A DNA stretch of 35,496 nt, from assembly GCA_900291995.1 (NCBI GenBank), contig OLMU01000858.1, positions 1-35,496 of the forward strand. The letters run 5' to 3'. Made by a program: the position numbers and the translations under genes. This document shows, in pieces, positions 1 through 35,496 of the stretch (its first letter is position 1; each line of letters begins with the position of its first letter). This stretch comes from Licmophora abbreviata (taxonomy: Eukaryota). A model generated the notes under the pieces. That model saw only the letters and a program-made list of their open reading frames with translations, did no database searches and was not told where the DNA came from.

Positions 1-711
1 GTGCTCAAAACCTACTGTGTCAGAGCACCACCATCGTGGGCGCAAGCGCGCAAATTCCTTTACTCCCGCTCGGTCTCAATCGTAAAAAAAATTCCGGAAG
101 TCTTCGAACGAGGGTTTCTCGATTTTATCTACTTTGTAGTACTACGTCGTAGTATTGATATCCACATGTAGAAAAAGTGGAAAAACATTGGAGAGCGCTG
201 GAGCGTACTACGAATCATATGTAGCTCAAGGAGCGCGCGAGCGCGACGTCATCACATCATCTCTTCACACAAAACGCCATCACCAAGTTTGAAGTTGCTC
301 AGACTTCACCATGCGGAAACGACGGCAGATTGCTCTACCTTCTTTGGCCTTTCCATCCACAGGAACGATTTCGTTAAGATTCACATTCACCGTATGTCTG
401 GTCAAGGTCAACAGGATCCTGTCGATGACAGCGATGAGAGGAGGCTCTTTTGATGCGATGCTGCTAGTCGCCGGTCGTGCTTGATTGCAATCTCAACCTC
501 AACACATAATAGTGTTTCCAGAATAGAATGCGGAAATTCTACGTTCATACTAGTGACTGGAGCAAGAGTGATCAATGAATACTAAAAAGGAGATGGAGGT
601 TGCGAAGTGCCATAATGCAAACTGGAGGATCACGAGAGAAACTCAACTCGTTCAAGTTTACAACTCTTTCCAGCCGACACACCGACGCGTCCACCACATG
701 CGTGCGTCCAT

Positions 712-2716
712 TCAGAAATCCATTTCCCACAACGTCTTGTCGTATGCAGTTAGCAAGTCGTCCGCATCAGGACAGGTCTGTTGATCACCGTCAAAACAGC
801 AGTGCTGGCAGCACGTGCATGCAAACTCAGGCGCCGTAGCCGTGTCACCGTCGTCACCACAGTCAGCTACGAACATTGGAATATCGAGGGCGGAACAAAT
901 GGAAGATGCATCTCCCGTAATGGTGTTGTTGTTGAGTGTAAGCAGCTCTGTCGGACAAGAGAGAAAGCGAGCTCTGTAAGCGAGTGTGTGTACATGAGTT
1001 TGGAATATTAGTAAGCGCGGTCTTCGACTTACCGAGACTCGTCAGCTGAGAAACTTGCGCCGGTAGATCTCCAGTCAACTCGTTTCGATTGAGTAGAAGG
1101 AACTTGAGGTCGGTGAGCTGACCAATCTCACTGCACACGGCGCCTTGAAGCTCATTCTCTTGGAGATCGAGCAGCACAAGGTTCGTCAGAGCGCCAATAA
1201 AGCTTGGGAGGTCGCCAGTGAGACTAGTCTTACGTAGGTTCAACTCTCGCAGCGCGACCATGTACTTGAGAAATTCCGGAATAGGCCCTTCACTGAATCC
1301 TTGATTATCGCCGAGCGACAGATATGTAAGCTCTGCCAAACTCCCTACGGATGTTGGAATGTCACCTTCAAGTCGATTCGTGCCAAGGTCGAGATGGCGC
1401 AGCTTGTGAAGATTGTTGATCGAGGAGGGAATCTCCCCAGTCAGAAAGTTGTCGGATAGACTAAGAAACTCGAGTGTTGACGAGTGGGGCGTATCTATGG
1501 GCAAGGGTCCTTCCAACAGGTTGTTGGAGAGATTGATCGTCTGGAGAGATGGAGCACGCAACAATGCACGAGGAACCTTGCCATGGAATCGATTCGACGA
1601 CACATCGAGCGTCTGGAGTGTGTCATGGAACTTCTCGAAGAAGGTGTTGGTGATCTTGCCGACGAACTCATTGTCTTGGAGTTTGATGGTCCGGAGCGAC
1701 GACATGTTCTCTACAAGCGACACGTTACCGCCGAGATGGTTCCCACCAAGCGATAGCGTTACAAGAGAGGTCATGTTGAGAAGCGCGGTAGGGAGCATCG
1801 ATGTGAAGTGGTTCGATGACAAGTCGAGTGTTTCGAGACTGGTGTATTCACCGAGCCAAGCGGGAAGCGATCCAATGAGCTTATTGGCACCAAGCTGGAG
1901 GGATTCGAGATTCGTCATCTTGCGCCACTCATGCGGGAGCGTTCCGGTAATATCATTGTTGAACATGGACAGGTGCGTTAAGTGACGAAGAAGCGAGACT
2001 TCCGATGGTAGAGTGCCAGCGAGTGCGTTTTGGTCTGTAGAGTTTGAGGGGACAAGAACGGAAGGCTGTCGGTGACTGAACATGAAACGGCGACAACAGA
2101 CAGCTTCGTGACCACAAGTATTTTTCGTTGAGTGCTTACCTGTATCCAGTATCTCAATTTGACCCTGTTCGTTACATGTGACACCGCTGATAGTGTAGCT
2201 CGCTCCACCGATGGCCATGCTGCGGTACCATTGGCACTCATGACGACGCGGCGAGGCGAAATGCAGAGGATGCGACCACTTGGTCTCACCGTGCGTGGAA
2301 TAGTATAAGACCATCAAGGCGTAGCGTTGCAGAAAGCTCTTGGCTTGATCCTTGGAAGAGGAGGAGGGAATCTCGGTGGTGTAAGTGTCGGTGTAGGCCA
2401 ACCAGTCGGCAGCTCGTCTCTGCGGCGTGGTGTGATCGTAGAGCGCGTTGGTATCGGAAACATCGGACAAGTAGTCGATTATCTGATGAAGCCTGACTTT
2501 GCTGTCCCGATTGGACTTGGCAATCATGACTCCTGCTGCGATACAGACAGCAGCGAGAGCCAAGAAGAGAATGACAACGGCAGCGATGTACTTCTTCTTG
2601 AGCGTCGGCTTGCTGGCATAGCCGGTCGTCTGCTTGACCTCTTCTACTGACGGAAGCTGGTCATGAAGGTTGTCCTCGAGGTCCACGTGAGAGAGACCGT
2701 CGCTAGAGTTCATCAT
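712..2716 (-). CDS. Membrane-anchored leucine-rich-repeat protein (receptor-like, diatom LRR family), 3 exons
   Basis: Exons 2716-2140, 2034-1033, 947-712; GT-AG introns 2139-2035 (105 nt) and 1032-948 (85 nt). N-terminal TM segment KKKYIAAVVILFLALAAVCIAAGVMIA, LQRYALMVLYYST cap, many LxxLxLxxNxLxGxIP repeats. The spliced C-terminus ADC...CTCCQHCC ends at TGA 714-712. Start at 2716 is inferred; the ORF is open further upstream to 2830. Confidence 0.85.
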
Positions 2717-3140
2717 GGTGGATCGTTGTACAGTACTTGGGACGGTGGTCAACGTCTTACACGGGCGCGGTGGCGTACTTTCGATTTTGTGAGCCTTTAT
2801 GGTGGAAGCTTCATGCATGGAAGCCGTCAAGCTCTGTCATTGCTTTCCCGAATGATGACATTCGACGGATTTCAGACCAGAAATGTCATGACACTACTTT
2901 GTACTCCTCAGCATCCTTTATATGCACAAACTTATTCTCCAGGATATTCTTGAAGTTAAATAAATATTAAGACCGCCCGGTATTCACCACATGGCGCGCC
3001 ATGATCAGCCTTTGCAACACTCACCAATGCCGGCTCTACGAGATTGGACTGCGAGTAGTCTAAAATCTACAAGCTCGCCGTCATCGCCACTCTTTCACTC
3101 CTTCACGCGTCTGTCTGGTCGCCAATATCATTTGTCTACA

Positions 3141-3917
3141 ATGGGAAAGCAGTCGAAACGCCCGAATCGGAAAAAGGCACAGGATCGAATGAAACGCATG
3201 GAGCAGAATCTCGCAGCCGCCAAAGCGCTTGAAAACCCGCTCGTCCATGCCAACATCGAGTCCAGCATGCTAGCCATGGAGATTTCGATCTCGCCCGAGG
3301 AAGCCAGGTCGAAGCCGAAATCCATCAAAGAGGAAGACAAGAACCCCAATATTCCACCAGAGCAGCTTCTACTCGTAGATTCGAAAAACAGTATCCAGAT
3401 TCAGTACTATGCTTCGCCGCTTCCCAATGACTTGCACGACGCCTGCATGAAACTCTTTGAACAGAACATGGGAGATATGTACAGGCAGAGCGAATGGGGA
3501 CTCGATCTCCAAGACAAAGCAAGCGAATTTCGTCATGTGGATGCTCGCTTCCTCCTTGTGACAAGCGCTACGACTCCCAACGAGTCGTCAGCGCGCGACA
3601 TAGTCGCCTTTTGCCACTTTCGATTCGACACCAATGACGACGACCAGCCGACCGAAGAAGTACTCTATGTGTATGAAATTCAAGTCAATAGCAGCGCTCG
3701 TCGAGTGGGTCTGGGAGAGCGACTCATGAGTGTCTTGGAGACAGTAGCCGCTCACACCGAGATGAGGAAAGTCATGCTGACGGTATTTCGGAAGAATCAT
3801 ACAGCGATGAACTTCTACACGACCAAGCTCGACTACGTGATCGACGACACTAGTCCAAGCAAACACGGCGAGACTGTCGACTATGAGATTCTGAGCAAGG
3901 CTCTCGTCGCTAGCTAG
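3141..3917 (+). CDS. NAA40: N-alpha-acetyltransferase 40 (NatD, histone H4/H2A N-terminal acetyltransferase; GNAT fold)
   Basis: Motifs NMGDMYRQSEWG, AFCHFRFD, VLYVYEIQV, RRVGLG (acetyl-CoA binding), KVMLTVFRKN, DDTSP and YEILSK are characteristic of NAA40. Start taken at MGKQSKR (3141). Confidence 0.88.
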   Translation: MGKQSKRPNRKKAQDRMKRMEQNLAAAKALENPLVHANIESSMLAMEISISPEEARSKPKSIKEEDKNPNIPPEQLLLVDSKNSIQIQYYASPLPNDLHDACMKLFEQNMGDMYRQSEWGLDLQDKASEFRHVDARFLLVTSATTPNESSARDIVAFCHFRFDTNDDDQPTEEVLYVYEIQVNSSARRVGLGERLMSVLETVAAHTEMRKVMLTVFRKNHTAMNFYTTKLDYVIDDTSPSKHGETVDYEILSKALVAS

Positions 3918-4063
3918 AACGTAGTGTCCTCTTTTAAAGTTATACCTCCACTAGTTAGAATACTACGAGTACACTATACTCTTCTCTCGTGGCACCCAGG
4001 AACCTCACTCCAAACTCAAGCAAAGCACTCGGCATAGCCTACAGTGTAATAGCTCCTACTCGT

Positions 4064-5966
4064 CTACCTTCGCCCCGCCGATGCAGAGTGGTACTTGACA
4101 TTGAGACTTCGTCCATGAAACGGAAGTCCGTCTTCACGGGTCACGTCATACAAAATTCCCGTCTCCTGATAGGCCACATACATGTGAATACCATCCGGCG
4201 AGAAGGCCAATCCCGTGGTTTCATCTTCCCACTTGCGACTCTCCAAAATCGTAAAGTAGTCACCTGCACTATTTCGACCATGAATACCAGCGTCGCGACC
4301 ACCTTCCTCTGTAAAATATAAAATATCGTGGTCGTCCAAGATACGCTGAACTTGATCGGGCGCGCCATCGAACAAACCCGACGTTATACTCTGCTCTTCG
4401 TATGTAAGATCGTCCAGATTCAGGATAAAGAGCTGCTTGATTCGTTTCGATACAACAAATAGTTCAGGACCTTGTACGTCGATTCCTTCCGTATTAGGAT
4501 AATACAGATTGGCATTCGCCCTGGCTGCGTCCAGATCCTTGACCCATCGAAACGTTCCTCCGCTGTTGCCGTCGGGCTCCAACACCAGGTAGTCCAAAGC
4601 GCCATCCCCATGCAGCATGGTCCATGGATCGCCCCAGTCGGGGTTGGATACAGTGAAGCGCCTCAAGGCACCTCGCTCGTGATCTTCTGTGGCAAAAAAC
4701 TTTGGTTTGCTTCGATTCCGTACATCATGCGAGAAGGACTCCCACCGTCCACCGGCCTTGCCCATGGTAATCTTGGCAGGGCTACGCTTACCAAAGGGAT
4801 CCACTTGGTAGATTTCACCCTTGGTGCCCCATTCTTCGCATGACACCCATGTATTCCACGGAGTACTCCCTCCACCACAATTCATAGTGGAACCAGTCAG
4901 AATCATTTCGTAGCTGAGCGTGTTGCCATCGCTATCAAACGTAATCGCTCCAACGCCGCCTTGACCGGCGTCTTTCATTTCCGAATTCGACACGTAGACC
5001 CAACCACCAGGATTCGTGTCATCGTCTTCAGGTACTGGGTAGGTAGCACCAAAATCAGGCCGTTCGTGGAATCGAGTCTCTGAGAAAGTACCATCGATCA
5101 ACTGAACCTTCTGTTTGTGTCTAGCGACAATTCGTGCAGTGAGGCCCGTAGACATGAATAGACTAACCATGTTGACAGTCAAGTCGCCAGGGCGGTACGT
5201 GACATTGAGAGCCGTAGGAGAAGTAGTGGAGGCTTCGATCGTCAGCGAAGGCTGTGTTGACGGGGCATCGGACGGAAAAGGTGACGGTGCACGTGTTGGA
5301 AGGGGCGTTGGATGTGACGTTGGAACGGGAGTTGGATTGTCCGTCGGCGTGGCGGTCGTTGCAAGTGATGTTGGAATCACCGATGCCTCGTCGACAACAG
5401 TGACGGGTGAAGCGGTCAATTCTGGAGTCGGGCTGGGCGTTGGCTGTGGCGAAGGCCTTTCTGTCGGAGAAATTGTAAGTTGTGCTCCTGTTGGAGATTC
5501 GGAAGGCGCTAGTGACGGTGCATGGGTATTTTCGGGCAGAGTCGGAGCCGAGGATATTGGAGTACTGGTAGTAGGTGCTATCGTAGTGACTGCAGTGGCA
5601 AGGGAGGGTTGTGTCGTGGGAGAGGAACTGCCTAGAACGTCGTGATTTGTTCCAAGTAAGGGCTGTGACAAGACAATGTAGAGAACGAACGGTTGCAAGG
5701 TGAGTGTAAGCTCTCCGAAGCTAACAAGTAACGAAGCGATTGCGCTGCAGTTTTCCGCCTTCACTCACCCCACCTCCCGCAGGAGTCGCAGCATTCGGAG
5801 AAAAATGACCCATGGCAGCCAACATGACAGTCGGAAAGACTACAGCGACTACCGCAAAACCCACACAAGCGGTCAACAGCCACCCTCGTTTCCGCGGCGT
5901 TCCATCCGTACTCTCATCGTCCTCCAAAGGAAACCACGGCTCCCCACGTCTCACCAAGTACGCCAT
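4064..5966 (-). CDS. PhoX/DUF839-family alkaline-phosphatase-like protein with N-terminal membrane anchor and Pro/Thr/Ser-rich stalk, 2 exons
   Basis: Exons 5966-5769 and 5662-4064; intron 5768-5663 (GTGAG...CACAG, 106 nt, phase 0). Motifs RPDFGA, YVSNSE, NCGGGSTPWNTWVSCEE, GRWES, NTEG, PDQ and ETTGLAFSPDG match DUF839/PhoX. TM segment WLLTACVGFAVVAVVFPTVMLAAM. Confidence 0.85.
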
Positions 5967-6267
5967 AGTGAAGCGTTTGTGTGTCGTGATCGTTTTGTTC
6001 ATGAAAAAGTGACTTCGATGGGAGTAACGGAGTGAAAAGGGCTCTCGTCTGAGCTGGCTGCCGGCCATATTCGGCGGGCTATGACATGGCGGCTGGTTCA
6101 CGGGAAAGCCCCAGTCTCCGCATAGGAGTGGCGCATTGGGCGCGTTACGCCAGTCACAACGTCACTCCACTCTTGTGAGTAGCCATGTGCATCCACAGAG
6201 GTGCGAGGAGACGCACGACAAGAACGTTCCGCTCCTCATGGTTCATGTGTTGTGATGGCAGCTGATG

Positions 6268-6275
6268 GCGCGAAA
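6268..6275 (-). promoter_or_regulatory. Canonical E2F-like site (TTTCGCGC) upstream of MCM5
   Basis: The + strand GCGCGAAA is the reverse complement of TTTCGCGC, ~250 nt upstream of the MCM5 ATG in the divergent PhoX/MCM5 intergenic region. Confidence 0.4.
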
Positions 6276-6405
6276 GAAAGAAACCTGACTGATGACGGAC
6301 GTCACAGCTTTCATCACTAGTCGAAGGAGTCGACCCCGATACCTTTTTCTAATCTGAATTTCAGTACTGCAGCCTACGTAAATGCTACGTGATGGCATTG
6401 GTAGA

Positions 6406-6420
6406 TTTTGGCGCGGGAGA
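6406..6420 (+). promoter_or_regulatory. Overlapping E2F-like sites (TTTTGGCGCGGGAGA) upstream of MCM5
   Basis: Contains TTTGGCGC on + and TCCCGCGCC on -, ~105 nt before the ATG at 6526. MCM genes are classic E2F targets. Confidence 0.5.
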
Positions 6421-6525
6421 TTTTAGACTTCACTTCTTCACGTGGACCATGACATTGAGTTTGCTGTACGTGAAGCAAAGTTTGCGGTAAACGACCCGAG
6501 GAGAGGAACAGCTCAAGCACGCACC

Positions 6526-9392
<2,867 letters not shown>

Positions 9393-9427
9393 GTTAGCAA
9401 TAAAACATAGGTGTTGAATTGTGACAA

Positions 9428-10186
9428 CTATGCGAGTCGTTCTAGCAGTGCTCGCTTCTTTTGCTCGAGAATCGCTTCTGCAATAAGTTCCTGCGTTGGA
9501 ATGGCGCTGTGCATCGAAGAGTCTCCCAGCCCATCTTCAACATCGTCTGTTTCGTCGTCTGACGGCTCTTCGCCGCGCTCCAGTTGTTCACGTGTCTTGG
9601 CTTTGTTGTATTCTTTCAGACGCGTCGCATTCGTTTGTGAAGCTTTTTTTTCTAGCTCAAGCAAGACTCCATCTTCCTCTTCTCGCCAACCGTAGTAGTC
9701 AGGTGTAATGTACTTGTATATATCGGCGCGTTTGCGCTTCGCTGCCTTTTGCCTAGCCTTGGCAAACAGTTCCTGCACCCCCGGTAAATCCTTGGCCGCA
9801 CCGAAGTAGCGATATCCACTTCCCGTCTGCAGATCATCCGAGCCGTGTTCCAGCTGCTGCCGTTTCTCAATGGCATTGAAATCGGGTCCGCCAAGTTCCT
9901 TGACGCGACGATTCCAGTGATACTTTTCTCTCATCTTCTTATTGATTTCGTCGTTCAAATCACGAATCGCGTGTTCGCCCAATCCAGGATTCTGTATCTT
10001 GGCAATGCCCTGGGATATTTCTCGCAATATCTGCTTGCGATAGCGCTCGGCATCGTCCAAATGTTCGCACTGCGACGCCAGAAAGGGTCTCTTGGCCATG
10101 CGCGGCTTCAGTGGCGCGTTGCCGTCTTCCCTCATTTTGACCCATTTGTTCAGCATCGCCTGCGCCTTTTCTTCGGGCCGAGCCAT
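9428..10186 (-). CDS. ISY1: Pre-mRNA-splicing factor ISY1 (NTC/Prp19 complex)
   Basis: MARPEEKAQAML, KIQNPGLGEHAIRDLNDEINK, ELGGPDF, GYRYFGAAKDLPGVQELF and YYGWREEEDG are Isy1 hallmarks. Single exon. Confidence 0.93.
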   Translation of the reverse strand: MARPEEKAQAMLNKWVKMREDGNAPLKPRMAKRPFLASQCEHLDDAERYRKQILREISQGIAKIQNPGLGEHAIRDLNDEINKKMREKYHWNRRVKELGGPDFNAIEKRQQLEHGSDDLQTGSGYRYFGAAKDLPGVQELFAKARQKAAKRKRADIYKYITPDYYGWREEEDGVLLELEKKASQTNATRLKEYNKAKTREQLERGEEPSDDETDDVEDGLGDSSMHSAIPTQELIAEAILEQKKRALLERLA

Positions 10187-10477
10187 GATTGCAACGTTCT
10201 ATAGAGTGACCGGAAGACGAGAGCGGAATAGAGCACAGGGATAATCGTAGTAAGAATGAATCGACTAGGCAACACTAGGGACTGGACACGCGACACGCGA
10301 CTTTCAACTTCTTTTTGATGTCTCGTCGTCGCGTTTTGTGGTACAGTGGCTGTCGTGACGGACCAGGCGTGCCTCGAGCCTAGTCTTGTCTGCAGCATAG
10401 ATTCCGGATTCCAGTATTCTAGTGCGTATATTTCTACACAGGCTCTCATACATCACAGAATCTCAGGCTCGGTCACC

Positions 10478-11125
10478 ATGTTGCGATCTTCAGTGGCTCG
10501 TTCTGCCCGTTCTGTGGCCTGTCGCACACAGCGGTGAGTAAATATTGAACAAGTGCTTGCTGAAGAAAGGCACTGAAGTGGTACAATTTGCGAAAGGAAG
10601 GGAAAATGGCCTCGGAGGTCGATGATTCGCTGGCTGTCGCTCCTCGCGGTAGCATCTCCATTCGGAGTCTGTCTGTCAGTCCAACGGATCCTCTTCGCCT
10701 CCCAGCGGCAGTCGTCGGAAGCGAGTCTGGTTTCACAGTAACAGGCGTCAGAGTTGACTCTGCCAGACCTGATCAGCCTTCTATGTACCAGTAGCAAAAA
10801 ACTCGACGACTTTGTATTGTACGAAGTATTTCCTACCAGATTCTCACGTCTCACCAACACTTCTTCTCTTTCGACACCCGTCAATATCTTACACAGACGT
10901 CGCATGGGCGACGGTCCTTTTCCGAGCGACCTTGGAGTTAAAAAGAACAAGTTCGTTGAAGAATGGAATGGGCGACGTGAAATTACCGAGATGAACTTCT
11001 CACTTGGCGAAAGCAAGGTGCCAGCGGTGGTGATTGCATGCATTGCCCTTCCGACCCTCGTCTACGCCGCGTCACGAACAGAACTGATGAACAGTGGAGA
11101 TCGTCGTTACAAGGACGTGTTTTAG
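10478..11125 (+). CDS. NDUFB4: Mitochondrial complex I accessory subunit, NDUFB4/B15-like, 2 exons
   Basis: Exon 1 10478-10533 (MLRSSVARSARSVACRTQR, Arg/Ser-rich mitochondrial presequence), intron 10534-10896 (GTGAGT...ACACAG, 363 nt, phase 2), exon 2 10897-11125. KKNKFVEEWNGRREITEMNF followed by one TM helix (VVIACIALPTLVY) resembles the plant B15 pattern KNKFIEDWxxxRENLEHNF...IALP as recalled. The spliced gene is not in the ORF track. Confidence 0.7.
10591..10873 (+). ncRNA. Candidate intronic structured RNA (snoRNA-like, unidentified)
   Basis: Long helix 10624-10641 / 10704-10727 (18 bp with G-U pairs and one 6-nt bulge); hairpin 10749-10762; GATGA at 10621, CTGA at 10769, ANANNA at 10735; possible closing helix 10591-10600 / 10863-10873. 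Lies in an intron about 4 times longer than the others. Confidence 0.4.
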
Positions 11126-11185
11126 AACCATTTTTACTTCAGTTTATTAGATGACCTCATCATTTAGTGTAGCGGATGATCGGTT

Positions 11186-11839
11186 CTATTTCCTAGCAGA
11201 CACCGCCCGCTTGGCCTCTTGATCTTCCAATCGGTACAACTCAGCCAGTCGCTCTTCTTCGTCCTGCGCCATTCGTTCTTTCTTTTCACGCTCCTTCTCG
11301 GCAGCTTCTTGGACGCGTGCATTATAGTAGACTTTTGTCTTTTTAGGTGTACTGGATAAGGCAGCATCAAAACTGCTAAACTTGGTGGGTATCTTGTAAC
11401 TTCGACACATGGCCGCGACTTTGAGTGGTGACCGAGGATCAGTCGGAGACTCAACGACATCGCTGAGCCCAAAAGCAGTTCCATCGACCAATCGCACCGT
11501 GACTTGATCTGATTTGGGTCCCGCAAACTCGACAGTCTGGATACCGCGAGCAGAGTCTCGGAGAATCACTTCGAACTCCGACACGGAAATCGTCGGCACC
11601 GAGGCTGCAGAAGATGGCGACAGGCTCATGGTCGAGAGGAACGCGAGCGACGTCACGGACGCTGCTGCAGTATCGAGAAATTCTCGTCTGGACTCCATAG
11701 CAAACAGCGCTTGCTGATGGCGAAAAGCTGTGGCGGATTTGGACTGGTACAGCGGTGTGTTGCCAGTGAAAGCGGTGGTGTGTTGCGAAATAAGTATCGA
11801 CACTGCAACCAGCAGGGGCATTCCTATTCTTTGAAACAT
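11186..11839 (-). CDS. Plastid thylakoid-lumen-targeted protein, FtsH lumenal-domain-like, with C-terminal charged coil
   Basis: Signal peptide ending TTA|F (ASAFAP-type), transit peptide, twin-Arg signal SRREFL + hydrophobic stretch + SAA-S. Then ISVSEFEVILRD...IQTVEF, similar by eye to the FtsH lumenal MSYSRFLEYLD...VxKVDL. Start 11839 (alternative 11857). Confidence 0.65.
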   Translation of the reverse strand: MFQRIGMPLLVAVSILISQHTTAFTGNTPLYQSKSATAFRHQQALFAMESRREFLDTAAASVTSLAFLSTMSLSPSSAASVPTISVSEFEVILRDSARGIQTVEFAGPKSDQVTVRLVDGTAFGLSDVVESPTDPRSPLKVAAMCRSYKIPTKFSSFDAALSSTPKKTKVYYNARVQEAAEKEREKKERMAQDEEERLAELYRLEDQEAKRAVSARK

Positions 11840-12113
11840 GATTGGGGGTTCTCGCATAGACGAGGGAAGACTGGACCTGTAGAAGACGAGTGGAGTGAGT
11901 CCTCTTCAGACAACGACGGCAATGCAATATGATACGAAGTACGATATTGTATATGAATTTGTCAAGCCGATGTTTGCATTGAGAGTGACGCATCCAGTTG
12001 GTGAAAAGTCGAAAAGTAGTCGGTATTCGGTATTCGCCATTTCCCGCCAAAGCTGTCTGTGTGTTCGTGTGTCCAAGTTGAAGCTTGGATAGATGACACC
12101 CAAACAATCTGTG

Positions 12114-12129
12114 ATGGCGAAGATTTGAA
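12114..12129 (+). promoter_or_regulatory. CDE/CHR-like element (ATGGCG-AAGA-TTTGAA) upstream of NCAPG2
   Basis: GC-rich GGCG core, 4-nt spacer and a perfect CHR hexamer TTTGAA at 12124-12129, ~90 nt before the ATG at 12216. Confidence 0.35.
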
Positions 12130-12215
12130 CGCGCCTGCGCGCCAGAATCCGCCGCAATGACGGACGAATCACAAAAAATCTTGGCGCAGTCGACCACGAC
12201 GCTAAACATTCGACC

Positions 12216-15200
12216 ATGGTGGAATCGTTGCCTCCTGAAGACGCAATGAAGGACGAAACGCCTCCTGTTGTGGAAGAGAATGCGCCTGTGGATCAGACGA
12301 GTGTCAAGGCTGCTCGTTTGACCTTATTTTCAGCCGTGGAAGGCGGCGAGGACGGAACTGAGAGCCTTCTGTCGTGTCGTCCCCTCGCGACACTCTTTGG
12401 GAATACGAAACAGCGTTCAGCGGCTCTCGAATGCATTCAGTCGCACAAGTTTCACAAGGGACACGCTCGTCGTTTCTTTTCCGCTCTCGGAAATATCCTG
12501 CAGAAGGTTGTCGAGGAAGAATCGTACGTTCCGGCGTCGGCGTACGAGAGCGACGACGAAGACGACAAGAATGTGCGCGCCGTCGAGCCTACTGAGATTG
12601 AGGCCGATGCAAAATCCACAGAAGCGCTTCTTTTCGTCAAGGCGGCGGCTCGTTGTGTCGACGCATACCTAGAGGGGCTGGTCGAACGTCGTTCTGAAGA
12701 CGACGTATCCTCGAAGAAAGTCTACCCAGTCATTGACGAAGTGTTCTCAGTGGCGGAATTGCTGCATGAATTGCTGTTCCCACTGCACTCATGCGGGGTC
12801 GAGGGACTCCACGTGCAGACACTTATTGCGTCCGTGTGCGAGAATTGGTGGCACAATCACTTTGCCGATCGTGAATGCATGATTGTACAGCTCATGCCCA
12901 TGCTGGTCGCCAAGAGTCTCGAGCCCGACGCACAGAAAACCGAGGTCAAACGAATCTTTGCTCTTCGCGAAGCGCTGCAAGTACTCGACTTCGAGGATGA
13001 CAGTATTGAGTACTTGCGAGCATTGTTGCTTCGCACTGTGAGTAGTCCCCACTACTTGCGCCAGGCGGAAGGGAAGCGCTTCGTCGCTTGTCTCTTTCAT
13101 CTACATTCGTCCATGGTCAGGGACCTTCACCAGGCCGTCCGCGTCCAGATCCCCGAGGCGAAAAAAACTATTCTCCAAGCCTACGGCGACATCTACTTTC
13201 GCGCGTGGAAAGAATCGGAGTCGTATTCAGTCGTACAGACAGCTATGGAGGAGATGGCGCTCCAGGATCTCATGTACGCTGTTCTTCATGTCCAGTCGTC
13301 CACCATGGCCAAGTCAATTCTGACAGTGCTAGAGCCATTCCACAGTGCGAAGAAGACGCCCGACGTTCAAGCCTTGCTGCATCGCATGTACGGACCCATT
13401 TTGTGGAGGTCCCTTGGTGCTGCCAATTCAGGCGTACGCGTCAATGCAGCTTCTGTCTTGTGCGAGACCTTTCCGCTCCAGGAAACATCGATAGATCACC
13501 GCGAGACGGAACGAGCGGTCCGCAAGGGCACGGCCGCACTCAAGAGTTTGTTGACCGACTCTGATCCCCGTGTGCGAGTATCGGGAGCAGAAGCAACTGC
13601 TGACATCCTTGCCACTTTCTGGGATGTGTTGCCAGTGACCGACATTCGTGTATTGTTGAATCGTAAGTTCTATTTGTGTGTTGGTGGATGTTACTGTTGT
13701 TGATGTATCGTTGTGGAAGTGAACTCACGCTCTCTGACTTACATTCTTAGACATTGTCGCGGAACATGCATCGGACGCTTCCTCTTCGGCCGTTCGGTCG
13801 ACAGCCCTGACATCCATTATGGTCCTGCTCGAGGCCGAGCAGTCGCATGCCGTGCTTCGTGCCTTGCTTCCTTCGCTTGGGAACCTGATGCACGACAAGG
13901 TGGAGCGAGTCCGTCTTGCTACTGTTAGATTGCTCATTCGCATCAAACAGATCAAGGGAATCAAGTATTATCATGTCGTTCCTGTCGACCACTTGACTGC
14001 CCGACTTGCTGAAGAGGGCTCACGAGCTCATAATGCCCACGGACCTGTAGCGTCCGCTCTGACCGAGCTCATGCTGAACTCATACTTTCCGCAAGGCCCC
14101 AATTTTTCGGGTGCGGACCAAGTTAAGAGAACGATTTCGTTCTTGTCGTCGGATCCTGTTGCGGCATCGGTGTTTTACAGCAACATATCGGCTCATTTGA
14201 GTGTGAGTTCGGTGGCCAAGCTGGCGGCCATTCTCTTAAGGTGTCTTGTTTCGGCCGTGGAAACGGACAAGGCTCGAATGGCGAAGAAAGGAGGAAGGAA
14301 GCGTCGCCGCTACGGCAAGCAGAACGGTGAGGAGAATAGTGAAGAGTCCGAGGTGACCGACAACAGCGATGCATTGTCGGCGTCCAACACATCGTTGATG
14401 GCATCGCTGGCCGAGACTATTTGTGCCTTATGGGAGTCGGTACGTAGGCATGCGATGTCGAGATTTACATTTAAGCCTAATGGTGGGACTGACATAAACA
14501 TTCGTTCTCGATCTCATTCGTCTTCTTACTCCCCTCTTCAGATTGAGTCCGACCTCAAAGATCCTCAGAATGAATCCGCCAACGACTTCCTGCTCGACGC
14601 TTTCTCGGGGGCTGTGCTCACCAACGCGCACGCCCACTTTGACCAGAAGGCCGCGGAATGTGACGAAGAAACCGAAGATTGGTCAACGATTCGCGATGAA
14701 TGCTACCGTACATGTGCTGCAGTTCTTCGTTGCGCTGGGCGACTTCCGCCAAAGGCGGTCGAGGGGCTAGCCTCCCTCATTTCCGCCAAGCTCGCATCCA
14801 TTGACGACGACGTTGATGCCGATGCCGTACGCGAGAGCATCTCCCCTCACGTCGCTCTCCTTTGCCTTTGGGGTATGCAGGAAGACGTCGCTGCGGCATT
14901 GTCTTTTTCCATCACGTCGGCTTTCGGGGTGGACGACGACATGCATTCGCCTAACTTTGACGAACAGGTCGGCAATTCCAAGAAACGACGCAGTGGCCGT
15001 GGCAAAGCCAAAGAGGACTTCACAGTTCCCATCCTCCCAGCTCCTGTTGCGATGGGTGTGCTTGAAGACATCTTGCGGGGCTCAGATCCGAGTAGTGTTG
15101 CAGCGCGCGAAGCGATTTTGTCATCATCGAGTGCCTGTCGTGCTTTTGAAAAGGCGCTCGAACTGGGAACTGTCCGTGCGGAGCGTCTTCTGCAGTCCAT

Positions 15201-16435
15201 GACGGTGAGTTGGTCGCGTGGGTGTGTGTGCCGTCATGATGGATCTCTGTGGCCTACCGTAGCTTACCCACGCTTTGCTTCTATGACCACAGACGATACG
15301 TCAAGACGAAGTCCAGTTGATTCTCAAGGCATGCGAGGCATATGGTCGCTTCGCCCTCCACAAAGAAGCATCTACCGAAGGGCTGCTCTCATTCAACGAC
15401 CAAGCAAAGACACTTCTGGATTGGACCACCGAACGTGTCGTTCCGGTGCTGCTCAACTCTGAATCCATCGCCGACACACCCCTTCGAGACCTGAATATTT
15501 CTAGAATCGCGACGGTCGATGAGTCGCTTCTGCACCCGAGTTCACCAAGTCCCATGCCCCCTCTCAAACAGCGCGTCAATAGAAACCCGACCCCCGAACG
15601 GTTTGCCAATCGCAGCTTTGCCTCTGCCGACCGAGAGGTCACGTTTGATGTCGACGCTGACACAGAATGTCAGTCTATGGTATCGCATGGCGCTGCCGTC
15701 TCCCTAATGCAGTCGTCGTGCGTAATATTCTCGGAGTGGTTAGCCGTCGGTGGCTCTGGAGCCGACGTCATCGCCTCCTCTGCGTCGAAGTGGTGTTTGA
15801 TCTTTTCGGCAAGTCAAGATGTCATGCTTCACGCGGAGCTTCTGCCGGCTTTCACGCGTCTTGTGGTCCAGCTGAGCAAGACGGGCGCAATTTCATCGGT
15901 GCTGCCTTCGCTTCTTGCCAATTGTGATGGAATTTCGGACGAGACGGAGGAGTTCGCTCTGCTGAAAAAGACGGTCGCTTCTCTTCTCGTTGCTCGCGAC
16001 GATAAGGGAACTGAGCTGGTTGTGGCCGCAGTTGCGAGTGTTCTAGAAGCGGCCCACGGTTTGCTGGAAAACGGGAACAACGAGTATGGTGAAGGAGAAG
16101 CAAGCACCGACATACCAGACACCATCTCTGATCTTTGGCGAACGCCTGGCGGAAGCATTGTCGCTTCACTCTCCTCGATATTTTCCAACAAGCAAGCTTC
16201 TTTCATTCTGGCCGAGAAGATCGTTGATGGCATATCTCGTGACAGTGACCGCTCCAAGAAGGGCCAGCTCATCACCTTGTTCGATGCGAGATGCCTCTAC
16301 CTCCTGTGCCAGCGCACTGCTGGTCGCGGCGAGTGGGATGTAAAAAATGTCGTACAATCTCTTGGGGTCGGTCAGTTTGAAGAAGAGAGTCCGTTGCGAG
16401 ACTTGATGCAAGGAGTTCTAGACACGCTTGCTTAG
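12216..16435 (+). CDS. NCAPG2: Condensin II complex subunit G2 (HEAT repeats), 4 exons
   Basis: Exons 12216-13662, 13751-14439, 14542-15204, 15293-16435; introns 88, 102 and 88 nt, GT-AG and frame-consistent. Motifs CENWW, YGDIYFRAW, MYGPILWRSLGAANSGVRVNAA..FPL, DASSSAVR, HDKVERVR and LMLNSYFP match CAP-G2. Confidence 0.88.
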
Positions 16436-16595
16436 ATCGAAAGCGCTCCGGACATACGGTAGTTGTAGTAAAGTAACAGTATGATAATATCTGAATATCT
16501 GTGTTTCAATCTAAATTGACAGGCCAATATATGTTACAGCGTCTATCAGTAGTAGTATGCCAAAATTATCGATACGACGCCTCCAAGCGCGCTCT

Positions 16596-18469
16596 TTAGT
16601 AGCCATACTTCATCGAGCTGTAATCGATGTTGGCGAAATCGAGGTAAGCAAGCAGCTTGTAATTCCTCAGCGAATAAGGTGATCTCAGTTTGCGGTAAGC
16701 GCGTTGCTCGGCCGATCGGACTTGTGATACACTGAGATTGCCACCACAGACCTTGGTAACTTCCTTGGCCGATCTTGTCACGCCATCATCCAATCCCAGT
16801 CGCAGCCGAACAATATCTCGCTCATGGGGGCTCAGTTCCGCGGCCATGGCATTTTCCAGACACTGGCGAAGGAATGACAGCTCCACCTGGTCCTCCGGGC
16901 GAGGTTCCATGCACGGCAAAACATCTTTGAGCAGCAGTTCGGCGTCACCCATGCCGTCGCCTCCAGCGCGACTACCTTTCTGTCCCCCGCCGTTGGTCAC
17001 AAGCGGCCCATCAATAGACACGAGAGGCTTGGTGTGTTTAAGTGCCGAACGAAGCCGGTTCACAGTCACGCCAGCCTCCTGCGCAATGACATCCTCAGAT
17101 GGAATCTCTTCTTGTGTATCGTAGTACGACTTGAGTACTTTGTTGCATCTCGTCTGTTCGAAGTTTGGGGTGTGTTAGAAACACGTGCAAATAGGTCGCT
17201 GAATTTCAGCACAGAGCATCGACTTACCTTGACGTCGTGAAGCTGACTCGGCACATGCAAGCATCCGGTGGAGGCATCCTGAAAACATTTGCGGACGTAG
17301 CTTGTCACCCAGTGAGTCGCGTATGTCGAGAATCGAAGGCCTCGGCTCGGATCGTATCGGTCGGCAGCCCTCGCCAGTCCGAGAATGCCCTCTTGAATGG
17401 CTTCGTCGAGACTGGGTCGACTGGTGGTTCCCGCGTAGATGCTAACGAGACGAGAGCTCGCGTCCGATTCATATTTGGCGCTCTGCCGTGCCCATCGCTT
17501 GGCAATGCTAACAACGAGTTTTACATTGTTGCGAATGAGTCTTTCTCTAGCCACGGCTCCACCCAGCAGAAGGCGCCGAAGCTCCGCCCGACCTCCGGAA
17601 AGTCCCAGTCCATACACGATCTCGTCGTCCGAGAGCAATCGATGGTCAAAGTCATCGACAGATTCAAAATATTGATCCTCTGCTCGAGCAAGCTCAGTCT
17701 CGCTTAAGGAGAAAGCGTCTTGCTGTGATACAATGGAAATATGGTTCAGGTCGTCCCTGTCAATCTGATAGCCCCCTTCCGACTGCGCCACCAACAAAGC
17801 TTCGTTGCTGATCTCCCCCATTAGCATACTATCGTCTCTACACGTCTCTCTGGAAATCTCTTGTTGCAGAGCAATTTTCTTGTCGCAAATCAGAACACCC
17901 ATGGCCTCTCGAAGCTCCTGTGCCTTCTTCACCTTGCCACCAAGTCTGAGCTCTTCGTGTTTGGTGAGGATGTCATGGTCGAGCAACGCGTTTCTCTGGA
18001 ACACCGAGGGGCTAGATTTTCGATCGTTGTTACGTGTGGTCGTTTCCTTCGTTGGCCGACTTCCCTTGGAAGCTGAGGAAGACGTCACGTCCTGGTGTTC
18101 GTGTACCGCTACCCGCCGTTTGCTTGTCGACTTGAGATCTTTTCTGACTGTCCTTCTTCTTCGATCTACTTGTGCAGTTGTCGAGCCTGACGAGGGAATC
18201 ATGCGAAGCTGCATTGAGTCTTCACGTCGACTCCCAGCGCTCGCTGCAGTCCGTTGTCGTCGTCGACCGTGGGAGCGCGGTGGCAGCGGTGCGACATTCC
18301 TGGCCACTTCGTCGAAGCCGTCGGCGGCATTGAGCTCCGAACTCGACGTTCTGGAGCTCTGCTTATTCAAAAGGGGTGCAAACGCATTCGAATGTGTTGT
18401 ACACACAGTCAGGGCAAGACAGACGGCAGCTCGACAGCGAAAAGCGCAAGAATTCCGGTGGTTCCTCAT
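16596..18469 (-). CDS. Nucleus-encoded plastid RNA polymerase sigma-70 factor, 2 exons
   Basis: Exons 18469-17228 and 17153-16596; intron 17227-17154 (74 nt, phase 0). Bipartite presequence with SNA|FAP. Region 1.2 ILTKHEELRLG; region 2 NVKLVVSIAKRW and IQEGILGLARAADRYDPSRGLRFSTYA; region 4 LSPHERDIVRLRLGL...RAYRKLR. Confidence 0.9.
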
Positions 18470-19149
18470 GGCGAACGACGTCGACGATACGTGTACGAAC
18501 AGCAGATGGGAACAGAAAATATGGTCGCCACAGAACTGACGACAGCCGCACAAGCGAATCGAATCCGAAAGGGAAGAAGAATCCATGCATGCGCACGCGC
18601 AGAACTAACTTCAACTTGAAGCATCAATGTGAGCTCTTTCTCCACGAAGAGGAGCTCGTCACTCGAGTCTCAATAATGTGTGGCTCGCTCGCACGACTGA
18701 TCCGTGTTAAGTGAATCACGAGCCAGACACGTCGTTGATACTTTTCAATATGGTTATATTGACACTTAAGGTATCAATACAAGTTTTGAATCCCGCGTGA
18801 GAATGTCAGAGTCATAAGCATTTCGAATTGTTTCAAATACCTCATGTCTCTTGTTACGTAATGATCGATGAAAGGACGGCGCACCTTTCCAGTTTGAACT
18901 GGCAAATCAGAGCGCCAAAGAAGTCATTGATGATATCGCCGACGGACGCGTCGATGCGGAGAAGCCGGCACTATTGCTAGAGATTCGATTCATGCGGTTG
19001 TAGCAAGCTGCCAAAGAACACAGCGTGACAACAACAACATTCGCCACAGCATCTCAGTTTGAACGAGCTTCATTCTGGTGCCATTGAGTCCCTTTGTCGA
19101 AGATCAACTCTTTGAGATCCTGCAAAGGTTCGAATCGAAGTGTGCAGCC

Positions 19150-21116
19150 ATGCCGCCCGTTCAGCAGATTGGAGCCCTGCCGGCGACCCCCGACCTCAAC
19201 ATGAGTGACCTTTCCATTTCCTCCTTCGACGAAGACTATGAAACGTTCCCCTGCAGGAAATCTCCCGGTTTCCTCGATTGGATGACTGAGACGGCCAAGA
19301 GAAAAGCCGATATTGGGAGCCGAGGCGACACTCAGCCTCAAGGCAATCCGAAGCCCAAGTCACTCTCGTCTCGAAGGAGTGAACGGGAGCCCACTGCCTG
19401 GCCGTTTTTGGACCACTGGAACACTGGAGAATTGTTCGACACTGCCCCTGAGGTGATTGCGTCGATCGAAAAGTCATTCGAAGAGGTAAATGCGAAGTTG
19501 CATTTGTACCTGCTATCCCAATGATTTATCACGTGCCGTGTTTTCTTCATTTTATGCCTCAACGACTTGGCAGTCGCGTCATGCTTTTAACTCACAAATA
19601 TTTGTCTACTCCGCTCTTTCCCCAGCTCATCGTACACCACCCCACTCAATCTATGACTCCGTTTCGCACCTCACCACCCGATCTCAAGATGAGTCCTACG
19701 GACGAAATGGACTCTCTTTCCTGCTACAAGGAAGAGAAAGATGACCATTTTTTCGACACCGACTTCGCGATCCCGGAAAGGAAAGCATTGACATCGCTCA
19801 CTAAGTTTGAGAAGCTTCAAGATGTCGGAACTGCCGTCGTGAGCAATGATTCTCTCGAGAGGTCTCGTGATACAAAGACAGACGCCGAGGAGGACGCAGA
19901 ATTCGACGAGCTCATGCAAACACTCCAAAATGATTTCGGGTCGGAATCGAAGATAGGCGTCCACCTCCAGTCGTCTGTCGATTTCAGCATCGAGGAGAAC
20001 GAGACATGCCAACGTGATCGCAAGAACGAAATGGAGCGTCTCCGGCTCATGCGGGATTTCGAAGAAGAGTTCGATCTCAGTGACGACACAGACGATCTAG
20101 CCTCTGCGGAGTCGTCGACGCCCATGGATGGCGACACCTTTCAGCAACTAAGGGACGCCTTTGATACCTACACGGCGTCGCGCGGAAAGAAAGTGGCGTT
20201 CCACGAGGACATTAATGTCCGATTCTTCGAACGCTCGTCACTAGAGAAGAAAAGGCTGTTCCGTCGCTTCCGGCGGAATTTGCGAAAGGTGCAGCCCAAG
20301 CATTCTTCGGAGGCATCTGTCGACGAAACTAAACATTCCAACATTGAGACCGCACCGAGTGGATCGACTGGCTCGAATGGTGTGGAAGGTCCGATCAGCG
20401 AGCTGTTACGTGTCTTACAAGGCACATTCAACGAGCTGGAAGAGGTAGCCTCCATCTGGACACAGGGATTCAAGGCTTGGTGGGATCTGGATGGACTCGA
20501 TGCACACATAAGCAAGCTCATGTGCGCATCGTCGGATCAAGCTATGGACGAAATGGATGCGCCCGCCTGCAACACGAAGAAACTCCGAGACGAGAAGCTA
20601 GCGGCTCTTTCGGACTTAGTGTCGTCGACTGAACCCACCAACAGTGATTCCACGGGGCCGACGACCAACGAGAAGGTTGATTCTGTCGCTGCCCGTTGGG
20701 AAGGGCTCATCAGTGCATTGGAACGAAAGAGTTCTCCGGAGAAAAAACACAGGCGTCGCGGTTCGGTGGGTACAAGCCGCAAGCGCACCGTTGTGGATGG
20801 CGCGAAACGCTGGGCCAAATCTCAGAAGTCGGTGACGTCGTCGCCTGGAATCTCCCAAGTGAATACACCAAGTCCCTACTTGGTCCCTCGAAGCATTTTC
20901 GTGTGTTCTTCCGAAGACAAGCAATCGCAACTTCAGCAGCCAGTACTGCATAGTATGGCAGGCAAACAGTCATCGCAGAGCATTCGAGAGGAGCTCGACA
21001 GCATCAAGGAAATGGCCCGGGTCAAGCGCATGGCTCAGGGATTCAACAACACATCCCTTCATAGGAGGGACTCTTCTTCGTCGAGCCCGGTGTCCGTCGC
21101 CAATTTTCATTTCTGA
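19150..21116 (+). CDS. Hypothetical low-complexity/disordered protein, 2 exons, with RVxF-like motif
   Basis: Putative exon 19150-19485 (GAG|GTAAAT), intron 19486-19625 (140 nt, ends CCCAG, phase 0) and exon 19626-21116 join two ORFs of the track in frame. No recognisable globular domain. Start uncertain. Confidence 0.6.
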
Positions 21117-21764
21117 TGGGCATACCGCGGTAGACAGGGTGTCCGGTCCGGTGACGCACTACAAACCATTGTGATCCAAGTGTCGATCGCGTGTGATCGC
21201 AATCCAGCGCCTTTGTAGAAACAGTCCAGTAGTTCAATTAGCATTTCCTGTCCGTGTAGTGTTTCCAATTCAGAACGGAGTACCGGTAGGCATTGCGGGA
21301 AGCAGAGATAGTACCGTAGCTCAAGTCGAGTGCACCAGTACGTGACATGCTGTCATAGGACCCATTGTCGCAACACTTGCTTCGAGCGCCTTTACCATGA
21401 CTTTGCGTTTGTACTGAGACACTCAAGTACCGCTGTGGCCAGTACAAGTGGGCTATGCTCGCCCATACGGTATGCAAGTGCAGATGCAGGTCACTTCATC
21501 GGTTGCCTGCCCCGCCAAATAGCGTTTGAAATGTTGAAGTACAGGTACGAGCTCCTGTGCTGGGATATCACAAGCGAAGTCCTCCGAGACCTCGTCTGAT
21601 ACCTGGTAGCAATAAGTCGTTGGTTTCTACGAGCATTGAACCTTGAAATTCGCAGGTTGAAAAGTGAAAAGTCAAAACATGCCACATGAACATGCCCTCA
21701 TCATTCGCCAACACCACCCAACGGAAGCCCGACAGCTCGTTTCGTATCGTCTTGGACTGCAGCG

Positions 21765-22712
21765 ATGTCTCTTACATCTCTGCATGCCAGCATGACATCT
21801 GAAGGTTGGACTGATGGCGCGGGCGAGACAGCGCAGCAACAGGATATCACTCGACGACCGGATTCACGATTCAGCTGCAACATATGCCTCGAACCTGTAT
21901 CGGAACCTGTCGTCACGCAATGCGGCCATTTGTACTGTTGGCCATGCCTGTATCGCTGGTTGGAACCAGGGATTCGTCCGGAAGAAGCGTTTTGGGATAG
22001 TGGCGCTGTCGCCATGGCTCGGGGGCCCGTCAACGACAGTCGCCGCTGTTGTCCTGTCTGCAAGTCACCATGCAGCGTGCCGACTTTGGTTCCTATTTAC
22101 GTTCGTAACGAGCCTTCCACGCCCACACAAACGCCCGTTGTGAGTAGGGAGAGAGCGGAAGAAAGAGAAGAATGCGAAGTGCACGACACGGCAGGTGCAC
22201 AAGACGAGCTGGAACAACAGCAGACTTCGCCGTCAGAGCACGAGGATAGTCACGACACTCCCTCTCCCGAGGAGCAGGACGTTTCTAGCACCAGTGTGCC
22301 TCCACCCCAGCAGCAATTGCGGCAGCGACTGCGATTCCGAAGTCGTGACAGTGAAATTCTCTTTGACGACATTCCGTCTCGACCAGCAGCAGCATCGCCA
22401 ACACGCACTGCCGCCCACAATCAACCGACCGCATTAGCGCACCGACATGTCTATCGAACACACTTGTCTCCCAATCCACAAAATCGCGCGTCGCTGTCCC
22501 ATGGGCTGCTCTTACTCTTTCAACAAGCCCTCAACGCGAACGCAAACGTCGCCTCACGAGATGAAATTCCCTCTTTACACCGGCACGACGATGAGCGGCG
22601 ACAGAATGAGCAAAGGCGGATGGAGCGACCCCAGGACGACTCTACTGAATTTCTATCTCGACTCTTACTTATTTTGGGCTCTTTTGTCATTCTCTGCCTC
22701 TTGATCTTTTGA
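21765..22712 (+). CDS. C3HC4 RING E3 ubiquitin ligase, RNF5/RNF185/RMA-like, tail-anchored (ERAD type)
   Basis: FSCNICLEPVSEPVVTQCGHLYCWPCLYRWL...CPVCK...LVPIY, plus a C-terminal TM segment FLSRLLLILGSFVILCLLIF. Confidence 0.88.
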   Translation: MSLTSLHASMTSEGWTDGAGETAQQQDITRRPDSRFSCNICLEPVSEPVVTQCGHLYCWPCLYRWLEPGIRPEEAFWDSGAVAMARGPVNDSRRCCPVCKSPCSVPTLVPIYVRNEPSTPTQTPVVSRERAEEREECEVHDTAGAQDELEQQQTSPSEHEDSHDTPSPEEQDVSSTSVPPPQQQLRQRLRFRSRDSEILFDDIPSRPAAASPTRTAAHNQPTALAHRHVYRTHLSPNPQNRASLSHGLLLLFQQALNANANVASRDEIPSLHRHDDERRQNEQRRMERPQDDSTEFLSRLLLILGSFVILCLLIF

Positions 22713-23418
22713 AAACGGATCGCTTCGACGCGATGGCGGCCCTCCTCTGTACCTGATGGCCATGCATGCTTCTTTGCTCTAGAGATTGTATGATTAGTTT
22801 CGATGGGACGTCATAATATTCACATTAGATTGTTTGTTTTTGTGATGTGCTCGTCGTACAGGTAAGGAGGAGCAGACCATGTTCTACCCATCGGGCAACA
22901 CTGGATATATTCCAGGGAGTGAGCAGTGGCAATGCCCATGACCCGAACCAGCAACGAGCGCCAGAAAACCAAAGGGGGCGGTGCCACTTTGGCAGTAGTT
23001 TCCCTTCATGCATGGACCAAGATTGGATACGTCATCATCCATCATACACCGGGACGTCAAAGCCTTCAGCCGAGTTGACCGGCCTCTCACTCGATTGCGA
23101 CTTCGTTCCGCCTAGGTATGCACCGAAGACGGAAACGAACGCCACGTGGAACACGAAAGACGGGAATGGAATGTGTCACGTGGGACTAAACCACGCACGA
23201 CTGAAATTCCGCCAAGCGACGGGCGCGCAAAATCTTAAATCTTCATCCCAATCTTCTTTTTCAGAAAAATACCAACCAATTCCTAGGTTCCTAGTACGAA
23301 CCCGTACATGCACACATTCATCTTCACTCTGGACTCCGTGCATCTGGCATCAAAGTTTCAAAACTTTGCAGGGAAGCAACGTACAGTGCGTTGCTGTCAT
23401 CTGCTTGTGGGCTCGATC

Positions 23419-26400
23419 ATGAACAACCCAAACGGAGAAAACGGCGCTTCTGTTCCGTCCTGGATGGCCTCGGCTGGTGTCTCAGAAGACCCAGGAAATA
23501 AGGACGATTTGGAACTCTCCCACAAGAAGCGCCTCGCAATGATTCTACGTTACATTGCCACGATGCATCACAGTGCCGACGCCCAAAAAGGAATTTCTTT
23601 CGTCCATGATGGGCTCCCTCGTCAGCAGCGTAACGAAGGTATCCTCTTTACTACATCGGATTTCCGTCATGTAATGGCGATGGATGCCGAAGGGGCATTG
23701 TTTTCATCCGCCCCGTTTTCTTTCTATGCAGCATCCACCAGCGGCTCTCCGATTGGCACCATCGCGTCTAGGAAGCAAACGATTGGGACAGCCATCAAAA
23801 ATACGCTGCTGCCGAAACCGCAGGCTGTCGATGGACGTCCTTGCTGGCTGCGGCTCACGAGGATATCGGCAGAAGTTCCGCCACGACTCACGCACGCCAT
23901 CAAGCAGTATCTCCGTTCCTGGAAAGAGTCCAGCGGACCCAACACCACTATCTCTGACCTCTTAACATCTGAGAGACTCGCAAATGCACCCAATGTCGCT
24001 CAAAGTCGACACGCCCATGAAATTAAATCCTTCCTCAGGCAGTACAAGAAATTTCTGAAGCGGAAGCGGATGCGAACATCGCTAGAGCCATTATACAATC
24101 GACTCTTCGAGTGGCTCCAGGAGCAGGGTGCACAAGAGCTTGTGTGGGGATTTGGCAGCGCCCGAATGCAGTTGGAGGGGGGTAGCTACGTGCAGGGACC
24201 ACTGCTCGAGGTACTGGTTGAGGTCGAGCTGGCCAAAGACGGAGGTCTTTTGGTTCGTCCGAGATCTCATACTGGCGTTGCGCTCAATCGAGAAGTCACG
24301 TCAGCCTTGACTGACAACGGAAACCGCGACGTTCTATCCAGTTTTCATCGCACGGTCGCTGATCTCGAGACCTATCAGTTGAGTCCGGGGCAGCCGAGTA
24401 GTTATGCGTCACTTTTGAAGCGCGTGGCTGTCGAACTCTCGCCAGGAGGCACCTTCATCTCGTCGTCTAGTGGCACCATGCCCCAAGATCGTTCCAAATT
24501 AACTGTGACCGATTCCTGGATGCTTTTTTCTCGTCCCAAGCCGAGCACTGTATGGGCCCGCGATGCATCAGCACTTGCCGAGCTCGTGCTGTCCCAGAGA
24601 ACGACACTTCCGCTCGCCGCATGGTCGTTGACTCACGGCCCAGGTGTACTCGAAGCAATGTGTCCGAACACTAAGAATGAAGGGTCGAAAGGCATTCTAT
24701 CGACTTTTAAGATCGCGTTATTTGGCAAAGAGAAGATGGAGACCCTTGCAGCGAACGTGGAGAGGCCACTTCTTCCGCTACCCTCTTCGGCGGCGCAGGA
24801 TCGGATCGCCAATTTGATCACGACAAGGAACGCTCCTGCGATCGTATGCGAAGGTCCTCCGGGAACAGGAAAGACTCATACAATCGCAAACATTGTCTGC
24901 TCTCAGTTATGTCAAGGTAAACGTGTCCTAGTTACATCCAAGGGCTCCCCGGCACTTTCCGTGCTGCGTGAGCGCCTCCCAAAGTGTGTGCAGGAGTTGT
25001 GTGTCGACGTCTCGCTTAGTGAATCCTCTGGTATGCGACAGTTGCAGCAGACCGTTGAGCGACTGGCTGACCGGGTATCTGGGATCAGCACAGACGTGCA
25101 GCAGGAGCAGTGCGAGTTGCTCCAGCGAAATATCCAGCAGCTCGAGGCCGAACGGAGCGAGATCGACCGAAAGTTGAAGGCTCACAACGAACTCACGCGA
25201 AAAATCGTGCAAAGTAAAGACGGACAAGAGATTATTGAGGTAGCGCTCTCCCTCGTCGAAACAGTTCCGTGGATGATGAGAAGCGCAACCACCTGGACAG
25301 TGGCAGACGCGAATGCGCTTGTCGAACGTGTCGATTCCCTTCACGTCAATGCAACCCACCCCCATGGCCGAGTGTCTGGCTGTCAGAGTTTTCCGTCAAA
25401 AGCGCTCGTTTCACTAGTTGCGGCGAAATCTGGAGAATCAGCATCGTATGCAAAGACGGCTGCTGCTCGGGCGATTAGCTCAATCCCCTTGTTCGGAAAC
25501 TCAACAAAGTTGGCGCAAGAACTGGCGCAACAAGAAGTCTCAGAGCTCAAGGTTGACGGTGCCGCTCCTACGTCAAAAGCGGATTGGAAGGTGGTACTAT
25601 GCGCGCTACGGCACATTCAATCGATGAACGAGTTCCATTGTGAAGTTGTCACGCCCCTCGTGACCCGCGATGACTGGTCGGAAGTTGACGTATATGACCA
25701 GGCAGCTGACAGAAAAGCTTTTCAAAACAGCTTTGTTGATAATCTAGGTAAACTTGCCAGAATGAAAGAGCTATGCTGGAAGCAAAACGTATCGGGCGAA
25801 ATCGAACGCGCTGTGACAGCTCAGCAGATGGATGCACGTAGAAGCAAGATAACGCTGACTCTCCAGCGCTTGGCGGAAGACTTGGTAGATGCAACAGTCG
25901 TGACATCCTTGAGTCGAATGTTCACCCCCGACGCTCAAAGCGCGCTCATTCGTTTTGCTCAGATAAGTGGGAAGGCGAAATTCAGTCGATCGTCTCAGGT
26001 GTCGAAGATGACTCAACGCCAGCGTCGCCATCGGCAGGAGTATCTGGATGCATTTGAGAAGTGCGTGCGATATATTCCTTGCTGGATTCTTACATCTTCG
26101 CAAATCAGTGACTATCTCCCCGCAGAGTTTGGTCTCTTTGACTTGGTCATAATTGACGAGGCATCCCAGAGCGACATTACTGTCCTTCCGGGTATTCTCC
26201 GTGGAAAGCAATGGTTAATCGTTGGAGACGGCAAGCAGGTTAGTCCAAGCGAGAGCTTCGTTTCGGAGGCGCAGATTGATAGCCTCCGTGCCGCGCTCCC
26301 AGAGTCGCCACTTGACGACAGTCTCCTTCCGGGCCACAGTTTCTTCGATCTGTGTGCGCAGGCCTTTCCGAGTGGTCGGGTGGTTCTCAGCGAACACTTT

Positions 26401-28146
26401 CGATGCGCTCCTGAAATTATTGACTTCAGCAACGTCCAGTTCTACAACGGTCGCCTGATCCCCCTCCGCCTCCCCACAAGTGCAGAGCGCCTGCAGCCGT
26501 CGATTGTCGACGTGAGAGTAAAAAACGCGACCAAAGTCGGCAAGATCAACGAGAAAGAATGTGACACCATCGTTGCAATGGTTCGCGATTTCGTAACCAA
26601 GTCTGCAACGGACTCCTTTCCAAGAAGTATCGGGGTCATTTCTCTCGTTGGCGATGAACAGAGTCGCCTCATCCGTGGTCGACTGTTGGACTCCATTGGC
26701 CCTCAGAAGTACAAGGAGCATGATCTTTTGGTGGGTGACGCCCCGACATTCCAAGGTGCGGAACGCGATGTAATATTTCTAAGCATGGTCTGTTCACCTG
26801 GAGCAGTGCCGACTCAAGCGCAGTTGATGCACGCACAGCGGGCAAATGTTGCTCTCTCGAGGGCACGCGATAGAATGTTGCTCGTTCGAAGCATCGATGC
26901 AAACCACATTTCAAGCCAGGAAGACATTAAGCTTCCAATACTAGAATTCTTTGCTAAGCATGGCAAGAAACTCGATGAGCCCCTTGAACAAGTCAGTCAC
27001 GACAGCGGACAGCGCGATGGCGGGATCGTGCCCTGCCGTGCTCAGGCTGAGCAACTCTTGGAGAGTATGCTCTGCAGTCGAGGGTACACGGTGAGACGCA
27101 TGGGGATCGTCTGGCATGATGCTCTTTGCGTGGAGAACGCTTCTAGCGGAAGGAGAGCAGCGGTGTGCATCGATGGTGCTGGCGAAAGTACACATCACTG
27201 GAATCGTCTCGTCACCCAGCAAAAGTCGATTGAGCGAGTGGGTTGGAAGTCGATTCGAGTTGATGCATTGTCGTTTCTGATGAACTTTTCAAGTACGCTT
27301 CAATCTGTAGAAGGTTTTCTACGTGACGCTGGTGTGGAACCAGTGACAGAAAATGACACCGAAGCCGTGCTCGACCATATTGAAATCGATAATGAGGTTG
27401 CGGACGAGGACATGGAGGTAGACGAGGCAAATGTGGTGCAAGAGCAAGTGGACGACGACGAATCGATGGACGATGTGGACGATACTATTGTTGTTATCAG
27501 CAGTGATGAAGACGACGGCAAAACAGGTGATCTCAAAGTGGGGGCGATCGTGCGAGTTGAGCAGAAGATCGAAGACGAGGGAATCGACCCGTCGGCCTTC
27601 GGGGATGTGGTCGATTTGGGATTCCTTCGCGGGTCGCTTGTCGGGACGGACAGTGAAGGGCTTGAGGATCCGTATGACTATGGCAGCGGGCGACCGCTCC
27701 GCTTTTCAGGTAGAGAGCATGAGAACAGCGTCGTAAACGACTTTGAGTATCGTGACTCTGACGACGACGATATCAACAACGACAACAGTGGAAATGGAGT
27801 CGCTCGGCATCCACGAGGAGAAGAGGATAGTGTAGCTAAGAGAGGCCATGACTCGGATGTGAGCGAAGGAACGTTCGACAGACCGAAAAAGCGACGTCGC
27901 AAATCGCAGCGTCGGCTAGACAGCTACGCTCGTGATCCGCGTTGGTACCCACGACACAAACGCCTTGACTCAGCTGACAACGAAAATGAGTGGTATGACA
28001 CTGACTCCGACCTGCCGGAAAGGCGCAGGTCTTCTCCGTCACTTGATGAGTCTGTCCAAGAAGTTGATGATTGTCGGAAAGTAGAGCCACTGAAAGAAGC
28101 GCTTGAGGCAAGCTTGAATGCAAACGCCAGCAAGGACAACGATTGA
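23419..28146 (+). CDS. Large SF1 (UPF1/DNA2-like AAA_11/AAA_12) helicase with DUF4011-like N-region, Vsr/MTES_1575-like nuclease domain and acidic tail
   Basis: Single uninterrupted ORF. Walker A GPPGTGKT (24853-24876), VLVTS, DLVIIDEASQ (DEASQ from 26155), VGDGKQ, EHFRC, FQGAERD, RANVALSRARD. Then RGYTV...RRAAVCIDG...QKSIERVGWKSIRV (~27040-27330). Start at MNNPNGE (23419) is inferred; the ORF opens at 23308. Confidence 0.85.
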   Translation: MNNPNGENGASVPSWMASAGVSEDPGNKDDLELSHKKRLAMILRYIATMHHSADAQKGISFVHDGLPRQQRNEGILFTTSDFRHVMAMDAEGALFSSAPFSFYAASTSGSPIGTIASRKQTIGTAIKNTLLPKPQAVDGRPCWLRLTRISAEVPPRLTHAIKQYLRSWKESSGPNTTISDLLTSERLANAPNVAQSRHAHEIKSFLRQYKKFLKRKRMRTSLEPLYNRLFEWLQEQGAQELVWGFGSARMQLEGGSYVQGPLLEVLVEVELAKDGGLLVRPRSHTGVALNREVTSALTDNGNRDVLSSFHRTVADLETYQLSPGQPSSYASLLKRVAVELSPGGTFISSSSGTMPQDRSKLTVTDSWMLFSRPKPSTVWARDASALAELVLSQRTTLPLAAWSLTHGPGVLEAMCPNTKNEGSKGILSTFKIALFGKEKMETLAANVERPLLPLPSSAAQDRIANLITTRNAPAIVCEGPPGTGKTHTIANIVCSQLCQGKRVLVTSKGSPALSVLRERLPKCVQELCVDVSLSESSGMRQLQQTVERLADRVSGISTDVQQEQCELLQRNIQQLEAERSEIDRKLKAHNELTRKIVQSKDGQEIIEVALSLVETVPWMMRSATTWTVADANALVERVDSLHVNATHPHGRVSGCQSFPSKALVSLVAAKSGESASYAKTAAARAISSIPLFGNSTKLAQELAQQEVSELKVDGAAPTSKADWKVVLCALRHIQSMNEFHCEVVTPLVTRDDWSEVDVYDQAADRKAFQNSFVDNLGKLARMKELCWKQNVSGEIERAVTAQQMDARRSKITLTLQRLAEDLVDATVVTSLSRMFTPDAQSALIRFAQISGKAKFSRSSQVSKMTQRQRRHRQEYLDAFEKCVRYIPCWILTSSQISDYLPAEFGLFDLVIIDEASQSDITVLPGILRGKQWLIVGDGKQVSPSESFVSEAQIDSLRAALPESPLDDSLLPGHSFFDLCAQAFPSGRVVLSEHFRCAPEIIDFSNVQFYNGRLIPLRLPTSAERLQPSIVDVRVKNATKVGKINEKECDTIVAMVRDFVTKSATDSFPRSIGVISLVGDEQSRLIRGRLLDSIGPQKYKEHDLLVGDAPTFQGAERDVIFLSMVCSPGAVPTQAQLMHAQRANVALSRARDRMLLVRSIDANHISSQEDIKLPILEFFAKHGKKLDEPLEQVSHDSGQRDGGIVPCRAQAEQLLESMLCSRGYTVRRMGIVWHDALCVENASSGRRAAVCIDGAGESTHHWNRLVTQQKSIERVGWKSIRVDALSFLMNFSSTLQSVEGFLRDAGVEPVTENDTEAVLDHIEIDNEVADEDMEVDEANVVQEQVDDDESMDDVDDTIVVISSDEDDGKTGDLKVGAIVRVEQKIEDEGIDPSAFGDVVDLGFLRGSLVGTDSEGLEDPYDYGSGRPLRFSGREHENSVVNDFEYRDSDDDDINNDNSGNGVARHPRGEEDSVAKRGHDSDVSEGTFDRPKKRRRKSQRRLDSYARDPRWYPRHKRLDSADNENEWYDTDSDLPERRRSSPSLDESVQEVDDCRKVEPLKEALEASLNANASKDND

Positions 28147-28259
28147 CGTCCATAATATAGTCATCGCAGCATGCCCTGGCGCGTCCTGCCTACTTGTAGC
28201 GATCGGACGGAATCAGTACAATTTTAGCGACGTTTATCTTATAGCATTCAGATTATGTG

Positions 28260-29419
28260 TTACCTGATGACAACCTGCATTTCTTGACCCGACTCCGATA
28301 GGCGGGCCATACACTAGCATGGAGACGGGGACGAGGAGATTAGTTCTTGAATCCGAGTTCCTTCAGACACATGTCGGTTACACATACAATAATACTTACA
28401 AATGCACGGAGATCGTGTTCCATCGGCGAGTTCTGTCCTGTGTCGCTTCGCAACGCATCATCCAAGGGTTTGGTGTGGCTCATTAGCTCTGTCGGCGCTA
28501 TCCCCCCAAGATGAGTTCTCAAGGCTGCGTCTTGTTTCTTTCCGCCGTGATGCACGGCGATCTTTGCCTTGGTCGACTCCCGAAGGAGAGGAGATAGGAG
28601 ACGATAGAGCGTGCCGAACCATCGAGGGGTGTTGATCAGAAGGGTCTTGTGCGAACGCTGTGGGAAGTGAGAGCTCATCATAGAGACGAACTGTTTGACA
28701 AACGGCAGTGTGTCCATAACTGTCCCAAAGTGCACTCCCTTGAGATCGATCACGGAGGTCATGGTCTGATCGGGGCGGGGCTCAATGATGTTCCAGCAGT
28801 ATTCCAATACATAAACCCAATGCATCAGTAGCTCGTGTGTGTCGACGCTATTGTTTTTAGCGAGAGTGAAGTCGATCCTGTTAGGGTGCTGCACAAAGAC
28901 AACATGCCCTGTTGGATCCCGTCCAGCAAAGTAGTGCGGCAAGGCCTCCTTACAGATGTCGTAGGTCTGATGCGGTCGTCCAAGGATTGTATCCACCTCA
29001 TGCAGAACCCGCCACTCTAGCGTGCTCTGGAATGAAGCCTTGGCCTTTTCTCGGTCGCCTTTCTGCATTCGTAAAAAACGACCAGGCAATCCATCCGGAT
29101 CGGACTCGCTGCCGTCTCCAGGTTGGCATAGTGGAAAGTTGTATTTGCACGACTTCGACTTTGGAATAGAGGCATCTTCCATCGTCGAGGGACTGACCAC
29201 CACATCGATCGTATCTCTCGCCACAGTGATAGTGTCAGACGAGCCACCGGCATCTCCAGATCTTGAAGAAAAGGCGAATTTCACCTCGAGAGATCCCTGG
29301 AAGGATACCGCCGATACAGCCGAGAAATCCTCAATCGTAGCAGACAATCCGGCAATCAAAACGACCATGCGCGAATGTCTTGTGCGATGCCGTCGATACT
29401 GCTGAGTTCTGGGACTCAT
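28260..29419 (-). CDS. CRAL-TRIO/Sec14-domain lipid-binding protein, 2 exons
   Basis: Exons 29419-28400 and 28313-28260; intron 28399-28314 (GTAAGT...CTAG, 86 nt). Motifs RFLR...TLEWR, GRDPTGHVV, VIDLKG, HFPQRSHKTLLINTPRWF and PLLRESTKAKI. Confidence 0.85.
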
Positions 29420-29730
29420 TTACATAGGTTTGGGAGCTTGGTTGTATTCAAGAGAGAAAGCGGAAGCTGTCGACGGAGGCGTCTCTTTGCCCATCATGGT
29501 TGAAAGAAAATGTCAGTCACTCAGAGTGCGTCCCGATTTTTACGTAGCCGTAGGTTCAAAAGCTATGTGAAGTACTCCCGATCGCTTCGCGTCATTATGT
29601 TAGGGTTAAGGGCCGCGAACACCGTGTTAAATCTCTTGTCATTTCTTAGAAGAGACAAGCTTGTTTTCAAGATTTCGGATGCTAGCCCGGCCGCTGGGGA
29701 GGAGCTCGGCCGATCGAGAAGCGATGAACT

Positions 29731-29760
29731 AAAATCAAAAATCAAAAATCATAAAATCAA
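29731..29760 (+). repeat. Short degenerate (AAAATC/AAAAATC)n tandem repeat
   Basis: aaaatcaaaaatcaaaaatcataaaatcaa in the intergenic region. Confidence 0.6.
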
Positions 29761-30025
29761 ACCTTTACGCGATTGATTCGATTCATCTCTCATCACTCAT
29801 CAAAGCAGTCTGTTTGACTACGTCGACTAAAACCCGGACCTGTACTCGTAGACTACAAACTCAAATACCACGACCACCACCACACTAGAGTCTACAAAGT
29901 ATTCATAATGGTACCCCGTACTATCTCACAGGGCTCGCTTCACTTGACCAGCAGTCGTAGTCAGCTGATACCCTACAATATATGGCTCTACCTAGAAACA
30001 AATTCCTCCGAAGCGAGAAGAGCGA

Positions 30026-31308
30026 TCAATATCTCAGGATCTGGTCAATCATCCCGCGTGCTTGATTCAAGTAAAATCCTCCAAAGAGCACATCGTGATT
30101 CAGAATGTGATACAGATTGTACACCGTTCGTCGCTCCTTGTGGCCCTAGTAGACAAAGCAAGATACAAGATTTAGGAGATGTCCACCAGTCTGCAACGAG
30201 AAACTTCATCTCCTCGATCAACAACGCACCTCCGGCAGGGGCCACTCTGATTCGTAGCCATCATAGAAGTCGCTCGAGAATCCCCCGAATAAGTAGGACA
30301 TAGCAACATCGGCTTCCCTGTCTCCATAATAGGTTGCAGGATCAAAAATCACTGGCACAACCGTACCGTCCGCTTCTCGTGCGAACGCTATCATTGCAGT
30401 TTGAAGTTGCGAAGCACCGTGGCGCATGCTGTGAGGCTCTTGTTGCAGGACGGCCATAGAGACACCAGTGAAAAAAAACAACAGAACCTCTAGTCTGACA
30501 TACCTTTGTTTCCACCCCACAGATCGCCGTGAATCAAACTTGGTTCCGGATTGTGCGACAAGAGTTGTCTCGTTTTGGAACGTAACTCATCAACGTCAGA
30601 CTTATTCATCCCAGCATCGTTGGTAAGCCGCAGCATGTGCCCCAGACGGTGCGTATCCCAAAAGTTGGCCCAGTCATCCATCCGCGGGATATTCGGCTGT
30701 GGCGTCGCCCCAATGGTATTGTCCACCTCGAATCCGAATCCCTGATTGCCGACGCAGCGGTGCATCTGCGCAAGCTTCTGTCCCAGTTCATATTGCGACC
30801 CTCCGCCGCAGAAATCGAGGTATTCAAAAACGACAAAGGCCATGTTCCGTGGTCCACCTTCACCATAGGCAACTGGTCGGGGTACGCGTATCGTATTGGT
30901 GCCAGCCATCGCCTTGACGCCCAAGTATTCGGCTCGAAGCATCTTTGCCCCGCCGCCGGCAGCTCCTGCGCTCTTGACAAAATATTTGTCGCCAGTAGCA
31001 GCGTCGACGACGGCGGAAGTACTGGCGCCGCCACCACCAGAGGAACCCCCTCCTCTGGAAGGCTCAAGCTTGACCGGCCTATTCAACGCCCGGGAAACTG
31101 CGTCAGACATTACGTCCATCATCGTTTCAGCAGTGGCCATGTACTGACGGGTCGTCGATCTGACAGATGGCGCACGGGAAGGAAGACGCGGAGAAAAAGC
31201 AAAGGCCGCGGAAGACAAAAAGAGGGTAGCAGTCACCCCCAGGGAGAAACGAGAAACAGCCGCAATGAGCGTGCCGCTGCAACGCTCTCGCCGTCGCCGC
31301 ACCGCCAT
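30026..31308 (-). CDS. Fructosamine/ribulosamine-3-kinase family protein, plastid-targeted, 3 exons
   Basis: Exons 31308-30504, 30387-30230, 30145-30026; introns 116 and 84 nt. Motifs [51 protein letters not shown]; the spliced last exon gives [17 protein letters not shown]. Presequence with AFA|FSP. Confidence 0.92.
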
Positions 31309-31634
31309 GGTTCTCAAACTACGACGTTCGAAGGTTCGAAACGATCTTTCTCGATGAACTCTGCGAGTGTGCACTGACGTCACCCCTGTAGGTCCGGGTG
31401 ATGTCTTCAAATCGATCCATTCGACTGAGAGTAGAAATCGTTCGAAATTGAAAATGAAAAACCTCGGCATGACTCGACTCGACTCACTCGGCTGCCTGCT
31501 GTCTGCCCCATTGACTCATGCTGTATCCTTTTTCCGTCCCCTCCACCAGCGCCTTAGAAAGTGTGAACTCGAGAAGGAAGGAAGCAAAAGCGGAAAGAAC
31601 GAAGGTCGTCCGGTAAACATCCGAGGTCACCGAC

Positions 31635-32264
31635 ATGCGCTCCGCCATCTCTTTCTCCCCTCTGACGCAGCCCTGCTTCCTGGCGAGACTGATTCGGAAA
31701 GCGCCCCCATTCCGGACACCAGAACCGTTTTTAATACATTCAAGGTCGATAACGGTGAAAGAAGCTAGGGAAATTTTGGGGATATCGCCAACAGGAACAT
31801 TCACGGCAAGCGAGCTGCGCGTAAAATACTTCGAGGAGGCCAAACGATGTCACCCAGATAGTACATCCCTTGAAACGATCTCTGCCAAAACAGACGCCCC
31901 TCAGCCCCAAAGGTTTCACTTGGCTACTGAGGCATACGAACTGTTGCAGAAAGCCTCTATTTATGGTTCGTCACCGAGTGACCTGGGCATCACGCATTCA
32001 GAAGACGCGGAGTACAGGATGGCCTGTCAGGTTTGGCTTGGAATTGACGCAGAGGTCGTTGAAGAATCGAAACAATGTCCGGCATTTCGTCAATGGTTGC
32101 AAGGGAAGACCGATGCGGCGTTCCACTGGAGACTGTTCTTTATGAAACACGGCGGATTGGCAAGGAAACTACGGACGCCCATAGCACAAATAGGCCAAAG
32201 CCAGAGCGCAGCAATACCACAGTCTTCCGCGAGGCGAAGGCGACCCTCCTCGAAACTGAGATGA
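31635..32264 (+). CDS. J-domain (DnaJ-like) co-chaperone, possibly organelle-targeted
   Basis: AREILGIS...ELRVKYFEEAKRCHPD...RFHLATEAYELL with an intact HPD motif; basic N-terminal extension with few acidic residues. Confidence 0.8.
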   Translation: MRSAISFSPLTQPCFLARLIRKAPPFRTPEPFLIHSRSITVKEAREILGISPTGTFTASELRVKYFEEAKRCHPDSTSLETISAKTDAPQPQRFHLATEAYELLQKASIYGSSPSDLGITHSEDAEYRMACQVWLGIDAEVVEESKQCPAFRQWLQGKTDAAFHWRLFFMKHGGLARKLRTPIAQIGQSQSAAIPQSSARRRRPSSKLR

Positions 32265-32464
32265 GCGACATCAACTGCCATTTTAACATGTTACTGTTAT
32301 CTCAAGGGCTGATTGCAGCTTGGAGAGAGTACTCGCGTACCAGCACAGTGGAATCGCGCACTTAGAATATTGCATTCGAGCATAACACATAGCTTCTACA
32401 GTAGTACCGATCATACTAGTATCATTTTGCGTAACTACCTGCAGAGACTTTTGATGTAAATCGC

Positions 32465-34927
32465 TCATCGGACTGACGCTCTGCCCTTTTCTTTTATTCG
32501 AAATATGCGCTGGAATTCTTCCCACTTGACGTCGCCCGACTCGTCCAAGTCGAGTGACTTCAACACGTGCTTCAGATCGGCCTCGGGGATTGTCGGGTCC
32601 ATACGAAGGAGCATAGTTCGTAAGTTTTCAAGTGAAATCTTGCCGCTACTGTCTTCGTCTGCGGCTTCAAATGCTGCTCGTAGGTCCCTACTATCGGAAG
32701 GAAATCGTTTCTTCGTCTTGAAGACGATTGCTTTCTGCAGCTCACGCCGCATACAGATATCGTACATGGACTCCTTCACGTGTGGCGAGCTTCGTCGAAA
32801 AAAAATGTTGAAGTCGCGCACTCGCATCGCAAGAACCTTGCACTCGTCGCTCACGCATAGGCCACTCGAATTCCGTTTCCGCCCCGTGATCAGTGCGTGC
32901 TCTCCACACAATTCTCCTGGTTGTGTCAAGGTAAAGACTGTGCGATCTTCCACAACTACCTCGATCTTGCCCTCGTTCAGAACAAATAACTCCCTGCCAT
33001 CTTCACCAGTTTCGTACAGATATTCACCCCGCTTGAACATCTTATCCACCATGCTTGCCTGCATCTGTAGCAATGACGTGGCTCGACTCCTCTGCCTAGA
33101 TCGGCTCTTCTCACGCAAGTTCAAGGCGAGGCCCATATCGGATCCGGCAAGGTACTTATCAAAGTATTCACGGCTGATTTGGATCACGTGCACCGGCGTT
33201 ACACATCGAATGGTTCCGGAACGGATCTTTTCGGGATGAAGGAGCGCCCCCTCTCCGAATATGTCGCCAGCAGATCTTCGATTGCTAGACCCAGCCTTGG
33301 TCGAGACTTCTATGGTACCCGAGTTGATCACATACATGGAATCACCGGTTTCGCCCTCCCTGTAAATGGTATGACCTTTGGGGTAATACCGGTTCTGCAA
33401 GCTGTCCGAGATCAGATCTTCGAACTGCGAAAGTGAAAGCTGAGACGAGTCTTCACCATCCATGACACCTTCCCGAGCGAGTCCACCAAGATCCCTTGTA
33501 TCAATGTACCCCTTGCGCTGCGGATCGAACGAGTGGAACGACCTTTCGATCAGAGACATGCGGCTGGAAACATCGCCTACATCTTCGTCTGACCAGGAGA
33601 GGAGGTTCTCGAACACCTGTTGTTCAATCCTTGTCTTGAACTTGCGAAACATGGACAGCTTCTTGTCGGAATCCGCCATCTTGTCTCGTTTGGCTGTTTC
33701 TCCCTTGACCCATGGGTGTCTTAGCGTTTCGAGTGCCGTGATGCGTCTCCTCGGATTCATGCACATTAGCTTGTCCATCAGATCAATAGCAGAGTCAGAT
33801 AAGTGGGCAGTTATGGGCGAATGCTTGAGCGGAGGCGGAGTCTTTGAAGCAATGGCCCGCTCGATTTCATCGTCCGGCGAATCACCAGTCAAGTCGTACG
33901 GATGCATACCCGTGAGCATGATATAAAGTATAATGCCTAGTGCCCACATATCCATGGGCGGTTCGATCTTTGACTCCTCTTTTCGTCTGTCCAGCAACTC
34001 AGGAGGACAATAGGCGGGAGTCTTTCCAGCCGAACCAGCTCGTGCGCCCTCTTCGCCCGTCTTACCCGAAAAAGCACTTCCTGTAGCCGTCACCTTTGCG
34101 CATCCAAAATCGACTACCTTGATCACAGCGTCGCTGGGATTATCGGTACTCAGCATTAGATTTTCCGGCTTGAGGTCGCCATGGGTGGTATCCATACCAT
34201 GGATGAAGGTAAGTGCAGAAGCCACTTCGCGGACCAACCGAGCTGCATCTGCCTCGGAGTAGGCACCGTTGGACACCAAATGATCAAACATCTCGCCACC
34301 AGATACCAAATCGAGAATGAGATAGTAGTGACCGCCTTCATTGAAATGTTCACGAAGCGAGCAGATATTGGGATGACCGCCAGCCTTCCGGAGGTGAAGC
34401 AGAGCATTCATTTCGTGCTGAAAAGAAACGTCGTCGGTGAACCTTTTTGAAATCTTCTTGAGAGCGACTTGCTCACCGGTCTTTCGGTCGGTTGCAAGGT
34501 AAACAGCTCCAAATGCCCCCTCTCCAAGAGGTTCTTCCCACTGGATCGCGTACTTGCTCTTGAGAGTCTGTCTAGAAGAGGTGTCGTCCATCTTTCGTAT
34601 CGTCTGGCGTCTGGCAAGATTAGTTCTTCTTCCAACTGGCGAAACCATATTGCCCGCCTCGCAGCTCGTGTTTGACTTCGAAAAGTGCGATACTGTCAAA
34701 GAGCTCAATCGGGGTACATTCCAGGTACGCACAGACAACGTTGATCTGTCAGGAAGGGCCACCACGGAAAGATTCGTCACAGTGCTGGTACCGGTATCTT
34801 TGTCACAGTCATGATCCAGTCTGGCGAGGATCGCGAGCGACACCGCCGCACCGCTCATCACTACCTGTCGATTGTGGCGCCCACCAGAGCGTCGGGCAAT
34901 AAGCGACAGCGATCTGCGTGTCCACAT
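32465..34927 (-). CDS. CAMK/CDPK-like Ser/Thr kinase fused to EF-hands and two cyclic-nucleotide-binding domains
   Basis: Kinase ~34552-33708 (LGEGAFGAV, VALK, HGDLKPEN, DFG, DMWALG); EF-like loop DPQRKGYIDTRDL; cNMP domains with FGEGALL..IRS and CGEHALI..KRN; C-terminal EF-hands DEDSSGKISLENL and DLDESGDVKWEEF. Single exon. Confidence 0.9.
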   Translation of the reverse strand: MWTRRSLSLIARRSGGRHNRQVVMSGAAVSLAILARLDHDCDKDTGTSTVTNLSVVALPDRSTLSVRTWNVPRLSSLTVSHFSKSNTSCEAGNMVSPVGRRTNLARRQTIRKMDDTSSRQTLKSKYAIQWEEPLGEGAFGAVYLATDRKTGEQVALKKISKRFTDDVSFQHEMNALLHLRKAGGHPNICSLREHFNEGGHYYLILDLVSGGEMFDHLVSNGAYSEADAARLVREVASALTFIHGMDTTHGDLKPENLMLSTDNPSDAVIKVVDFGCAKVTATGSAFSGKTGEEGARAGSAGKTPAYCPPELLDRRKEESKIEPPMDMWALGIILYIMLTGMHPYDLTGDSPDDEIERAIASKTPPPLKHSPITAHLSDSAIDLMDKLMCMNPRRRITALETLRHPWVKGETAKRDKMADSDKKLSMFRKFKTRIEQQVFENLLSWSDEDVGDVSSRMSLIERSFHSFDPQRKGYIDTRDLGGLAREGVMDGEDSSQLSLSQFEDLISDSLQNRYYPKGHTIYREGETGDSMYVINSGTIEVSTKAGSSNRRSAGDIFGEGALLHPEKIRSGTIRCVTPVHVIQISREYFDKYLAGSDMGLALNLREKSRSRQRSRATSLLQMQASMVDKMFKRGEYLYETGEDGRELFVLNEGKIEVVVEDRTVFTLTQPGELCGEHALITGRKRNSSGLCVSDECKVLAMRVRDFNIFFRRSSPHVKESMYDICMRRELQKAIVFKTKKRFPSDSRDLRAAFEAADEDSSGKISLENLRTMLLRMDPTIPEADLKHVLKSLDLDESGDVKWEEFQRIFRIKEKGRASVR

Positions 34928-35074
34928 GGGGATGTCTTGAAAAGATTAGTGGGACGCAGAGCCGTCAACGCCGGAAGAGAGACGGGCAATTGATGAACTT
35001 GAAACTCAGCTTCGATGCGGATAGAGGATGCGCGCGGTACAGGGTCTCAAGATCTTTGCTGAGAGAGTTCTGGG

Positions 35075-35098
35075 CAGACAGACAGACAGACAGACAGA
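35075..35098 (+). repeat. (CAGA)6 microsatellite
   Basis: Six tandem CAGA units, ~150 nt upstream of the kinase start. Confidence 0.85.
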
Positions 35099-35205
35099 CC
35101 TAAGATAGCGTCCCGGTCCGCCGTACGCCGACAACGCTCCGATAACGGCTGTGTAATTCAAATAATACAACTGAATATTTTATACTACGAATCCGCTAAC
35201 AATTG

Positions 35206-35264
35206 AAAAAAAAGAAAAAGTTAAGTAAAGTTAAGTAAAGTAAAGGAAAGTAAAGGAAAGTTAG
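35206..35264 (+). repeat. Purine-rich degenerate pentamer tandem array (TAAAG/TTAAG/GAAAG)
   Basis: aaaaaaaagaaaaagttaagtaaagttaagtaaagtaaaggaaagtaaaggaaagttag. Confidence 0.75.
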
Positions 35265-35496
35265 AGGAAATGATTTTTTGTGTACCAGACGTACGTGAAT
35301 CGTCGTAGAATTGCTTTGTCATTGGTGGCGGCATATTCACACACTGACAACGACCATCGACCATGAACAACGACCCTGCCGACACCCGTGCAAGCGCCAG
35401 AAAGGATCCATTGCGGCTCCCCGCACATTGACCGAAGTCGAAAATACACAGTTACGCGAGGTTCTACAGGAACAGCTTCCAAAGTCTCCCGATACG

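Follow-up and report, generated by a model that had tools for sequence, protein, structure and literature searches.

A diatom UPF1-like helicase with a bacterial sister family and a Vsr-like domain lacking the nuclease active-site residues

The stretch of Licmophora abbreviata DNA analysed here (35,496 nucleotides, contig OLMU01000858.1; hereafter the window) contains an open reading frame for a protein of 1612 amino acids. In what we consider the best explanation, with a probability of roughly 70%, this protein belongs to the eukaryotic clade in a family of prokaryotic type that combines an N-terminal domain, an SF1B UPF1-like helicase and a Vsr-like domain, and has been domesticated in a non-cutting form. 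Judged from its sequence, it most likely has prokaryotic defence-type ancestry and works in the nucleus as a helicase or as a sensor of nucleic acid, with no nucleolytic activity.

The open reading frame runs uninterrupted from 23308 to 28146 on the + strand, as do all features given below, and was the sole one listed for this locus (1612 aa plus stop by the ORF listing and translation). Conservation in the alignment with relatives starts at residue 72, with which both Met1 and Met38 are compatible, and translation probably begins at Met38 (23419), giving a gene of 4.7 kb. Since the translation is colinear with full-length diatom orthologues, several of which are derived from transcriptomes, no intron is required, and the intronless 4.7-kb reading frame claimed in a preliminary description of this DNA was borne out; its length of 1612 aa and the full-length homologues at E = 0 rule out a chance reading frame. 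The short strings quoted in that description were also recovered, both at their claimed sites in the N-terminal part (LYNRLFEW at 24091, VALNREV ending at 24297) and in the C-terminal part (RGYTV at 27079, AAVCIDGAG at 27157 and IERVGWKSIRV at 27229–27261). The runs containing part of the window are marine metagenome DNA only (shares of at most 0.33), which makes a marine metagenome its apparent source, as might be expected if the assembly were contaminated by bacterial DNA or if the gene were a recent transfer now in decay, and no RNA run containing this DNA stretch was found among the sequencing runs listed. Such an origin is nevertheless extremely improbable: plainly eukaryotic genes flank the reading frame on both sides in the same contig (among them MCM, Isy1, a kinase, a RING protein and a subunit of condensin II), there is no GC shift over the gene (0.52–0.54, vs 0.48–0.55 over the whole window), the reading frame is intact over its 1612 aa, and orthologues are present in many cultured diatoms, transcriptomes included. 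Contamination is ruled out by this genomic context, which also agrees with the earlier assignment to a diatom nuclear genome.

The central part of the protein comprises the core of an SF1 UPF1-like helicase, with its motifs intact, in which Walker A and Walker B are separated by ~425 residues. The first part of domain 1A (24787..25227) contains Walker A (GPPGTGKT, residues 516–523, 24853–24876), with G516 to K522 invariant, and is followed by an insert inside domain 1A (~residues 641–905, 25228..26022), which splits the Pfam AAA_11 match into two separate stretches (best 509–629, 57.5 bits). The rest of the core (26023..26907) carries Walker B (DEASQ, residues 950–954, 26155–26169) and motifs III, V and VI, and includes GDGKQVSP (973–980), EHFRC (1029–1033) and, as further helicase motifs, TFQGAERDVIFLS at residues 1147–1159 and QRANVALSRARDR at 1177–1189, with a Pfam AAA_12 match over residues 1011–1193 (71.6 bits). 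When diatom sequences were aligned with those of bacteria and of the P0096 clade (marine protists, sister to the diatom clade), Walker A, Walker B and motifs III, V and VI were invariant, as were W655, W760, R845, L868, L880 and F883 of the insert; the latter is homologous in the diatom protein and its bacterial relatives, the bacterial insert being longer with extra blocks. The complete set of SF1 motifs and the long insert between Walker A and Walker B had been correctly recognised in the preliminary description.

The nearest non-eukaryotic relatives are unnamed bacterial proteins of ~1500–1800 aa, which have the same domain order and are distributed over many phyla. Those of 1478–1633 aa match the diatom protein at E ~1e-130 (~450 bits), and the alignment runs from end to end, N-terminal domain included, with 36–40% identity in the core. 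The homology to this bacterial family is colinear and full-length. Both share the WLRxxR, ELxWGxG and PLxExxVExE motifs of the N-terminal domain, the split SF1 helicase, a PCWIM motif that precedes Walker B, and an MTES_1575 domain. Bacterial members differ in having an intact E-D-H nuclease site with a strong Pfam MTES_1575 match (102–108 bits), lack the acidic tail of the diatom protein, and many have a C-terminal GreA/GreB domain. Genomes of GTDB species contained the family in at least 353 confirmed stretches, from which 62 loci of many phyla were retained; an example is WP_221901431.1 from a Bathymodiolus symbiont, and frequent labels are 'AAA domain-containing protein' and 'very-short-patch-repair endonuclease', with no equivalog for the family in NCBIfam. 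Defence or mobile-element genes made up only 14 of the 96 immediate neighbours over 51 bacterial loci. A two-gene or operon reading of the family was rejected, as no neighbour was conserved in these loci. As a large bacterial single-gene family apart from Hhe and Prometheus, it is a candidate defence system.

The motifs in common with UPF1 could also mark a diverged protein from one of the standard SF1 families of eukaryotes (UPF1, SETX, IGHMBP2, DNA2, MOV10 or ZNFX1), and a phmmer search of the PDB returned IGHMBP2 (1.2e-9), Sen1 (2e-6) and UPF1 (4e-6), within a range extending to 1e-5, together with 96.7 bits for TIGR00376 (IGHMBP2 family). These matches however span only 100–280 residues and fall far under the full-length bacterial matches, the TIGR00376 cut-off of 348.9 is not reached, and Pfam gave no accessory domain of those families, making such a relationship highly improbable and, at the level tested by these three comparisons, refuted. 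The earlier statement that the layout is not that of UPF1, DNA2 or senataxin thus holds for UPF1, SETX, IGHMBP2 and DNA2, to which the similarity is short and weak.

Orthologues with 47–63% identity at 99–100% query coverage were found in Seminavis, Nitzschia, Cylindrotheca, Pseudo-nitzschia, Fistulifera, Amphora, Thalassiosira, Attheya and Extubocellulus, with a further orthologue in Entomoneis, and the gene is conserved in both pennate and centric diatoms. There is also an older paralogue group within the diatoms, groups A and B joining at support 100 in the trees. All named eukaryotic matches are from diatoms, with the sole exception of a 121-aa Picomonas fragment (EukProt, single-cell) in the P0096 cluster, and a metagenome scan with P0096 turned up only relatives of no more than 50% identity, none of them from the P0096 clade. 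No description of these diatom proteins emerged from a literature search; one preprint (bioRxiv 10.1101/2023.09.13.557551) lists 'Gao Hhe' matches in eukaryote proteomes without describing them.

Two phylogenetic trees, the later comprising 39 rows, were calculated with Hhe and ProA as outgroup families. The eukaryotic sequences fall into a single clade in either tree (SH-aLRT 90 and 84). This clade is sister to all sampled bacteria and not nested within them; the bacteria form a clade with support of 89 and 87. The helicase family as a whole is a clade apart from Hhe and ProA at support 100. Tree support for the bacterial clade was moderate, and the branch leading to the outgroup is long. Because the eukaryotic clade lies beside the bacteria and not inside them, a bacterial origin rests on distribution and not on the tree; of the earlier claim that the gene is bacterially derived, what stands is that this is plausible from distribution, while the nesting that would place its source within the bacteria did not appear. 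The sister position is also what would be seen if the family were ancestrally eukaryotic, endosymbiont-derived or passed from eukaryotes to bacteria, with no bacterial acquisition by the diatom ancestor. We regard this as unlikely, given that bacterial members occur in many phyla whereas named eukaryotic matches are confined to diatoms save for the Picomonas fragment, that the outgroup families are prokaryotic, and that the active site is intact in the bacterial form and degenerate in the eukaryotic form; in addition, the long outgroup branch may pull the long eukaryotic branch towards the root.

The conserved N-terminal domain (~residues 72–480, 23521..24747) is common to the bacterial family, with W180, R185, Y263, G283 and P318 invariant across diatoms, P0096 and bacteria. 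Its AF2 model (pLDDT 84.2, pTM 0.77) matched no solved fold, and the best match in BFVD was a Myoviridae metagenome 'AAA domain protein' with E = 2.5e-3 and probability 0.98, but with a TM score of 0.24 and an rmsd of 10.7. The preliminary description had assigned a DUF4011 domain to this part of the protein, which the Pfam check failed to confirm: there was no PF13195 row at E ≤ 1 for the diatom protein (gathering score 22.2 bits) and none at E ≤ 0.01 in eight of its relatives, while PF13195 was matched in 0/5 genomes with bacterial relatives vs 15/201 sampled genomes of the same class. When a DUF4011 protein of the ProA type was searched against PDB sequences, there was no match, which left no solved DUF4011 structure for comparison. 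Weak signals were obtained for the segment comprising residues 249–328 (24052..24291, LYNRLFEW...ELVWGFG...GPLLEVLVEVEL...LLVRPR), which in the predicted model forms a long helix and, after it, a beta-sheet. In local mode, hhalign aligned the N-terminal domain with DUF4011 over 81 columns that include the very motif noted earlier, although only at E = 0.051 (score 23, probability 1%). Likewise, hmmsearch with a profile of the domain weakly matched 5 of 11 distinct DUF4011 proteins in one register (p = 2e-4 to 3e-3; best reversed control p = 0.02), and gave no match with two true Hhe proteins (p = 0.15–0.21), while the top named clusters in a protein-language-model search were DUF4011 at 0.87 and 0.86, below the 0.9 threshold for a lead. 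The three methods agree in direction, with a weak signal, and the N-terminal domain of the family is possibly a distant relative of DUF4011.

The helicase is followed by a Vsr-like (MTES_1575/DUF559-type) domain of the restriction-endonuclease fold with its catalytic residues replaced (27028..27342), in line with the fold proposed in the preliminary description. This assignment rests on VIA, as Foldseek searches of the PDB with the nuclease model gave E values of 0.034 or higher only, the credible rows being all endonuclease-fold proteins. Active-site residues were counted in 134 bacterial, 84 diatom-clade and 6 P0096-clade sequences. The D of 'ID' is present in 134/134, 0/84 and 0/6 of these, respectively, the E of 'IExDG' in 131/134, 0/84 and 0/6, the D of 'DGD' in 131/134, 4/84 and 0/6, the active-site H in 126/134, 0/84 and 0/6, and the E of 'FER' in 133/134, 15/84 and 0/6. 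Structural positions are conserved, with the W of 'GW' found in 83 of the 84 diatom-clade sequences. By these counts the predicted nuclease active site (E...D...ExDGD..H) is gone from all eukaryotic copies examined, with the Vsr fold kept, and the label of helicase-nuclease given earlier to the diatom protein had to be abandoned. One acidic residue of the nuclease motif does remain in the diatom clade (D in 42/84, E in 40/84), as does the E of 'VVE' (82/84), and these kept residues may allow some unusual residual nuclease activity. With the nuclease site lost, the eukaryotic protein is therefore predicted to be probably a helicase or sensor rather than a DNA cutter.

The C-terminus consists of a eukaryote-specific acidic tail of 267 aa (47 D, 29 E; 27343..28143), identified by its composition and absent from bacteria in the alignment. 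It contains a basic cluster, PKKRRRKSQRR (27883–27915), which is a putative nuclear localisation signal. Two conserved motifs of the tail, RRLDxYxRDxRWYP (27910–27951) and WYDTDSD (27991–28011), can be aligned in several diatoms and are absent from the bacterial relatives. As the helicase was kept, the nuclease site lost and the tail gained, the mechanism is predicted to have shifted from cutting to sensing or remodelling. The gene would have entered the ancestor of these eukaryotes from a prokaryote and would have been domesticated as an ATP-driven helicase or translocase recognising a structure of nucleic acid inside the nucleus; its dead Vsr domain could serve as a binding module, the acidic tail could recruit other factors, and the protein itself would do no DNA cutting. 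It may target nucleic acid that is viral or foreign, or alternatively structures of the cell's own, R-loops or replication intermediates for example. We tentatively raise the possibility, though we think it rather doubtful, that a sensor of the innate-immunity type is conserved in diatoms and in one or more further lineages of marine protists, derived from a prokaryotic Prometheus/Hhe-like defence helicase with its nuclease disarmed. Such a protein would sense nucleic-acid structures of viral or aberrant kind within the nucleus and signal or recruit effectors via the acidic tail. If true, 'ancestral immunity' would gain a new eukaryotic branch, and one in a group of algae that is ecologically dominant. 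There is an active search for prokaryotic defence genes that persist in eukaryotes, as they may reveal how immunity arose, and diatoms are major marine primary producers in which antiviral and genome-surveillance systems are poorly understood.

Among known systems, Hhe (DUF4011-helicase-Vsr; NCBIfam NF042953, PADLOC PDLC02194), reportedly going back to Gao et al. 2020, has the same domain order as the diatom protein, with homologous helicase 2A and nuclease parts (87 bits in PADLOC, 131 in NCBIfam). The first interpretation of this DNA was accordingly that of a true Hhe-type (or Prometheus-type) active helicase-nuclease, acting against viruses in diatoms by degrading nucleic acid. The common domain order, the Vsr-like fold at the C-terminus, the weak DUF4011 signals and the presence of Hhe and ProA among the best named matches are all compatible with this, but it is very unlikely, as the scores are about one tenth of the cut-offs and confined to the helicase 2A and nuclease part, as Pfam shows neither DUF4011 nor DUF3320 (PF11784, no row for the diatom protein), and as the catalytic D, E and H are missing throughout the diatom and P0096 clades. 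On the NCBIfam Hhe model the diatom protein scored 130.8 bits over residues 904–1207 only, against a cut-off of 2000 and 2529 and 2433 bits for the Hhe positive controls L079 and L081, and its best NCBIfam match was ProA (NF058533) with 159.6 bits over residues 913–1375, against a cut-off of 1500 and 1850–2414 bits for ProA control proteins. True ProA and Hhe proteins reach 1850–2529 bits on their own model and 781–1163 on each other's, whereas the bacterial relatives of the diatom protein score 230–286 bits on ProA and 176–196 on Hhe. By these scores the diatom protein is a member of neither Hhe nor Prometheus, and its bacterial sister family is only distantly related to either; of the Hhe-like architecture proposed before, the domain order and a detectable distant relationship remain, and the Hhe-type membership does not.

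The non-cutting helicase or sensor that we favour can be set against other systems in the same way. Vsr, DUF559 and I-Bth0305I (EDxHD-type) endonucleases and eukaryotic RAP domains have 11–15% sequence identity to the diatom domain, which differs from them in being without the active-site residues. Prometheus (ProA), according to PMC13700489, is the single-protein anti-phage system of van den Berg et al. 2024 and carries Pfam DUF4011 and a C-terminal DUF3320. Like the diatom protein, ProA is a large single protein with an N-terminal domain (transglutaminase-like by sequence in some members), an SF1/DNA2-like helicase with an insert and an MTES_1575-type domain, whereas the diatom protein is without a DUF4011 or DUF3320 Pfam match, has a dead nuclease site and scores at about one tenth of the ProA cut-off. 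The best match in PADLOC was the candidate system PDC-S37, for which no description in print was found in a literature search and no cut-off is given; the diatom protein scores 138.1 bits over profile positions 909–1368 of 1550. The N-terminal 300–400 residues are unmatched in this comparison, and the bacterial relatives match PDC-S37 at 223–265 bits across the helicase, the insert and the nuclease.

The gene is a single unbroken ORF on the forward strand (23308-28146, 1612 aa) which requires no intron. Its Met38 lies at 23419, the start chosen in the preliminary description, and since conservation among orthologues sets in only at residue 72 of the family alignment, either start is possible; the peptide strings quoted in that description were recovered at exactly the positions it gave. 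The GC content over the gene (0.52-0.54) falls inside the range of the window as a whole (0.48-0.55), and bacterial contamination was excluded because the ORFs on the flanks are plainly eukaryotic: an MCM OB/P-loop fragment, the Isy1 splicing factor, a condensin II non-SMC subunit, a RING finger protein, a CRAL/TRIO protein, a fructosamine kinase, a protein kinase with cNMP-binding and EF-hand domains, an LRR protein and a sigma-70-type factor. In the MCM ORF (6807-7913, + strand) the OB domain is followed by no more than the beginning of the P-loop domain, and the MCM gene probably runs on past an intron or frame change, while the ORF with sigma-70 region 2 (17066-18586, - strand) is presumably a nuclear-encoded plastid sigma factor, in keeping with an algal nuclear genome.

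Pfam searches of the window protein placed AAA_11 in two stretches (best at residues 509-629), AAA_12 at residues 1011-1193 and a sub-threshold MTES_1575 domain at residues 1253-1335 (23.7 bits vs 38.2), and found neither DUF4011 nor DUF3320. The full set of helicase motifs is present and is invariant throughout the family alignment; Walker A (residues 516-523) and Walker B (950-954) are separated by approximately 425 residues, and the insert that lies between them contains columns which are invariant between diatoms and bacteria. PADLOC ranked PDC-S37 first (138 bits), followed by MkoC and MkoA via helicase similarity and then Hhe (87 bits), and the NCBIfam ranking gave ProA, the Prometheus protein, 159.6 bits (cut-off 1500) and Hhe 130.8 bits (cut-off 2000).

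A homologue search over a 5.8-billion-protein set returned P0002-P0095 at 39-63% identity to the window protein. Many of them span the full length, and those with a named source are all from diatoms, both pennate (Seminavis, Nitzschia, Cylindrotheca, Pseudo-nitzschia, Fistulifera with two homeologues, Amphora and Mayamaea) and centric (Thalassiosira, Attheya and Extubocellulus); a later search added Entomoneis. Several of these orthologues derive from MMETSP or other transcriptomes and are thus transcribed. At least three members of the family occur in Seminavis robusta, among them P0362 (Sro16_g011930) and P0334 (Sro406_g136320), the latter with a disrupted Walker A (GPPGNDKT), which looks degenerate or mis-modelled. 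Directly after P0002-P0095 in the ranking comes P0096 (33% identity across 96% of the query), the cluster of which includes a 121-aa fragment out of a Picomonas single-cell data set, and then bacterial proteins of 1478-1633 aa (36-40% identity across ~46% of the query, E ~1e-130), which have the same layout as the diatom protein and a strong MTES_1575 match (102-108 bits). Bacterial and diatom proteins can be aligned from the N-terminus on, with W180, R185, Y263, G283 and P318 invariant.

With each GTDB species sampled by one genome, the bacterial family was found in at least 353 confirmed stretches, and the 62 retained loci are spread over Pseudomonadota, Acidobacteriota, Verrucomicrobiota, Planctomycetota, Nitrospirota, Chloroflexota, Gemmatimonadota and others; among 1.84 billion representatives, a HMMER search recovered 2360 proteins at E <= 1e-30, related families counted in. 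Among the bacterial members (P0117, P0180, P0189-P0194, P0230 and others), many have an additional GreA/GreB-type domain (PF01272) at the C-terminus, some have DUF3320 (PF11784), and one is fused to TPR repeats. One full-length member (locus L044, 7330-12000) adjoins a tRNA synthetase gene on a phytoplasma-labelled contig, which is surprising in so reduced a genome. At three loci (L045, L049 and L053) stop codons turn up when the initial 1290 bases of the match are read in frame, which could be due to frameshifts, insertions or offset coordinates, and the L049 match is ~0.9 kb longer than usual.

The active site of the C-terminal Vsr-type domain was counted in 241 proteins (103 of the eukaryote clade, 138 bacterial), of which the 224 with the ER.GW anchor were aligned to one profile and 17 were dropped. 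While FE(R)...ID..VE...IE.DGD..H hardly varies among the 134 bacterial members (E 133, D 134, E 131, D 134, D 131, H 126), the diatom clade has lost this motif: the 'ID' Asp (0/84, with A or G instead), the 'IE' Glu (0/84, mostly L, C, M or I) and the His (0/84) are absent throughout, and the 'DGD' Asp and 'FER' Glu remain in only 4/84 and 15/84. These residues are likewise gone in all six sequences of the P0096 clade. The structural positions are retained in the diatom clade (W of 'GW' 83/84, E of 'ER.GW' 78/84, 'VVE' Glu 82/84) while the catalytic residues are gone, and the domain is thus under constraint, as a predicted non-catalytic module.

The N-terminal domain had been likened to DUF4011, and an hhalign comparison between 117 N-termini of the family and 11 DUF4011 regions did recover the same alignment, pairing residues 249-328 with the LYLALGFL...APLILLPV segment, albeit weakly (one alignment, score 23, E = 0.051, probability 1%) and with no Pfam DUF4011 match. 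A family-core HMM matched five of the 11 distinct DUF4011 proteins in the hhalign register (per-sequence p = 2e-4 to 3e-3), all five ProA-type or unclassified, with a sixth at 0.04, the two true Hhe proteins at 0.15-0.21 and the best reversed control at 0.02. Protein-language-model searches with the N-domains of the diatom protein and bacterial P0117 ranked DUF4011 clusters first (0.87 and 0.86), below the tool's line of 0.9. The AF2 model of the domain is confident (pLDDT 84.2, pTM 0.77) and structure comparison matched it to no solved fold. Together these results point consistently, though not conclusively, to a distant relationship between the N-domain and DUF4011.

Two IQ-TREE (LG+C20) trees rooted on Hhe and ProA (60 rows x 1177 columns and 39 rows x 1041 columns, with rows picked by hand for diversity) both separated the family from Hhe/ProA with support 100, and in both it divides into one clade of eukaryotic sequences (SH-aLRT 90 and 84) and one of bacterial sequences (89 and 87). 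Within the eukaryotic clade the P0096 clade branches off outermost, and the diatom group of the window protein has support 100 and 99. A second group, consisting of the Seminavis paralogue P0362 and the unnamed P0315, joins it at 100, which implies at least two old diatom paralogue groups; the nuclease site is dead in the sequences of both. The eukaryotic genes look, from these trees, to share one origin. The direction of transfer is not given by the tree, as the eukaryotes are sister to the sampled bacteria and not nested within them, and the outgroup branch is long. It is the distribution that favours transfer from prokaryote to eukaryote, with many bacterial phyla vs diatoms and one unplaced protist clade, together with prokaryotic outgroups and a site intact in bacteria and degenerate in eukaryotes.

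With regard to genomic context, no recurring partner gene was found among 96 immediate neighbours at 51 bacterial loci, and 42 of the 96 were without a Pfam match at 1e-10. Defence or mobile-element genes made up 14/96 (two type I restriction R subunits, an SNF2 helicase, two transposases, an integrase, MqsA, DUF4411, Uma2, an AAA_21 protein, DUF1156, DarT and two S24 peptidases). This fits a stand-alone accessory gene, and leaves a defence role unproven. At the Psychrobacter loci (L022, L025 and L043, three genomes) a convergent UvrD-type helicase gene adjoins the family gene, with synteny conserved in that genus only.

The window protein also has a eukaryote-specific tail of 267 residues, 76 of them acidic. 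It ends in a diatom-conserved C-terminal module (27883-28011), which consists of the basic cluster PKKRRRKSQRR, a putative nuclear localisation signal, then RRLDxYxRDxRWYP and WYDTDSD; several diatom sequences can be aligned over these motifs, which are missing from the bacterial relatives, and the module may combine nuclear localisation with a docking or phosphorylation motif. The protein has intact SF1B-type ATPase/helicase motifs, a conserved N-domain and insert shared with bacterial helicase-nucleases, a Vsr fold minus catalytic residues, and a new tail. Such a protein would translocate along or unwind nucleic acid in the nucleus, probably recognising it via its N-domain together with the inactive Vsr module, and would act by remodelling or by tail-mediated recruitment of partners, without cleavage; the candidate targets are foreign or viral nucleic acid and, alternatively, some endogenous structure. 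Conservation throughout the diatoms, with each paralogue group represented by one copy, is compatible with housekeeping surveillance or with a conserved sensor.

We compared the family with the single-gene anti-phage systems, Hhe having been the earlier assignment. A PF13195 (DUF4011) search of 201 gammaproteobacterial genomes matched in 15, and of the eight full genes taken NCBIfam assigns two to Hhe, at 2529 and 2433 bits, and four to ProA, at 1850-2414 bits, with Hhe vs ProA cross-scores of 781-1163 bits in these control proteins. In PMC10250203 a large DUF4011 gene of Pseudomonas aeruginosa is reported to be a core gene found in every isolate, flanking the defence hotspot cDHS1, a status which is odd for a defence-type gene. 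Among the bacterial relatives the scores reach only 176-196 bits against the Hhe model and 230-286 bits against that of ProA, and PF13195 matched in 0/5 genomes carrying them, from which it follows that they and the diatom gene form a separate family. The earlier observation is thus confirmed and its interpretation supported in part: the assignment to Hhe cannot be maintained, the window protein scoring 131 bits for Hhe and 160 for ProA vs 2433-2529 and 1850-2414 in true members, while the proposed kinship with prokaryotic helicase-Vsr proteins holds, albeit with a dead nuclease. PMC13700489, citing van den Berg et al. 2024, describes Prometheus as a validated system made up of one protein, whose four domains, DUF4011 and DUF3320 among them, are all essential; the Vsr-type MTES_1575 domain was defined in PMC3710099. 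The separate family belongs to the same broad group as Hhe and Prometheus, with an N-domain, a split SF1 helicase and a Vsr-type nuclease, and the window gene represents a eukaryotic branch, its nuclease dead, of a prokaryotic family of helicase-Vsr proteins which is related to both systems and distinct from each.
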